Shown one piece after another: positions 1 to 64,000 of a stretch of 64,000 bases of DNA (positions within the stretch are counted from its first letter, which is position 1; every line of letters begins with the position of its first letter). The position numbers and the translations under genes are program-made. Origin of the DNA: an uncultured Chloroflexia bacterium (GTDB lineage: Bacteria; Chloroflexota; Anaerolineae; B4-G1; SLSP01); the NCBI GenBank assembly GCA_963751345.1, contig CAVVUS010000024.1, forward strand, positions 1 to 64,000, in the 5' to 3' direction. The notes under the pieces were generated by a model. The model saw only the letters and a list, made by a program, of their open reading frames with translations. It searched no databases and was not told the DNA's origin.

Positions 1-1134
1 GACGACGGGATGGCCGCTCGGGCCCACTTTGCCGCTGCAGCACATTGCCTGGCTTCGGGCTCACGACCCGGAAGTCTTTCGGCGAACAGATCGGTTCCTC
101 TTCGTCAACGATTTCATCACCGAGCGACTGACCGGCGAACGCGCGATGAACCCCTCCGACGCCACGATGACCCAACTCTGCGACATCGCTGCCGCCTCGT
201 GGGACGATCGTCTCCTGGAAGCCGTGGGCATAGAGCGAGATCAACTCTCACCCATCCTGCCCTCGGGCGAGATCGTGGGAAAGCTCTCCATCGATGCAAG
301 CGGCAGCCTCGGCCTGCCACCGGACGTCATCGTGGCAAACGGAGCGCACGACCAGTACTGCGCGGCGGTGGGCACCGGCGTCACGCGACCCGGCAAGGTG
401 CTGCTATCGTGCGGCACAGCCTGGGTGCTATTGGCAGTGCCGGAGAACCTCCAATGCGGCCTCGACAGCGGCCTGGCCATGAGTTGCCACGCTGTGCCCG
501 GCCGATGGGGCGGAATTCGATCGCTTGGCGCGATCGGTGCCTCGCTGGAGTGGTTCGTAGCCCAGATCTGGCGCAGGGGTGAGGACGTCGGTCGCGAAGG
601 CCTCTACGCCTCACTCAATGCGCGGGCCGCGGCGGTGCCACCCGGCGCACGGGAACTGTTCTTCTTCCCGCTATCAGGAGGCCACGTGGGCACCCACTCC
701 GGCGGTGGGGGCTTCGTGCACCTGACGCTATCCCATACCCGTGACGAGATGGCCCGTGCCGTGATGGAGGGGACTGCGTTCGAACTCCGGCTGGGCCATC
801 GACGAGATCCGCACGAACGGCGTCGCCGTCGAGGGGCTTACGATGGTCGGCGGTGCAGCCGAAAGCCCCATCTGGCCGCAGATCGTCGCGGACGTCACGG
901 CGCTGCCCGTCGTCCTGCCCGACCGAGCGCCAGGCTGCCGCCCGCGGCGCCGCGATCCTCGCCGGCATCGGGGCCGGCATCTTCGCCGATGCCGAGGCAG
1001 GGTTCGCAGCCTTCCGCGGGGACGAGACGGAATTGGCGCCGGAACCGGGGGTGGTCCGGGATTACGATCAACACTTCGAGCGGTACCAACAGATCTATGA
1101 AGCTGTGATGAGTGGAAATCACGAGATGGTCTGA
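1..1134 (+). CDS. FGGY-family carbohydrate kinase (xylulokinase-like), 5' partial, frameshifted
   Basis: GAHDQYCAAVG, LSCGTAW, RAVMEG and VGGAAESPIWPQIVADV motifs spread over ORFs 29..1108, 843..1100 and 853..1134. Confidence 0.85.
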
Positions 1135-1149
1135 ATCACGGATTCAGAC
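1129..1149. repeat. Hairpin GTCTGAATC-acg-GATTCAGAC overlapping the kinase stop codon
   Basis: 9-bp perfect inverted repeat; shares GTCTGAAyCACGGATT with the element at the hisD stop. Confidence 0.6.
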
Positions 1150-1165
1150 AGAAGGAGACATCACC

Positions 1166-2563
1166 ATGCAAAAAGTGAACGTGGGCCTTCTCGGCCTGAT
1201 GCTCAAACTCTATGATCTCCAGCCGGGGCTGAAGCCCCGAATGGCCGAGTTCGGCCACGAGCTGGCAGCATCGCTCTCCTCCTTCGCGGAGGTCGACTTC
1301 CCGGGCGTGTGTAACACGCGCGAGCAGGTGGACAGTGCTGTGGCGTCCTTCGAGGCCGACGGCAAGGATCTGATTGTGGTGGTGCTGCTGACTTATGCGC
1401 CCAGCCACATCGCGCTGCCCGCCCTGCTGCGCACCCGCCTGCCGGTCGTGATCTACAACACCCAGCAACTGCCCGGCATCACGGCTGAGACCACAAGCGA
1501 GGAGACGCTCGAAAACCACGGGATGCACGGTGTACAGGACCTGTGCAATGTCCTGCTCCGCGCTGGGAAGGAAGTGCACCTCGTGACAGGCCACTACCAG
1601 GAAGCGCGCGCCGTGGCGGAGATGGAGGGGTGGTGCAGGGCGGCGTGCGCCGCCCGCTTTGCGCGCCGGATGCGCATCGGGCTGGTCGGTTATCCGATGG
1701 AGGGAATGGGCGACTTCGGGATCGACCAGACGGCGTTCCTGTCCCAGATGGGCGTCGAAGTACACCACCTGGCGATGAAAGAGATCGCGGGCCTGGCGCA
1801 AACTGCGCCATCCGCCGAGATCGAGGCCCAGATGGCCGAGGACCAGGCGCACTTCCGCATCGACGCCGACGTCACAGAGACGGAGCACGAGGCCAGTTCC
1901 CGGCTGGAATGGGCCTTCCGGAAAGCGATGCAGGCAAACGGACTGCACGGCTTTGCGGCCCACTTCGTGGCGGTGGGCGAGGAAGGATGGTTGGAGACCC
2001 TGCCGTTCCTGGCGGCCTCAAAGCTGATGGGAGAGGGGTACGGCTTCGGCGGGGAAGGCGACGTAACCAGCGCCGCCGCCGTCGCACTGATGGCAGACCT
2101 GGCAGGGGCGGCCAACTTCACCGAGATGTTCACGATGGATCCCGCCCACGATGCCGTCCTGATGATGCACATGGGCGAGGGTAATTGGACGATGGCGCGC
2201 GAGGACGAACCCATCCATATGCTCCGGAGTACCCTCGGCCTGGTCGACCTGAAGGTACCCCCTTTGCTCCTGGCCTTCAGCCTCGAACCCGGCGATGTGA
2301 CGCTGCTCAGCCTCACCACCGTTGCCGACGGCAAACTCCGCTTCGTCATCGCCGAAGGCGAGGTGATGGACTTCCCCTATCTGGCCGACCTACGCCGCCC
2401 CCACTACAAGTTCCGCCCGGCCAGCCCCGACGGCCTCCCGGGCTTTCTCACGCGATTCAGCCTGGCCGGTGGCTCGCACCATCAGGCGCTGGCTTACGGG
2501 CATTGGGGCGACACGCTGACCAAGGTCGGGACCCTGTTGGGCATCGACGTCGTACGGGTCTAA
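1166..2563 (+). CDS. L-arabinose/L-fucose isomerase family protein (AraA-like)
   Basis: RBS AAGGAG before ATG 1166; GYGFGGEGD, FTEM, MHMGE and GGSHH match AraA metal-ligand motifs. Confidence 0.85.
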   Translation: MQKVNVGLLGLMLKLYDLQPGLKPRMAEFGHELAASLSSFAEVDFPGVCNTREQVDSAVASFEADGKDLIVVVLLTYAPSHIALPALLRTRLPVVIYNTQQLPGITAETTSEETLENHGMHGVQDLCNVLLRAGKEVHLVTGHYQEARAVAEMEGWCRAACAARFARRMRIGLVGYPMEGMGDFGIDQTAFLSQMGVEVHHLAMKEIAGLAQTAPSAEIEAQMAEDQAHFRIDADVTETEHEASSRLEWAFRKAMQANGLHGFAAHFVAVGEEGWLETLPFLAASKLMGEGYGFGGEGDVTSAAAVALMADLAGAANFTEMFTMDPAHDAVLMMHMGEGNWTMAREDEPIHMLRSTLGLVDLKVPPLLLAFSLEPGDVTLLSLTTVADGKLRFVIAEGEVMDFPYLADLRRPHYKFRPASPDGLPGFLTRFSLAGGSHHQALAYGHWGDTLTKVGTLLGIDVVRV

Positions 2564-2578
2564 GGCAGGGGAGAAGCG

Positions 2579-4143
2579 ATGAGCGACCACACAACGATGC
2601 AAAGCCCGCGGTTGTCACTGCAGGACCTGGTGGGACAGGCCTACACCGATGCCGTCTGCCGGGCGCGGGCCTTCGTGACCGGCGCGGATTACGACGACCT
2701 CGCCGCCATCGCGGCGGCGCCCGTGGACTTCGCGCCGCCGTCGTACCAGACGCGCCTGGACGAACTCGTCGACGTGATCGGCGATCAAGTCTGTGACAAG
2801 CCTCCCCAACTCCGCGCGCGGTGCGGGGACGGATGCCTTCGCCGCAGCGACCAGGACGGCGATGGCGCCCCTGACGGGCTACGGCTTTATCCGCGTCGGC
2901 GAGGATGGCCGGGCCTACCTCGCCTCCAAGAGCGAACACTACCACGCCTCGTTGGGGCACAGCTTCCCCGGCTATCAGTTGCTGGACCACGCGACGCGCC
3001 TCGGCATCCCCAACGCGACGCACAACAACACCCGCGGGCACATCACGCGGCTCCTGGAGGAGCAACTGGTCCGCGTGGCCAATGGCATCGCGGAGGACGA
3101 CAGGCAGGGCCTCGACCAGGTTCTGAGCACCTCCGAGCCGCACGTCCTGAACCGCGTCATCAACCTGGAGACCGGCAGCCTCGCCGTCGAGGCCGCCCTT
3201 AAGATGATGCTGGCCCGCTTCTACCGGCTCGAGGAGACCTTTGCCTGCTCCTGCGTACGAGGGGCGCACGCCTGTCTTCCTGGTGATGGGCGACCGGGCA
3301 GGGGGCAACAAGGCCAACTATCACGGCACCACCATCCTCACCCAGGTGTTGCGCGATATGTGGCCGCAATTCGGTGAGGGCCTGGCGCAGGACGCGCGCT
3401 TTCTCGTCAAGCCCGTCCGTATCAACGACGCGGACCACTTCGAGCGGACCGTGGCGACCTACGATCGCGGCGAGACCAAGGTCGCGGGCTTCTTCCACGA
3501 GATCGTACTGATGAACTACGGCGGCATCTTGCTGGACCGTGACTACCTCCGGCAGGCCTACCGCCTCTGCCACGAGCGCGATATCCCCATCATCGTGGAC
3601 GAGATCCAGTCGTGCATCTGGTCGCCGGAGCTCTTCATGTTCCGCGAATACGGCCTTCAGCCGGACTTCGTCTCCGTCGGCAAAGGGTTTCCCGGCGGGC
3701 AGTACCCGGCCTCCAAGATCCTGGCCTCCGCCGCGATGGACAACCTCAACCAGTTCGGGGCGCTGGTGACCAACGGTCAGGAGGAGCTGGCCTCCCTCGC
3801 CTACCTGGTGACCATCGCCTTCGCCGAGGCCAACCGTGACTACATCCGCGATCTGGGCGAGACCTACGAGACGGCACTGCGAGCGCTCGCACGCAGGTAC
3901 CCCTCGATCATCGACCGGATCGAGGGCAAACGCCACCTGTCGTCGATCTTCTTCCACTCCGTGGACACGACGGTCGCCTTCACCAGACAACTCACGGCGG
4001 CGGGCATCGACGTCAGCGCACACACCTACAAGGCGGAGTGCCCGCCCGCCGCGCTCACCAAAATCCCGCTGATCTCGACGTACAAGATGGTGGAATTTCT
4101 CATCGGGAAGATGGACGAAGCGTTATCACGTGTACACGTTTGA
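2579..4143 (+). CDS. Class III PLP-dependent aminotransferase, frameshifted (~2795, ~3240)
   Basis: ETGSLAVEAALK, YHGTT, IIVDEIQSC and SVGKG (PLP lysine) across three ORFs. Confidence 0.8.
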
Positions 4144-4171
4144 ACGTTCAAACGTGTACACGTGATAACGC
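4120..4171. repeat. Perfect 52-bp palindrome with nested palindromes
   Basis: GCGTTATCACGTGTACACGTTTGAACGTTCAAACGTGTACACGTGATAACGC equals its own reverse complement. Confidence 0.95.
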
Positions 4172-4190
4172 GTTTTCCGAAAGGAGACCT

Positions 4191-5343
4191 ATGACAAAGC
4201 GAATCCTCAACTTCGGCCTCATCGGGTGCGGCCTGATGGGGCGGGAGTTTGCCAGCGCTGCGGCGCGGTGGATGCATCTCAGGAATATGGAAGTGGAACC
4301 CCGGATTGCGGGCGTTTGTTCGCGCACTGAGGCGTCGATGGCGTGGTTCCAACAGAACGTCCCGACCGTCAGGATGGCGACGACGGACTACCGCGAATTG
4401 CTGGCCGATCCCGGTATCGACGCGATCTATTGCGCCGTGCCCCACGACCTTCACGCGCAGATCTACGTCGATACAATCGAGGCCGGGAAGCACCTTCTCG
4501 GCGAGAAGCCCTTCGGCATCGACTTGGCGGCCAACGAGGCTATCCTCGCCGCCATCCGGAAGCACCCCGACGTCTTCGTGCGCTGCTCGTCACAGTTCCC
4601 CTTCTACCCCGGCGCCTACCGCATCGGGGAGTGGGTGCGGGAGGGCCGGTTCGGCAAGATCATCGAGGTCGAGGCTGGGCTCTGGCACTCCAGCGACCTC
4701 AACCCACAAAAGCCCATCAACTGGAAGCGCCGCATCGCGACCAACGGCGAGTACGGCTGCATGGGCGACCTCGGGATGCACGCCGTCCACATGCCCCTGC
4801 GCTTTGGCTGGCGCCCGAAGAACGTCCGTGCGCTGCTTTCCAAGATCGTGAACGAGCGTCCCAACGCAGAGGGGAAGATGGTACCGTGCGAGACGTGGGA
4901 TAACGCTATTCTGGCGTGTGAAGTGGAAACAGTAGACCAGGCTTTCCCGATGATCGTCTCTACCAAGCGCATCGCGCCGGGTCATGGCAATACCTGGTTC
5001 TTGCGCGTGATGGGCACCGAGTTCTCGGCTTCCTACTCCACACAGAACCCCAAGCAGATCGCCTATCTTCCCTACACCTCCGGCGACGACCAGGCCTGGC
5101 GCATCCTCGATCTGCCCTACAGAGTCCGCTTACGAGACGATCACCGGGTCGATCTTCGAATTCGGCGCGTCTGACGCCTTGATGCAGATGTGGGCCGCCT
5201 TCTGCGACGAGTTGGTGAATGGCCCGCAAATGCGTCAACCCTTCGGCTGCGCGACGCCCGAGGAGGCACACGACAGCCACCGCCTCTTCACCGCCGCGTT
5301 GGCCTCCCAGCGCACGGGACAGACGGTGGTCCTTACCCAGTGA
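4191..5343 (+). CDS. Gfo/Idh/MocA oxidoreductase, frameshift near 5120
   Basis: RBS AAGGAG; GLIGCGLMG, HLLGEKP, GCMGDLGMH; C-terminus continues in another frame to TGA 5343. Confidence 0.88.
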
Positions 5344-5379
5344 GTCTGCGAACGAGAGCCAAACTACGGATCCATGACC

Positions 5380-5411
5380 GGTGCCGGGGACTTTCTGCGG
5401 TCCCCGGCACC
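5380..5411. repeat. REP-like palindrome GGTGCCGGGGAC...GTCCCCGGCACC
   Basis: 12-bp inverted repeat between convergent genes; related copies at 47320 and 47409. Confidence 0.8.
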
Positions 5412-5571
5412 TGAAAAGAGATCTGCCACGGCCACGTGATCTCTCCCCCAATGAGTCCGACCGCACTCCACAGAGGTGCAACGAGCAGCGAGGGGGAAGA
5501 CCGCGTCAATAGATTGGTCCAATCTTTCGAGATTGGCCCAATCTCAACTCAGCCGGGCGCAGCTCGGCGCA

Positions 5572-5814
5572 TCAGCTACTCGCCCCAGACGGCCCATCAT
5601 CATCCGCCACCGGCAGGCGCCGCACGGCCACCACGACCAGACCGAGGTCGCGGATCCTGGCCAACAGACCGTGCAGCGCCGGTTGATCGAAGTCGCCCAT
5701 CAACTGCGTGGCCTCCCCCTCGACGCTGGAGAGCGTCAAGCCCTCAAACCACGCCTGCCAGTGCTCTGCCGCCAGAAGCCCCTCGACGATCACTGCGTAG
5801 GGCGCGACCGTCAT
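5572..5814 (-). CDS. Small conserved hypothetical protein of the type seen beside MalT-like LuxR regulators
   Basis: Y-x-I-x-V-x-G-like start, W..WFEG, DQPALHGLLARIRDLGL pattern; RBS AAGGA before ATG 5814. Confidence 0.7.
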   Translation of the reverse strand: MTVAPYAVIVEGLLAAEHWQAWFEGLTLSSVEGEATQLMGDFDQPALHGLLARIRDLGLVVVAVRRLPVADDDGPSGASS

Positions 5815-5880
5815 TGGGTCCTTGACGTCCACAAGACTCAGCTGCACCGGCGCACCCATAGCAGGCAGCCTCATCAGCGT

Positions 5881-6639
5881 TCATCTTTCACGACCAAAGC
5901 TGTAGCGGATAACATCCTTCGGGCAGGCATCCACACAACTGCCGCAAAGGATGCACTCGGTGTTCTCCATTGACGCCGCCTGCACCATCTTGTGTACCTT
6001 CAAGCTCATCGGGCACGCCCTGTCACACCGGTGGCAGTTAGCACACAGGTCGGGCTGGGCCACGAGATGCAGCGCAGGGGTGTTCAGGGTATTGCGCACC
6101 TTGCGCCCTAGGATCATGAAAGGCGCCATCCAGCAGCCATAGTGGCAGAAGGCTCGCTTTCCCGCCGTGATCGAAAGCACGAAGATGGTGCCCAGGACCG
6201 TGTAGTAAATCACGTACTTCGCCGGTTCGTCAACCGAGATCCCGGTTTCCGTCAGGTGAAGGAAATTCACCGAGGTATAGCCACCGGCGCTGATCGCCGC
6301 CCAGACGATGATGCCGATCCAGGGGATCCAAATGCCCCATTTGATCCAATTGAGCTTCCCGCCGCGGGCGGGCTTGTCCCTAATCAAGAAACACGCCTCG
6401 CCAAGGCCCGCAGCGGGGCAGAGCCAGCCGCACCAGAGCCGCCCGACGAAAAGCGATGCGACGAACATCGCGCCGAAGATGATGAAGCTCCCGTTGATGA
6501 TCCCCTGCATCGCCCCGTCGATGATGACGTAGGGCGAGAAGTAGTTCAGCGTGACCGGGAAGAGCAGCAGCGATATAAAGATCAGGATTCGCCGCGTCGT
6601 CTGCCGCTTCGGATGATGCTTGACCATAGCTTGAGCCAC
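5881..6639 (-). CDS. Membrane 4Fe-4S binding protein (NapH/MauN-like polyferredoxin)
   Basis: GRLWCGWLCP, RAFCHYGC, two CxxCxxCxxxCP motifs, several TM segments. Confidence 0.88.
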   Translation of the reverse strand: MAQAMVKHHPKRQTTRRILIFISLLLFPVTLNYFSPYVIIDGAMQGIINGSFIIFGAMFVASLFVGRLWCGWLCPAAGLGEACFLIRDKPARGGKLNWIKWGIWIPWIGIIVWAAISAGGYTSVNFLHLTETGISVDEPAKYVIYYTVLGTIFVLSITAGKRAFCHYGCWMAPFMILGRKVRNTLNTPALHLVAQPDLCANCHRCDRACPMSLKVHKMVQAASMENTECILCGSCVDACPKDVIRYSFGRER

Positions 6640-6672
6640 AAGTTCCTCCTGTACCTAAGTCTAGCTATCCTT

Positions 6673-6717
6673 AGCATAGCCATACGCAGTTGGAGGCGCA
6701 TCCACCGAAGGTTGGAT
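6673..6717 (-). promoter_or_regulatory. Putative LuxR-activated promoter: -10 TATGCT plus palindrome ATCCAACCTTCGGTGGAT centred near -42
   Basis: Imperfect palindrome 6700..6717 and a -10-like hexamer 6673..6678 upstream of the ferredoxin gene. Confidence 0.45.
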
Positions 6718-6846
6718 TCGGGGAGGTGGAGTACATAATATCAAAGGGGAGATGTGTCGCGCTGCCACAGTCTGCGCCGCTGGCGCAGAGACGGGCCGGT
6801 GCCCGCCGTCTGAGGCGCACCGTCTATGCGACAGGTTAGCTGGGTG

Positions 6847-9520
6847 CTAGCTGAGGACGTCCAGCAAGCGGAGGGCGCGTGCTTGAGCCACGGCCTGCGT
6901 GCGATTGCGCACGTCCAGTTTGCCGTAGATGTGGTTGAGGTGCGACTTGACCGTGCTCTCGGCGATGAAGAGCTTCTGGGCGATCTCTTGGTTCGTCAGA
7001 CCCTCGGCGACCAAGGCGAGGACCTCGCGCTCGCGCTCGCTCAGCGGCTCGATCAGCGGAGACTCTGTCTGCCCGACGCCGGGCCCTTCGCACATGTCTG
7101 CCAATCGACCCGCATAGCGTGACAACGCGGGGTCCTTGTCGGTCTGCGCAATGTAGCCCAGTAGGCCCGAGATGAACCGGCCCTGGCTCACGATCCTGCG
7201 GACAAAGCCCTCGGGCCTGCCCAGCTCGAGGGCCTCCCTGAGTGCAGCCCAGCGCAGAGGCCCTCTCTCCCTGGGCTGCAAGCAAGGCCGCCTGGAGGGC
7301 CAGAGCCTCGATGCGAGGGGCGACGAGGTCCCGGATCTCGGTCTGCGCCAGCAGTTCGGCCAGTACCTCTTGAGATGCCACAGACTGCCCGAGCATGAGA
7401 TGAAGTTTGGCACGCACCAATGCTTCTTCCTGCTCCAGGGGAGATGCCGCCGTAGGAGGAGATGCGGCCAGCCAGGTCTCTGCACTCGAGACACTGCCCT
7501 GCGCGAGCAGGAGCTCGCCCAGTGCCAGGCGAAGTGCCGCGGATGTCTGGGCATTTGCAGGCAGAGCCTCGGCTCGTTCCTGGGCCACCATCATCGCTTC
7601 CCGGGCTGCGTCGAGTTCGCCTCGGGCCGAGAGCACTCGCACCAACGTCGCGGTGTTGTAGATCTCCGATTCGGCACTTCCCCACTGCCTGCTGAGTTCC
7701 ACGCTCTGCTTGGCCTCCGCCAGGGCGCGATCGAGGTCGTTCCACTCATAGGCCAGATCCGCAAGGGCAGAAACCGCGCCCCCGGCGATCGGCAGCGGAC
7801 GTCCCGATTCGCTCGATCCCAGCGCCACAGCGTGGTTCGCCGTTGCCTGCGCCCGCCGTAGCTGCCCTTGCGCAAGCTCGAGCTCCGCCAGGGAGTTGAG
7901 CGCCGGCACCGCGACGTGCAGGTTACCGCTCTGCTGGCCGAGGGCCGCGGCCTCGGAGAGATCGTGCCGGGCCGCCTGGAGGTCCCCACGCAGCGTACCG
8001 ATCCCGCCCAGCACGAAGTGCACGACCGCCCGAATTCCCGCGTTGTCCTGCGACAGGGTCGCCAACGCGCGATCAGCCTCCTCAACTGCGTGCTTGACGT
8101 CCCCTTGCTGGGCCGCAGCATAGGCACGGATGGCCGCCGCTTGCCCGGCGAATTCCGCATCTCGTTGTGTTTCCAGAAGTCGCTCTGCCAGATCTGCACG
8201 TTCGATCGCGGCCTCAAGGCGCCCCGTCAGTAGCAGTACCCAGGCGTGGAGGAGGCAGAGACGGGCCCGCGCCTCCATCTGGGACGCGGGCAGGGCCGAG
8301 ATCCACCCCAGCAAGGAGCGGAGTTCGCCCTGCATCAGCAATCGCAGACCATGACGCTCGATGAGATCGGTGAGCCTCGTCAAGTCCTGGGAGGCAATGG
8401 CGTGGTGGATGGCGTCCTCCAAGAGGCCCTGCATCCTCATACCACCGGCTCGCCTCTCAGATGCAGGGGCGGCATCGCGTCACGGAAGCTTCACTTGGGC
8501 ACGAGCACGGAGCAGGTCGCGAAGAGGCGATGGTATCGGTACCAAATCCGGTAATCATCCAACGGCACCACGAAAAGATTCGTCTTGGTCAAGCTTCTCC
8601 AGAATGGACTGCGCGTCCGAACCCTCATGCGGCGCTGTCCCACCACGGCGTCGCACAACGGTCCACTCAGCCGGTCAAGAATGGACGTCTGCATGAGAAA
8701 GATTGGATCGCGGCGGCTGCAGATCCAGCACCTCCTCAACAAGATAGTCCAGGATGTACCGATGGGTGCCGGACAAGTCGCGTGATGACGGCTTCTGGGT
8801 CTCCGTGGTGCTGCAGCGATAGGGCCGCCATCTGCAGCCCCGTGACCCACCCTTCAGTGCGCCGTTCCAAGCGCGTGACCGGCCGCTCCGAAAGGCTGAG
8901 CCCCATGGCTTCGCTGAAGAAGCGGCAGCCTCGTCGGCAGTGAAGTGCAGATCGGCACTGCGTATCTCGACAAGTTGGTTTCGCGCGCGGAGCCGGGGTA
9001 GGGGAAACGGCGGATCCGCCCGCGTGAGAAGAGGAAACGTACGGCGGCAGCGAAGCCTCCAGCAGATCGATCACGACATGATGGACACTTCGAGTTCGAG
9101 ATCTCGTGATAGTCATCCAGTACGACGATCAGGGGTTTGGCTGCCGTCGTGAGATGGCTGCCAGATCGTTAATCAGCAGGGTCGAACACGGACACGGGTG
9201 TGACTTGCGGCGAGGTCAGTGCGTCCGCGTGGTCTCGCCCAGACCAGGCACCGCCTCGCGGCAGGCCGCAACCGGATAGGCGAGGAACCGCACAGGATCA
9301 TTGTCTTGGAGTCGAGGGAGAACCACGCTGCACGGACGTCCCGTCCGCAAGCCACGCGCCGACAGCGTCGTCTTCCCATAGCCGGCGGGCGCCGCGACCA
9401 GACCTAGCTTTCGACCCGCCTCCTTGAGCCATCCAGCGTCCCAGGAGTCGTTGTCGCTGATACTAGGTTCTCTCGCACCAGCGGGGCCAGAAGCTTCGTC
9501 TTCAACAAGAGCGAGACCAT
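6847..9520 (-). CDS. MalT-like (STAND ATPase-TPR-LuxR HTH) transcriptional regulator, heavily frameshifted
   Basis: N-terminal LLKTKLLAP, LERRTEGWVTGLQMAAL, WYRYHRLF, EDAIHHA, C-terminal EPLSEREREVL...TVKSHLNHIYGKLDV. Confidence 0.85.
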
Positions 9521-9665
9521 GGTTTCTCCAGCATCACCTTAGCACACCCGGGAGACCCAAACAACGTGGGCCGGGTTCATCGCACGGAACCCTCCCTGCG
9601 TCAGCTAAGCTGATGCCCCCTCGACGGTTTGCCATCCGCTGTGACTAGACGTCCTCGCTGCGTGC

Positions 9666-10674
9666 TCAATCGTCGGCAGCACTCCCGTAGATGCTTCGCA
9701 GTCCCCTGCTGATGGTGCCCGCCAGCACCGAAATATGGGTCTCATCCTCGAAGACGTGGGTCGTGAGACTGAGGCCCGGGTAAGCGCGTCCCTCAAGCGC
9801 CTCTGCGAGATCCAACACGTTCTTTACAGTCGACGATCCCTCTAGTGTGCCAACGGCCATGTAGACCCGAGCGGCCAGATCTGTATGCTCGGATGCGTAC
9901 TTCTCCTCGAACTCGAAGGATAACGCGGCCGTCCCACCAGATCGATGGGCTGGCGATGATGTACCGGTCGAAGGTGTCGGGCAAGGTGAACATCGTGTAG
10001 AGGCTGAACAGCCCGCCAAACGAATGCCCCAAGAACGCGGAGTCCTGAGGGATAGTGCGATAGTCGGTGTGGATGACAGGCACAAGTTCCTCGCGTATGA
10101 ACCTCAGAAAGCCGCCTGCCCTGCCGGAGCTGGGAAAAGAAAGCTCTCCAGGGATCCCCACGCCCGCGTTGTAGTACGTAGGCGTGAAATCGCCTGTCCT
10201 GCGGTTCATAATCTCATCCCTGCTATCCGTAGGATAACCGATCCCAACGATCAATAGATCGGGCAGTTCGCCCGCATCGGCCAGCCCGCGCGCGATCTCC
10301 GTCACCATCCCGAAACTGGCATTTGCATCCCCTGCGAAGAGCACAGGATAGGCAGTGCTGGAATCGCCATAGCCGCGGGGAAGGGCGACATAAATCCTAT
10401 AGCTTCTGCCGACAATCGCGGAAGCCAGGTCGAAAACCTCTGTGTTGGCAAGAGTGACAGGAACCTTACCCAGGGACACAGGGGGCATCGGTAGCTCGGT
10501 CGGCGCAGCTCCCGCCAATGTAGGTGGAAGCGCAGTGGACGTGGCCGCTGGCGTCGGTGCCCCTGTTGGCTCACTCCCGGTCTTCGTCACACATGCCGAC
10601 GGCAGCAAGAACAGCACCGCGCCGCCCGACAATTCCAGAAACCTACGCCGTGACATCCCTTTAGCGTTCCGCAT
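9666..10674 (-). CDS. Tat-exported lipoprotein alpha/beta hydrolase (IroE/BesA-like esterase), frameshift ~9920
   Basis: SRRRFLEL Tat motif, lipobox-like PSAC, Pro/Thr linker, GHSFGG nucleophile, ASPSIWW, C-terminal ETH. Confidence 0.82.
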
Positions 10675-10801
10675 CGTCCACTCCATGCCCACCCGACAAG
10701 ACACCTCCACAGATAGAGCGACGCCCCATCTATGGGTCCGGCCACGCCTCCAGGGATAGCTATCGAGCCGATCCCCTGCTCTCTCCGACCCGGGGCTGCT
10801 G

Positions 10802-11770
10802 CTAGGCCCCCTTCAGCGTCGCCTGCGCCAGGATCTTCTCGGCGACCTCCATCGTCTTGACCGCGTCACCGAAATGCGAGCCGGGCTGCTTCCCTGCCTT
10901 CAGACAGTCGATGAACTCGCGGTTCTTGGCCTGGAACCCACCGTACATAAAGAACTCATCGCCCCCGGCGACCTCGCGGGTATCATACTCAATGCCCTCC
11001 GTGTCCCCATCAGCGTAGAGCCGGCCTTTGCCCTCGTGCTCCGCCTCGGCACAGATACCGGGAGCGTGCATCTCGACGTCGAAGATCCGCCGCCCGCTGG
11101 TCCAACTGTTGACCATCAGCCCCGTCGCGCCGTTGTCGAACTCCAGCATCGCCGAGAAGAAGTTGATGTCGGGCACCAGCACACGCTTCGTGATGCTATG
11201 GACGCCGACCACCTCGCCGCCGCACATCCAGCGCAGCGTGTCGATCGCGTGGACACCATCATCCATCATATGATCGCGTGCCTCGAGATAGGGATCGATG
11301 GCGTTCTTGTAGAAGCGGCAGACGGCGTGGACGATCGGGCCGCGTTCGAGGCACGCCTCGTGCAGCTTGACCACCATCGGGCACGACCGGCGCTGGAAGC
11401 TGACCTGGGTGATGCAGCCGTGCTCCTCCGCCAGGTGGGCGAGCGACCGGGCCTGGTGGATCGAGAGGCCCATCGGCTTCTCGATGTACAGGTTCACCCC
11501 CTGCCGCAGGCACCACGTCCAGATATCGTAGAAGATGTGTGGCTGCCCGATGGCGTAGACGGCGTCCGGCGCGATCTCCTCGACCATCTGCTGGTAGTCG
11601 ATGTAGCGCTTCTCGACCCCATAGCGGTCCGCCGTCGTATTGAGCCGCTCGGTATCGATGTCGCAGATCGCGGCGATCTCCACGTCGTCGAACGACGCCA
11701 GCGACGGGTAGTGCACCCGATTCGACATCACCCCCGCGCCGATCATAGCAACACGGACTTTGTCTGCCAT
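10802..11770 (-). CDS. Gfo/Idh/MocA oxidoreductase
   Basis: MIGAGVMS, YIEKP, DDGVHAIDTLRW. Confidence 0.9.
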   Translation of the reverse strand: MADKVRVAMIGAGVMSNRVHYPSLASFDDVEIAAICDIDTERLNTTADRYGVEKRYIDYQQMVEEIAPDAVYAIGQPHIFYDIWTWCLRQGVNLYIEKPMGLSIHQARSLAHLAEEHGCITQVSFQRRSCPMVVKLHEACLERGPIVHAVCRFYKNAIDPYLEARDHMMDDGVHAIDTLRWMCGGEVVGVHSITKRVLVPDINFFSAMLEFDNGATGLMVNSWTSGRRIFDVEMHAPGICAEAEHEGKGRLYADGDTEGIEYDTREVAGGDEFFMYGGFQAKNREFIDCLKAGKQPGSHFGDAVKTMEVAEKILAQATLKGA

Positions 11771-11785
11771 ATCCCCTTTCCCCTC

Positions 11786-12570
11786 TCACGCAAACAACCC
11801 ACGGGCGAACTGGATATCCGCCGCGATCAGCCGGTCCACCGCTTCTTCGTCGGTGTACTCCGCCGTCAGGCAGACCACGCCCTCATATGCCTCGCTCGCA
11901 GCGCCGCCGCCACCCGCGGCCACGAGGCCCGCCCGTGGCGCCCCGCCGTCCAGTAGACCTGCCACTCGGCGATCTCGGCCTCGGGGCCGTTGGTGCGCTG
12001 CCAGAAGGCGTTCTTCAGGTTGACCATGCACAGATGCGACCAGGCCGCGTCCAGCGCCAGCTCGGGCTCGCTGCCGTTGAGCGACTCGTGGGCGGCATCC
12101 CACACGATGGCGATGTGCCGCGCGTCGTACGGCTCCACCAGCCGCCGCAGCCCCACGGCGTTGGTCACAAAGCGCCCGAAGTGGTTCTGGACGCCGACCT
12201 GCACCCCGTAGCGGTCGAGCAGCGGCACCAGCGCGTCGAATTCGCGCCGGTACCGCGCCTCGGCGTCCAGGTAGGTCTCGCCGGACGCCACCGGCGCCAT
12301 GATGCGGATCGTCGGCACGCCCGCCTCCGCGCACGCCGCGATCGTCGCCTCGTCGGTCGGCCCGGCGACGCTCAGGATCTTGACGCCGTACTCGCCCAGC
12401 AGTCGGGCCGCCTGGGGCAGTTCGGCGACGTCCTCCGGCTCGACCTGGTATCCAGGCCGCACCGGGAGCTCGATCCCGTCAAATCCCATGCCGCTCACGA
12501 ACTCGGCCAGCCGCAGCAGCGACATCGTCTTCCACGGCTTGGTAAACACCGAAAAATTGATCTTGTCCAT
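11786..12570 (-). CDS. Sugar phosphate isomerase/epimerase (TIM barrel), frameshift ~11890
   Basis: VFTKPW, GFDGIELPVRPG, QNH, WDAAH, VNLKN; tail CLTAEY in alternate frame. Confidence 0.85.
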
Positions 12571-12575
12571 TGTGG

Positions 12576-13607
12576 TCACCTCCGAGAAACGTTCGATTCT
12601 CTCAAGCCATGATCTGCAGACGCTTCCAGGAAACGGCAAGCTCGCGGGGTCTTTCCCTCGAAGAACCGCACCATATCGTCCGCGACGGCCTCGACCAATC
12701 GCAGGCGGGACTCGGTCGTGTGCCCCGAGACGTGCGGTGTCAGGAAGACGTTGTCCATGTCGCGCAGCGGGTCGTCCGCCGGGAGCGGCTCCTTGTCGTA
12801 GACGTCCAAAACCGCCCGGATGCGGCCCGTCGCAAGCGCCGCCTTCATCGCGGCCTGATCCACAACCCAAGCCCGCGCCGTGTTGATGAAGAGCGCGTCG
12901 TCCGCCATCGCCGCGAAGTGCTCCGCCCGGATCATCTCCTTGGTCTCCGGCGTGATCGGCGCGTGGACCGAGACGATGTCCCCGGTGGCGAAGAGCTCCA
13001 CGAGCGAGACCTTGCGCACACCTAACGCCGCGGCCTCTTCATCGCCCATATAAGGATCGTAGACCATCACGTCACAGTGAAAAGGCTTGAGCAGTGCCAC
13101 CATCCGGTGCCCGATCAGGCCCATGGAGACCAAACCCACCTTCTTGTAGTAGAGCTCGTGGGCGAAGCCCTGGAAGCCGTGCGGCCAAGCACGGTCCTGC
13201 TTCATCTCCGCATTGTAGTGATAGAGATCGCGCTGCATGCTCAGCATCGCCCACAGCGTGTACTCGGCGACGGGATCCGCGATGACGCAGGAGGCACTCA
13301 AGACGAAGATACCGCGATCGTAGCCCTCCTTGGGCATCAGATGCTTCACGCTCCCGGCCGCGTGGCCCACGATCTTCAACCGGTCGGCAACCGCCAGCAA
13401 CTCCGGCGTGAAGCCCGGCGATCCCCACGACGTGACCACCGCGTCCGCGCCCGGCAGCAGCTCGGCGAACTCCTCAGGCGTGTAGTCGCGGTCCATCTCG
13501 TTCCAGACGACCTCGCCCAGCCCGTTCAGCGTGGCCCGCGCGCGGTCGGAGAGGATGTCTTGGCTGAGCCCTATCGGAGGAAGATAGAGGATCTTGTGTG
13601 TGCTCAA
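12576..13607 (-). CDS. D-isomer-specific 2-hydroxyacid dehydrogenase
   Basis: HAAGSVK, MGLIG, VSVHAP, FINTAR, LDVYDKEP, LTPHVSG. Confidence 0.9.
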   Translation of the reverse strand: MSTHKILYLPPIGLSQDILSDRARATLNGLGEVVWNEMDRDYTPEEFAELLPGADAVVTSWGSPGFTPELLAVADRLKIVGHAAGSVKHLMPKEGYDRGIFVLSASCVIADPVAEYTLWAMLSMQRDLYHYNAEMKQDRAWPHGFQGFAHELYYKKVGLVSMGLIGHRMVALLKPFHCDVMVYDPYMGDEEAAALGVRKVSLVELFATGDIVSVHAPITPETKEMIRAEHFAAMADDALFINTARAWVVDQAAMKAALATGRIRAVLDVYDKEPLPADDPLRDMDNVFLTPHVSGHTTESRLRLVEAVADDMVRFFEGKTPRACRFLEASADHGLRESNVSRR

Positions 13608-13706
13608 GACTGCACTCCTTTGCTGATATTATCTGGCAATTCTACTCCGATCCAGCGCAATCCCAAACATCAGCCATGTGTCATGCGGTGCTGAGTCAAG
13701 TCCATA

Positions 13707-13735
13707 GGAAAACGGGGAGCTCTGTCGCTCCCCGT
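13707..13735 (-). terminator. Intrinsic terminator downstream of the small ORF
   Basis: 9-bp stem ACGGGGAGC/GCTCCCCGT, 6-nt loop, followed by a short T-run on the minus strand. Confidence 0.7.
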
Positions 13736-13821
13736 CTTCGATTCCTGACCGTTGGTCTGTGCCTATCCTGCGCGCCGCCGTGTCTGACCGCGAACCCCTC
13801 GGTCACAGACTTGGGCATTCG

Positions 13822-14043
13822 CTAGGCCACGCCGCGGCACTCCGCAGGGTTAAACGTGCAGAAGTTGGCTTCCTCTGTGGCCACCGTGAGCGATCTCTCA
13901 AACACTTCGATCGCACCCCTCACCTCCGAGGCTAGGCTCCGCGACCATGTCCCCGGACTAGCCAATCGGATCTGCTCACGCCTACTTGACCGCTGCTCGG
14001 CGATTGGCTTCGCCATAATGCTGTAAATCGCTATCTCGTTCAT
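13822..14043 (-). CDS. 73-aa small protein of unknown function
   Basis: RBS GGGGAG before ATG; flanked by a consensus promoter and a terminator; no recognised domain. Confidence 0.6.
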   Translation of the reverse strand: MNEIAIYSIMAKPIAEQRSSRREQIRLASPGTWSRSLASEVRGAIEVFERSLTVATEEANFCTFNPAECRGVA

Positions 14044-14077
14044 CGCTCTCCCCTATCCCACGCTATCTGTGGATTTG

Positions 14078-14135
14078 TACAGTTAATGTCAATGTACTGT
14101 ATAGATATTATATACGATCATGCCCAGCTTGTCAA
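14078..14135 (-). promoter_or_regulatory. Consensus sigma70 promoter TTGACA-N17-TATAAT with downstream inverted repeat TACAGT-N12-ACTGTA
   Basis: Minus strand TTGACA (14130-14135), 17 nt, TATAAT (14107-14112); inverted repeat at 14078-14083 and 14096-14101 over the predicted start site. Confidence 0.8.
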
Positions 14136-14475
14136 GACCTATCGGTGCGCCCACAACAGCTCCACAGCCACACCTGTAACGACGTGGCTTGACAGTAGCA
14201 TCTGACCTCCGTACCTCGTCCACAGTGGAGGGAGCCCGGCAGCAATAGGCAGATGCGGAATGCCCTTCTTCGGCCCCACCATCGCGAGCTTGTTAGTAGA
14301 CTCCGTACCGGGCACAGAGGCACAGCACGGACTCAATGGAGTCGTCAACGCGTCACACTAGCAGGGCGTTGCGCCGGCTGCGATCAGCGATGGTCCGCCA
14401 AGAGTTCGTCTACAAGGAGATTCCGGAGGAGGTCGCTGAGGTCGAAGAGAGGGTCGGGGGCATATCGCGGCACCG

Positions 14476-14670
14476 GTTTCTCGCAACCGTAGCCGATTTG
14501 AGAACCTCAGCCCACCTGGCAGCCTATTACGCAAGCCGGGCACTTTCTGGTTTCCAGTGGGTACTCTTCGAGTCATCGCCAGATCTGAACCCGCTTGATG
14601 CCGCCATCGACTACGAGGGCGAGGCGATGGCTGCGTGGGCGCAGCTCGTCGAGGCGGTAAGCGATGTCCC
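14476..14670 (+). pseudogene. Diverged gene fragment homologous to the large GH-like protein (region ~21590-21780)
   Basis: FLATVADLRTSAHLAAYYASRALSGFQWVLFESSPDLNPLDAAIDYEGEAMAAWAQLVEA versus FLATMADLKILAYLAAYHASRVLAGVQWALFDQSQDLNALDAAIDHEREAVAAWEKLVEA. Confidence 0.75.
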
Positions 14671-14674
14671 GCCC

Positions 14675-15478
14675 CTATTGCATCAAGACCACGACGTCCT
14701 CGGGGCCGTAGGTGTGGCGGGCGACGAAGGCGATCCACCAGCCTTGCCGGGAGGCCAGGCCCGGCGCTCGTACGACGATGCGCAGCGACGCGTCCTTTGG
14801 CACCGTCGAGGCGACGCCCACGTCGCGAAGCTGCTCACGCGAGACTTCCTGCCGGAGGAGGTCGGTCGGGACGGCATCGACCGTCTCCAGGCGTCGGTCG
14901 CTCATCGGCCAGTAGACCCAGAGACGCTCGCGTGAGCCACAGGATTCCTTCCCGTAGAGCGCGTCCTGCTCGCTCCATCCCAGGAGCGTGTACTCACACC
15001 GGCGCACTTCGGCCCCGGATTGTACGGCCTTCACAGCGCCACCGAAGAGGCCGGGCCGGGTGGGGATGCGGACCGCCACCTGACCGGGGGCGACGGTCAC
15101 CGCCGGTTCGTACCAATAGGCCGCGGGAAGCGCCACCACGGCCAGCACGCACAGCCACAGCGCGATCCGGCCCACGCCGGCCGGCCGCACCAGGATCAGG
15201 GCGGCGATGGCGAGGCAGAGGCCGATCGCGGAAAGCGCCAGGTAGAGTGGCAAGCTGGTAAAGAGCAGGTCGAGAGGGTAGAGACCGATATAGACGGCCG
15301 TCAGGGAACGCTGCAGGGTCTGCCAGAGCCATGGTCCGAGGGGCAGCATCTCCAGCGTCCGCCATACCAAAGCGAGGGGAATCTTGACGTAGAAACTGCC
15401 GAAGACGACGCCGACGAATATCAATGCCGCGGGTACAAGCCAGCCAAGTTGCCTACGGGACTGCGTCTCATCTGTCAT
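14675..15478 (-). CDS. Hypothetical membrane protein with soluble C-terminal domain
   Basis: RBS AGGAGG before ATG 15478; 3-4 hydrophobic segments. Confidence 0.65.
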   Translation of the reverse strand: MTDETQSRRQLGWLVPAALIFVGVVFGSFYVKIPLALVWRTLEMLPLGPWLWQTLQRSLTAVYIGLYPLDLLFTSLPLYLALSAIGLCLAIAALILVRPAGVGRIALWLCVLAVVALPAAYWYEPAVTVAPGQVAVRIPTRPGLFGGAVKAVQSGAEVRRCEYTLLGWSEQDALYGKESCGSRERLWVYWPMSDRRLETVDAVPTDLLRQEVSREQLRDVGVASTVPKDASLRIVVRAPGLASRQGWWIAFVARHTYGPEDVVVLMQ

Positions 15479-15498
15479 TTCTGTCCTCCTGAAGATGG

Positions 15499-17027
15499 TC
15501 AGCGCACTTCTTCCTGCGGTACCCGCCACGTCGCGCGCCAAGGGCCACGGAGCCTGTAGCTCACCGACTCGATGCGCACGGTCACCACGCCCGTCGGGAC
15601 TTCATCGAACAGAAGGGCGGTGTACGACTCCTGGGTACCCTCCAAATAGTGGTAGGTTTCGCCCGCCGCATAGATGCCGGGCACACAGGCCTCGTGAATC
15701 CCAACCATCGTAATTCCGCCGTTCTCCAGGTCGCCCATCCGTATCTCGCTGTCATTGTAGATGAGCAGGGCTGCCGGATAGCGTGTCAGCATAAGATACT
15801 TTCCTTTGTCGGCCTGATCTGCAAACAGCACCGTAGCCTTGTGTAAGATTGTAGTCGAATCCAGCAATGCTGAAGGCCACGTCAATCGGGAACGTCTGCC
15901 CGTGGACGGGTGCATCGCCGAGATCCACTGTGAACGTGATGGGCAGCGGCGCGCTATTGGTCACCACGCTGATCGAGCTCACCGTCAAGGTCAGGACCTC
16001 GGCTTCGGACGAGACGCCCCAGAATGAGTAGGTTCTAGACGGCGTACCTTCGTCGCCCTGTGGATCCCGAGGACGTGTGAAGTTCTCGGCCAAGGGAAGG
16101 TAGGAAGGTTGCGAGAAGTGGTTGTCCTGGTCAAACAGATAGTCGGGCCAGCCTGCGTTGAGGATCCACGGCGAGTCGTTCTCCCACGTCATCTCCAGCG
16201 ACACGGTGTGTTCACCGTACGCAACCTGGGAGACGGAGAGTGCAATGTCGTGCACAGGATCACTAATCACGTCAGGCTGCTGCGAGAGCGGAAAGCGATC
16301 CGTGACGCTCTCGGCATCAGCCGGGGTCACCTCAAAGGGGATCCCGATTGGGCGAGGCCCCAGGTCGAAGGTGCTCGTCTCCTCATCTGCAGCGATGGTC
16401 AGCCGGAGGTGGCGGATGTGGCGGGGGAGCGGCGGGAAGACAGCTAGCCCGGCAATGCCGTGCCGGGTGGCATAGTATGGCAAGTAACGTGTAGGCGTCA
16501 GTACCGATCCGTTGCTCAGGTGGAGCCGCACGCTGAGACTTCGGATGTCGTCAAGGCGGACAACACCATCTTTGTTACCCTCGATACCGGGCAGGCCCGA
16601 GATCTCGAAGACGACCTGCGTGTCAGTCGCCGACGATCGCCTGTGTGACCTCGGCCTCCAGACCGTCGACGGAGACCGCCGCCGGCGCCGCCAGCACACG
16701 CACGCCCTCCAGATCGGCAAAGCCGAAGCCCGGGATGAACCCTAACCACGTTTGGAAGGCCGCCCACACCTCGTGAGGACCAAAGGCAGCGATGGGCGCC
16801 GCCAACACCAACAGCACAGCCACCACGGCGACCGCCCACCGCGGCCAGATCCCACCCCGCTTGACCGGCATGGCGCCCGGGGTCGTCGCCTTGGATGCCG
16901 CTGCGACCTGCGACGCAAGCCGCCGCTGCAGCGCCTGTGTGAACGCCGGATCCGGCGCGAGCGCACCGTAGAGGGTGCGCAGCCCTTGATCCACCTGCTG
17001 CATCGATCTACGCCTTTGCTTACCCAT
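15499..17027 (-). CDS. Putative anti-sigma factor (single TM, large extracytoplasmic region), frameshifted
   Basis: Overlaps the ECF stop; APDPAFTQALQRRL N-terminus, TM helix, LGFIPGFG, then beta-rich domains over three ORFs. Confidence 0.65.
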
Positions 17028-17608
17028 CCTGTTCCCTCCATGCGGTCCGTAATGCCTTCAGCGCCCGGCGCACGGCCATCTTGACCGCCGCCGTCGACTT
17101 TCCCACTACTTCGCCGATCTCGCGGTACGTGAGGTCGGCGGCGTAACGTAGGCTCAGCAGCTCCTGCCGCTCGACGTCTAGCCCAGCCACCAGACCGGCG
17201 AGCTCGCGCAGCGATTCGTCGTGGATGACCTTGCCCTAGTGGGCCGCCCGCCGTGGCGCCATCCCGCAGCTCATCCAAGGGGAAGGAGGTGTGAGTGAGG
17301 TCGCATGCCCGGCTGCGGAAGTGGTCGGCCACCCGCCTGTGTGCGATGGTGAAGATCCAGGCGCGGAAGGTGCCGCGGTGGCGGTAGTGCGGCAGCCCCT
17401 GCCACACGTCGCAGAAGGTCTGGGCGGTCAGGTCCTCCGCATCGGCGCGATTCCCGGTGCGGCTGTAGCAATAGCGGTAGACGGCGTCGACGTATCGCTG
17501 GTAGAGCGCCGCGAAGGCATCGGGGTCGCCCCACGCTTGCGCGATCAGGTCGGCCTCGTCGTCTTCGGACACAGCGTGTGTCAAGGGGTACACGATCTGC
17601 TCACGCAT
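17020..17608 (-). CDS. ECF sigma-70 factor, frameshift ~17235
   Basis: AFAALYQRY, DAEDLTAQTF, FRAWIFTIA; region 4 LTYREIGEVVGKSTAAVKMA in alternate frame. Confidence 0.88.
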
Positions 17609-17644
17609 ATAGCCTCCGGGTGGCTTACCCTATCGTACATAAGG

Positions 17645-17674
17645 TATATCGTGTGCGGGACGCAGAAGGTAACA
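17645..17674 (-). promoter_or_regulatory. Putative autoregulatory ECF promoter TGTTACC-N16-CGATATA
   Basis: ECF-like -35/-10 pair just upstream of the sigma gene. Confidence 0.4.
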
Positions 17675-17886
17675 GGGCTCGGTGATCCGGGGGGTATGTC
17701 GTTGGTCATGTTTCCGGATCGCACTCTATGTTAGTGATTCTGTCGCGCATTGTCAAAAAGTGTGTGCGCGCATTCTGCGGCCACTCTTGTTCGGCGCGCC
17801 GAATGAGAAGTCGGTATGGCTAATTCCGTATGCCAGGCTGAGGTGTGCCTGTGCCAATCCAACCGGTGACTTACTGAGAAGCCGCC

Positions 17887-17914
17887 CTGACAGAGATGCT
17901 GCTATCAATATAAT
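17887..17914 (+). promoter_or_regulatory. Putative sigma70 promoter CTGACA-N16-TATAAT
   Basis: Near-consensus hexamers upstream of the RBS and ATG 17992. Confidence 0.5.
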
Positions 17915-17991
17915 GATGGCATCTGAAAGAGAGCTGGTCTGCTGGGCTGCCCTCTCAGCGAGAAGGTGCGTCACACGCAAGGAGAAGCGAT

Positions 17992-19832
17992 ATGCCTGTT
18001 CCTAACGCCATCCACATCACCCTGTTGGTCGACACACCCCTGGGCCCTGGGGCACGGCACGGCCTCGGCAAGGTCGCCCGCGCTCTGCAGAAGCGGGGCG
18101 TCTACTTTTCCGAAGTCGCAAATCTCTCCGGGGCCGACGGCGACGCCCTGCTGGTCCTCGGGTTACCGAATTCCCCTGCGGCGAGGGCCCTGGCAGCAGC
18201 GGCAGATATCTCCCTCCCCGAGACGCCTGAATCGATCCTGATCCACGAGACCGCCCACCGCGGCACACCCACCTGGCTCATCGGGGGCGGGGACGACCGG
18301 GGGTTGATGTACGCCCTGCTCGACGTGGCCGACCGCATCGGCTGGGCACCCGATCCACACCACCCCCTGAGCGAGCTTCGCGAGACGCAGGAGTCGCCCG
18401 AGGTCAGGGTCCGCTCGCTCTCGATCTACACGATGCATAAACGCGACTTCGAGCAGCGCCTCTTCAACGAGGCCTACTGGGCGCGCTACCTGGACATGCT
18501 GGCCCAGAACCGGTTCAACACCTTCGCCCTGCTCTTTGCCTACGAGAGCGCCGGCTATATGGCCCCGCCCTACCCCTACTTCTTCGACGTGCCGGGCTTC
18601 CCCGGCGTGAGAGTCTCGGGCTACACGCCTGAGATGCAGACGCGCAGCCTCGACGCGCTCAATCGACTCGTCGCGATGGCCCACGATCGGGGGCTGGATT
18701 TCACCCTCGGCATCTGGGACCACATCTACCGGGGCGGCGTGCAGACCGGCGGCGTGACCGAGGGCGACGACACCCTCCGCTGGCGGGTCACCGGGCTGAC
18801 CCAGGAGAACCTGATGGACTACTCGGTCGCGGCGCTGGCCGAGTTGCTCCGGCGCGTGCCCAACCTCGACGCCCTCCAGTTCAGGATGCACAACGAATCC
18901 GGCCTGATCCCCTCGGAGATGGACGCCTTCTGGGCCCGCATCTACGACGTCATCGTGGCCCACGCCCCCGACCTGCGGTTCGACGCCAGGGTCAAGGAAT
19001 TCCCCGACCACCTGATCGACCTGGCGCTGGAGAAGGGCGTCAAGATCCGCCTCTGCACCAAGTATTGGATGGAGCAGATGGGGTTGCCCTTCCACCCCAC
19101 CCACGTCCACCCGCAGAACCAGCACGATCGCCGCCACGGCTATGCCGACCTGCTGCGCTATCCCAAGCGCTACCCGATGCTCTGGCGGCTCTGGAACGGC
19201 GGCACCAACCGCGTCACGCTCTGGGGCGATCCCGATTACGTCCGGCGCTTCGTCGAGAGCGCGCATCTCTACGACGGCGACGGCTTCGACGTCAACGAGC
19301 CGTTGGCAACGAAAATGGCCGCGCACGACCACGACGCCGAGCCGTTCGACCTGCTCAATCCCAACTACCGTTCCTACGACTGGGAGTTCGAGCGCTACTG
19401 GCACTTCTTCCAGCTCTTCGGCAGGCTGGGATACAACACCGAGACCCCGGCCGAGGTCTGGATGCGCGAGTTCGAATGCCGCTTCGGCCCCGGAAGTGCG
19501 CCCCACGTCGCGCGGGGACTGCACCTGGCCGGCCGTGTGCTGCCGCGGGTCGTCGCCTATACCTACCCCTACCACCTCTTCCCCACCACGCGGGGCTGGG
19601 TCGAGAAAGAGCGGATGGACGACCTGCCGGCCTACGCCGCCGCGCTCCCCAGCGATACCGAGCAGTTCCTGAACATCGCGGAGGAGGCCCGGAATCAGAT
19701 CGAGGGCAAGCACTCGGCCAAGATCCGGCCCCAAGCGTCCGGCCGGTGGTTTGCCGGGATCTCCGAGGCGATCTTGGACGAGGTCGCACAGGCCGAAACC
19801 GCGATCGGTGCACATCCCAGCCCGGAGTTCCT
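17992..19832 (+). CDS. Large glycoside-hydrolase-like protein, copy 1 (N-terminal part, C-terminally truncated)
   Basis: RBS AAGGAG; GGDDRGLMYALLDVADRI (GH20/GH67-type N-domain pattern), YLDMLAQNRFN TIM-barrel pattern; breaks at junction 19833. Confidence 0.7.
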
Positions 19833-21591
19833 GAATTTAAAAAAACAGAAGCAGGGCGTCTACTTTGCCGAAGTCGCAAATCTCTCCGGGGCCGACGGGG
19901 ACGCCCTGCTGGTCCTAGGGACTACCGAATTCCCCTGCGGTAAGCGCCCTGGCAGCAGCGGCAGAAATCTCCCTCCCCGAGACGCCTGAGTCGATCCTGA
20001 TCCACGAGACCTCCTACCGCGGCACGCCCACCTGGCTCGTCGTGGGCGGGGACGACCGGGGGCTGATGTACGCCCTGCTCGACGTGGCCGACCGCATCGG
20101 CTGGGCACCCGATCCACAGCCACCCGTTGAGCGAGCTTCGCGAGACGCAGGAGTCGCCCGAGGTCAAGGTCCGCTCGCTCTCGATCTACACGATGCACAA
20201 GCGCGACTTCGAGCAGCGCCTCTTCAACGAGGCCTACTGGGCGCGCTACCTGGATATGCTGGCGCAGAACCGCTTCAACACCTTCGCCCTGCTCTTTGCC
20301 TACGAGAGCGCCGGCTATATGGCGCCGCCCTACCCCTACTTCTTCGACGTGCCGGGCTTCCCGGGCGTGAAAGTCTCCGGCTACACGCCTGAGATGCAGA
20401 CGCGCAGCCTCGACGCGCTCAACCGCCTCGTCGCGATGGCCCACGAACGGGGGCTGGATTTCACCCTCGGCATCTGGGACCACATCTACCGGGGCGGCGT
20501 GCAGACCGGCGGCGTGACCGAGGCCCACGACACCCTCCGCTGGCGGGTCACCGGGCTGACCCAGGAGAACCTGATGGACTACTCGGTCGCGGCGCTGGCC
20601 GAGCTGCTCCGGCGCGTGCCCAACCTCGACGCTCTCCAGTTCAGGATGCACAACGAATCCGGGCTGATCCCCTCGGAGATGGACGCCTTCTGGGCCCGCA
20701 TCTACGACGTCATCATGGCCCACGCCCCCGACCTCGGTTCGACGCCAGGGTCAAGGAATTCCCCGACCACCTGATCGACCTGGCGCTGGAAAAGGGCGTC
20801 AAGATCCGCCTCTGCACCAAGTACTGGATGGAGCAGATGGGGCTGCCCTTCCACCCCACCCACGTCCACCCGCAGGACCAGCACAACCGCCGCCACGGCT
20901 ATGCCGACCTGCTGCGCTACCCGCAGCGCTACTCCGATCCTCTGGCGCCTGTGGAACGGCGGCACCAACCGCGTCACGCTCTGGGGCGATCCCGATTACG
21001 TCCGGCGCTTCGTCGAGAGCACGCACCTCTACGACGGCGACGGCTTCGACGTCAACGAGCCGCTGGCGACGAAAATGGCCGCGCACGACCACGACGCCGA
21101 GCCGTTCGACCTGCTCAACCCCGATTATCGATCCTACGACTGGGAGTTCGAGCGCTACTGGCACTTCTTCCAGCTCTTCGGCAGGCTGGGCTACAACCCC
21201 GAGACCCCGGCCGAGGTCTGGATGCGCGAGTTCGAGCGCCGCTTCGGCCCCGGAAGCTGCGCCCCACGTCGCGCGGGGACTGCACCTGGCCGGCCGCGTC
21301 CTGCCGCGGGTCGTCGCCTATACCTACCCCTACCACCTCTTCCCCACCACGCGGGGCTGGGTCGAGAAAGAGCGGATGGACGACCTGCCGGCCTACGCCG
21401 CCGCGCTGCCCAGCGACACCGAGCAGTTCCTGAGCATCGCCGAGGAGGCCCGGAACCAGATCGAGGGCAAGCACTCGGCCAAGATCCGGCCCCAGGCGTC
21501 CGGCCGGTGGTTCGCCGGGATCTCCGAGGCGATCTTGGACGAGGTCGCACAGGCGGAAGCCGCGATCGGTGCACCGCGGCCCCGAGTTCCT
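18088..21591 (+). repeat. Near-identical ~1.75-kb direct tandem duplication (18088..19832 and 19846..21591)
   Basis: The two copies align throughout with scattered substitutions; 13-nt AT-rich junction GAATTTAAAAAAA. Confidence 0.95.
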
Positions 21592-22564
21592 CGCAACGAT
21601 GGCCGACCTGAAGATCCTGGCCTACCTGGCGGCCTACCACGCGAGCCGGGTGCTTGCGGGCGTCCAGTGGGCGCTCTTCGATCAGTCGCAGGACCTCAAC
21701 GCACTCGACGCCGCCATCGATCACGAGCGCGAGGCCGTCGCCGCGTGGGAAAAGCTCGTCGAGGCCGCGGGCGACGTCTACACCGACGATCTCAAGATGG
21801 GGCTGCCGGAGGCAGGGCTCTCCGGCCACTGGCGCGACGAATTGGCCGCCCTGCGGCAGGGGCTGGTGGAGCTGGAAGCGACGCGCGAGGCCTTCCGCCC
21901 GCCTGCGGCGGACGATCTCCCCTGGATCGCCCACGTGCCGGTACGGAAGGCCGCGCCGGGCCACGACGTCGTCCTGCGCGCGACCGTCGGTGGTCTCGAT
22001 AGGGCCCCCGCAGCCCGCGTCTGCTTCAGCTCGGACAAGCGGCCGGAGACGTGCATACCGATGCAGCCCATCGGTCCCTGGCGCGTCGAGGCGGTCATCC
22101 CAGCCGAGGCCGTCGCACCCGGTCTGAACTACGTTCTGGAGGCCACACCTTCCGAGGGTCCGGGTGAGAGAGCAGGGCAAACCGCGAGCCCACCCGCGAC
22201 CATAAAACGGATCGCCATCGTCGTCAGCGACGACGCAGACCCACCCGAGATCCGCCACACGCCCATCACCACGGCGCCGTCAGGACAGCCGCTCACGATC
22301 TCGGCCACGGTCCGCGATCCCTCTGGGGTCGCGTGGGTGCGCCTTCGCTATCGCAACGTAACCCAATATGAGGACTACGAGACGCTGGAGATGGTGCCGA
22401 CGGGCGAACCCGATACCTACGCCGCCACCGTGCCCGGCGAGGCGGTCGGCCCGCGCTACGACTTCATGTACTTCATCGAGGCGATGGACGCCGCCGGCAA
22501 CGGCACGATCTACCCGGATCTGGAGACCGAGACACCGTACGTCGTGGTGCGGCTGGAGAGGTAG
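19846..22564 (+). CDS. Large GH-like protein, copy 2 (lacks first ~32 codons, complete C-terminus with Ig-like domains), frameshifted
   Basis: ORF fragments 20127..20774, 20901..21611, 21376..22002 and 21569..22564; C-terminal PPEIRHTP...YFIEAMD Ig-like module. Confidence 0.7.
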
Positions 22565-22612
22565 ATAACCAAGTCCTGAGCGTGGAGCATTCAGCTCGAT
22601 CAACACGAGCGG

Positions 22613-22746
22613 TGTCATCCTGAGCGGGTCATGCATGCTGACCACAATGCAGACCATCACAGCGAAGGATCTTTGTCCTGAAGGCTGAGATCCTTCGCTG
22701 GAACACGCTGTCCTGCAGGCAGTCCGCGAGACCCGCTCGGATGACA
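22613..22746. repeat. Nested palindromic element TGTCATCCTGAGCG...CAGCGAAGGATCT...AGATCCTTCGCTG...CGCTCGGATGACA
   Basis: Outer ~17-bp and inner 13-bp inverted repeats; a partial relative lies at 53666..53718. Confidence 0.8.
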
Positions 22747-22785
22747 ATCAACCCTACCGTGGAATACTCGGCGAAAGGAAAGGGC

Positions 22786-24479
22786 ATGACCCTACTTACA
22801 AATCACCTAGGCTTCGTCCCCAGCGCCGCCAAGGCCTGCCTGCTGGGCGGACCGCTGGAGACCGGGTTCGTCGTCCGCGACACGGCAAGCGGCGAGATCG
22901 TCTTCCGCGGCGACCTCACCCGCGTGCCGAGCGACTTTGGCGTCTACACCGTGGGCCGCTTCGACGCACTGACCACGCCCGGCACCTACGTCGTCGAGGC
23001 GGCGGGGGAGCGCTCGCACCCCTTCCGTATCGCGCCCGACGTCTACGACGCCACGCTCCGGCAGATCGTCGGCTACTTCACGCTCCAGCGCTGCGGCGAC
23101 ACCGACCGCGGCTGGAACGGCCCGTGCCACCTCGACGACGGCGTGCGCGGCGACACGCTGGCCCACCAGGACGTCACCGGCGGCTGGCACGACGCCTGCG
23201 ACCTGCGCAAGTGGGTCGAGGCGACGCTCTTCGGGATGCTGGGGCTGGGACAGGTCGCGCTGGCCAGCGGCGCGGACGCGGACGTGCTCGACGAGCTGCG
23301 CTGGGGCAACAGCTACTTCCTCAAGATGCAGGAGCCCGCGGGCTACATCATGAACTACGTCGGCGGCGACTACTTCGTCCACGCCGACAACAACCGCTGG
23401 ACCGACAACGTGATCGATGGGCGCGACGACCGCAACGGTCATTCCGACGACCGCAACGGTCATTCTGATGACCGCAACGGTCATTCCGACGACCGCGTCA
23501 TCGACGTCCGCCCGTGCCACACGCAAGCGCAGTGGCGCTTCGTGATGGCCGAGGCGACGATGGCCGGGCTCACGCGCGACGCGGACCCGGACTACGCCCA
23601 GACGTGCGAGGCGGCGGCCCGGCGCTGCCTGGCCTGGCTGCGGCGGAGGGGCCGTACGCACACCGCCGGCCAGTTGGGGGAGGCGATCGGGGCGCTGCTG
23701 GCGCTGCACGCGCTCGACGGCGAGGCGGCGCTGCTCGACCAGGCCGTGGCCTATGCCGGACAATTGCTCGCGCTGCAGGTCACCCGGCCCGTGGACAGTC
23801 GCTCGCCCGGTCTGGGGCTTCTTCTGGGAGCGCCGCGATCCCGGCCAGGCGCCGATGTCGCTGGAGCCCTTCAAGGCGATCGCGGAGGGCTGCTGGCCGC
23901 TGCTCGGGCTGACGCTGCTGCTGGAGACGGCCCCCGACCACCCGCAGGCCGACGCGTGGCGCACGGCCGTGGCGAGCTTCTGCGGCGACTATCTCGCGCC
24001 GATGGCGGCCCGCAACGCGTTCGGGATGGTGCCCTTCGGGCTCTACCGGCGTCGCCGTGGGCGGCGACCGCCAGCTCGGGAAGTTCTGGTATCGCTGGTT
24101 CATGGAGGCCAACCCCGACTGGTACGTGGGCATCAACGCCAACCTCGCCTCGACCGGCGTGGGCCTCGCCAAGGCGGCGCGGCTGCTCGGCAAGCCCGAA
24201 TGGGCGGCGCTGGCCCAGCGGCAACTCGACTGGATCCTGGGCGTCAATCCCTTCGACGCCAGCACCGTGATGGGCGCGGGCTACAACAACCCACAGCACA
24301 TGTTCGGCGGCGAGTTCTACCCGCCCACGCCCTTCCTGCCCGGCGCGGTGATGAACGGCATCAGCGGCAACGAGGACGACGAGCCTCAGCTCCGGCCGGG
24401 TCAGTGGCAGGAGACCGAGTATTGGACGCCGATGGTGGCATTCACGATGTGGCTGATGGCAGAGTTGGGGCAGGGATAG
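22786..24479 (+). CDS. GH9-family glycoside hydrolase (Ig-like N-domain, no signal peptide), frameshifted
   Basis: LTNHLGF, LQRCG, DVTGGWHDACD, DELRWG, WILGVNPF, WQETEYW. Confidence 0.82.
23425..23496 (+). repeat. In-frame 21-bp tandem repeat, 3.4 units, encoding (DDRNGHS)3-DDR
   Basis: Unit GACGACCGCAACGGTCATTCC with two synonymous variants. Confidence 0.95.
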
Positions 24480-24491
24480 ATTGCGGGGAGT

Positions 24492-24538
24492 GGGGACAAG
24501 GACGAGGGCCTGTCCATCCGGCTCTCGTCCTTGTCCCC
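24492..24538. terminator. Long hairpin between convergent genes (bidirectional terminator candidate)
   Basis: GGGGACAAGGACGAGGGCC / GGCTCTCGTCCTTGTCCCC. Confidence 0.65.
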
Positions 24539-24568
24539 CTGGTCTTGGTTACCGCAGCGGGTCCTGCG

Positions 24569-25545
24569 TCACTCCGTGGCCAGGATAAGGTCACTGCAGA
24601 GGTCGCCACAGCGTGCGACGACGTCGAAGATGTCGTCGATGGCAGGCTCCACCGTGGTCGACCTTCGAGCCATCATCCAGGTAGAGGGTCACCGTCAGCG
24701 CGTGCGTCTGGAAGACCTGGGTCACGCGCCCATCGAGGACCATGGCGACGGCGGCATCCCACGCCACGATATCGCTGCCGGACGTGACGGGCCTGTCGTT
24801 CTCGAATCGCACCGCGCTTCCGTCGGCGTTCGTGCGCGCGACGTATTGCGCGCCATTCGCCGCCATCACGACCCGATATCCCGGTGTGATGACCGTCGCG
24901 CACATCTCACCTTGGCCGGCAAGCCCGAGACAGGCATCCGACCATTCCTGGCTCGGCACCTCGATTCGCTGGATATCGGACAGCGCCACGCCCGTCTGCT
25001 GCACGAGCGCATCGCGGGCCGCGTCATACGCGCGATCTTCGCCACGGACGGGACTGACGACCTCCGGGGTGGGCGTGACGGATGCATCGCCATAGATCGC
25101 TGCCTGCGTAGACGTCGGCGGCAAAGGCCTGAATTGCCTGACGATCGGCCTCCGAAGCCTCCTCTGTCCCTTGCCCTACGAACGTGACCTTGATCGTCAT
25201 CGCGTCAGCCATTGCCGGATCCGTCTGATTGACCTCGAATGACTGCAGCCGCCCGATCCAGTCGTCGAGCTGCGCCTGTTCTTCGGCGGTCAAGGGAGCC
25301 CCTCAGGGCCTCACCCTTGCACGTCTCCGCGATATAGCTGCCATCGGCATTCACGGTGAGGTCGTCGCAGAACCCCGCGATGCCACCCTCACGGTGCCAG
25401 ACCAGGACCGGCCCGCCCCCCGCGTTCGACTTCGCCTGGCGTAGGGCGTAACGATGGGTGTCGCAGTGCAGCTTCCCAGGATGAGTGCGGCGCCCAAGGC
25501 TAGAGCTAGGATTAGGGTCCTCGACGTCTTGTGATGGAGTCTCAT
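24569..25545 (-). CDS. Lipoprotein of unknown function, frameshifted
   Basis: Signal peptide with lipobox LGSC; WSDACLGLAGQGEMCATVITPGYRV domain; fragments in several frames. Confidence 0.7.
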
Positions 25546-25624
25546 GGTTTCGTTATTCCTTTCGTTATCACGATCGCATCTCCGGTGCCGTCGCAACGGC
25601 ATCGTCTATAGCGTCCATACACCA

Positions 25625-25654
25625 TTCAGACGCCAATGACCTCGACGAAGTTCC
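25625..25654 (-). promoter_or_regulatory. SigmaE-type ECF promoter GGAACTT-N16-GTCTGAA
   Basis: Matches the RpoE consensus GAACTT...TCTGA about 80 nt upstream of the lipoprotein start. Confidence 0.6.
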
Positions 25655-25835
25655 ATGGCAACGCGGACTTGCCCCACACCCGATAGGCGAGTACCTCCCG
25701 GGAAGCTAACAAAGGACGCCTCAACACGCAGACTCGAGCCACAGCGCAGGTATCTGCGTCCCGTAGACACCCTATAGCCTCCCGGAAGGTCTGGGCGCAG
25801 CCGCCGGGCGCTGCCTCGATTGCCTCAGGGGCCGA

Positions 25836-25844
25836 TGGTATAAT
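25836..25844 (+). promoter_or_regulatory. Extended -10 promoter TGGTATAAT
   Basis: TGn-TATAAT 30 nt before ATG 25875. Confidence 0.55.
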
Positions 25845-25874
25845 GACGCTAGATCCCCAAGAGGCAGGTGACGT

Positions 25875-26996
25875 ATGAACCATCGCGAGCGCTTCATCGC
25901 TGTTATGGAGTACCAGCCCGTGGACCGCGTCCCCAACTGGGAGCTCGGCGTCTGGGGCCAGACGCAGGATCGCTGGGAGGCCGAGGGGCTCGATCCCACG
26001 TCGCTCCACTGGAACTGGTTCCCGGGTGAGGCCTCGCTGGGGATGGATCCCAAGGAGTTCATCTACTTCTGCGGCGATCCGCTGCCGCGCTACGAGGTCG
26101 AGGTCTTCGAGGAGGACGAGCGGATCATCGTCTTCCGCGATGAGAAGGGAATGACCCGCAAAGGGCTGAAGGAGGGCAGCGCCCACGGCACCCGCGCCTC
26201 GATGGATACCTTCATCGACTTCCCGGTCCACGATATGGCGGACTGGAAGGAGGTCAAGAAGCGCTTCGACCCCACCAGCCCGCAGCGGCTCGAACCCTAC
26301 TGGGACGTCCTCCGCGTCGAGGGGTGGCGCGGACGCACGCATCCGCTGGTCTTCGGCCCCAACTGCACCACCCTGGGCTTCTACTGGTGGGCGCGCGAGC
26401 TGATGGGCACCGAGGGCGTCTCCTACGGGTGGTACGACCAGCCCGCGCTGATGCACGACATCATGGAGCACCACGCCGACTTCCTCATCGAGGGCGCCCG
26501 CCCCGTGCTCGAAAGGACGACCGTCGAGTACGTCTGCCTCAACGAGGACATGGCGATGAAGAACGGGCCGCTGCTGAGCCCGCGGACCTACAAGGAGTTC
26601 ATCTTCCCGCGGATGCGGCGCGTCGTCGACTTCTTCAAATCCCACGGCGTGCGCTATGTGGCGGTCGACACCGACGGCAACCCCGAGGCCTTGATCCCGC
26701 TGCTGATGGACGCGGGCGTCGACATCGTCTGGCCGCTGGAGCGGGCGGCCGACCAGGACCCGGTGCGGCTGCGCGCGAAGTTCGGCAAATCGCTCCGGCT
26801 CTGGGGCGGCGTCGATAAACGGGTCCTGGCGCAGGGACCCGCGGCGATCGACGCGCACCTACAAGCCCTCGTCCCCCTGATCGAGGAGGGCGGCTACATC
26901 CCCATCGTCGACCACACCGTCCCGCCCGACGTGAGTTGGGCCAACTTCCAATACTACATGCAGCAGAAGGACAAGCTCCTGCGCGGAGACCTGTAA
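25875..26996 (+). CDS. Uroporphyrinogen decarboxylase/MtaA-CmuA superfamily protein
   Basis: MNHRERF...VDRVP, EDMAMKNGPLLSP, DTDGN, LWGGVDKR, GGYIPIVDHTVPPDVS. Confidence 0.85.
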   Translation: MNHRERFIAVMEYQPVDRVPNWELGVWGQTQDRWEAEGLDPTSLHWNWFPGEASLGMDPKEFIYFCGDPLPRYEVEVFEEDERIIVFRDEKGMTRKGLKEGSAHGTRASMDTFIDFPVHDMADWKEVKKRFDPTSPQRLEPYWDVLRVEGWRGRTHPLVFGPNCTTLGFYWWARELMGTEGVSYGWYDQPALMHDIMEHHADFLIEGARPVLERTTVEYVCLNEDMAMKNGPLLSPRTYKEFIFPRMRRVVDFFKSHGVRYVAVDTDGNPEALIPLLMDAGVDIVWPLERAADQDPVRLRAKFGKSLRLWGGVDKRVLAQGPAAIDAHLQALVPLIEEGGYIPIVDHTVPPDVSWANFQYYMQQKDKLLRGDL

Positions 26997-27009
26997 GAAG
27001 AACAGTATC

Positions 27010-27080
27010 CCACAGGATCCACAGGATTCGGTATCGGCGACGCGGCGCCTCTGCATCCTGTGGATCCTGTGAATCCTGTC
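27010..27080. repeat. Short-period ACAGGAT direct/inverted repeat element
   Basis: CACAGGATCCACAGGAT ... ATCCTGTGGATCCTGTGAATCCTGT. Confidence 0.75.
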
Positions 27081-27121
27081 CAGGTTCAGCTCCGTGGGGC
27101 CTCGCCTCTCGTCCCTGGCGA

Positions 27122-27150
27122 TTGTGTCCTGTCCCGCTCATCGGTATAAT
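27122..27150 (+). promoter_or_regulatory. Sigma70 promoter TTGTGT-N17-TATAAT for the NMNAT-vWA-PK-like-nadE operon
   Basis: Exact 17-nt spacing and perfect -10. Confidence 0.65.
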
Positions 27151-27207
27151 GGCGGCGAATTTGACCGCGCATTACGTACAGAGGGAATCAAGGACGAGAA
27201 AGAAACC

Positions 27208-27770
27208 GTGGACCCTCACCGATCCTACCGTCGCATCGGCATGATCGCCCGCTGGCGGCCCGTCCATCTGGGACAGGTGCCCGTGCTCCGTGGGCTCTGC
27301 GACCACGCTGACTACGCCCTGATCGGTATCGGCAGCGCCAATCGCTACAACGCGCGCAACCCCTTCACGGTCGAGGAGACCGCCGATATGATCCGCCTGG
27401 TGCTCCGACGGCCGAGCAACTACACGCTGTCCCTGTGGACGACCTCGACGACGGCCCCCGTTGGCGCGCGATGGTCGTCGGGATCTTCGGCCCGCTGGAC
27501 GCCTTCGTCACCGCCAACCCGTATGTGGCCGGCCTGTTGAAAGACGACTACCCGATCCTCCGCCCGGTCGCGCTCGTGCCGACAGAGGACCGCGTCCGTA
27601 TTGACGGCACGATGGTGCGCCGCGCGATGGCCGGAGGCGATGCCTGGACCGACCTGGTCCCAAATGAGATAGCGGCTTACATCAAAGAGCACCGGCTCGA
27701 CGAGCGCTTCCGCCGCGAGTTCGGCTTGGAAACCCTGGCAATGGAGACGGTGCTGGATGTTGGAGGATGA
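27208..27770 (+). CDS. NMN adenylyltransferase-like cytidylyltransferase (NadM type), frameshift ~27430
   Basis: ARWRPVHLGQ (variant of GRFQPxHxGH), IGIGSAN, RNPFT, TANPYV, IDGTMVRR...W..LVP. Confidence 0.8.
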
Positions 27771-27909
27771 CGTCGGGTGTCAGAAGTCGGAAGCCTATCC
27801 GGAAGCCAGCCGGTCTAGGCCGGAGCTGCCCGAATCCGGATCTGGCCTCGGACTTCAAGCAACCAGTATCAACAACCACCACACCTTCCAGTTCCACTCA
27901 AGGAGGCCT

Positions 27910-28868
27910 TATGTATACCTGGGATGAGGACACCAGCGGTTGGTACGGCGCCGCGAAGTACAGGTACGGCACGACCGGCGCGGAGCGCCGGCGCGGCGGC
28001 GACAAGGGCAGCGGCAGCGGCCCGCGGACCTAGCCGAGGAAAGGTGGCCCGAACGAGAAGATCATCGACCCGCGCAAGCGCATCACCACGGGATCGCCCA
28101 ACCCGCTGATCATCGCCGTCGACGTGACAGGCTCGATGGCCAGCTGGCCGCCGAGATCTTCGACCGGCTGCCCCTGCTCTACAACACGCTCGTCCAGTAC
28201 CGCCCCGACCTGGAGATCTGCTTCGCCGCCATCGGCGATGCGGCTGTCGACCAGTGGCCGCTGCAGGTGACGACCTTCGCCAGCGGCTTCGATCTGGAGC
28301 AGCTTCTGGGTTCGCTCTACGGCGAGGGCGGCGGCGGCGACGCGCCGGAAAGCTATGGCCTCTTCGCCCATTGGGTCAACACCCACGTCACGATTCCCCA
28401 GACCGCCGAGACGCCCTTCCTGATCGTCTTCGGCGATGCGCCCATGCACCCCACGATTCCCCAAGAGCAGATCGCCCACTACCTGGGCGACAACATGAGC
28501 CGGGACGTCGACGCCTTCGAGGCCTGGCAGACGCTCAGCAAGCGATGGAACATGTGGTTCCTCCGCCGTCCCACCGGCAGGCCGGGCGATCGCGTGGACA
28601 AGCAGTGGGCGCAGGCCATCCCCGAGCAGAAGATCTTCCACATCCAGGACGAGCAGCGCGCCGTGGACTACGCGATGGGCCTTATCGCCCGCGCCTGGGG
28701 TCACTTCGGGGACTTCCAGGAGAACATGCGCGCCCGCCAGAGCGAGGACAAGGTTGCCGAGGTCAGCGGCTGATCGAGCTCAAGTGCCCCCGCTGCGGCG
28801 CGCCCATCCCCGTCGACGCGCACGGGCTGTTCAAGTGCACCTATTGCGACGCGACGCTGAAGCTATAA
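27910..28868 (+). CDS. vWA-domain protein with C-terminal Zn ribbon, frameshifted
   Basis: RBS AAGGAGG; IIAVDVTGSM (MIDAS), AAIGDA, GEGGGGDAPESY, VFGDA; tail CPRCGA...CTYC. Confidence 0.8.
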
Positions 28869-29758
28869 GACTCCACGCCATCGTCACCGCCCCACCTTAC
28901 GCGCCCTTCCTGGAGGAGGTGGCGCGGCATCCCATCGTCTCGGGGCTGCGGCTCAACACCGTGATGCCGCTGCGCGAGGGGCCGGAGGAGGCACTGGCGC
29001 GGCTCTCCGCCCTCGGGCAGCCGCTCTGGGTCGATCTCAAAGGCCGGCAATTGCGCGTGGTCGGCGCCGCGATCCCGCCCTACTCCGAGGTACGACTGAG
29101 CCATCGCATCAGCGTGCGAACGCCGGTGGACGCCTTCTTCTCCGACGGCACCGAATGCGTGCGCGTCGCTGCCGTCGACGGCGACCGGTTGATCCTGGAG
29201 GACGGCCCCCGGCGCCTGGTCGGGCCGGGCGAATCCGTGAACATCGTCGACACCTCGCTGCAGATCGAGGGCACGCTGACCGAGACGGACCGAACGTACC
29301 TGGCCGCGATGAGATCGCTCGGTCTGAAGCGCGTGATGCTCTCCTACGTCGAGAGCCCTGCCGATGCGAACGAAGTGTGCGATCTGCTCCCTGGCGCGGA
29401 GGTGATGCTGAAGATCGAATCCGAGAAGGGCCTGGCCTACGCGCGCGAGCATGGTGCGGCGCAGGGTCGCCTGATGGCGGCGCGCGGCGACCTCTACGTC
29501 GAGGTGCTGCGCCCGCACCGAATCGTCGGCGCGCTGCGAGACATCGTCACTGCCGACCCCGACGCCGTGGTCGCCAGCCGCATCTTCGACTCGCTGGCAC
29601 GCCATCCGGTGCCGGAGAGCGCCGACATCGGCGACGTGGCCTTTCTGCTGAGCCTTGGCTACCGGACCTTCATGCTCGGCGACCACGTCTGCTTTCAGCG
29701 CGACGCCGTGCTGGAGGCGCTCAACCTGCTGGAAGCCGTCGCAGGGCAATTCCCGTAG
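28865..29758 (+). CDS. Minimal pyruvate-kinase-like enzyme (barrel and B domain, no C-terminal regulatory domain)
   Basis: RLN, DLKGRQLR, LSYVES, KIES, ARGDLYVE, ASRIFDS, ADIGDV and MLGD align in order with PK motifs; apparent start is ATA overlapping the vWA stop. Confidence 0.8.
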   Translation: MRLHAIVTAPPYAPFLEEVARHPIVSGLRLNTVMPLREGPEEALARLSALGQPLWVDLKGRQLRVVGAAIPPYSEVRLSHRISVRTPVDAFFSDGTECVRVAAVDGDRLILEDGPRRLVGPGESVNIVDTSLQIEGTLTETDRTYLAAMRSLGLKRVMLSYVESPADANEVCDLLPGAEVMLKIESEKGLAYAREHGAAQGRLMAARGDLYVEVLRPHRIVGALRDIVTADPDAVVASRIFDSLARHPVPESADIGDVAFLLSLGYRTFMLGDHVCFQRDAVLEALNLLEAVAGQFP

Positions 29759-29771
29759 GCCGATCCTCACG

Positions 29772-31303
29772 ATGAAGATCGCGCTCGCCCAGATCAACAC
29801 CACCGTCGGCGACCTCGCCGGCAACGTGGCGCGGTGTCTCGACGCCATCCACGAGGCCGGACGCCAGGGGGCCGACCTGGTGGTGCTGCCGGAGATGGCG
29901 ATCCCCGGCTACCCGCCGCGCGACATCCTGCTCGACACCAGCTTTGTCGACGCCGTGGGCGAGGCGACGCAGGACTTGGCCCGCCGCGCGGCGGGCGGCC
30001 CGCCGGCCCTGGTCGGCACCGTCGTGCCCAGCGGCGCGACGACGGTCAAGCATCCCGGCCTCTACAACGCCGCCGTGCTTCTCCGGGACGGCGAGGCCAC
30101 GATGGCAGCCGCCAAGCGCCTGCTCCCGGCCTACGACGTCTTCCTCGAACCGCGCTGGTTCGTGCCCGGTCCGCCATCGGCGCCGGTGACGATTGCGGGC
30201 CGGCGCGTGGGCGTCCTGATCTGCGAGGACATGTGGGACGAGAGCTACCCGGTCCACCCGCCCGCCGATCTGCTGGCGGCGGGCGCGGACGTGCTCGTAG
30301 CGCTCGCCGCCGTGCCCTACCGGCAGGGATCATGGACGAACGCCTCAACCACGCGCGGCGCCCCGGCTGCCCCCTGGTGCACGTCAACCTCTGCGGCGCG
30401 ACCGACGAGCTGATCTTCGACGGGCGCAGCTTCGCCGTCGATGCAGGTGGGGAGATCATCGCCCGACTTCCCGGCTTTGAGGAGGCGATCCGGGTCGTCG
30501 ATCTCGAAGCCGCCGTACCCCTCGCGCCGGAGGAGACCGACCTGCAGGAGGAGCGCTTCCGGGCGCTGACGCTGGGCATCCGCGACTTCGCGCGCAAGAA
30601 CGGCATCGCACGCGCCTTCCTGGGGCTCTCGGGCGGGGTCGACTCCGCCGTCGTCGCCGTCCTTGCCGCAGAGGCGCTGGGGCCTGCCAACGTCACCGCG
30701 GTCGCGATCCCCTCGCGCTACTCCGATCCGCGGTCCACCGAATGCGCGGAGGCGCTCGCGGGAGCGCTGGGCATCGGCTTCGAGGTCGTGCCGCTTGAGC
30801 CCCTGCACAGCGCTGCCGAATCCGCCCTCGGCCCGTGGCTGGACGGCACCGCCGCGGAGAACGTCCAGGCCCGGCTGCGGATGCTGATCCTGATGGCCCT
30901 CGTCAACCACCACGGCGGGATGCTGCTCAACACCAGCAACAAGACCGAGCTGGCGCTGGGCTATGGCACCCTCTACGGCGACCTGGCGGGTACGCTCTCG
31001 CCCATCGGCGACCTCACCAAGCCGCAGGTCTACGACCTCGCGCGCTGGATCCAGGCGACGCGCGGCGGCATCCTCCCCGACTTCGTATTGAGCCGCCCCC
31101 CCTCGGCCGAACTCAAGCCCGACCAGGTCGATCCCTTCGACTATCCCACCGTCGCGCCCGCGCTGGAGCGCCTCGTCCGCGCCAACCGCAGCAACGCCGC
31201 CCTCCGCCGCTCCGAGCACAAGCGCTGGCACCACGGCATCATCCTCAAGGTCAGCGAGAAAGCCTTCGGCACCGGCCGCCTCATCCCCGTCACGCGGCGG
31301 TAG
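29772..31303 (+). CDS. nadE: Glutamine-dependent NAD+ synthetase, frameshift ~30325
   Basis: KIALAQIN, LPEM, KRLLP, ICEDMW (glutaminase E-K-C); GLSGGVDS, ENVQARLR, TSNKTE, GYGTLYGD, PSAEL. Confidence 0.92.
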
Positions 31304-31355
31304 AAGAGAACGCGCCACCCGACAGCACCACAGGCAGAAACCGCGCCTCTCTGTT

Positions 31356-31381
31356 GTAGAGACGGGCCGGTGGCCCGTCTT
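31356..31381. repeat. GTAG-type REP-like hairpin GTAGAGACGGGCCGGTGGCCCGTCT
   Basis: AGACGGGCC/GGCCCGTCT stem preceded by GTAG; a degenerate copy lies near 6786..6812. Confidence 0.65.
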
Positions 31382-31470
31382 CTGCGGCGCGACCACCTGG
31401 CAGATGGCGCAGCCCTTGATATATCTGCACCCCAAATTGGGACGTGCTATACTTCCTTCCGGGGTGACAC

Positions 31471-32312
<842 letters not shown>

Positions 32313-32379
32313 GCCGTTGCCCGGCATCTGCTATAATGGGATTGAGAATACGTTCGAAAAGCCGAAGCAGGCGATCCAC

Positions 32380-32948
32380 ATGACGACGCAGAGCGAGCGA
32401 ATCGCACAGCGGCAGGCACGCGCCAGGCAGATCGTGGCACGGATACGTGAGATTCTCCCGGCTGCACTCAAAGCACATCCCGTGGCCGCCGCCTACGTCT
32501 ACGGCTCCGTGGCACGCGGCACGCCCCTCCCGACGAGCGATCTCGATATCGCCCTGATCGCCCAGTCGCTGACCCTATCGCCATACGGGCAACTGACGCT
32601 GGAGATCAAAATCCAGGCGGACATCGAGGATGCCGCACGTACAGACATGGAAGTCGCCCGTGCAGATACGGGAGACGCATCCGTAGAGGCGACCGATGTT
32701 GACATACGGATAGGGAAGAGCGGATCTCCCTTCCCTCGGTCGATGTCCGAATCATCAACGGTGCGCCACTGCTGGTGCAGGGGCGCATCCTCCAGGAGGG
32801 CATATTGGTCTACGAGGGCGACCACCAAACACGAGTGAACTTCGAGGTAGCCACCCTGGGACGCTACTTCGACTATGCCCCTATTGCCAGGCGGCTTCAG
32901 CAGACCCTGCTGGATCACGTCCGCCGGGAGGGAATATTCCATGGTTGA
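32380..32948 (+). CDS. Minimal nucleotidyltransferase antitoxin (MntA-like), frameshift ~32735
   Basis: YVYGSVARG...SDLDIA (GS-x10-DxD); VDVRIINGAPL...ILQEGILVY in second frame; extended -10 TGCTATAAT upstream. Confidence 0.85.
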
Positions 32949-33383
32949 CCCAGCGCTCGTGTCCTCACGCATCAACCAACTCCGGGACTATCTGTCAAAG
33001 CTGCGCGTCCTGGCAGGTCTCAGTCCCGAAGACTTCGGCACGGACTTCAAGAACATCGAAAGCGCCAAGCACCTCTTACAGGTAGCGATTGCGTGCTGCC
33101 TCGATCTTGCGCAGCACATCATCGCGGATGCCGGCTTTCGCACCCCGAACGATTACTATGATGCGTTTGTGATCCTGTCGGAACACGATATCGTTCCGGT
33201 CGGCTTTCTACCGACGCTCAGGCAGATGGTCAGCTTTCGCAATCGCGTGGTCCACCTCTACTGGGAAGTCGACAGTGCGATGGTCTACCAGATCCTTCAG
33301 GAGAACCTGGTAGACTTCGACACCTACGTCGGCTACGTCCTGGACTACACCGAGGGAACCACAGGCAATCACCATCCGGCTGA
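32941..33383 (+). CDS. HEPN/DUF86 RNase toxin (HepT-like); 3' end approximate
   Basis: LQVAIACCLDLAQHII, FRNRVVHLY (R-x4-H-x-Y); overlaps the MNT stop. Confidence 0.85.
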
Positions 33384-33404
33384 CCGCCGATGGCTGACCG
33401 CTCC

Positions 33405-34183
33405 CTACTTCCCCATCGCCCGCAGCGCCTGCAGGCTCCGCGCCGAGACGTCGAAGCCGAAACCGTCCTCGTTGCCTTCCTCGACAACGTACCAGACCGG
33501 GTCGTGGAGCGTCTCGATAACGTCCCAGATCGTGTCCCAATCGGCCTCGCCCTCGCCGATAACCGTGCCCGGCCCGCCGCCGTAGTCCTTCAGGTGAATC
33601 GCCGCGCTCGGCCGGGGAATTTCCGCAGCATCGCGATAGGGTCGCCATCGCCCACGGCGCAGTTGCCGATGTCCATCTGCATCACGACGTCGTCGACCGT
33701 GTGGCTGAAGAGGATCTCCCAGGCCGTCTCGTCGCCGTGATAGACAAAGTCGAAGGGATGCGCGTGATAGCCGGTCCACATCCCCAGGGGCTTGAGCGTC
33801 TCCGCGGCGCGGTTGAGGATGTCGGCCAGTTCCAGCGTCGTGTCGAAGGTGCTCATCCGCTGCCTGTCCGCCGCGACGATCACGAAGTTGTTGCCCAGGA
33901 TCTGATTCAGCTCGATGGTGCGCTTCAGGTTGTCGCCCAGCAGCGCGCCCGTCGCCAGGTGCATACCGCAACAGGCCAGCCCGGCGTCGTCGAACATCGC
34001 GCGCATCTCCGTGGGCTGGTGCCCCATCCACGCGAGTTCGTCACCGGGATAGCCCCACGGCTCGGCGCCCTCGTATCCGATCTCCGCCACCGACCTGAGT
34101 GCGGCGGCGAGATCCTTCTGCACCTCGCTGCGCACTGAGTAAAGCTGCAATCCAACCGGCACCCGCTTTGCGCTCTCCGTCAT
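33405..34183 (-). CDS. Sugar phosphate isomerase/epimerase (TIM barrel), frameshift ~33600
   Basis: GLQLYSVR, GYHAH, QMDIGN, IHLKD, YVVEE. Confidence 0.85.
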
Positions 34184-34204
34184 CGTCACTTTCCTCCTGA
34201 TCAA

Positions 34205-34816
34205 CTAATGCGGTTAAAACTACTTACCAGATCGAAAATCCTCGACAGGCTTCCCGGGCTCAACCTTGAACGTCGCGAACGTGCACAGCAGACGGCCACG
34301 AAGGTACCTGTGCGTGGATGCCGACCTTCACCGTCTCAGGCATCGCCATCCCGAAGGTCCGCACGAATCGCCACGTCTGCCCGTCCAGGCTGTAATGCAT
34401 CCCAAAGACGTCGCCCTTGCGCGTGCCCCAGGTAGCACTCGGTGTCGGCACCAATTCGTTGTTGGCGTCGTCCGACCAGGTGTTGGTCACGACGGAGACC
34501 GCCGCGACGTCGCCGATCGGGCTTCGCTCTAGGCAGAGCTTGGCCCACTGAGTCGCGCCGGCGCGCACGGTGAGCGTCGCGGCATCGCCGAAACCGACGA
34601 GGTGCGCCCGGGCCTGCGTCACGGCCGTGAAGTCGCCGGTCACCTCGGTGTAGAGCAGGCAGGCGTTGTCGTTGGGCATGCCCATATAGGAGGAAGAAAT
34701 CGGTCTTGGCCTCGGGGACGATCTCAAGGCCGTCGTGTTGAAGCGCCACTCGGCCGGTTTCGAGCCATGTCAGGCCATCCGCCAGGTTGGCCCTCGCATC
34801 CCTTGAACAGATCCAC
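34205..34816 (-). CDS. DUF1349-domain protein, heavily frameshifted; ends approximate
   Basis: AKTDFF, GDFTA, WAKLCLE, SVVTNTWSDDAN, YSLDGQTWRFVR. Confidence 0.65.
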
Positions 34817-34957
34817 GGTATCACCTCCCTTATGTAATCTAGCCCCGAGTGTACATCACGAATTGAAACTGTCAGGAACTGGACGCGGATCCGAAACGGA
34901 GTAGGCTGAGGGGCACACAAACATCGGTACTTCGACCTAATTGGAGGTGAAAAGGCG

Positions 34958-35871
34958 ATGGCATCCTTCATCAGAGTCGGTAAAACGGGCCGGCCCTTAC
35001 ACGTCTCACTGCCCCACCTTCACCCGTCTTCTGAACGACGAGCATGACAGCTACCACGTTCCGGGTGCCAACGTGCAGCGGGCGCCTTTCCCGTGGGATT
35101 GACCGCGTTCTCTCTCAGCTACAGCCGCGTGCAGGGCTTCACCGGGCAACTCAGGGATGAGTTCGGCGTCACGATGTACGATAGCATCCCCGACTTGGCG
35201 CAGGATGTCGAGACCATCCTGCTGGAGAGCTCCGATGGGCGACAACACCTGGAGCAGTTCGCTCAGGCCGCCGTGGGAAGTCCCGCTCTTTCTCGACAAA
35301 CCGCTGGACATCACCACCGACGACGCCCGCAAGATCATCGAACTCGCCAATGAGACGAGCACTCCCATTATGTCGGCTTCGTCACTCCGATATGCAGCGG
35401 GCATCGCCGAGCTGACGACTGGGGGCGGATCACGTCCTATCGTGCGAGGCCTTCGGACCGGCTCCCCTCCTCGACGACTTCCCCGGCCTCTTCTGGTATG
35501 GGGTCCACAGTGCCGAGGTGTTGGTCTCCAAGATGGGGCCTGGCTGCCGGAAAGTCCGCTGCATCGAGTATCCTGACACCGACCTGGTCGTCGGCGAGTG
35601 GGATGACGGACGCATCGGCATACTGCGTGGCACCCGCCAGGGCGCGTACGCCTTCGGTTGCATCATCCACACCGAGGACGCGACCCGTTGTGGGATCGCG
35701 CAAAGCACGCCGCCCTACTATGCCGCGATGTTACAGGAGATCATCCCGTTCCTGCAGACCGGCATCTCGCCCATCGACGTCCGGGAGACCTGGGACGTCA
35801 TCGCCTTTCTGGAGGCCGCCGAGAAGAGCCGGACCCGGAACGGCGAGGTGGTCGAGCTCGTGGTACTCTGA
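34958..35871 (+). CDS. Gfo/Idh/MocA-like oxidoreductase, heavily frameshifted
   Basis: RBS GGAGGTG; LLESSDGRQHLEQ, FLDKPL, SASSLRY, FWYGVHSAE. Confidence 0.75.
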
Positions 35872-37108
35872 ACCGGGGCGGGTTGGGGCGAGGCCCATCA
35901 GGGCCTGAAAGTCTGTGCCCGTCGGCTGCTGGAAGACCCGCAGCCCAAACGCCGGCGCTGCCGCGACGAGGTGTTCGAAGATCTCCGCCTGGATGGCCTC
36001 GTAGGCCTCCCACGCCGTCGTCCTGAGTAAAGGCATAGACCTCGAGAGGCAGGCCGGTGGGGCCCGGATCAAGCTGCCGCACCAGGAGTGTCATGCCCTC
36101 GTGATGCAAGTCCTCGCGGCTCTCCAGATATGCGGTCACATAGGCGCGAAAGACGCCGACGTTGGTAAGTTCGTGCTCCGCACAGACGTCACGGTTACAG
36201 GCCTCATCCCTTCCATCGCCCGAGGGCATACCGGCGAGCCGCCGCGCCATATAATCCTGGACCAAGCCGATCCTGCTGAACCGCTCGACCATCGCGGTGT
36301 CGCAGAATGCCACGGTGTTGAGATCGACGTAGAGCGCACGCTTGATCCGCCGCCCGCCGCTCTCGGTCATTCCACGCCAGTTGCGATAGGGCGTGTCCAG
36401 CAGCTTGTAGGTCGGCACGACCGTGATGGTATTGTCCCAGTTGCGCACCTTCACCGTGTGCAGGGCAACGTTGTCCACGACGCCGTCCGCCTCGTAGGCC
36501 GGCATCTCGATCCAGTCGCCCTCGCGCACAAGATCGTTGGACTGAATCTGCAGACTGGCGACGAAGGAGAGCAGCGAATCATGAAAGATCAGGACCAGGA
36601 CCGCCATAATGGCTCCCAACCCACTCAACAGGACCACCGGCGACTTCCCCATGATCTGTGATGCAGTCAGGATGACGCCAACGACGATCGTCAGCATCTT
36701 GCCCAGGTCGAGATAGCTCTGGATGGAAACCCCGCGATATGAGGCGCCGCCCTCGTAGATGACATTGACGGCGCTGAATAGGCCGATCATGGTCACTACG
36801 ACGAGCCATAGGATACCGATGAGCATCAGGGGCTGGAGCGTCTCCGTCCAGTTCGGTGCCCACGCGGCAAGGTAATAGGTAAGCAACAGCGGTGCCAGCC
36901 ACGCGAGGCGGTAGGGCCGCATGCATCGGACGAGGATATCGTCGACCTTGGTCTTCGACCTCTCCGCCAGATAGATGAGACCCCGCGCAATGAAGTTGCG
37001 CACGACCAGAAAGATGGCGGCGTCGAGCACCAGGATGGCAGCCAACACGACCCACGGTGCAAGGGCGGGGTTTGCCTCGAACCACGTCCGGATACTCTCG
37101 ATAGTCAT
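35870..37108 (-). CDS. Mechanosensitive channel MscS family (YbdG/MscM-like), 3' frameshift; 3' end approximate
   Basis: GDWIEMP, TVKVRNWDNTI, NWRGMTESGGRRIKR, TNVGVFRAY, LLVRQL...GLPLEVYAF, GLRVFQQP. Confidence 0.9.
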
Positions 37109-37137
37109 CGCCCCTCCTGGTGTAGTGTCGAATTCGA

Positions 37138-38286
37138 TCACTGGTCGGCTTGCGGGCCCTTGACGTACTCGTCAAAGAGGTCTCACGGATCGCTGTGCCG
37201 CGACACCGAAGTTGTTGGAGATGTTGTGGTTGTTCTCCAGGATACGTGAAAAGCTCCGAGACCTGCCCGGTGTCCTGGGAGTCAGGTATTCAGGATCTCT
37301 GATAGTCTCCAGTGGGACCGACGCTCTTCTGCTGTGCCGTGGTGAATCTGCACCGGGCCCGAGATCTGATCAAGGTAGGAGAAAGGATCGATCGCATCCC
37401 AGAAGGCGCGGTTCGCGTCGACCCGGTCGAGGCGATAGAGTTCGTCGTTCAGATCCACAGCCGTGGCATCCGGATTGGGCGTCGGCGTGGGCCGGTCCGC
37501 CCACCGTGCCGCTGACAGTTGAATGATCATCGGAGAGGGCGCCGTCACGCCCGCCCAGATCACACCGGCCTTGATCGTGTCGGTCACGACCATCGCGCGC
37601 AGCGTGATCGACCCGCCCATCGAGTGTCCCCACATTCCCACGCGATTGGGATCGGCCTCGGGTAGAGCCATCACCGACGCCATCCCGTTGAGCACGTCGA
37701 CCGTATAGGCAGGAGAGAAGAAAGAATTGGTGGGCTCCCCCTCCGAGAAGCCGTGCCCGCGGTAGTCCGACTTGAAGACGATGTAACCGTTGCGGGAGAA
37801 GGCGTCGGTATAGGCGATGTAGCGCTCCGTCGTGCGGTAGATCGAGGGCGTGATGTGGCCGTGGGTCAGATGATCACGGGCACCCCGTCTCGGGTGGGTC
37901 GCCCGTGGTATCGTCAGGAGCGAGTAGATCTTGAGCCCTTCCGACAAATAGGAGACGATGTAACGATCGTAGTTCACACCGGGCGCCAAGGCCTCCTCGA
38001 AGACGATATCACTGCCGGGATATGACTGCTGGCGCATCACCTCGACCATCAGCGGATGGGTTGGCGTGGGTGTTGGGGTTGGCGTCGCCGTATTCGTGGG
38101 CGTCGGCGTGAGCGTCGCGGTAGGTGTCGCGGTCGGGCTGGGTGTCGGAGTGGACGTCGGCGTCGCGGTTGGGGAAGGAGCAGTTGTATGGGTTGGCGGG
38201 ACCAGGGATGGCGTCGGCTGGGCGGTACAGCCCAGAATGAGGAACGCGAACACCAAGGCCACCAACGGCTGGAAAGCCCGCCGCAC
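37138..38286 (-). CDS. Lipoprotein alpha/beta hydrolase (S9 peptidase-like) with Pro/Thr linker, C-terminal frameshifts
   Basis: Lipobox LGC, PTATPT repeats, DYRGHG, WGHSMGG, QIHHGTA. Confidence 0.82.
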
Positions 38287-38460
38287 GGGCTTGAAACCCT
38301 ACCCCCTGTGCTCAACCATAAACTCTCCTCGAACGTAGCACCCAACATGAACCACCGGATTACACTATATTCGTCTATAATATCCGAATACCGCGAGGAA
38401 CGCAACGTGTTCTACTCGGTCGCACGTCCGCTGCCATTCATTATAGAAAGGATTCTGACG

Positions 38461-39833
38461 ATGGAACCAATCGGTGGTCGTCGCGCGAGATCACCCCGCA
38501 GCGCCCGGCACTGCTCCAGGGCCAGATGTATGTCCGGATCGGACGCGACGCTGCCGATCCTCTGATGGCAACGGCACTCGCGCCGGATGGCGGAAGCCCG
38601 ACGGGGCGCGCGATCCTCGTCTCGTGCGACCTCACAAGCATCACCGAGGAGCTTCAAAGCGCAGTGCGCGACCGCGTCTGCGCGCGTGTGCCCGAACTAC
38701 CCGGGGAAGCCCTCATCGTAGTTGGCACGCACACGCACGATGCCCCCGTAATCAGGGATGGCTTCTACCCCCATCCGGGCGACGACGCGATGACAGCCGG
38801 GGAAGCAATGAACTGGGTCGCCGAACGGTCAGCCGACGCTGCGGTAGAAGCCTGGGAAAAGACGTGTGCCACGGCTCTTGGGTCGGGATTCGGCCACGCG
38901 GTCGTCGGGCACAACCGGCGTGCGGTCTACGCCGACGGGATGGCGGCGATGTACGGTACCACAGACCGGCCGGACTTCAGCCACATCGAGGGCTACGAGG
39001 ACCACAGTCTGGACATGCTGTTCGTTTGGGAGCTCGACGGGCGCCTGACGGGCGTAGTGCTGGATATTCCGTGTCCGTCGCAGGTCGAGGAGCACCTGCT
39101 GCAGTTCTCGGCGGACTACTGGCACGACGTTCGTGTCGAATTGCGGCAACGGTTTGGGCAAGGCCTCCAGGTCCTGCCCCTCTGCGGCGCCGCGGGCGAC
39201 CAATCGCCCCATTTCCTTGTCTACGAGCGCCAGGAGCAGGAGATGCGCCGGCGACGGGGTCTCACCGAGCGACAGGAGATTGCTGCGCGGGTAGGAGACG
39301 CGGTGGCGCGTGCGTTGCTGTGCACGCCCCCACTGTCCGCAGAGATCACGCTCGCCCACGCCAGCCATCGCCTGACCCTCTCCCCTCGCGTGATAACACA
39401 ACAGGAACGGGATTGGGCAGCCCAGACACGCGTGGAAGCCATTCAGCGCGGGGACCGGCCCGATCTGTGGTGGCCACGACGGCTTCAGGATGTGGTGGAC
39501 CGCTTCGACCGTGAGGAGCCGATGCCGCCCTTCGAGGGCGAGATCCACGCGTTGCGCCTCGGCGACGCCGTCCTCGCCACCAACCCCTTCGAGCTCTACC
39601 TTGACTACGGCCTGAGGATCAAGGCGCGGAGTCCGGCAGCCCAGACGCTCGTCGTGCAGTTGGCTGGAGGGACCGGTCTGTACCTTCCGACAGCGCGTGC
39701 GGTCCGCGGCGGTCACTATGGAGCTCACCCCGCGGTCGCGCCCGTGGGACCCCAGGGCGGAAAAGAACTCGTTGAAGTAACCCTTGCACTGATCGACGAG
39801 CTATTCGATACCGAATCAGTGGAGCCGGCCTGA
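38461..39833 (+). CDS. Neutral/alkaline ceramidase-like hydrolase; N-terminus frameshifted
   Basis: REITP...DPLMATAL, VSCDL, THTHDAP, FSADYW, GAAGDQSP, TNPFELY. Confidence 0.75.
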
Positions 39834-39835
39834 CG

Positions 39836-40507
39836 ATGGTCCGCTCGCGTATCCTGACCGGCGTCGCAGGGCTAATCGTGGGTGCCCTCGTGTGGTTTGG
39901 GATCGCCGGCCGCCTCACGTGGTGGCAAGGCTGGGCGTTTCCGCTGGCTTTCACCGTCTACTCGGGTGTTCTAGCGTGGCGCCTGAGGAAGCTGAACCCC
40001 AATCTGGCGCAGGAGCGGGCACGACCAGCCGATGCAGCCGAAGGTTGGGATCGGGTCCTGATGCGCGTCTACACCGCCGTGGTGGTCGTCATGCTGATCG
40101 TCGCTGCGCTGGATGGTGGAAGATTCGCCTGGTCGGTGGTTCCCCTCGGCATCCAGGCGCTTGGCTGGGTTCTCGTGATCGTTACCGGCGCCATCGTCTG
40201 GCACGTGATGATGACCAACGCCTATCTCTCGAGCTGGGCACGCCTGCAGCAGGATCGCGGGCAGATCGTCATCCAGGATGGACTGTACAGCCACATCAGA
40301 CACCCTATGTACCTCGGGATCATTGTAGGATACATCAGCGTCCCGCTAGTGTTAGGGTCGTGGTGGGCCTTAATACCGAGCGCCGTGATCGTCGCGATGT
40401 TCATCTATCGGACGTGTCGCGAGGATCAGATGCTCATCGAGGGCCTGCAAGGGTACGCAGAGTACACGGAGAGGGTGCGGTATCGGCTGCTGCCCGGCAT
40501 ATGGTAG
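39836..40507 (+). CDS. Isoprenylcysteine carboxyl methyltransferase / PEMT-family membrane protein
   Basis: GLYSHIRHPMYLG, EDQML...GYAEY...RYRLLPGIW. Confidence 0.88.
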   Translation: MVRSRILTGVAGLIVGALVWFGIAGRLTWWQGWAFPLAFTVYSGVLAWRLRKLNPNLAQERARPADAAEGWDRVLMRVYTAVVVVMLIVAALDGGRFAWSVVPLGIQALGWVLVIVTGAIVWHVMMTNAYLSSWARLQQDRGQIVIQDGLYSHIRHPMYLGIIVGYISVPLVLGSWWALIPSAVIVAMFIYRTCREDQMLIEGLQGYAEYTERVRYRLLPGIW

Positions 40508-40570
40508 ATGCCAACAAGTAAGAGAGCTCCAGCGGCAGATTCGCCATACATCGTTCAGGAGGCTATCTAG

Positions 40571-41035
40571 ATGCCAGGTGAATGGACGCTTGATATCGAG
40601 GATATGTCGTGGGTGGAGAACACCACCGCAGAGGTGGATTTCGTCGTCGAAGCCCTCGACCTCCGCGGCGGCGAGCGCGTCCTCGACCTGGCGTGCGGCT
40701 TCGGGCGACACTCGCTCGAACTGGCCCGGCGCGGATATCCTGTCGTCGGTGTGGACTTCACCGAAGCCTACATTGCGCACGCCCGATCGGTCGCGCGAGA
40801 CGAGCGTCTCGATAACGCCGGGTTCCTCCTCGCCGACGTTCGCGACGTATCGTTCCAGGCCGAGTTCGACGTTGTCCTCAACATGGCCGACGGGGCCATC
40901 GGCTACTTCGACACCGACGAGGAGAATCTCAAGCTCTTCGACGTCATTCGGACCGCGCTGCAACCGGGCGGGAAGCACGTTATGGGTATCTGCAGAGCAC
41001 CTGATGCAGGTCGTCTGTTCACAAAAGGAGGGGCG
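40571..41035 (+). CDS. Class I SAM-dependent methyltransferase, apparently truncated and in frame with the next gene
   Basis: VLDLACGFGRH, VVGVD, GAIGY, LQPGGK; no stop before the VOC gene. Confidence 0.75.
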
Positions 41036-41404
41036 ATGAAACTCTCGGGCATCTGTCTCACGACGGAGAACGTCCTTGCGCTGACCGATTTCTATACCAT
41101 GGTGCTCGGCGTGGAGGCCGAGGGCGATGAGACGCATATGGAGCTGAGCACCCAGGGTACCGGTATGGCGCTCTTCACCGTCGAGGGGATGGAGCGTATG
41201 GCTCCAGGCTCGATGCAGGGCACCGGCAGTGGCAGGGTCACCCTCGCCTTTGAGGTCTCGGACGTCGATGCCGAGTACGAACGACTCAAGCAACTGGATG
41301 TCGAGTTCGTCATGTCGCCGACAACCCATCCCTGGGGAGCCAGATCTTTCTGGTTCCGGGATCCCGATGGCAACATCGTCGATTTCTTTGCCACCCTTAG
41401 GTGA
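41036..41404 (+). CDS. VOC/glyoxalase-family protein
   Basis: Own RBS AAGGAGG; DVDAEYERL, PWGARSFWFRDPDGNIV. Confidence 0.85.
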   Translation: MKLSGICLTTENVLALTDFYTMVLGVEAEGDETHMELSTQGTGMALFTVEGMERMAPGSMQGTGSGRVTLAFEVSDVDAEYERLKQLDVEFVMSPTTHPWGARSFWFRDPDGNIVDFFATLR

Positions 41405-41428
41405 GTGTAGTTCATGTCAGGGGGAACC

Positions 41429-41899
41429 ATGAGGATTTACTTGGTGCAACACGCGGAAGCGAAATTGGAGGAACAGGACCCGGATCGTTCGTTGACAGAC
41501 CTGGGCCGCCAACACGCGGAGTCGGTGGCGGCTGTGGCTGCAGCCTTGGATGTGAGAGTCACGCAGATTCGCCACAGTGGGAAGGCCCGCACCAGGCAGA
41601 CAGCAGAGATTATTGGCAAGATCGTTGCCCCACAAGAGGGCGTGGTTGCCGCCTCCGGCCTGGCGCCACTGGACAGCGTAGTCCCCATAGCAGAGGAGCT
41701 GGAGAGGGCTTCGCAGCCAGTCATGTTGGTTGGTCATCTGCCCTTCATGGGGCGACTGGCCGGCTACCTGTTGACCGGCGACGCAGATCAGGACGTCATC
41801 GACTTCACCAACGCTGGCATCGTGTGCCTGGAGAAGGTAGGTCAGCGCTGGCAGACAGTCTGGATCATTACGCCCGAGATCGCAGACGCCAAACGCTAG
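41429..41899 (+). CDS. sixA: Phosphohistidine phosphatase SixA
   Basis: YLVQHAEA, DRSLT, HSGKARTRQTAE, MLVGHLP. Confidence 0.85.
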   Translation: MRIYLVQHAEAKLEEQDPDRSLTDLGRQHAESVAAVAAALDVRVTQIRHSGKARTRQTAEIIGKIVAPQEGVVAASGLAPLDSVVPIAEELERASQPVMLVGHLPFMGRLAGYLLTGDADQDVIDFTNAGIVCLEKVGQRWQTVWIITPEIADAKR

Positions 41900-41960
41900 G
41901 ACCGATCAGAGACGGCACAAGAATTGGGCTAGGTTCTCACCTTGAAAGGATAGGCATACT

Positions 41961-44106
41961 GTGACCAACACAACGAAACTCTGGGTTTACGAGAATGCAG
42001 CCTCCCCCGGAATGGCGAAGATCATCGTCGACGCCGGTACACGTGCCACCTACCGGGTAAATCCGCAGCTCCTCGGCAAGTTCTGCGAACATCTGGGCGC
42101 CAACATCTACCACGGTATGGAGGCTCAGATTCTCTTCAACCCCACCTTCGGCAAATGGCGCTTCAGCGCGGGTGATAACCACGTGGACGGCGGCGTCCGC
42201 GAGGAGACGGACCGCGAAAGAGTTACGAGGCGTATTGAGATGTATGCCGAAAGGGCCGAATGGCCGGACGTCACGCGCGTGGTCGAGACATACTACCGCG
42301 GCGGCGCCTACGGTTGGTTCGCGACAGATGGCGATGGCGCCGAGGAAGAGGTGCGCCTCAGCCCCGACGTCAGCCCATACGGCGGGCGAGCGCAGCGCAT
42401 CGAGGTCCTGAAGGCTTCGGCGGACGCGCCGGGCGGCATCGGGCAGTGGACCTACTTGCCACTGCACCGCATCCGCACCTTCCGATTTCGCATCGTGGCG
42501 CGAGCTATGGAGCCGTGCACGCTGGATCTTGCGCTTGCGCCCGCAGATACCGGCAACCCGACGTCGGAAGCGAAGATCGACCTGGGCACCGGGTGGCAGA
42601 CATTCACCGGCACACTCGTCGTACCCGCCGAGGCCCCGGCAGAGGCGCTCTACCGGTCTTCTCGCTCACGTCGCCCAACCCCGACTCACTTCGTCCTCGA
42701 CCGCGTGCTGCTCTACCCCGACGACAGCGTGGACGGCGCGGATCCGGACGTCATCCGCATGCTAAAGGAAGCCCAATTGCCCCTGCTCCGTTGGCCGGGC
42801 GGAAACTTCGTGTCGGGGTACCATTGGCGCGACGGCGTCGGCCCCGTCGACGCGCGTCCGACGCTGCCCAACCCGGCGTGGGAAGGGCTGGAGTTCAACC
42901 TCTTCGGCACCGACGAATTCGTCGCCTTCTGCCGCGCCGTGGGATGCGAGCCGATGATTTGCGTGAACGCCGGCAACGGCACAGCGGAAGAGGCCGCCGC
43001 CTGGGTCGAATACTGCAATGGCGCTGTCGACACGCCAATGGGGCATCTCCGGGCCGAGAATGGCCACCCGGACCCCTACAATATCCGCCTCTGGGAGATC
43101 GGAAACGAGATCTACGGGCACTGGCAGGTCGGTTGGACCACGCCCGGCGGCAACGTCGATCGGTACCAAAGGTTCCGGGCGGCAATCCTCGCGGTCGACC
43201 CGACCGTCCACATCCTCGGGTGCGGCTATGGCAACGAGCCCGACTCGGAGTGGAACCACCGCCTGATCGACGAGGCTGCAGAGACGCTTCAGACGATCAC
43301 CGACCACATCCTTACCGGGGGCAGCGTGAACTCCGACACCGACCCGGTTGAGCTGTACCAGGCGTTTATGGGATATCCCTCCGTCCTGGAGCAACGCTAC
43401 CGCGACCTCGAAGCACGCATGCGCCACGCCGGCATCACGGAGCCCCACCTTGCGATCACGGAACTGCAGCTCTTCGCTCACTTCCAGGGGGAGGCCACGC
43501 CCGAGGGCAAGCTCACCCCTGCGATGATGCCCAGGCCCGACACCGTCGCCGAAGCGCTCTCGTTGACCGAGATCGTGAACACCTGCATCCGGCTGGGCGA
43601 TTTCGTCGAGCTGATCACGCACTCGGCGACCGTCAACCACGGCGGCGGACTGCGAAAGCAGCGCGAGCGCGTCTACGCCACCCCGTCCATTACGCCCACG
43701 CGCTGGGCCACGCCCTTGCTGGGGCCACGCCCGTCGCCGTGCACGTGGCCTGCGAGACCTTCTCCACCGAACACACCTTCGTCCACATCCCACCGATGAG
43801 CAAGTGCCGGTCATCGACGCTATGGCCGTGGTCTCGGATGCCGGCGACCTTATCCTGACCCTCGTCCATCGCGGCGGCGAATGCGGGCCCCTCGACCTTT
43901 CGATCGACCTGGAGGGCTTCCGCGCGCAAGCGCAGGCCGAGGTGATCACGCTCGCCGGCGAGACCTGGTACGACAAGAACACGCTGGAGACCCCCAAGAA
44001 GGTTGTTCCGCACCACTCGGAGGTCAGTCTGACGGGCGAGAAGGCGCTGACCATCGTCCTTCCTCCCTACTCCGTCACCCGGATCACGCTCAAGGAGGCA
44101 GAATGA
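41961..44106 (+). CDS. GH51 alpha-L-arabinofuranosidase-like hydrolase, 3' frameshifts
   Basis: GKFCEHLG, LRWPGGNF, FGTDEF, WEIGNE, AITE; C-terminal LPPYSVT. Confidence 0.88.
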
Positions 44107-44918
44107 GCCCATCTTCACCATCGACCGTTCGCTTGGGGCTTCAAACCATCACCTGGGGCGACGGTCAGTTCGAGACCTTCCCTCACGTCTTTGACGTCGC
44201 CGCGCGCGGCGGCTACGGCGGCGTGGAGATCGGCTATCGTCGCATCCAGTCGACGCCTCCGGACATCCTCCAGAGCCTGCTGGACGCGCAGGGCCTTAGC
44301 TTTGTGGCGACCCACGCCGGGGGCAACCTTGAGGACCCCGCGCAAGCCGGGGAGGAGCGCCGGCTCATCGACGATCTCCTGGCCTATGTAAAGGCGATGG
44401 GATCCGACCTCTTGATGTTCTCCGGCTTGCGCTACGAGAACGACACCCAGATCGCGGCGGACATCGCGCAACTGAACCGCATGGCCGAGCTCTGCGCACG
44501 CCAGGGCGTCCACCTGCTCTACCACAACCACAACTGGGAGTTCACCGGCGGCGGGAAGACCATGCGGGCGATCCTGGACCAGGCCGACGAGGCGGTCGGC
44601 TTCTGCCCGGACATGGGGTGGCTCTACAAGGCGCAGGTAGAGATCGTACCTTTCCTCGAATCTATACGGCCTCGCATCGGGGCGATCCACTTCAAGGACT
44701 TCGCCTCGCTTGGCCCCGGTGTGGATACCGTCGTCCTTGGCAAGGGCGTAGTTCCGCTCGAACAAGTGGCCGCGTGGATCAACCAAGCGGGGTTCGAGGA
44801 TCTCTGGGTCATCGCAGAACAGGACAACGCGGTAGGCGGCGTGGACGAGGACGTGCTGGGCAATGGCGCATTCCTTCAGAGAGCCTTCGCCGGTCACGTC
44901 GGGGAAGGCATGCGATGA
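44103..44918 (+). CDS. Sugar phosphate isomerase/epimerase (IolE-like TIM barrel)
   Basis: QTITWG, GYGGVE, YHNH, PDMGW, IHFKD, IAEQD. Confidence 0.85.
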   Translation: MSPSSPSTVRLGLQTITWGDGQFETFPHVFDVAARGGYGGVEIGYRRIQSTPPDILQSLLDAQGLSFVATHAGGNLEDPAQAGEERRLIDDLLAYVKAMGSDLLMFSGLRYENDTQIAADIAQLNRMAELCARQGVHLLYHNHNWEFTGGGKTMRAILDQADEAVGFCPDMGWLYKAQVEIVPFLESIRPRIGAIHFKDFASLGPGVDTVVLGKGVVPLEQVAAWINQAGFEDLWVIAEQDNAVGGVDEDVLGNGAFLQRAFAGHVGEGMR

Positions 44919-45907
44919 CGCTCGGCATCGCCGTGATCGGCTGTGGCATGATGGGAGGGCTCCACGGGCAGACCTGGGCCGCAAGGGACGACGCCCGCGT
45001 GGTGGCTGTCTCCGACCCGATCGAGGATCGCGCCCATGCGCTTGCTGAGGCCACGGGCGCAATCGTGGCAAGCTCTAACACTGGTGCGATCGGCCGCGAC
45101 GAGGTCGACGCGGTCAGCATCTGCACGCCGGTCTGCTTCCACTCCGAGATCGCGTGCTTGGCCGCCGAGCACGGCAAACACGTGCTGACGGAGAAGCCAA
45201 TGGCCCTGACGCTGCCCCAGGCGGACGCTATGATCGCCGCCGCGCGCGACAACGGCGTGCTTCTCGGCGTGTCGCTGCAATATCGCGCGATTCCCAAGTA
45301 CCGGCGCTACCACGATCTGATCCTGGAGGGTGCATTCGGTGGCCCGGTCTTCGCCCGGTTCGAGGACGTCCGTGAGGTGCGGCCGAAACTGGCGATGCAT
45401 CGCCGCTCGATGAACGGCGGCCCTGTGATCGACATGGCAGGACACTACTTTGACCTGATGCGCTTCTGCACCGGAGACGAACCCGCCTCGGTCTTTGCCC
45501 GCGGCCACGTTTTTGGCGAGGGGAAAGCCCGCCTGGCGGGCATCGACGACCTGGCGGTCGACGCTGCCGAGATCACCGTGACGATGCAGTCCGGCCACGT
45601 GCTCTCGGTCTTCGTCAACTGGGGTATGCCCGAGGAGTTCCCCAACCTCGGGCGTGAGCAGCTCATCGGGCCCGAAGTGGCCGTCTGGCCCGAAGAGGGC
45701 GTGGTCGTCGCACAGTACCGCGACCGCCAGGTGCGATATCGCCTTCCCTCGCATCCCTTTGGCCCCGCCGCCCGGATCGACGATCTGGCGCGAGCGATCA
45801 AGGGCGAGGAACCGCTGGAGGTCACCGGTGAGGAGGGGCGCATCGCGCTGCAGGTGAGCCTAGCCGCGCTGACGTCGATCGAGACCGGCGACGTCGTCAC
45901 GCTCTAG
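44915..45907 (+). CDS. Gfo/Idh/MocA oxidoreductase
   Basis: IGCGMMG, HVLTEKP, GGPVIDMAGHYFDL. Confidence 0.9.
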   Translation: MTLGIAVIGCGMMGGLHGQTWAARDDARVVAVSDPIEDRAHALAEATGAIVASSNTGAIGRDEVDAVSICTPVCFHSEIACLAAEHGKHVLTEKPMALTLPQADAMIAAARDNGVLLGVSLQYRAIPKYRRYHDLILEGAFGGPVFARFEDVREVRPKLAMHRRSMNGGPVIDMAGHYFDLMRFCTGDEPASVFARGHVFGEGKARLAGIDDLAVDAAEITVTMQSGHVLSVFVNWGMPEEFPNLGREQLIGPEVAVWPEEGVVVAQYRDRQVRYRLPSHPFGPAARIDDLARAIKGEEPLEVTGEEGRIALQVSLAALTSIETGDVVTL

Positions 45908-45913
45908 CCAGGG

Positions 45914-46258
45914 ATGGATCACCCGACCGAAGATCGAAGGCTGGCGAGGGAGGCCAGGACCCTGACGGCGATGGTCAGGATCGCCTGCCACGCCCATCAC
46001 GGGACATCCGGCGAGGAGCTCTGCCCCGAATGTGGCGAGCTGCTCGCCTACGCACATCTACGCCTCAGCAAATGCCCATTCAAGGGAGCAAAGCCCACAT
46101 GCGCCAAGTGCACCGTCCACTGCTACACACCCACTCGGCGCAAGCAGGTCAGGGAGGTCATGCGATACGCGGGCCCGCGGATGCTGCTGCATCATCCGCT
46201 CCTTGCCCTGATGCACCTCGCTGACGGGCTCAGGCGCCCTGCCTACAGGAGATCCTGA
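45914..46258 (+). CDS. YgbA / nitrous-oxide-stimulated promoter family protein
   Basis: LCPEC..LLAYA..RL.KCP...KPTCAKC.VHCY...VMRYAGPRML. Confidence 0.85.
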   Translation: MDHPTEDRRLAREARTLTAMVRIACHAHHGTSGEELCPECGELLAYAHLRLSKCPFKGAKPTCAKCTVHCYTPTRRKQVREVMRYAGPRMLLHHPLLALMHLADGLRRPAYRRS

Positions 46259-47233
46259 ATGACGCTGACGATCGTTCCTATGAAACCTGACCATCTGGAG
46301 GATGCCGCGGCACTGGCTGCCGCTCGATACAGGGCGCTCTGCGCACAGGTCCTGAACCTGCCGGCCCGCTACGGCGAGCGTGACACGCTGCTGCCGATGT
46401 TGCAGAACGTCCTCGACGCGGGCCCGGCGGTGGTGGCCCTCGACGGACCCCATCTCGTCGGCTTCATGACGGGCTTTCCCATCCCATCATTCCGGGAACG
46501 CCCTGCCGTGATCAGCCCGGAATGGGGCAACGGCGCCGAACCGGACAACAGCGCGCGGATCTACGAGGCGATGTACAGTCGCCTTTCAACGGAATGGGTG
46601 GCCGACGGGCGTATCGTGCACCTCGTCGTGGCACTGGCGCACGACCGTGACGCGATTGGCGAACTGCACTGGATGGGCTTTGGCCTGGTCGTCGGGGACG
46701 CCGTCCGGGATCTGACGCCGGTGCCCCTAGTGGGCTGACATCCCGGAGATCCGGCGCGCTGGACCCGGCGACCTGGAGAGCGTTATGCGCCTGGAGCGTG
46801 CGCTGACCGATCACTTGCCGCGCCGCCGGTCTTCAGGATGGGGTTTGCGCCGTGGACGCAGGAGGAAGCCCTGGCGTGTCTGGAGGATCCCAGCTACGCC
46901 CTCTGGCTGGCGACCCGTGAGGGCGACGCCATCGCCTACCTGCTCATCGGCCCCGCCTGCGACGATGCCGCCACGATCATCTACGACGAGGGGACGGCTA
47001 GCATCACGGGCGCGTTCACAGAGCCCTCGGCGCGCGGTGCGGGCGTTGCGACGGCTCTGCTGAACCGCGGGCTGGCGTGGGCGCGGGAACAAGGCTACGC
47101 GCGCTGCGCCGTGGACTTCGAGACGATGAACCCCGAGGCGCGGCGGTTCTGGCTGCGACACTTCTCGCCGGTCAGCCTCGGGCTCGAACGTCACGTCGAC
47201 GCACGTGCCGTGCAGAGTCTACAAGCCTCCTAG
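46259..47233 (+). CDS. Two-domain GNAT acetyltransferase, frameshifted
   Basis: C-terminal GAFTEPSARGAGVATALL, VDFETMNPEARRFW. Confidence 0.78.
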
Positions 47234-47319
47234 CGGAGAGCACACTTGAACGCGGGGGACCCCGCGCCCCAGACGGCGATCGCGTTCTCCGGCAACGCCG
47301 GGCCTGCGGCCGCGCAATC

Positions 47320-47440
47320 GGTGCCGGGGATCCTTCCGCGCCGTCTGCGGTGCGGGGTCCCCGGCACCTGAAACTGAACTGCCCACGGTCGCGGTAGACT
47401 TGTCGTTAAGTGCCGGGGACTGCGGAAGGTCCCCGGCACT
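47320..47440. repeat. Two REP-like GTGCCGGGGA...TCCCCGGCAC palindromes
   Basis: 47320..47368 and 47409..47440; same arms as 5380..5411. Confidence 0.8.
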
Positions 47441-47483
47441 GACTTGACGATCGATGCTAAGGACGTTTCCTGCTAGAAGGCGC

Positions 47484-48101
47484 TCATGGCGGTGGCCGTT
47501 GGTGAGGTGATGCGCGTCGTTCCAGCGCACCACGACCGGCCCCAGCGACCGCCACTCGATCTCGGCTATTGCGGTGTTGTCGACCTCGAATTGCCAGTAG
47601 GACGCCAGCGGATGCCCCAACAGCAGGCACAGGACCACACGGATCGTGCCGCCGTGGGAGACCCAGGCGACCGTGCCGTCCGCGTACGCGCCCAGGATCT
47701 CGTCGAGCAGATCTGCACCCGCGCGGCCATCGTCCCCAGGCTTTCGCCGTCCGGCGGCGTGCGGTTGACCCGGTCATGGTTCCACCAACCAGCTTTTCGT
47801 GATCCTGCTCGTCGATCTGCCGGTAGGTCAGCCCCTGCCACGCCCCAAAGTTAAGCTCGCGCAGCCGAGGCTCCGCCCTGACGTCCAGTTCTTGGCGCTG
47901 CGCGATGGCCTCGGCGGTCTCCAGGGCACGTGCCAGATCGCTGGTGTAGAGCGCCGAGATTGGGCGATTGCTCAGCCGCTCGGCCAACGCATCGCCTGCT
48001 CGTGCCCTGACGGCGTTGAGCGGAATGTCCAGTTGACCCTGATACCGCCCGGAGGCGTTCCAATCGGTCTCCCCGTGGCGAATCAGGAGCAATCGCAGCA
48101 T
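47484..48101 (-). CDS. Histidine phosphatase family protein (CobC/PhoE-like), frameshifted
   Basis: LIRHGETDWN, TSDLARALETA, LRELNFGAWQG, VSHGG, WNDAHHL. Confidence 0.85.
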   Translation of the reverse strand: MLRLLLIRHGETDWNASGRYQGQLDIPLNAVRARAGDALAERLSNRPISALYTSDLARALETAEAIAQRQELDVRAEPRLRELNFGAWQGLTYRQIDEQDHEKLVGGTMTGSTARRRTAKAWGRWPRGCRSARRDPGRVRGRHGRLGLPRRHDPCGPVPAVGASAGVLLAIRGRQHRNSRDRVAVAGAGRGALERRASPHQRPPP

Positions 48102-48111
48102 CTCCGGCCGG

Positions 48112-50491
48112 TCAGTCCGACAGCAAGCCGAGATCGGCGTCGAAGCGATACGGCTGTCCCCCGGCGGCGTCCAACTCGACGACGTGATCGCCGACCTGCA
48201 CCAGACAATGGCCGTCGCGATCGGCCACGATGGTGGCACCATGGAACGCGCCATCCTTCCACGTCACGGGAGACCTCGAAGCCTCCACGCGCCCGCAATC
48301 CGCTGAACCTCGCCATCGGGCCAGGCTGAAGGCAGCGCCGGCAGCAGATGCAGGACGCGGAGTGCCGTCGCCGGAAGTGCGGTGGCTCTGAAGCAGCATC
48401 TCGGCAATGCCCGCCGTCGCCCCGAAGTTGCCGTCGATCTGGAACGGCGGGATGCGCATCGAATAGGTTGGGATACGTTCCGCCCCGCAGGTAGTTCGTC
48501 TGACTGCCACTCACAAACTGCAGCATGTTGCGCAGCATCCTGTAGGCGTGATCGCCATCGCGGAAACGCGCCCACATGTTGATCTTCCATCCCATCGACC
48601 ACCCCGTGCCGCCATCACCCCGCAGCTCGATCGAGCGCTGCGCCGCACGCACCAGCTCCGGCGTCTCCTCGGGCGTCAGTTGATGTCCGGGGTGGACGCC
48701 AAAGAGGTGCGACATGTGCCGGTGATGATCCTCGGGATCGTCCCAGTCGCGGGACCACTCCTGGAGCTGTCCGTGCCGGCCAACCTGATAGGGCAGCAGC
48801 CGCGCCCGTGCAACCTCCAGTTCCTCGCGGAAATCCTCGTCTACGGAGAGCACCCGCGCGGCCTCGATGCAGTGGGTGAAGAGATCCCACAGGATCGCCA
48901 GGTCCATCGTCGAGGCGACGCTTACCGCCAACTGCTCGCCTGTGGGCAGATGATACTTGTTCTCGGGTGAGGTCGCCGGCGCCGTCACCAGGTGACCCTT
49001 CCCATCCTCGACGAGCCAATCCAGGCAGAAACGCGCGGCGCCCTTCATCAGCGGGTATGCCTCGTCCCGCAGGTACGCCTCGTCGCCGGTGAAGAGATAG
49101 TGCTCCCAGAGGTGCTGGCTCAGCCATCCGCCGCCCATCGCCCACATCGCCCAGACGGGATCGCCCGCGCCGTAGGCGCCCACAGGCGCTGATTGGCGCC
49201 AGAGGTCGCTGTTGTGGTGCGCGACCCAGCCCTGGCAGCCGTAGTTGACCTGCGCCGTCACGGCGCCGTTGACCGCGAGTTCGCCAATCATCCGGAGCAA
49301 AGGCTCGTGGCACTCGCTCAAGTTGCAGACCTCGGCGGGCCAGTAGTTCATCTCCGCGTTGATGTTGAGCGTGTAGTTGCTGTTCCACGGTGGCTTCACC
49401 ATATCGTTCCAGATGCCCTGGAGGTTCGCAGGTTGGGTGCCGGGACGCGAGCTCGATATGAGCAGATAGCGGCCGTACTGGAAGAAGAGCGCGGCCAATT
49501 GGGGATCGTGCCCGTCGACGAAGTGCGCCAATCGGTGATCGGTCGGCGCCCCGGCGGCGTCCGTCACCCCCACATCGAGCGTCATGCGGTTGAAGAGCGC
49601 CTGGTAATCCGCTATATGTGCCCGAAGCAGAGCGTCATATCCCTTCCCGATTGCCGCCGCGACCTCGGCGACCGTGATCGCTGTCGGATCCCTACCTTCC
49701 AAGCCCGGCGAACACTGAAAGCCGTTGAAGCTGGTCGCCGCGCTGAGCAGCAGGAGCGCTTCATCCGCACCCTCGACCACGAGCGCGTCATCGCGTCCCG
49801 AGACAGACCCGCCCCGGACAACAATGTGGAGACGAGCCTCGAAGTTCATCCCCTCGCCCTCGGGCGGATCGTAACGAAGAGGATCCGCGCCCTCGTGTCC
49901 AGCCGGATCGACGTGTTTCGGCGCCTTTGCCCCTGAGCACCAGTGCTGGCGTCTGCTTCCAGGACTGGACTGCTCGAGCGCAGGGGGCTCGACAGCCGGG
50001 CCGTGAACGTCAATGCGCCGGGCCGGTCGCAGGCCAGCCGCATCACCAGCACTCGATCCGGATAGCTGCAGAAGGCCTCTCGCTCGAAGTTCACGTCGCC
50101 CGCGCGGTATCGTACTGACGCGATGGCGCGTTCGAGATCAAGGTCGCGCTCGTACTCACGGACTTCTCCCTGTGGGCCAAAGTCGACGATGAGATCCCCC
50201 AGCGTGAGATAGGGCTGGGTGAAGGGCCCCTGCATCTCTTTGCAGAGCTCGTTGGCACTGCGCAAAGTCGTCGGTGAAGAGTGCCTCCCGCACCCTCAGC
50301 AGCGCGGCCCTGGCCTTGGGGTTGTTCCAATCGCGTGGCGCCCCCGCCCACAACGTATCCTCGTTGAGTTGCAGGTGCTCCTGTTCCACCCCACCGAAAA
50401 TCATCCCACCAAGCCGCCCATTCCCCAGCGGCAACGCCTCGACCCACTGCTCGGCGGGCTGCTCATACCACAGTCGCCACAAGTTTGACAC
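48112..50491 (-). CDS. GH95 alpha-L-fucosidase-like hydrolase, frameshifted
   Basis: EALPLGNGRLG, FQYGRYLLISSSR, NINAEMNYW, HRHMSHL, GTGWS, PPFQIDGNFG. Confidence 0.92.
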
Positions 50492-50507
50492 GGTGACCCT
50501 CCTCAGC

Positions 50508-51449
50508 TTAACGGCTGCGTACAGTGATGCCCATCGCTTGGGCGGCCTCGGCCAGCCCAGCCATCTTCTCCTTGGTCGGCGGCGTCAGATCGCGCGCCTC
50601 GTAAGTCAGGCCCAGGCCGTTGTACTTATCGCCTGCCATACGGTGGAAGGGGAGGAGCTCCAGAGAGATAGGCTCGGGTGCGCAGCCGTCGCCGGCGGCG
50701 GCACGTAGATCCTGCATCTCGCGAACGAACGCCGCGATGGCGGCGATGTCCTCCGGCGTGTCGTTGACCGTGGGCACCACGGGGGTACGGAAGATGATGG
50801 GTTTGCCGGTCTCCACAAGCCGCCTCGCGTTGGCCAGCAGCAGCCGGTTGGATGTCCCCACCGCCCACTTATGCTTGTCGGGATCCATAAGCTTGAGATC
50901 CATCATCAGCAGATCCGTCACCGGCATCAGTTCGGCAAGTTTCTCCCATGGGACGTTCGCTGCGGTCTCAATGGCCGTCCGCACCCCTTCGTCACGACAG
51001 CGAGAGAGGATCTCGTAGGAAAACTCAGGCTGGTAGGCGGGCTCTCCTCCCGAGAGTGTGACGCCCCCATCCGAGTTCTCGTAGAAGGGGCGGTCCTGGA
51101 GCACCTCGGTCACGACCGCATCCGCCGTCATCTCGCGCCCGCTCAACTCACGGGCACCGGCATAGCAGACCTCAACACAGGCGCCGCAGGCGATGCAAAG
51201 CTCCCGGTGGAAGACGAGCTCTCCCTCTTCGCCCACCGTCTGGGCACCCTCAGGACAGGCATTGACGCACTCGCTACAGCCGATACACCTGTCCTCGTGA
51301 AGCTGCAGCTCCAGCGTGGGCTGAATGCTCTCGGGGTTGTGACACCAAAAACAGTGTAACGTACATCCCTTGAGGAACACCGTCGTCCGAATCCCAGGCC
51401 CGTCATGGACCGAAAACCTTTGAATGTTACAGACCAAACCGCTTGTCAT
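50508..51449 (-). CDS. Glycyl-radical enzyme activating protein (radical SAM with ferredoxin insert)
   Basis: HDGPGIRTTVFLKGCTLHCFWCHNPE, two CxxCxxCxxxC motifs, GGVTLSGGEP, LLPFH. Confidence 0.92.
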   Translation of the reverse strand: MTSGLVCNIQRFSVHDGPGIRTTVFLKGCTLHCFWCHNPESIQPTLELQLHEDRCIGCSECVNACPEGAQTVGEEGELVFHRELCIACGACVEVCYAGARELSGREMTADAVVTEVLQDRPFYENSDGGVTLSGGEPAYQPEFSYEILSRCRDEGVRTAIETAANVPWEKLAELMPVTDLLMMDLKLMDPDKHKWAVGTSNRLLLANARRLVETGKPIIFRTPVVPTVNDTPEDIAAIAAFVREMQDLRAAAGDGCAPEPISLELLPFHRMAGDKYNGLGLTYEARDLTPPTKEKMAGLAEAAQAMGITVRSR

Positions 51450-51472
51450 ACCAGCCAGTCCACCCCACTCTC

Positions 51473-52447
51473 TCAGCTATAGGCCGTCCGGTACGTCTCC
51501 AACGCGTCGAAGATCGCCGCGATGTTTTCGAGCGGCACGTCCTCACCAATCTCGGCCTTGAGCCACAAGCCGCCCTCCGGAGCGCCCAGCACCTCGACCG
51601 CTTCCCGCACGTGATCGTCGATCTGCTTGGGCGTGGCGAAGGGGAAGAGCTGGCGGTCGAGGTCAAGGTCCACACAGACCTTGCCTTTGCACGTCCGCGC
51701 CAGGCCATCGAGGCCGTTCGCCCCTACCTGGGGGTTGACCACGTTGACGCCGCAGTCCACCAGGTCAGGGATGATCTCGATGATATGGCCGTCGGTGTGC
51801 ATATAGACGTAGTACCCGGCGTCCCTGAACGGCCGGTAGATGGCCTCATAGCAGGGCTTGAGATACTTCCGCCACTTCTTGGGGCTGATGGGTAGGCTCT
51901 GCTGCATCCCCAGATCGTCGCCAAAGGTAACAATGGTGCCCGTCTCGCCGCGAGTTGCCAACGACTGGAGCAACAGCTTGGCCTGACGTAGGTTGTAGGA
52001 AAGCACCTTGTCAATCAGCATCTGCAACTCGGGCGGTTCCTGCGCGAAGTCGATCATCAGCTCCTCAAATCCTCGCAGGTCCTGCAGCCGCAGATACATA
52101 AAGCCGTGGGGAAAGCCGGCGTCCTTCTTGGGCACTTCCAGTTTGCGGACGTCCTCGCGGGTCGGCACGGGGTGTCCCGTGACAATGGCTTCCATGCCGG
52201 TCTTCAGATTGCTCCACACACAGCCCCAGACATCGACATGCTCGCCCTGGATGTAGGTCTCTGTGTAGATGGCGTCGTAGTCGCGATCTCCTTGCTGTCC
52301 ACCAAAAAGAACAGGATGCTGCGCGACCAGATCGTCCAGCGCCTCGCGATATTTCATCCACGCCGCGGGCAGAATGCCAACCGAGACGGGGATCATCTCG
52401 GGGGTATCGAAGTTGAGGGATTTGATGCGGTCATCGGCCGTCGTCAC
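51473..52447 (-). CDS. Uroporphyrinogen decarboxylase/MtaA-CmuA superfamily protein
   Basis: LRGFEELMID, GDDLGMQ, MHTDG, DLDRQ, DVPLENI. Confidence 0.85.
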   Translation of the reverse strand: MTTADDRIKSLNFDTPEMIPVSVGILPAAWMKYREALDDLVAQHPVLFGGQQGDRDYDAIYTETYIQGEHVDVWGCVWSNLKTGMEAIVTGHPVPTREDVRKLEVPKKDAGFPHGFMYLRLQDLRGFEELMIDFAQEPPELQMLIDKVLSYNLRQAKLLLQSLATRGETGTIVTFGDDLGMQQSLPISPKKWRKYLKPCYEAIYRPFRDAGYYVYMHTDGHIIEIIPDLVDCGVNVVNPQVGANGLDGLARTCKGKVCVDLDLDRQLFPFATPKQIDDHVREAVEVLGAPEGGLWLKAEIGEDVPLENIAAIFDALETYRTAYS

Positions 52448-52450
52448 AAC

Positions 52451-53218
52451 CTAACTCTCCTTGAGAATGTCGTCACTCGTGATTGTTGGGCACCAGAAAC
52501 GCTCAATATACCCGATAACAAGCGCTGTGCCTTGATGATGGCTCACATAGGGCGAACGTGCCGGATTGTACATCGTGTCGGTGAGATCCCGGACCAGGGC
52601 GACGGGAACGCCCCAGCGCACCATCTGCTTGATGGCGAACGATCGGTTGAGCACGCACATGTTGGTATGCACGCCCATGATCAGCATTCGACGAATGCCC
52701 CACATTTGCAGCAGATTGTAGACCTCGTGGCCATCGTCGGTGAGGGCATCACGCTCCGGATCGATCTCGATGGCCGCATGCTGCCGCGTCCACACGCGGC
52801 GCGCAGTCTCCTCACCCGTGTCCGAACCCTCATCCGAATCGTCGATCGGCAGAGGAGGCACCACGCGGTCGACCGGATCGGGCGGCTCCGCTGCCGGGGC
52901 GCTTTGTGCTCGCCTGCGAGCCGGCGTGCCGATATAGAAATCCAAGGTGTCCGAGGGGGCATGAATGATGTGAACCCCCTTTGCGCGCGCCGCGTTGAGG
53001 ACATCGTTCATGCGCGGCGCCATCGCATTCACACGTTCGGTGGCGCCCCGACTCCAGTGGGCATCCCACATGTCGCAGATGATGATCGCCACTTGTGAGG
53101 CCGGCACCTCCTGTTGAGTCATTCGCTCCTGCCAAACGGCGTGACCGCCCTCGTCCTGCCCCAGCACGAAATTACGCATATTCAACGTCAGATCCGATGC
53201 AACCGTTTGATTTTCCAT
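52451..53218 (-). CDS. Isochorismatase/nicotinamidase-family cysteine hydrolase
   Basis: IIICDMWD, IIHAPS, GVHTNMCV, RDLTD. Confidence 0.85.
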   Translation of the reverse strand: MENQTVASDLTLNMRNFVLGQDEGGHAVWQERMTQQEVPASQVAIIICDMWDAHWSRGATERVNAMAPRMNDVLNAARAKGVHIIHAPSDTLDFYIGTPARRRAQSAPAAEPPDPVDRVVPPLPIDDSDEGSDTGEETARRVWTRQHAAIEIDPERDALTDDGHEVYNLLQMWGIRRMLIMGVHTNMCVLNRSFAIKQMVRWGVPVALVRDLTDTMYNPARSPYVSHHQGTALVIGYIERFWCPTITSDDILKES

Positions 53219-53337
53219 AGTGAGTTTCTATTCTAGTGCGTCTCAAACACCGGTCAATCACCTTGAAGAACGGCCCCCACCCGCTAGAATGCACCTGAGT
53301 GATTGGCGGCGGTTGTTCAAGCGAAAGGAGATCAAGA

Positions 53338-53655
53338 ATGAGCATCAAGAAGCAGTTTCTCAAGAGCAGATCCGACTGTAAAGTCACGTTCCGAGTACCT
53401 CGTGAGCAGGTGGAAGGTGCAGAGTCCGTCCAACTGGTCGGGGATTTCAACGACTGGGATGCCACAGCCACGCCGATGGACCGCCTTAAGAGCGGGGAGT
53501 TCACAGCCACGCTCTATTTGGACCTCGGGAAGGAAGTGGAGTTCCGCTATCTGGTCGATGGAACAACCTGGCTCAACGATGACATGGCGGATAGACAGGC
53601 ACCAACGCCCTACCCGAATGTGACAAACTCTGTGATCGACACCCACTCGAGCTGA
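53338..53655 (+). CDS. Isoamylase early-set / CBM48-like glycogen-binding protein
   Basis: RBS AAGGAG; CKVTF, LVGDFNDW, FRYLVDG..WLND..AD. Confidence 0.88.
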   Translation: MSIKKQFLKSRSDCKVTFRVPREQVEGAESVQLVGDFNDWDATATPMDRLKSGEFTATLYLDLGKEVEFRYLVDGTTWLNDDMADRQAPTPYPNVTNSVIDTHSS

Positions 53656-53665
53656 AACCTCACCC

Positions 53666-53718
53666 GTGAAGGATCTCCTGCCCAAGAGCGTGTCTCGACG
53701 TGGCCCGAGATCCTTCAC
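53666..53718. repeat. Inverted repeat GTGAAGGATCTC...GAGATCCTTCAC
   Basis: 12-bp inverted repeat resembling the inner arm of the 22613 element. Confidence 0.65.
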
Positions 53719-53775
53719 CGCACAGGCCCCCAGACATCACGGCATGGCGGCACCTCTCCGCACCGCGACGTTGAA

Positions 53776-53803
53776 TTGACAGCCAATTAGGTCAAGGTAA
53801 ACT
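53776..53803 (+). promoter_or_regulatory. Putative promoter TTGACA-N16-TAAACT overlapping inverted repeat TTGAC-N10-GTCAA
   Basis: Directly upstream of the FHA-wHTH gene. Confidence 0.45.
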
Positions 53804-53822
53804 TACGCGCAGAGGTACACGG

Positions 53823-54449
53823 ATGGCCGGCGAATCAGCGGAGAAGTCAACCCCCTATCTCGAGGACCCTACAGGACGCGAGCATCTGCTTAACGGCGAT
53901 AGCATTACCATCGGACGCGCCGTCACCAACGACATCGTCATCACCAGCAAGCGGGTCTCCCGCGAGCACGCGCGCATCCGGCGGGATGCGTGGCGTCGGA
54001 TCCTCGAGGATCTGGGAAGCACCAACGGCACGTTTCTCAACACGGAGCGCGTGGTAAACAAGCGTGAGCTACGTGATCGAGACCGCATCAAGATTGGTGA
54101 CGTCATCTTCACCTATCACGACCCTGACATCACCTATCGCGACACCGCCTTCCCCGAATTGGAGATTGACCTGACCGCAGGGCTGGTCCGCGTGAATCGT
54201 GAGGTCATTGAGTTGTCACCCAAGGAGTTCACGCTCATCGCCTACCTCTATGAGCGAAGCAATGAGGTCTGCTCGAAAGATGATATCGCGCGCGCCGTGT
54301 GGCCGGAGTACCAGAGCGACGTATACGATTATCAGATCGAGAACCTTGTTCGCCGTCTCCGTGCGAAGGTCGAGGTGGACCCCGGCGATCCCCAGCTCCT
54401 CCTCACCGTTCGCGGGTTGGGGTACAAGCTGGTAGCACACTATGGTTAG
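53823..54449 (+). CDS. FHA domain plus OmpR-type winged-helix transcriptional regulator
   Basis: TIGR, VSREHA, DLGSTNGTFLN (FHA); LSPKEF...VRRLRAKVE...TVRGLGY (Trans_reg_C). Confidence 0.9.
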   Translation: MAGESAEKSTPYLEDPTGREHLLNGDSITIGRAVTNDIVITSKRVSREHARIRRDAWRRILEDLGSTNGTFLNTERVVNKRELRDRDRIKIGDVIFTYHDPDITYRDTAFPELEIDLTAGLVRVNREVIELSPKEFTLIAYLYERSNEVCSKDDIARAVWPEYQSDVYDYQIENLVRRLRAKVEVDPGDPQLLLTVRGLGYKLVAHYG

Positions 54450-56022
54450 GGCCTCGTTTGAAGGACGAACGCTCGGTAAATACCGCGTCTTGGAGCCACT
54501 AGGACACGGCGGAATGGCCTGGGTCTACCGCGCCTATCATCCCCAGCTTGACCGCTACGTCGCCGTGAAGCTCCTCCGATCCGACCTCGTGGATGATGAG
54601 GAATTCCTCGCTCGGTTTCAGCGGGAGGCCCGTGCCGTTGCCAACCTGCGCCACCCTCATATCATCCAGGTGTTCGACTTCGATGTCGAGGATGGCGCCT
54701 ATTACATGGTGATGGAATACCTCGAAGGCGACACACTGAAGGCACGACTCAGTGACTACCGCACGCGCGGGGAGCAGATGCCGTTTGGCGAGATCGTGCG
54801 CATCATGCTGGATGTGCTGGATGGCCTGGCATACGCCCATGCCGAGGGCATGGTCCATCGCGACATCAAGCCCTCCAATATCCTGTTGACCAAGCGAGGT
54901 CAGGCCGTCCTGGGTGATTTCGGCATCGCACTGATGGTCGGTGGCGCGAAGTACACCGCGACGGGGGCATTGATGGGAACGCCCGAGTATATGTCGCCGG
55001 AACAGGGATTGCACGGACACAGTGACACGCGCAGCGATATCTACTCGATGGGGGTGATTCTCTTTGAGATGCTCACCCAGCGCGTCCCCTTCGAAGCAGA
55101 GACTCCCCTGGCCATCCTTATGAAACACATTAACGATCCCCTTTCACCACCGCGCGAGATCAACCCGGAGATCCCGATATCCCTCGAACGCATCGTTCTT
55201 AAGGCTATGGCGAAGGCGCCGGAGGACCGTTACGCGGATGCCGGATCGATGGCCGCAGCACTCCAAGGAGCTGTGGACGAGGCGGCTATCGGCCTACCCG
55301 AGCGCGTCTCGCTCCCCCTGTCCTTCCGGACCGTCGAGGCTCCCTTGGAATCCGTGGTCGTCGTCTCACGTGCTGCCGAACGTGAGCGCGTTGACAGCGA
55401 GGTAGCAGAGGCCGAGACAAACATCACACTTCCGAGAGTGCCCGTACTATCCCTCCCGGACGAAGTCGGGGAGAACGATGGCCCTCATGCCAATCACCGT
55501 GCGCGCCAGACGGCGGACGCGCCTCAGACGTCTGAAGCACGTCGGACGGCGCGCAGTCACCTCACCAGGGGCATCTTTATGGCCATTGGCATCGTATCTC
55601 TGGGGAACCTGTTCGGCATCACGGTCTCCTCGCTCTTGCGCAACTGGGCCATCTTCCAGAAGGGCTGGCCGATGGAGCTCCTCCTCGTAGGCGGCGCACT
55701 CTTCCTGCTGATGGCGGTCAGCCAATCGATCTGGCTCTCCATACCGGCGGCCGTGGTTGCCGTCAACGGCTTTCTCTTCACCTACACGGCATTCTCAGGC
55801 AACTGGCATCACTGGGCCTTCCTATGGATTGTCGAGGTCTGGATCGTCGCAGCCACCGTCATCACGTCCTCACTGCTCGCGCAGTCCCCTCCCAATGCCC
55901 GCAGAATCAGCCACGTGATCGGATGGGCCACCGGCGCAGCGATCTTGATCGCCTCGGTGGCCGTGCAGGGCGCCGCCCTTGCCATCGATTTCCTAAGCCG
56001 CTTCATCGGCTGGTTGCACTGA
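54442..56022 (+). CDS. Ser/Thr protein kinase with multi-pass C-terminal membrane domain
   Basis: LGHGGMA, VAVK, HRDIKPSN, DFG, GTPEYMSPE, DIYSMG; about 5 C-terminal TM segments. Confidence 0.92.
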   Translation: MVRASFEGRTLGKYRVLEPLGHGGMAWVYRAYHPQLDRYVAVKLLRSDLVDDEEFLARFQREARAVANLRHPHIIQVFDFDVEDGAYYMVMEYLEGDTLKARLSDYRTRGEQMPFGEIVRIMLDVLDGLAYAHAEGMVHRDIKPSNILLTKRGQAVLGDFGIALMVGGAKYTATGALMGTPEYMSPEQGLHGHSDTRSDIYSMGVILFEMLTQRVPFEAETPLAILMKHINDPLSPPREINPEIPISLERIVLKAMAKAPEDRYADAGSMAAALQGAVDEAAIGLPERVSLPLSFRTVEAPLESVVVVSRAAERERVDSEVAEAETNITLPRVPVLSLPDEVGENDGPHANHRARQTADAPQTSEARRTARSHLTRGIFMAIGIVSLGNLFGITVSSLLRNWAIFQKGWPMELLLVGGALFLLMAVSQSIWLSIPAAVVAVNGFLFTYTAFSGNWHHWAFLWIVEVWIVAATVITSSLLAQSPPNARRISHVIGWATGAAILIASVAVQGAALAIDFLSRFIGWLH

Positions 56023-56196
56023 CCCCCTCTCGGCGGCTCGACCGCGACAAGCCACCCAGCGACGGCGCCAATCGCGGTGCTGAGTGCTGTAGGGACTACT
56101 TCGCCCACGGATTGTCGGTTGATAGCGGCAGAATAGGCGCCTCCAAACAGGCAGCGTATGCTGATTCCTGAAAGCACACCGAACTTTGGAGGCATC

Positions 56197-56937
56197 ATGA
56201 ACAAAAGACTTACGATTGGCATTGGTTTGGGTCTGATCTTCATCGGTATGATGGCGCTTGCCTCGGGACTATTGGGCGTTCTCTTCGATTTCAGGGTCTG
56301 GCATCTCTGGCCCGTCGTCGTGATCCTGGCGGGTCTGGGGATCGTATTGCCCGCAGCGCTGGGAAAACAGGGCGCGAAACTGGGGTGGCTCTACATCCTG
56401 GGACTGCCGACACTTACGACAGGCGTGATCCTGCTCGTCGCCAGTGTATTCAGGTTGTGGCGCATCTGGGCGACGCTGTGGCCCTTGGTGGTGATCGGCA
56501 CGGCACTGGGATTCCTCTTGACGGCCCTCAGGGTGCGCTCCCGAGGGCTCTTCGTCCCCGCGCTTCTTATCGGAGCTAACGGGCTATGCCTGCAGTTCTG
56601 TGCCGTCACAGGCTGGTGGCGCGCCTGGACGGTCCTCTGGGCGGTGGAGCCCATCGCCATCGGTATCGCGATTCTGATCCTCGACAGCGGGCAACACTCC
56701 AGGCGATGGCAGACCGTTGGCCTCATTTTCTGCGCGATCGGCGTCCTGGGCTTCCTTGAGGCATCATCGGCGGTAGCATTGGCATCGATACGTCCCCTGT
56801 GGTGGCTGTGGCGCTGGCTGACACCGATCGTCCTCATCCTGATCGGGGCGGGGCTACTGCTGTGGCAGATGCCGCGCCGGATTGCGACCTCAGAGAACAT
56901 GATCATCACAGATCACGCGGCCAGTGGAAGCAAATAG
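56197..56937 (+). CDS. Multi-pass membrane protein (LiaF/DUF5668-like repeats)
   Basis: GLIFIG, repeated W..LWP motifs, PIVLILIGAGLL; RBS GGAGG. Confidence 0.7.
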   Translation: MNKRLTIGIGLGLIFIGMMALASGLLGVLFDFRVWHLWPVVVILAGLGIVLPAALGKQGAKLGWLYILGLPTLTTGVILLVASVFRLWRIWATLWPLVVIGTALGFLLTALRVRSRGLFVPALLIGANGLCLQFCAVTGWWRAWTVLWAVEPIAIGIAILILDSGQHSRRWQTVGLIFCAIGVLGFLEASSAVALASIRPLWWLWRWLTPIVLILIGAGLLLWQMPRRIATSENMIITDHAASGSK

Positions 56938-57101
56938 GCGCAGATCGGGTCGACCACGTAACTCGACCCTGCAAAAGTGTTAGAATACTGTATATGACAC
57001 TAAGCTCCGGCAAACGTGGAGCTTTGCGACGCGGTCACACACTCACATTCGCCACAGCCAAGGCACCTGGCACGCTACCAGGCGCTGGGAGTGGAGGCAT
57101 C

Positions 57102-57783
57102 ATGTTACGGCAAGCAGTATACTGGTTATCGAGGCCGCTCATCGGCCTGTACGGTCGGATGCTCAAGCTGGATGTTGAGCGTCACGAACAGTTACCCAAA
57201 GGGGCGAAGATCATCGCCGCGAATCATCCCAGTACATCGGATCCTTTCCTGGTGGCCTGGTCACGCGGGAGCCGCCGATGCTCATCTCGGTGTTCCCCTC
57301 TTCGGCGCCTATCTGCGCGCGTCCGGACACATCCCTGTCGTAGCGGATGACGGTCATCCTGCCTTCGAGGCTGCCGAAAGGCACCTCCAAAATGGAGGGA
57401 CCTTGATCGTATTTCCGGAAGGCCAACTCAGCCCCCGGGAGGGCGGGTTTCAGGAGCCACACACGGGCCTCGCTCGCCTGGCGTTGATAACCGGCGTCCC
57501 GGTGATTCCCATGGGTATCAGCCTCTCACCACGAGGGTTGTGGCATGTCGAGAGTGACATGGGGGACAAGTGGGTCGTCAGTCGCTACGCACTTCGGGGA
57601 CCGTACGGCGTCACCGTGGGGCGCCCCCTTCACCTTACAGGGGATGTTGAGGATCGGGCGTACGTTCGTATGGCATCGCGGCGAGTGATGCATGGCATCG
57701 CGGACCTGGCCGAGGAAAGCCGGGAGCGTCTTCAGGCGCCCTTCCTCTGGCCCTCAATCCTGGAGCCGTTGGTACCGGGTTAG
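57102..57783 (+). CDS. Lysophospholipid (PlsC-like) acyltransferase, frameshift ~57265
   Basis: AANHPSTSD (HxxxxD), GHIPV, IVFPEG, GVPVIP. Confidence 0.85.
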
Positions 57784-57822
57784 GGCTGCACGACGGCCGA
57801 AGCGGTTCCGGGTGTGAGCCTC

Positions 57823-58443
57823 CTACTTTCGCCGCCGCGCGAGCTCATCGCGCACCTCGTCCAGGGTGAGGTCACGGGACGCAAGCAGGACAAGTAAATG
57901 GTAGACCAGATCCGCGGACTCCTCGATGAGCCGCTGACCGCTCTGGCCCTTGCCCGCAAGCACCACTTCCATGGCCTCTTCCCCAACCTTCTTCAGGATC
58001 TCGTCCCCGCCCGCCAGCAACTTCGCCGTATAGGAACCCGGTGATGGATTGTCCTTGCGATCCTCGATGACGGCGAAGAGTTCGTCCAGAACGTCATTCG
58101 TCACCATCGGCGTCTCGTCCGTCGACCATAGGCGGCGATAGAAGCAGCTCTGCGCACCCGTGTGACACGCCGGGCCCGCCGGATCGACCTTGAGTAGGAG
58201 CACGTCCGCGTCGCAGTCCACCCATATCTCGCGGACACGCTGGACGTTGCCTGATGTAGCGCCCTTGTGCCACAGCTCCTCGCGACTCCGGCTCCAGAAG
58301 TGGGCCTCCCCGGTCTCCTGCGTCAGCCGCAGGGCCTCATCGTTCATCCAGGCCACCATCAGGATCTGTCCGTTCTCAGCGTCCTGTAACACCGCGGGGA
58401 TCAGCCCGCGGGAATCATACTTCAAAGGAACATCGTTTCCCAT
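57823..58443 (-). CDS. hisIE: Phosphoribosyl-AMP cyclohydrolase / phosphoribosyl-ATP pyrophosphatase
   Basis: [42 protein letters not shown]. Confidence 0.95.
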
Positions 58444-58464
58444 CTTCGCCACCTCTTTCGGGCC

Positions 58465-59230
58465 CTATTGACGAACGACAACACCGTGTGCACCCAAGTA
58501 GGTCTTCACCTCGCCGATGCTGAGCACGCGATCGTGAAAGAGTGAGGCAGCCAGGGCCGCATCGGCCCTTCCCGGCGGTCAGCACCTCGGCGAAGTGGGC
58601 CATCGTGCCCGCCCCACCGCTCGCGATCACCGGCACCGAAACCGCCTCGGCGACCGCACGGGTTAGCTCGATATCATAGCCTGCCAACGTGCCGTCGCTG
58701 TCCATGCTCGTGAGCAAGATCTCACCGGCACCCCGGCTGACGCCCTCGGCGCACCACATTATAGCATCCAGGCCTGTCGGAATGCGACCGCCGCTGATGT
58801 AAACCTCCCATCGCAGCGGATCCAGCGAAACACGCTTGGCATCGACGGCGAGCACAATACATTGGCTGCCAAATCGCTCGGCCCCGGCGCTGAGAATCTC
58901 CGGCGTACGCACGGCGGCAGAGTTGATACTGACCTTGTCCGCCCCGGCTAACAGCAGATTGCGGACATCCTCGATCTTCCGCACGCCTCCGCCCACGGTG
59001 AAGGGCATAAAGACCTCCACGGCAACCTGACGGACGACGTCAATCATCGTCTGGCGCCCCTCGTGGGTTGCCGAGATGTCCAGGAAGACCAACTCGTCGG
59101 CGCCCTGCTCGTCGTAGATGCGTGCCTGCTCCACCGGATCTCCCGCGTCCCTCAGGTTGACAAAGTTCACGCCCTTGACGACACGGCCCTCTTTGACATC
59201 GAGACAGGGGATGATGCGCTTGGCCAACAT
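58465..59230 (-). CDS. hisF: Imidazole glycerol phosphate synthase cyclase subunit, frameshift ~58565
   Basis: [48 protein letters not shown]. Confidence 0.95.
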
Positions 59231-59240
59231 AGCAACCTCC

Positions 59241-59999
59241 TTAACTAGATGCGTCGCCGCCGGCCGCGGCGACACCGCCGGCTGCGGCGACAGCGTCCGC
59301 CAGTCGAATCTGGCCTTCGTAAAGCGCCCGTCCGATGATCACACCTGACAGCCCGGCAACCTTGACACGCCTGACGTCCTCAAGGGTACGGACACCCCCG
59401 GACGCGATCACGCTCAGCCCGGTCTCGCGCGCCAGGTTCAGGGTCGCGTCGACGTTGACGCCGCTTCCCATCCCGTCCCTGGAAATGTCCGTGAAGATCA
59501 GCCAACGCCCCCCCAGATCGGCCCAGCGTTTCGCCAGATCCAACGCCCGGAGCGATGCCGCCTCCTGCCATCCCCGGATCTGGGCGACGCCATCACGGGC
59601 ATCGATCCCGACGGCGACGTATTCCGGCCCATACCGGGCAAGCGCCGCACTGACAAACGCGGGATCTTCGACGAAGGCCGTGCCCACCACGACGCGGGAG
59701 ACACCCAGATCGAGCGCTCTCGACAAGGTAGCCATATCCCGCATGCCTCCCCCGAACTGGACCGGCAGCGACGTCTCCAGGATACGGGCGAGTGCCTTCT
59801 GATTCTCATGGCCCGACTCGCCGAAGGCGCCGTCGAGGTTCACGACGTGAAGCCAATGCGCGCCGGCCTCCTTCCACTGCCGTGCCACGCGCAGCGGGTC
59901 GTCGCCATAGGCTGTCTCTCGGTCGGGATCGCCCTGCGCCAAGCGCACGACGCGTCCCTGCCGGAGGTCGATGGCCGGATAGATCTCGAAGTCGGTCAT
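59241..59999 (-). CDS. hisA: ProFAR isomerase
   Basis: [37 protein letters not shown]. Confidence 0.95.
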
Positions 60000-60616
60000 G
60001 CTGATGCCTCGCCAGGTTGGCGCACGAAGTTCCGCAGGATGTGAAGCCCGACGTGCTGGCTCTTTTCGGGATGAAATTGAACCCCCAGAAGCCGGCCGTG
60101 CCCAACGACCGAGGCGAAAGGGCCGCCATAGTCGGTCACGGCCAATGTGTCGGCATCGGTGGCCTGGCAGTAGTAGCCGTGGTTGAAGTAAGTCCAGGCG
60201 CCTGCCGGCAGATCTGCAAGCAGTTCGCTATCTCCCACCGGCTCCACCTGATTCCATCCGGTGTGTGGCACCTTTAGCGCATCATCGATCTCGAATGGCA
60301 CCACACGCCCGGAAAGCAGTCCCAGGCCCTCGTGTCCACCGAGCTCCTCGCCATATTCAAACAGCACCTGCATCCCCACGCAGATGCCGAGAAAGGGCGT
60401 CCCGGCGTCCACCACCCGGCGGATAGCCCCGATCAGGTTCAGCCGGGCCAAACTCTCCATGCAATCCGCAAAGGCCCCTACTCCCGGCATCACGACTTTC
60501 TCAGCCTCGAGAACAGCCGCCGGTTCCTGCGTCAGGATGACGTCGGCACCCACCGCCATAAGGGCTTTGTGGACCGAGCGGACGTTGCCCGCCCCGTAGT
60601 CGATCAGTGCGATCAT
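59996..60616 (-). CDS. hisH: IGP synthase glutamine amidotransferase subunit
   Basis: IDYGAGN, PGVGAF, LGICVGMQ, QFHPEKS. Confidence 0.95.
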   Translation of the reverse strand: MIALIDYGAGNVRSVHKALMAVGADVILTQEPAAVLEAEKVVMPGVGAFADCMESLARLNLIGAIRRVVDAGTPFLGICVGMQVLFEYGEELGGHEGLGLLSGRVVPFEIDDALKVPHTGWNQVEPVGDSELLADLPAGAWTYFNHGYYCQATDADTLAVTDYGGPFASVVGHGRLLGVQFHPEKSQHVGLHILRNFVRQPGEASA

Positions 60617-61203
60617 CAGAGTACTCCCTTAGTGGACGGCACGACATTCCCTCGCCGCGGGTCAAGCTGCGTTGCAGCGTCGAGCGATCTTCCCATTGCC
60701 TTAAAGAGCGCCTCGGCCTTGTGGTGATCGTCACGCCCGTAGAGCACGCGCGCGTGTACATTGGCGCGGGCTGTGATGGCAAAGGATTCGACGAAATGCT
60801 CCCAGAGCGTGACCGGTACACCGCCGACGTCTTGCCCCGTCCACGTCACGTCCACGACGGCGTAAGGGCGACCGGAAAGATCCACGGCCACGAATCCCAG
60901 CGTCTCATCCATCGGCACGTAGGCAGATCCCATCCGCACAATTCCCTTCCGCGTTCCCAGTGCCTGGTCGAAGGCGGCGCCCAACACCAAGGCAACGTCC
61001 TCGACGGTGTGATGCGGGTCGACCTCGAGATCGCCCTCCGCGTGGACGCTCAGATCGAAAAGGCCGTGGACGGCGACGTGCCGGAGCATATGGTCCAGAA
61101 AGCCTATCCCGGTCGAAATCTCACAGTCGCCACTGCCATCCAGGTTCAGTGCCATCGAAATCCTGGTCTCCCGCGTCTCACGCTCTAGCTGAGCAGATCG
61201 CAT
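60616..61203 (-). CDS. hisB: Imidazoleglycerol-phosphate dehydratase
   Basis: [40 protein letters not shown]. Confidence 0.95.
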
Positions 61204-61265
61204 TTCCCACTCCTTCCCCCGAAGTGCCGCAGATGGGCGAAGACGTCCCAGAAAGTCCAGGGCAC

Positions 61266-62363
61266 CTATGAAAGCCGCCGCAGTACCGCGATGACCGCGT
61301 CGGTCTGCTCGGGCTTCCCCACGGTGAATCGCACGTGATCCGCCAGGCGCGCCGTCCGATAGTAGCGGATCAAGATGCCCTCGCCCTCCAAGGCCAGTTT
61401 GAGACCCTCAGCCTCACGGCCCAGCACCCGGCAAAGGATGAAATTCGACGCCGAGGGATAAGGCCGCAAGTATGGAATCGAGGCCAGTAACTCGCCAAAG
61501 CGCCCGCGCTCCCGCACGATCCGGTCGACCTTGTCGGTGAGCCAGGGCAGATCCTGGAGCGCCGCAACCGCCGCCGCCGAGGCAGCCACGGAGACGTTGT
61601 ACGGCTGCTTGATCTTCCACAGATGCGGCATCAGCGCCGCAGGAAACGCCCCGTAGCCCACGCGCAGCCCCGCAAGCCCCGCAAGTTTGCTGAAGGTCCG
61701 CAGGACGATCAGGTTGTCGCGCTCCACCACCCAGCCGATACGGCTTTTCGCCATACCGGCGAACTCGACGTACGCCTCGTCGAGGACGACGACCACGGGG
61801 AGCGCCAGCAGCCGGGCCAACGTCGCATCCGACAGCCAACTACCATCGGGGTTGTTGGGCGACGTGACGAAAAGCAGCTTGGGATGATGCTCACCCACTG
61901 CCGCCTCAACCGCCTCTACGTCGATGGCAAAATCGTCCCGCCTCGGCACCGAGACCACACCCGCGCCATTGATTGCGGCGTCAAAGGGATACATACCAAA
62001 CGTTGGCGGGCAGTTGAGGATGGTGTCTCCGCGCTGGAGGAAGAGGCGCATGATCAAATCCAGAAGCTCGTCCGCCCCGGCCCCGGCGAGCAGGATCTCC
62101 GCGGGCAGCCCAGTGAACTCGGCCAGGGCGGCGCGCAGGGCGCGGCTCTCCGGATCGGGGTAGATATGCACGTCCGCCACATCGGCAAGCGCCGCGCGCA
62201 CGCGCGGCGAGGGACCGTAGGGATTTTCGTTGGCATCGAGTTTGATGATCTCGTCGGGAGCGCGCCCCAGTCGCGCAGCCAGCACGTCAAAAGGAAAGAT
62301 GGGCGTATACGGCTCCATCGTCGCAATGTCGGCTCTGATGAGGTCGGTCACGTTCGTTGGCAT
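61266..62363 (-). CDS. hisC: Histidinol-phosphate aminotransferase
   Basis: [38 protein letters not shown]. Confidence 0.95.
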
Positions 62364-62392
62364 ATTCCACTCCGGATGGTCATCTCACAAGC

Positions 62393-62447
62393 CGGTAACG
62401 GGTAACGAGTGATCGGAGGCATCCGTGTAATCCGTGGTTCAGACATT
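62393..62447 (-). repeat. Short-period repeat scar GTCTGAACCACGGATTACACGGAT...CGTTACCCGTTACC at the hisD/hisC junction
   Basis: CACGGAT x2 and CGTTAC x2; overlaps the hisD stop. Confidence 0.6.
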
Positions 62448-63776
62448 CTCCTCCCCCCGATACCGGGCCGCAGCCGCGTGAGCGGTGAGCGACTCCGCCG
62501 AAGCCAGGCGATCGGCGTCCGGCGCCAGCGCGTGCGCCGTCGCCGCATCCAGGCCGATCAAGTTCACCACCTTGACGAAATCGAGTACATTGACCGGACC
62601 CTTGAAACGCGCGGTCCCCCCGGTGGGCATGATATGACTGGGGCCGGCAACGTAGTCACCCAGCACCTCGAACGAGTGCTCACCCAGGAAAATACCCCCG
62701 GCATTGCGTATCTTGCCGGCCCACACGCCCGGCTCCGCCACCGAGAGGCACAGGTGCTCAGGCGCGAACGCGTCTGCAAGCCGCACCGCCGTCGCCAGGT
62801 CCGGCGTGAGGACGATGCCGCCCTGCCCGGCCAAGGATGTGGCGACGATTTCAGCACGGCTCAACGCCTCGATCTGGTGCGCCACCTCGGTCTGAACGGC
62901 TTCAGCCAGTTCCCGCGAGGGCGTGAGCAGGATCGCGGTCGCCAGGACGTCGTGCTCAGCCTGTGCCAGGAGGTCCGCCGCGACCCAGGCGGGATTTGCA
63001 GTGTCATCAGCCACGACGACCGTCTCAGTAGGCCCATAGAGCCCGTCCAGTCCGACGATTCCGTACACCTGGCGCTTGGCGACGGTCGTGAAGAGCCCAC
63101 CGGCCCCCACGACCTTGTCCACGCGGGGCACGCTATCCGTGCCGAACGCGAGAGCGGCAACGGCGAGCGCGCCGCCCAACGCGAAAAGGCGGTCAACACC
63201 GGCGACGTAGGCCGCAGCGAGTATCAATGGTGACGGCGCGCCGGTCTCTCTCGCAGCCGGCGTGCAGACGACGATCTCGTCCACACCGGCGACACGCGCC
63301 GGGAGGGCCCCCATCAAGAGCGAGGAAGGCAGGGGCGCCGTGCCACCGGGCACATAGAGTCCCACCCGTTGGAGCGGCACCAGACGCTGCCCGAGCATCC
63401 CTCCCATCTCATCCGTGGTCCAGTTCGGTATCGGCTGTCGGCTGTGGAAGTCACGAATTCGGTCGGCGGCCCGATTGAGCGAATCCCTCAACTCCGGCTT
63501 GAGCGATGCATAGGCAGCTTCCCAGTCCGACGCCGGTATCTCCAGTGCCTCGACGGAGACGCCGTCGATGCGCCGGGTCCACTCACGCAGCGCCGCATCG
63601 CCGCGCACACGGACGTCGGCCAGAAGCCGCGCAACAGCAGCCTCCGGTGTCAGCCTCTCGCCAAAGACCCGCTCGATACTGGCGAGCACGACCTCGGGGA
63701 CGTCCTCCAGCGTCAGCATCGTCCGACGCGTCAGGATGCGCGATCCCTGTGCCGGATCATCGTAGATCCTGATCAT
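62439..63776 (-). CDS. hisD: Histidinol dehydrogenase
   Basis: GLYVPGG, DLLAQAEHD, APEHL, GDYVAGPSHIMPT, ESLTAHA. Confidence 0.95.
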   Translation of the reverse strand: MIRIYDDPAQGSRILTRRTMLTLEDVPEVVLASIERVFGERLTPEAAVARLLADVRVRGDAALREWTRRIDGVSVEALEIPASDWEAAYASLKPELRDSLNRAADRIRDFHSRQPIPNWTTDEMGGMLGQRLVPLQRVGLYVPGGTAPLPSSLLMGALPARVAGVDEIVVCTPAARETGAPSPLILAAAYVAGVDRLFALGGALAVAALAFGTDSVPRVDKVVGAGGLFTTVAKRQVYGIVGLDGLYGPTETVVVADDTANPAWVAADLLAQAEHDVLATAILLTPSRELAEAVQTEVAHQIEALSRAEIVATSLAGQGGIVLTPDLATAVRLADAFAPEHLCLSVAEPGVWAGKIRNAGGIFLGEHSFEVLGDYVAGPSHIMPTGGTARFKGPVNVLDFVKVVNLIGLDAATAHALAPDADRLASAESLTAHAAAARYRGEENV

Positions 63777-64000
63777 CCCGACACCTCCTTCACAGCCTTC
63801 ATCAAAGCCAGATAGCGCTCCGGCTCCTCTTCGAAGATATAGGTCACCGGCGTCACGACGACCCCACTGCCCCCGATCGACCGCAACTCGGCAATAACCT
63901 CGATCAACGCGTCACGGCGGACCACAATCTGCACATCGTACCAATTGGGGTTACCGTCGGCAACCATCACAGGGGAGACCGTCGGCCCCTGGAGACCACT
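63773..64000 (-). CDS. hisG: ATP phosphoribosyltransferase, C-terminal part (runs off window)
   Basis: GLQGPTVSP...LRSIGGSGVVVTPVTYIF long-form HisG tail directly upstream of hisD. Confidence 0.8.
   Translation of the reverse strand, partial: SGLQGPTVSPVMVADGNPNWYDVQIVVRRDALIEVIAELRSIGGSGVVVTPVTYIFEEEPERYLALMKAVKEVSG

Follow-up and report, generated by a model that had tools for sequence, protein, structure and literature searches.

NAD+ synthesis ends in two steps, which lead from NaMN to NaAD to NAD+ or (by the Francisella route) from NaMN to NMN to NAD+, and the supply of NAD+ is a central battleground of bacteria, phages and their competitors (with NAD salvage in DPANN archaea being poorly mapped). 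TerY-P triads, in turn, are composed of a vWA protein, a Ser/Thr kinase and a PP2C phosphatase. In phages, small gene sets that make NAD+ have been described as the NAD+ reconstitution pathways NARP1, NARP2 and NARP3, whose defining pairs are Adps with Namat, NAMPT with NMNAT and PnuC with NadR (NARP2 being the one that uses NMNAT). vWA peptide-binding co-chaperones of conflict systems are known from the work of the Aravind group (PMC9503650); the terms ‘pyruvate kinase’ and ‘NAD synthetase’ are absent from that paper, and ‘pyruvate kinase’ is absent from PMC7824862. Lastly, the phage family phrog_2971 and the gp260-type proteins of Mycobacterium phage Bixzunavirus are annotated as hypothetical only.

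In the window (i.e. the whole analysed stretch of 64,000 nucleotides from an uncultured Chloroflexia bacterium) we identified, from ORFs and Pfam matches, four consecutive genes in the order NMNAT-like, vWA-like, PK-barrel protein (hereafter mini-PK) and NadE, all on the + strand (Table 1). They make up one instance of an accessory cassette of four genes that is conserved and has spread horizontally, and for which literature searches returned no published description. With terminal NAD+ synthesis (NadM-type NMNAT and NadE) the cassette has the two enzyme families in common (archaeal NMNAT models span its NMNAT, and its NadE carries glutaminase and PP-loop synthetase domains), but the pair consists of extra copies that fall below equivalog cut-offs and are always split by the vWA-like and mini-PK genes. 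The mini-PK shares the barrel and the KIE and ARGDL regions with pyruvate kinase (PykF/PykA), from which it differs in length (about 297 aa, as compared to about 470 aa) and in its constant pairing with the vWA-like gene. As in NARP1-3, we are dealing with what would be a small NAD+-making gene set (NMNAT being common to NARP2); however, the cassette loci are devoid of Adps/Namat, NAMPT and PnuC/NadR, and no NARP is known to include NadE, vWA or mini-PK. The TerY-P arrangement of a MIDAS-type vWA gene beside a Ser/Thr kinase gene recurs in the phage and archaeal forms of the vWA/mini-PK pair, although there the phosphatase position is taken by the mini-PK, and the window form has no kinase. 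The vWA protein also matches phrog_2971 (E 1.6e-18; about 26% identity to 140 Mycobacterium-phage records), where a Ser/Thr kinase gene precedes it and, in the one record inspected, a PurA-like gene comes next instead of a mini-PK.

Table 1. Features of the cassette and its upstream region (positions within the window).
Feature	Position	Strand	Basis or detail
17-nt perfect inverted repeat (27011-27027 / 27055-27071) with three 9-nt-spaced direct copies	27011..27079	.	
Putative promoter: TTGTGT (27122-27127), 17 nt, TATAAT (27145-27150)	27122..27150	+	sequence reading; perfect -10, -35 matching 3/6
NadM (archaeal)-type NMN/NaMN adenylyltransferase-like gene, about 176 aa	27241..27770	+	ORFs; Pfam CTP_transf_like E 0.007
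1-base deletion in NMNAT	about 27429/27430	+	
vWA-like gene: MIDAS-type D-V-T-G-S, GGGGD, C-terminal CxxC...CxxC zinc ribbon	27911..28868	+	ORFs; alignment
In-frame TAG in vWA (Tyr in homologues)	28031-28033	+	
1-base deletions in vWA	about 28150/28151 and about 28770	+	relatives carry one more G at 28770
Mini-PK-like enzyme, 297 aa, open frame intact	28865 (or GTG 28835)..29758	+	PF00224 43.2 bits (cut-off 30)
Glutamine-dependent NAD synthetase paralogue (CN-hydrolase and NAD-synthase PP-loop)	29772..31303	+	CN_hydrolase 76.2 bits; NAD_synthase 179.7 bits
1-base deletion in NadE	about 30328	+	extra base at 30328 in a relative

The original prediction of a co-directional gene set with coupling or near-coupling of its last three members was borne out by the arrangement of the ORFs: the vWA stop (TAA, 28866-28868) overlaps the start position of the PK homologues, and 13 nt separate the PK stop from the NadE ATG. 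The NMNAT-vWA gap amounts to 140 nt, with AAGGAGG preceding the vWA ATG. For comparison, 185,579 species genomes yielded 263 pattern-matched stretches (242 of which encode a mini-PK relative), and the best 80 of these 242, together with L007, make up a set of 81 loci, whose counts overstate the number of separate events since loci from related genomes are not independent. The order NadM-type NMNAT, vWA with zinc ribbon, mini-PK and glutamine-dependent NadE is repeated throughout this set wherever the contig extends far enough. Thus, 80 of the 81 loci contain an entire mini-PK (in the remaining one it is cut by a contig end), the vWA gene is present in 77 (4 contigs begin at the PK gene), the NMNAT in 71 (10 contigs begin inside or just before vWA or PK) and a downstream NadE in 70. 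Beyond the four genes no conserved neighbour was found in the 81 loci (the next real protein cluster occurring in only 11), nor did the neighbour analysis of related loci reveal conserved mobile-element genes beside the cassette. That these four genes recur in unchanged order in other genomes is more than chance would produce, and sustains the view of a dedicated, undescribed NAD-linked operon. Mini-PK identity amounts to 77-85% across orders of Anaerolineae and to about 70-74% in Acidobacteriota, and of 151 genomes sampled from the window's own class 2 carry the cassette, which is accessory.

All four proteins score below NCBIfam equivalog cut-offs, so that they may act on substrates other than the canonical ones. 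An intact NMNAT homologue (L021) reaches 90.9 bits against NF002243 (cut-off 127) and 80.5 bits against TIGR01527 (181.2), and passes only the Pfam CTP_transf_like threshold (24 vs 21). In the (H/T)xGH nucleotide-binding motif near the N terminus of NMNAT, which belongs with the HIGH nucleotidyltransferases, the first H is kept in 68/68 homologues and the G in 66/68, and the last position is H in 55/68 and Q in 13/68, the window copy (HLGQ) belonging to the latter type. The NadE of the window carries SGGVDS, and an intact homologue possesses both domains and narrowly misses the NF010588 cut-off (458.4 vs 479). For the vWA-like protein there was no NCBIfam match, and no Pfam vWA family exceeded its gathering score (best VWA_CoxE, 14.8 bits vs 26.4). 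On the other hand, an alignment of 33 sequences revealed a MIDAS motif of the DxSxS type (D72, G75 and S76 invariant, T74 in at least 90%), with G141-D145 and four Cys also invariant. For a homologue (P0132, a protein other than that of the window) the Atlas model, of putative vWA fold, aligned to a PF00092 cluster with TM 0.57/0.75, which is enough to put a name to that model. A search against PADLOC-DB 2.0 returned, for the vWA protein, a sole, weak match between its zinc-ribbon tail and Cas12f (E 1.6e-05, 23 bits), which we regard as spurious. The mini-PK is built of an A-domain barrel with a short B-like insert and lacks the allosteric C domain, as judged from Pfam, which matches the PK barrel and nothing else in it. 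Aligned to PDB pyruvate kinases (E 5e-15) it has KIE and ARGDL in register, and K183, E185 and D209, which we take to correspond to the catalytic Lys/Glu and Asp regions of pyruvate kinases, are invariant in 16 sequences; it nonetheless attains only 51.3 bits against TIGR01064 (cut-off 306.4). The cassette proteins are small and soluble-looking.

The NadM-type NMNAT and the two-domain glutamine-dependent NadE are paralogues of the enzymes of the last two steps, additional to the housekeeping set. A second NadE was found elsewhere in all 6 carrier genomes examined, and in the window's genome (G000) a pyk (361.9 bits), a NadE (253 bits), nadC and further cytidylyltransferase-family genes exist apart from the cassette, so that the cassette pair is not the housekeeping set. 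Neither of the outcomes that were named beforehand as refuting the NAD-operon view (lack of synteny in other genomes, or a pair that is the sole housekeeping set) was thus observed. The other NadE outscores that of the cassette in 5 of the 6 carriers (the exception being G154, 180.7 bits for the cassette copy vs 102.1), and in a quick tree the mini-PK is joined to the genome's own pyk by a very long branch. These data bear on the reading in which the locus is an ordinary alternative housekeeping NAD route (comparable to the NadE/NadM of Francisella) and the vWA and PK genes are unrelated passengers. NadM-type NMNAT with NadE is indeed a known alternative pairing, reportedly set out by Sorci and colleagues in 2009; nevertheless, the vWA and PK genes lie between the NAD genes in essentially every locus and stay with them in divergent architectures, and the additional NadE genes together with the scarcity of the cassette in its class speak against a housekeeping role. 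We consider this reading, largely refuted by synteny, to be very improbable.

The vWA-like and mini-PK genes are the older, obligate core pair of the cassette. In viral loci the vWA gene lies directly upstream of the mini-PK in 23/23 cases and is preceded by DnaJ and a Ser/Thr kinase in 22/23; these viral mini-PKs belong to the same subfamily as that of the cassette (hhalign probability 100, 36-39% identity), and neither the four-gene form nor close relatives of its vWA were found in viral contigs. Within 8 kb of the phage pair there was neither NMNAT nor NadE, which implies that what the pair itself does is not necessarily related to NAD. Among 59 metagenome loci (seeded with the vWA alignment, accompanying genes being confirmed by Pfam and PDB) we recorded NMNAT in 40, NadE in 24, Nudix in 12, NAD kinase in 11, ADP-ribosylglycohydrolase (ARH) in 8 and nicotinamidase-like genes in 7. 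Extended operons of ten genes for NAD(P)/ADP-ribose salvage (nicotinamidase–NadE–Nudix–NMNAT–kinase–vWA–X–miniPK–ADP-ribosylglycohydrolase–NAD kinase) likewise include the pair, and their marker protein bears a name from DPANN archaea. The proposed link to NAD is thereby strengthened, since divergent vWA/mini-PK pairs adjoin genes of NAD(P) salvage and turnover and one vWA homologue (P0187) is fused to a NUDIX domain. Zinc ribbon and kinase were found to be mutually exclusive (none of 65 Zn-ribbon vWA genes has an upstream kinase), and 41 of the 47 ribbon-less vWA genes are accompanied by a kinase.

The extended operons also invite the reading that the contribution of the pair (in archaea together with X289) is not ATP but an enzymatic step that NAD salvage would otherwise lack, e.g. 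as a PEP-driven, non-homologous nicotinate phosphoribosyltransferase or as a kinase activating ribosides or ADP-ribose, in which case the four genes would form a complete route from nicotinate (or riboside) to NAD+. Their nicotinamidase would deliver nicotinate for which no next enzyme is visible, no phosphoribosyltransferase was seen within the loci, the NAPRTase-family match in G000 is weak (24.1 bits), and the pair is retained even in operons named from DPANN archaea, whose genomes are reduced. Still, the mini-PK has the motifs of true pyruvate kinases and not of phosphoribosyltransferases, the phages carry the same pair with a protein kinase only, and the lack of a phosphoribosyltransferase pertains to the loci, PncB elsewhere in the archaeal genomes being possible; we consider a missing-step role to be improbable.

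A role in signalling or protein modification, as opposed to bulk NAD supply, appears quite improbable as well. Here the vWA protein would bind a nucleotide ligand or a target protein, an NAD-like or adenylylated product would be made or attached by the nucleotidyltransferase and the amidoligase, and the older forms would be under kinase control. In line with it, effector or targeting domains are fused to vWA homologues (of the 20 longer representatives that were scanned 8 have a U-box, which in one of them is weak with E 0.005; NUDIX was found in one homologue, P0187), FHA phosphopeptide-binding domains are found in some X289 homologues (P0399, P0403 and P0404), a Ser/Thr kinase accompanies nearly all viral pairs, and the scores of all four enzymes lie under the equivalog cut-offs. 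Against it, the NMNAT and NadE homologues match NAD enzymes over their whole length, the genes that accompany the pair in those operons encode ordinary enzymes of NAD(P) salvage and turnover, and no protein transferase (ART, Fic) was seen in the loci.

Our preferred reading, to which we give somewhat less than even weight, is that of an accessory module for the synthesis or resynthesis of NAD+, where the mini-PK would provide PEP-driven phosphoryl groups or ATP and the vWA protein would have a regulatory part, the chemistry being inferred. Such a cassette would boost or rebuild the NAD+ pool: the mini-PK, presumably free from the usual allosteric control, could convert PEP to ATP (or another phosphoryl input) for the ATP-consuming steps, the vWA protein might act as its metal-dependent regulatory or sensor subunit (or, as originally proposed, as a scaffold), and control by the zinc ribbon may replace that by the Ser/Thr kinase in bacteria whose form has no kinase. 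As NMNAT and NadE release PPi and AMP, and not ADP, a pyruvate kinase would not directly recycle their products. A setting of conflict or stress, with a role in defence or in phage counter-defence, is a conjecture; among the defence families of PADLOC-DB 2.0 there were no matches for NMNAT, mini-PK or NadE. More broadly, and with a probability that we consider rather low, the vWA/mini-PK pair could be an undescribed, ancient two-protein machine of large phages, DPANN archaea and bacteria that performs, under the control of a Ser/Thr kinase or zinc ribbon, some PEP-dependent step in the salvage of NAD(P)/ADP-ribose (e.g. by substituting for nicotinate phosphoribosyltransferase, or by a PEP-powered restart of NAD+ synthesis after conflict has drained ATP and NAD+). 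We argue that the set deserves attention as a sharply defined and strongly conserved one, in which a vWA-like protein and a regulator-less PK of unassigned role are locked between NAD enzymes. Should the pair turn out to have an energy-coupling or catalytic part in NAD salvage, a new PEP-driven, vWA-gated enzyme logic would enter a textbook pathway, and a function would be assigned to phrog_2971, to a large family annotated as ‘hypothetical’ or ‘pyruvate kinase’, and to a kinase triad conserved in phages.

In the window itself three of the four genes (NMNAT, vWA and NadE) are interrupted, and the codon at the position of the mini-PK homologues' ATG is ATA (an in-frame GTG being available at 28835). 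Despite these lesions, the four window proteins retain 397 of the 398 positions at which 97% or more of the homologues are conserved, with 0/54 changed in NMNAT, 1/133 in vWA, 0/105 in mini-PK and 0/106 in NadE, which points to either assembly error or very recent inactivation. That the cassette is here a dead remnant, composed of true pseudogenes, is possible but the less favoured explanation. Four frameshifts, one TAG and the ATA all fall within 4.2 kb, single frames are the rule in 80 of 81 loci (the NadE of L082 being the only other two-frame case), the genome contains 55 coding-like ORFs of at least 1000 aa, so that errors are not everywhere, and the housekeeping genes would render the cassette dispensable. 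Conversely, neutral decay accompanied by such indels would have left more changes at conserved positions than were observed; moreover, unrelated neighbours appear to be split too (a GH9 gene in at least two frames by Pfam matches, and an MNT gene and a xylose-isomerase-like gene by ORF translations), a 54-nt poly(A) run (32259-32312) suggests a locally poor consensus, and the indels fall at short G or C runs. Assembly error is somewhat more likely than true decay.

Upstream of the cassette, the sigma70 promoter that had been claimed is a putative one: both hexamers and their 17-nt spacing are present as listed in Table 1, yet a consensus promoter scan did not report this site, because its -35 matches 3/6 positions only, and returned a single match at 27364-27392, inside the NMNAT gene. 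The repeat element at 27011..27079, possibly a terminator or operator and of uncertain membership in the cassette, sits between the cassette and the upstream URO-D-like gene.

The four genes of the cassette (encoding an NMNAT-like protein of the NadM type, a vWA-like protein with a zinc ribbon, a pyruvate kinase of ~297 aa, here called mini-PK, and a glutamine-dependent NadE) form one unit. As originally predicted, they were found to share one direction on the + strand, between a URO-D-like and an FMN-reductase-like gene (see table), and the near-coupling of the last three was likewise recovered: the vWA stop overlaps the position at which the PK gene starts in homologues, and 13 nt separate PK from NadE. 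The proposed promoter (27122-27150) held in part, in that its sequence (TTGTGT, 17 nt, TATAAT) is present, whereas the -35 element agrees with the consensus at only 3 of 6 positions and fails a consensus scan. Just 5' of the cassette we noted a perfect 17-nt inverted repeat (27011-27079, 27 nt between arms), which overlaps three direct copies spaced by 9 nt.

Genes of the cassette and its flanks in the window
Feature	Coordinates	Strand	Remark
URO-D-like gene	25875-26996		upstream flank of cassette
NMNAT-like gene	27241-27770	+	ORFs, Pfam
vWA-like gene	27911-28868	+	C-terminal CxxC...CxxC zinc ribbon
mini-PK gene	28865-29758	+	297 aa; pyruvate-kinase barrel is the sole family match
NadE gene	29772-31303	+	two domains
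FMN-reductase-like gene	31471-32259		downstream flank of cassette

A search with mini-PK scored 8000 candidates and found 1799 proteins; the top 120 all measure ~296-309 aa, are 77-99% identical and carry the name 'pyruvate kinase' or 'hypothetical' from Anaerolineae MAGs. Across 185,579 species (one genome each) 242 stretches encode a mini-PK relative, and the best 80 of these (mostly from Anaerolineae and other Chloroflexota, five from Acidobacteriota; 81 loci in all) were compared by tblastn with the pieces of the window and the intact reference copy L021. The predicted operon proved to be syntenic in these related loci: the order NMNAT-vWA(ZnR)-PK-NadE is the same throughout, with mini-PK complete in 80 of the 81 (a contig end cuts it in the other), vWA present in 77 (the remaining four begin at the PK gene), NMNAT in 71 (in the other 10 the contig starts within vWA or PK or immediately 5' of one of them) and NadE downstream in 70. 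Among the 11 loci without NadE, five stop at the PK gene and the rest (L011, L012, L014, L023, L062, L067) continue with other genes; in L013 NadE lies 4.8 kb further on, beyond an insertion. Clustering of all ORFs in the loci revealed no additional conserved neighbour. In five loci (L011, L013, L016, L023 and L040) the intact PK gene is followed, at a distance of 100 nt to 2.4 kb, by a repeat of its last 22-35 codons, which in three of them stands just before NadE. Such repeated ends suggest insertion events between PK and NadE; judged by ORF translations and not by family searches, the insertions brought in, among others, an AAA ATPase (L011), a DUF262-like gene (L023) and redox enzymes (L013).

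The cassette is accessory and not housekeeping. Of 151 genomes sampled in the class, only two contain mini-PK, counting the genome that holds the window (G000), and the possibility that the cassette is the sole housekeeping set was contradicted by the content of G000 itself, which carries a separate canonical pyk (contig C30, 361.9 bits), another NadE (contig C37, 253 bits vs 180 for that of the cassette), nadC and four other cytidylyltransferase-family genes. All five other carrier genomes have a second NadE elsewhere, which outscores that of the cassette in four and is outscored by it in G154. None of the four cassette proteins reaches an NCBIfam equivalog cut-off, as would be anticipated for specialised paralogues.

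The core of the cassette is the pair formed by the vWA-like protein and mini-PK. Scanning viral contigs with an alignment of the four-gene-type vWA gave 83 pattern matches and no confirmed one. A mini-PK alignment recovered 23 loci (contigs of 45-485 kb), every one with a vWA-like gene directly 5' of mini-PK and 22 with a gene for a DnaJ+Ser/Thr kinase protein 5' of the vWA-like gene. The viral mini-PKs belong to the same subfamily as that of the cassette. The latter has retained the motif regions found in true pyruvate kinases and lacks the C domain. Neither NMNAT nor NadE was found within 8 kb of the pair in the 23 viral loci; an ADP-ribosylglycohydrolase-like gene lies within that distance in seven by tblastn and in eight by ORF clustering. 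The strict module of DnaJ+Ser/Thr kinase, vWA-like protein and mini-PK (the triad) was observed in L091-L113, viral contigs of 45-485 kb and 30-56% G+C, and PHROGs either lists its three proteins as unknown or does not contain them. A Ser/Thr kinase gene also precedes a distant vWA homologue in Bixzunavirus-group phages of Mycobacterium. In one of these loci (L088, Mycobacterium phage SrishMeg2525, 152181-153200 of the record) the distant vWA-like gene 260 has the Ser/Thr kinase gene on one side and, one small gene further on the other, a gene for a PurA-like adenylosuccinate synthetase.

The vWA-like profile retrieved 1408 representative clusters (926 at E <=1e-10), most without zinc ribbon, some ending in a short basic tail, some with a U-box and one with NUDIX. 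These relatives match phrog_2971, a PHROG family without assigned function, and the Atlas model of one family member points to a vWA fold. The alignment profile returned zinc-ribbon noise only against PDB sequences (best E 0.084), and a PADLOC comparison of the cassette gave no useful match. Fusions of the vWA-like domain to a U-box (E3-ligase-type) were seen in P0178, P0186, P0265, P0185, P0204, P0214 and P0172, the first of which (the only one inspected by sequence) contains eukaryote-like low-complexity runs; in P0187 the domain is fused to NUDIX.

The NAD link of the pair holds in divergent forms as well. When metagenomes were scanned from a seed of distant vWA relatives, 59 loci of three architectures emerged: the four-gene form; NMNAT-kinase-vWA-PK-NadE (L135 and L136, on contigs of 72-76% G+C); and an extended NAD(P)/ADP-ribose salvage operon of some ten genes (L114-L133 and L161, metagenome contigs), which runs from isochorismatase/nicotinamidase-like, NadE, NUDIX, NMNAT, Ser/Thr kinase, vWA and a 289-aa protein (X289) to mini-PK, ADP-ribosylglycohydrolase, NAD kinase and sometimes an IU-nucleoside hydrolase. 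Its named members were confirmed by Pfam, and NAD kinase by a PDB profile search (E 4e-32). X289 had no family match, and its PDB profile search gave nothing (best E 0.29); its named homologues come from MAGs labelled Woesearchaeota, Nanoarchaeota or 'archaeon' (DPANN archaea), and three homologues contain FHA domains. The C-terminal basic tail of X289 resembles that of the neighbouring vWA protein. Throughout, the zinc ribbon on vWA and the upstream kinase are mutually exclusive (ribbon-bearing genes: 65 without a kinase and none with; ribbon-less genes: kinase in 41 of 47), a pattern of clades and not of independent events, because the lineages are related. In a quick tree, used only for placing the four-gene clade (the careful search was incomplete and the outgroup branch is very long), that bacterial clade (support 97) adjoins the kinase-bearing high-GC loci.

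In the cassette, the enzyme families of the two terminal steps of NAD synthesis are combined with a pair that is independently associated with a protein kinase and with genes of NAD(P)/ADP-ribose turnover. We infer that it may raise or restore NAD+, with mini-PK drawing on PEP, outside the customary allosteric control, to provide ATP or phosphoryl groups for partners that consume ATP, and that vWA could act as a metal-dependent regulatory or sensor subunit. Weak points of this reading are that NMNAT and NadE yield no ADP and that no NAD enzyme lies near the phage triad. In a rival reading, prompted by the extended operon having no visible phosphoribosyltransferase, a missing step of salvage may be provided by the pair itself (together with X289). 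Neither full-text searches of the literature (supplements and one possibly relevant 2012 paper lay outside their scope) nor targeted passages of two surveys by the Aravind group (PMC9503650, PMC7824862), whose supplementary neighbourhood tables may list related contexts, turned up an account of the cassette, the pair or the triad. The phage NAD+ reconstitution pathways NARP1-3 are, going by their abstracts, gene sets different from the cassette (NARP3: PMC13464706). We regard the cassette as an operon of NAD synthesis/salvage that has two core components which are both new and unexplained.

In frame integrity the window's copy is an outlier: three of its genes are interrupted, by single-base deletions at ~27429/30, 28150/51, 28770 and 30328 (each at a short G or C run) and an in-frame TAG at 28031-33 (Tyr in homologues), whereas the cassette genes are single-frame in 80 of the 81 other loci, the sole other two-frame case being NadE of L082. 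The PK frame is open, with ATA in place of the homologues' ATG; a PK gene broken through a lost start became a weaker candidate, given an in-frame GTG 30 nt upstream and a vWA-PK spacing of -4 to 177 nt among the loci. HLGQ in the NMNAT motif was rejected as a lesion (Q in 13 of 68 homologues). A locally poor consensus is the probable source of the lesions; a real and very recent inactivation is a possible but less likely one. The window's copy keeps 397 of 398 positions conserved in >=97% of homologues, G000 overall has many long ORFs, and ORF length per contig, a crude stand-in for the density of frameshifts, did not set contig C24 apart (median 293 aa vs 250-382 elsewhere). Three public salt-marsh metagenome runs (shares 0.05-0.10), compared at 88% likeness, contain the extra G at 28770 in two contigs, the extra C at 30328 in one, and, in one, -2 at 28144 and -1 at 28150 with the frame not restored; these short contigs come from relatives and not from the source, and therefore cannot decide whether the indels are errors.

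Other irregularities were noted nearby. An unbroken run of 54 A (32259-32312), odd for a bacterial contig of 62% G+C, directly follows the FMN-reductase-like stop; an artefact or a join made in assembly may explain it. Just 3' of the cassette lies an MNT nucleotidyltransferase and HepT/HEPN toxin-antitoxin-like pair (32377-33582), the MNT gene of which looks frameshifted near 32700-32780 in ORF translations; comparable pairs adjoin the cassette in L021 (8440-9226) and L062 (3006-3885). A GH9 (cellulase-like) gene (22741-24479) is split: Pfam positions 1-196 and 324-434 are read in different frames, neither of which contains the middle part, and at least two frame changes are therefore required. 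A xylose-isomerase-like TIM-barrel gene (33405-34204, - strand) appears split into overlapping ORFs (33590-34204 and 33405-34031). In another assembly, P0134 (597 aa) is a single long ORF that traverses the vWA and mini-PK genes with shifts of frame, so that interrupted or mis-assembled cassette copies also exist elsewhere in high-GC data.

Follow-up and report, generated by a model that had tools for sequence, protein, structure and literature searches.

Canonical pyruvate kinase (PK; EC 2.7.1.40), represented by PykF, PykA and PKM, combines the Pfam domains PF00224 and PF02887. The window, by which we mean the whole 64,000-nucleotide stretch of DNA analysed, comes from an uncultured Chloroflexia bacterium and encodes a short homologue of this enzyme, here termed mini-PK. 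Mini-PK shares with canonical PK the A barrel, the inserted B lid and the R, N, D, K, K-I-E and A-R-x-D motif residues, with Ser standing for the catalytic-site Thr. In contrast to canonical PK it has no C domain, its B lid is ~20 residues shorter, and across its family RxNFSHG is replaced by RxNT..., ATQ by ASR, MLSGE by ML(G/S)D and the lid Lys by Gln or Glu. It also differs in having a constant vWA-domain partner and in being rare and horizontally spread.

K+-independent PKs carry a Leu/Gln/Lys signature in the DTKGPEIR loop. Mini-PK likewise has Leu for Thr after the Asp, as does the PK of its own host genome (GDLQGPKIR), but it retains Lys as the residue following the Leu (DLK), and Arg-Gln takes the place of the Pro-Lys of those enzymes. 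Judging from the loop sequence, the Arg at the Pro position could act as an internal cation. A further short relative is PDB 8iw2_A, a 321-residue chain named 'pyruvate kinase', which the mini-PK family profile matches from 18-300 to chain residues 16-318 (E 6.9e-18). However, its 67.7 bits resemble the scores of ordinary PKs and fall far under those within the family; a literature search found no paper describing this structure.

The vWA partner recalls two signalling modules, the TerY-P triad of a vWA protein, a Ser/Thr kinase and a PP2C phosphatase, and the kinase-vWA network ArnB/ArnC/ArnD of Sulfolobus. A MIDAS-bearing vWA protein likewise lies beside a Hanks-type kinase in loci L039, L051, L052 and L133 and in phage I3, where neither a PP2C phosphatase nor an FHA protein was observed beside the vWA/mini-PK pair. 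The bacterial cassette described below differs in having no kinase, and here vWA is partnered by a PK-fold enzyme and by NAD or purine ligases.

NARP1 and NARP2 are NAD+ reconstitution pathways, and the cassette resembles them and phage NAD+ salvage in being a mobile accessory NAD-making set with a NadM-type enzyme, whose vWA/mini-PK pair also occurs in huge phages. Phage NAD+ salvage consists of NadV with NadM or NadR (PMC9503650); in that article the term 'pyruvate kinase' does not occur, and the sole mention of vWA concerns another system. The cassette differs from these pathways in using NadE and the deamido route, and domain searches found no NadV/Nampt, Adps, Namat or Nudix fusion in it.

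A literature search in which subscription journals were thinly covered found no description of mini-PK, its pairing with vWA or the cassette with NadM and NadE. The routes by which bacteria make and salvage NAD are, to our knowledge, considered completely charted. Yet a highly conserved pair labelled just 'pyruvate kinase' and 'hypothetical' is found within the NAD operons of several phyla as well as in huge phages.

Gene organisation and integrity

Mini-PK is the third of four cassette genes on the forward strand (Table 1). It was first described from the DNA alone as running from 28865 to 29758, of which the end holds and the start does not. Homology begins at 28865 with an ATA codon, opposite which homologues have Met. 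GTG 28835 is the probable start and is also that of the database protein P0001 (99% identical), with TTG 28844 as the alternative; both lie within the open frame at 28754..29758 (+). From either codon, mini-PK overlaps the upstream vWA gene, which stops at TAA 28866-28868.

Table 1. Genes of the NadM-vWA-miniPK-NadE cassette in the window
Feature	Position	Strand	Basis or size
NadM-type (archaeal-type) NMN/NaMN adenylyltransferase homologue, first cassette gene	27202..27770	+	NF002243/TIGR01527 on both pieces (NCBIfam)
vWA-domain protein, MIDAS (DVTGSM in homologues) and C-terminal CxxC...CxxC zinc ribbon	27911..28868	+	tblastn, fold
mini-PK, pyruvate-kinase homologue; A barrel and shortened B lid, without C domain	28835..29758 (probable start)	+	~300 aa
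Glutamine-dependent NAD+ synthetase NadE (CN-hydrolase and NAD_synthase), last cassette gene	29772..31303	+	PF00795 and PF02540 on two pieces

The three neighbours of mini-PK are interrupted in the window. With intact proteins of locus L026 as tblastn queries, NadM (184 aa in L026) appears in two frames with a change near 27423-27429 (pieces 27214-27423 and 27429-27758), vWA (320 aa in L026) in three frames with changes near 28150 and 28764-28773 (pieces 27911-28150, 28153-28764 and 28773-28865), and NadE in two frames with a change near 30326-30329 (pieces 29772-30329 and 30326-31300). Mini-PK itself is one unbroken piece at 28865-29752 with 82% identity to its L026 homologue. All of these frame changes are of single-base type, and the nearest relative, L034, is also frame-shifted, mini-PK gene included; the changes thus fit assembly error.

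The interruptions bear on the question of whether mini-PK might be a mere pyk paralogue, either redundant or in decay, that lacks a separate function, a reading to which the frameshifted neighbours and the name 'pyruvate kinase' of its relatives could lend weight. Measured against six homologous loci, the dN/dS of mini-PK is 0.13-0.26, hence purifying selection acts on the gene. Loci labelled as several bacterial phyla share 63-93% amino-acid identity, and the two most distant 49-51%. Together with the unbroken frame, the separate clade described below and frame changes that fit assembly error, these values make redundancy or decay very improbable.

Fold and family of mini-PK

The preliminary description of mini-PK as a PK homologue that keeps the PK motif order but has lost the C-terminal allosteric domain is borne out by several comparisons. 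Its translation contains RLNTVMP, DLKGRQLR, KIESEKG, ARGDLYVEV, ASRIFDS and MLGDH in PK order. PF00224 is the sole family listed in a Pfam search (42.7 bits, E 4.9e-11, profile positions 127-314 of 328), which indicates that PK_C (PF02887), for which no match was found, is absent. Aligned with the host genome's own PK, the protein stops at the end of the A domain, while the B lid is retained and ~20 residues shorter. The best sequence match in the PDB is a PK, 7oo1_A (E 7.1e-11).

Structure prediction and superposition on PK, proposed at the outset, gave a confident PK A and B fold. The AlphaFold2 model from a 36-row alignment has a pLDDT of 96.1 and a pTM of 0.93, and its top Foldseek matches are all PKs (E 7e-20, TMq 0.75-0.83). 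Against 4ks0_A, VIA-align gave Z 27.8 and an rmsd of 2.7 Å over 279 residues. Residues 1-297 of the model cover PKM2 residues 43-387, which comprise just the A and B domains. The BFVD viral fold library returned nothing beyond generic, weak barrel matches.

Despite this fold, mini-PK is not an ordinary Pyk but a member of a distinct, undescribed family. On PF00224, canonical PKs (20 from a sample of the phylum and the host's own, 21 in all) reach 299-416 bits and mini-PK, in the same comparison, 42.4. On TIGR01064 mini-PK scores 52.8 bits and its L026 homologue 53.9, the former under the curated equivalog cut-off of 306.4. Mini-PK also falls in a clade of its own: in a tree from a quick maximum-likelihood search, one branch with SH-aLRT 100 parts 41 mini-PK members from 20 PKs, all of which come from a single phylum, Chloroflexota. 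The assignment to a separate family is based on both the separate clade and scores of 42-53 bits on PK models versus 299-416. At E<=1e-30 the family comprises 118 representative clusters, and nearly all of the full-length members listed are ~300 aa. Mini-PK shows the family traits of this length, a D-[LIV]-K-x-R-Q-L-R loop and a MIDAS vWA gene adjacent or in the same genome. Its relatives in databases carry the name 'pyruvate kinase'.

Active site and possible acceptors

Conserved catalytic residues of mini-PK align with those of the host genome's own PK. Across 41 family members the PEP/Mg side is kept as had been noted for the single protein, with R29, K59 and E185 in all 41 and N31, D57, R64, K183 and D209 in 40 each; S238, which is Thr in PK, is found in 39. 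The suggestion that the acceptor side is remodelled also stands for the family. At the lid KGVN position, whose Lys contacts the nucleotide phosphates in rabbit PK, the residue is Gln in 19/41 and Glu in 18/41, thus Gln or Glu in 37/41 and never Lys. The FSHG positions read T/(G,V,A)/(M...)/(P,R), so that the His of RxNFSHG is gone; the parts that this His and the Ser play in PK are known from rabbit PK structures. New near-invariant residues are R61, Q62, Y/F211, R239, Y266 and D273 (39/41), while positions 33-35, round the PK base pocket, are variable. Acceptor-side and lid residues thus differ from PK throughout the family. Among the changes first singled out, that of DTK to DLK is not unusual by itself, since the host's canonical PK shares the Leu.

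The reading that we tentatively favour, at short of even confidence, is that mini-PK would be a PEP-driven phosphotransferase acting on a nucleotide-type acceptor, most simply ADP or GDP, and controlled in trans by vWA. It would pass the phosphoryl group of PEP to this acceptor, in the simplest case making ATP or GTP out of ADP or GDP. The conserved PK fold and catalytic residues are consistent with such an NTP generator. However, the lid Lys is replaced throughout the family, the His of RxNFSHG is gone, and the newly conserved residues that line the site (Arg, Tyr and Asp) would fit a different acceptor.

Such an acceptor is central to a second reading, first put forward in the preliminary description and possible but doubtful, in which mini-PK would be a PEP-dependent kinase for a non-NDP substrate, e.g. 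nicotinate or nicotinamide riboside, ribose phosphate, ADP-ribose or an NMP. Its product would feed NadM and then NadE, as well as PurA-like enzymes in phages, with vWA as the regulator. The family-wide changes on the acceptor side (Gln or Glu for the lid Lys; R61, Q62, R239, Y266 and D273) argue for this, and the newly fixed D273 could serve as the base for a hydroxyl acceptor. Conversely, a new specific pocket would not predict variation within the family at positions 33-35, and we know of no PK-fold enzyme with a non-NDP acceptor of this kind. If the acceptor is new, mini-PK would add an extra step to NAD or nucleotide salvage and could bear on the recovery of cells or phages from NAD/ATP depletion. 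Under either reading, uncritical propagation of the 'pyruvate kinase' annotation through the family would be unwise.

The vWA partner

Mini-PK is tied genomically to a MIDAS-bearing vWA protein, a partner that the preliminary description had not noticed, nor had it noticed the cassette. A vWA gene lies upstream in 89 of the 94 loci that have at least 1100 nt of upstream DNA. In the five Myxococcota-type loci without an adjacent vWA gene, all five genomes encode one elsewhere (518-534 bits), in four of the five with NadM just upstream. The Myxococcota-type cassette is thus split into NadM-vWA and miniPK-NadE.

An alignment of 17 vWA sequences has 68 invariant columns, including D72, T74, S76 and D177. 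The AlphaFold2 model (pLDDT 84.4) retrieves the vWA/integrin I-domain fold in Foldseek (E ~2e-6), and the protein matches phrog_2971 (E 2.6e-19). At the N-terminus M1, Y2, W4, W11 and Y17 are invariant and D7 and T8 near-invariant, with low model pLDDT values of 61-76.

On the favoured reading of mini-PK as an NTP generator, vWA would take over from the missing C domain and, in trans, regulate the enzyme or act as its adaptor; in archaea and phages vWA is itself accompanied by a Ser/Thr kinase. If this is correct, a separate adaptor protein can replace the allosteric C domain of PK. An obvious need for a dedicated vWA protein is hard to see for a plain ATP regenerator, particularly as the host already has a PK.

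Signalling or an adaptor function may instead be the main role of the pair, which we consider improbable. Here vWA would be a hub, perhaps phosphorylated by neighbouring Ser/Thr kinases, that binds NadM, mini-PK or PurA-like proteins, and mini-PK would act on vWA or sense it, for instance through PEP-dependent protein phosphorylation or PEP sensing, without carrying metabolic flux. Consistent with this, vWA is the constant element, found without mini-PK in Bixzunavirus I3 and with relatives in 203 phage records; the Myxococcota-type split keeps it with NadM and away from mini-PK; and its conserved N-terminus of low pLDDT is what a docking or modified peptide might show. Against it, the full PK catalytic set is kept, including the Ser/Thr and acid positions for enolpyruvate protonation, which is most simply explained by real PEP turnover, and the bacterial cassette has neither a kinase nor a phosphatase.

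The NAD cassette and its host

Neighbour counts for vWA, NadM and NadE were drawn from 118 mini-PK loci. NadM lies upstream of mini-PK in 73/78 loci whose upstream DNA extends for 1900 nt or more, and NadE downstream in 60/73 with 1700 nt or more on that side. All four genes are present in 46 of the 57 loci with enough flank, and they are the only genes common to 38 genome loci, with no fifth conserved neighbour of the bacterial cassette. The link to NAD that the acceptors named in the preliminary description imply is real, as mini-PK in most loci has a NadM-type NMNAT on one side and NadE on the other. The intact L026 NadM homologue scores 83.5 bits, below the cut-off of 127. On NF010588 the two NadE pieces score 163 and 297.7 bits, and the intact L026 homologue 471.4 against a cut-off of 479.

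Both main readings draw on this gene order. Kinase activity on a riboside would turn NadM-vWA-miniPK-NadE into a linear route from riboside to NaMN, NaAD and NAD. This is not helped by the distribution of the nicotinamide riboside importer PnuC, present in just 1/5 cassette genomes searched, which lends no support to riboside import. On the favoured reading, the NTP output of mini-PK would serve the NTP-consuming ligases NadM and NadE that travel with it. These enzymes release PPi and AMP, not ADP, so a PK-type regenerator would help them only indirectly.

The cassette is accessory, as NadC, a NadD-like gene, a second NadE, a PncB-type NAPRTase (519 aa) and a canonical PK are also encoded in the host genome, and the family occurs in only 2/151 genomes sampled from the class. 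It is rare and horizontally spread, and is carried by several phyla.

As the cassette comprises the last two steps (NadM and NadE) and no NaMN-forming enzyme, with a nicotinamidase-like gene in L039, it could be asked whether vWA and mini-PK substitute for nicotinate phosphoribosyltransferase (PncB), the Preiss-Handler step it lacks. This is scarcely credible, since nothing in the active site of PK points to PRPP chemistry, and it was rejected on finding that the host genome has a PncB-type gene, which as a query also finds matches in 4/5 other cassette genomes. In one of these four, a Woesearchaeota genome, the PncB match shares a contig with the cassette.

When the window and five loci were searched against Rfam at its gathering thresholds for a riboswitch or RNA regulator, 0 RNA matches resulted, and no shared motif was found upstream of NadM, where the commonest 10-mer occurred in merely 8/75 regions. 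Membership of a defence system was considered and discarded: PADLOC run on the four L026 proteins returned a single chance-level match (E 0.0086), in the Zn-ribbon region. The flanks of the window hold ordinary chromosomal genes and a MNT/HepT pair.

Huge phages and other loci

Huge phages also carry the vWA/mini-PK pair, with Ser/Thr kinases and PurA-like genes as its neighbours. Among the four phage loci examined, vWA adjoins mini-PK in three (L051, L052 and L133) and not in L050. PurA-like genes adjoin mini-PK in the viral loci L050 and L051, and the order kinase-vWA-miniPK is found in L052, L133, L051 and L039. One mini-PK relative, P0170, is fused to a QueC-like PP-loop domain; a phmmer search with this fusion against the PDB at E<=1e-8 gave no match.

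These associations with differing NTP-using ligases, namely NadM and NadE in the cassette, PurA-like proteins in L050 and L051 and the fused PP-loop ATPase of P0170, are consistent with the favoured NTP generator, whose output would serve each of them. An acceptor specific to NAD metabolism fails to explain the phage pairs, as their neighbours are PurA-like genes or a protein kinase alone, and a non-NDP acceptor would need to be a general one. Conversely, the pair in L039 is set among nicotinamidase-like, nucleoside hydrolase, Nudix, ADP-ribosylglycohydrolase and NAD-kinase-like genes, which favours a non-NDP acceptor. In its furthest form, which we rate as rather unlikely, this idea would make mini-PK the first PK-fold enzyme with a non-NDP acceptor, be it a nicotinate or nicotinamide riboside, a ribose phosphate or ADP-ribose, or else a ligand or residue that the vWA MIDAS holds. 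Together with vWA it would provide a new, PEP-powered, signal-gated entry to the rebuilding of NAD and adenine nucleotides, mobile among bacteria, DPANN archaea and huge phages.

The vWA protein also extends beyond mini-PK in phages. Bixzunavirus I3 carries vWA with a kinase and a PurA-like gene, without mini-PK, and 200 of the 203 phage records with vWA relatives are Mycobacterium phages. Metallophos genes lie near the mini-PK loci L050 and L051.

Reading frame and fold of the mini-PK

The preliminary description of a pyruvate kinase (PK) homologue without the C-terminal domain is confirmed. The translated frame carries RLNTVMP, DLKGRQLR, KIESEKG, ARGDLYVEV, ASRIFDS, and MLGDH in PK order, as described. 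The sole Pfam family found is the PK barrel PF00224 (42.7 bits, E 4.9e-11, profile 127-314 of 328), while the top NCBIfam model, TIGR01064, scores 52.8 bits vs. a cut-off of 306.4. The closest solved structures by sequence are pyruvate kinases (E 7e-11 and weaker). An AlphaFold2 model built on an alignment of 36 family members (pLDDT 96.1, pTM 0.93) establishes the fold, with top Foldseek matches that are exclusively pyruvate kinases (E 7e-20, query-normalised TM 0.75-0.83). In VIA-align (Z 27.8, rmsd 2.7 Å, 279 residues) the entire model corresponds to PKM2 residues 43-387, comprising the A barrel and B lid. Aligned to the genome's own canonical PK, the protein ends where the A domain ends and has a lid ~20 residues shorter.

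The start first proposed has to be moved, as the codon there is ATA, aligning with the initiator Met of homologues. The true start is probably the GTG used in a 99%-identical database protein (P0001) or a nearby TTG, both of which overlap the end of the upstream gene.

Coordinates of features in the window and in other records
Feature	Record	Position	Strand	Detail
Open frame encoding the mini-PK	window	28754..29758	+	
Mini-PK as first described	window	28865..29758	+	ATA at 28865
Probable start, GTG	window	28835	+	
Alternative start, TTG	window	28844	+	
Stop of upstream gene	window	28866-28868		
Block shared among loci	window	27.07-31.30 kb		
NadM HxGH motif	window	~27240-27260		HLGQ
NadM frame change	window	near 27423-27429		
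vWA frame changes	window	near 28150, 28764-28773		
NadE frame change	window	near 30326-30329		
A/T homopolymer run	window	~32255-32330		~55-60 bases
MNT/HepT pair	window	32317-33582	+	
Canonical PK of the same genome	L001, contig C30	1471-2826		451 aa
Split PK-like gene	L038	8001-8528, 10047-10403		~1.5 kb insertion
Repeat of PK-like 3' end	L004	8987-9091		last 33-35 codons
Repeat of PK-like 3' end	L003	4062-4160		last 33-35 codons
Kinase to PurA-like set	L134, Bixzunavirus I3	150646-154494		

Active site

Residue conservation was counted over 41 family members and reveals a conserved catalytic set. The RxN motif keeps Arg in 41/41 and Asn in 40/41, the DxK...R loop its Asp (40/41), Lys (41/41), and last Arg (40/41), KIE its Lys (40/41) and Glu (41/41), and ARxD its Arg (37/41) and Asp (40/41). 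Ser occupies the Thr position of ATQ in 39/41. We take these positions to be the PEP/pyruvate, Mg2+, and proton-transfer residues of PK, based on the rabbit-muscle structures. The Lys of the KGVN lid is replaced by Gln (19/41) or Glu (18/41) and retained in none of the 41, and the FSHG positions of RxNFSHG are lost. Residues R61, Q62, Y/F211, R239, Y266, and D273 are near-invariant and new to the family. A retained donor side and a remodelled acceptor side, as initially proposed, is thus a fair description of the alignment.

The main rival to the NDP-to-NTP generator discussed below is the originally suggested acceptor other than an NDP. Both the Lys-to-Gln/Glu change in KGVN and the Arg, Tyr, and Asp residues gained by the family keep this option live, and we consider it somewhat less likely than the generator. 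The Thr-to-Leu change in DLKGRQLR, also read as divergence, is present; however, it recurs in the genome's own canonical PK (GDLQGPKIR) and is a signature of K+-independent PKs, so by itself it is no sign of new chemistry.

Separation from canonical pyruvate kinases

The mini-PK is clearly built on PK machinery, but it is not a pyruvate kinase proper, as it lacks the C domain, falls far below equivalog cut-offs, forms a separate clade, and has lost the nucleotide-contact Lys. PF00224 matches occur in 22 of 41 sampled genomes of the phylum. Besides the genome's own canonical PK, which sits on a different contig (361.9 bits), these comprise 20 canonical PKs at 299-416 bits and one cut fragment at 51.7 bits; an additional 42-bit gene is found in the window's genome only. 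Scanning all 1.84 billion representatives with HMMER returned 118 clusters at E<=1e-30; among the full-length ones listed, nearly all are ~300 aa. Relaxing the threshold to E<=1e-10 gave 228. In a quick maximum-likelihood tree, with PKs from Chloroflexota only, a single long branch (SH-aLRT 100) divides 41 mini-PKs from 20 PKs, hence the mini-PK does not nest among the ordinary Pyk of that phylum.

PDB 8iw2_A, a 321-residue chain deposited as 'pyruvate kinase', aligns to the family profile almost from end to end (E 6.9e-18); a literature search for 8iw2 found no describing paper. The frame of the genome's own canonical PK closes with an odd, non-homologous tail, which suggests a further frameshift in its C domain.

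The four-gene cassette

The mini-PK is embedded in an accessory, mobile NadM/NadE cassette. Comparison of frames from 18-40 kb of the window with the 38 loci of genome records carrying a mini-PK relative revealed a sharply bounded block common to 27-38 loci, while its flanks match one to a few, mainly the nearest relative L034. No additional gene is conserved across the loci when all their frames are clustered. In L026 all four genes are intact: a 184-aa NadM-type adenylyltransferase (83.5 bits vs. a cut-off of 127), a 320-aa vWA protein, the 296-aa PK-like protein, and a 511-aa NadE (471.4 bits vs. 479 for the NAD+ synthase equivalog). Pfam gave nothing above threshold for the 320-aa protein; its vWA fold comes from a model (pLDDT 84.4) with integrin I-domain and vWF-A structure matches. 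The MIDAS motif is invariant, a zinc ribbon lies at the C-terminus, and the protein matches phrog_2971 (E 2.6e-19).

Gene order was counted in 38 genome and 80 metagenome loci (118 in all), using those with enough flanking DNA. The genomic coupling of mini-PK to vWA is strict, with vWA directly upstream in 89/94; NadM is upstream in 73/78, NadE downstream in 60/73, and the cassette complete in 46/57. All five loci that lack a neighbouring vWA are Myxococcota-type, and in every one of these genomes the vWA gene is found at another site (518-534 bits), with NadM immediately upstream of it in four of the five and the fifth locus cut. The cassette is simply split here into NadM-vWA and miniPK-NadE.

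Individual loci show further variation. On the complete Anaerolineales chromosome L038 an insertion splits the PK-like gene, NadE is also interrupted, and extra ORFs are present; a mobile element may have damaged this cassette. In L004 and L003 the repeat of the gene's end lies downstream of an intact copy. Unrelated genes (by eye SDR-like, FAD oxidoreductase-like, and pterin-binding-like) follow the PK-like gene in L004, L003, L058, and L064, and in L004 come between it and NadE.

The cassette is accessory and not gap-filling. Elsewhere the genome encodes NadC (197 bits), a NadD-like gene below cut-off (61 bits), a second, better-scoring NadE (253 bits), and a 519-aa PncB-type NAPRTase. The idea that vWA and mini-PK substitute for a missing PncB step is rejected, as the genome's PncB, used as query, also has matches in 4/5 other cassette genomes searched. 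In the Woesearchaeota cassette genome this match is on the cassette contig.

Archaeal, phage and fused contexts

The Woesearchaeota locus L039 reads nicotinamidase-like, radical-SAM, NH3-type NadE, NadM, Ser/Thr kinase, vWA, mini-PK, nucleoside hydrolase, Nudix, ADP-ribosylglycohydrolase, and NAD-kinase-like. Family members also occur on three large viral contigs of 139-442 kb. L051 has TelA-like, AAA ATPase, kinase, vWA, mini-PK, and PurA-like genes in order, L052 a DnaJ-kinase a few genes upstream of vWA and mini-PK, and L050 mini-PK and a PurA-like gene with vWA not adjacent. The 485-kb GenBank phage LR745208 has DnaJ-kinase, vWA, and mini-PK, with an ADP-ribosylglycohydrolase nearby. In P0170, the mini-PK is joined to a QueC-like PP-loop ATPase in a single protein. 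Given this range of contexts, the constant core is vWA plus mini-PK, and its clients are NTP-using nucleotide ligases. Outside bacteria, a kinase often accompanies this core.

Relatives of the vWA protein by itself occur in 203 phage records, of which 200 are from Mycobacterium phages. Bixzunavirus I3 carries a kinase, vWA homologue, small ORF, and PurA-like gene, with no PK-like gene in the set. This gene set is that of Cluster-C-type mycobacteriophages, and the PurA-like gene in I3 is annotated '2-aminooxy adenylosuccinate synthetase'.

Proposed role

All neighbours (NadM, NadE, PurA-like, PP-loop ATPase) share only the spending of ATP/GTP on nucleotides, which favours an NDP-to-NTP generator. 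We tentatively propose that the mini-PK is a dedicated, PEP-driven one. PEP would be the phosphoryl donor, NDP would be turned into NTP, and the vWA adaptor would stand in, in trans, for the lost allosteric domain.

A signalling role centred on vWA appears improbable. TerY-P triads and the archaeal Arn network are vWA-kinase systems and resemble these loci in that pairing; neither PP2C nor FHA genes were found beside the vWA/mini-PK pair in the loci examined here. The phage NAD salvage sets described in PMC9503650 use NadV with NadM or NadR; the term 'pyruvate kinase' is absent from that article, and its sole vWA mention concerns another system. No published description of the pair was found in the literature searched, which includes a minority of subscription journals.

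Distribution and the copy in the window

The mini-PK is under purifying selection (dN/dS 0.13-0.26 vs. six homologous loci). A word-indexed search returned at least 120 proteins of 293-315 aa, 77-99% identical to it, and those listed are named, where a name is given, 'pyruvate kinase' or 'hypothetical protein'. Among the 38 genome loci, identity by label is about 80% in Anaerolineae/Chloroflexota, 71-74% in Acidobacteriota/Holophagae, 63-70% in Polyangia/Myxococcota, 64-67% in Alphaproteobacteria/Pseudomonadota, 51% in Woesearchaeota, and 49% in Thermoanaerobaculaceae. To Acidobacteriota-labelled copies dS is only 0.83-0.86, suggesting that the gene moved between phyla fairly recently, although a strong GC3 bias may lower this value. 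The family profile matches 2/151 genomes of the class, the window's own (G000) and G057. Their estimated contamination is 5.64 and 7, respectively, both >5%, so the taxonomic and bin assignment of cassette-bearing contigs needs care.

In the window, NadM, vWA, and NadE contain frame changes, all of the same single-base type, while the PK-like gene is one uninterrupted match. L034 has similar breaks, its PK-like gene included. Judged from sequence, these look like (long-read) assembly error and not pseudogenisation or decay. The NadM HxGH motif of the window, as assembled, reads HLGQ, compared with HLGH in L026 and HNGG in the Woesearchaeota copy. The A/T run, just downstream of an FMN-reductase-like gene, shows up in three frames as 18-19 Lys or Phe codons in a row. 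A probable toxin-antitoxin module, consisting of an MNT-type nucleotidyltransferase and a HepT-like RNase, lies two genes past the 3' end of the cassette.
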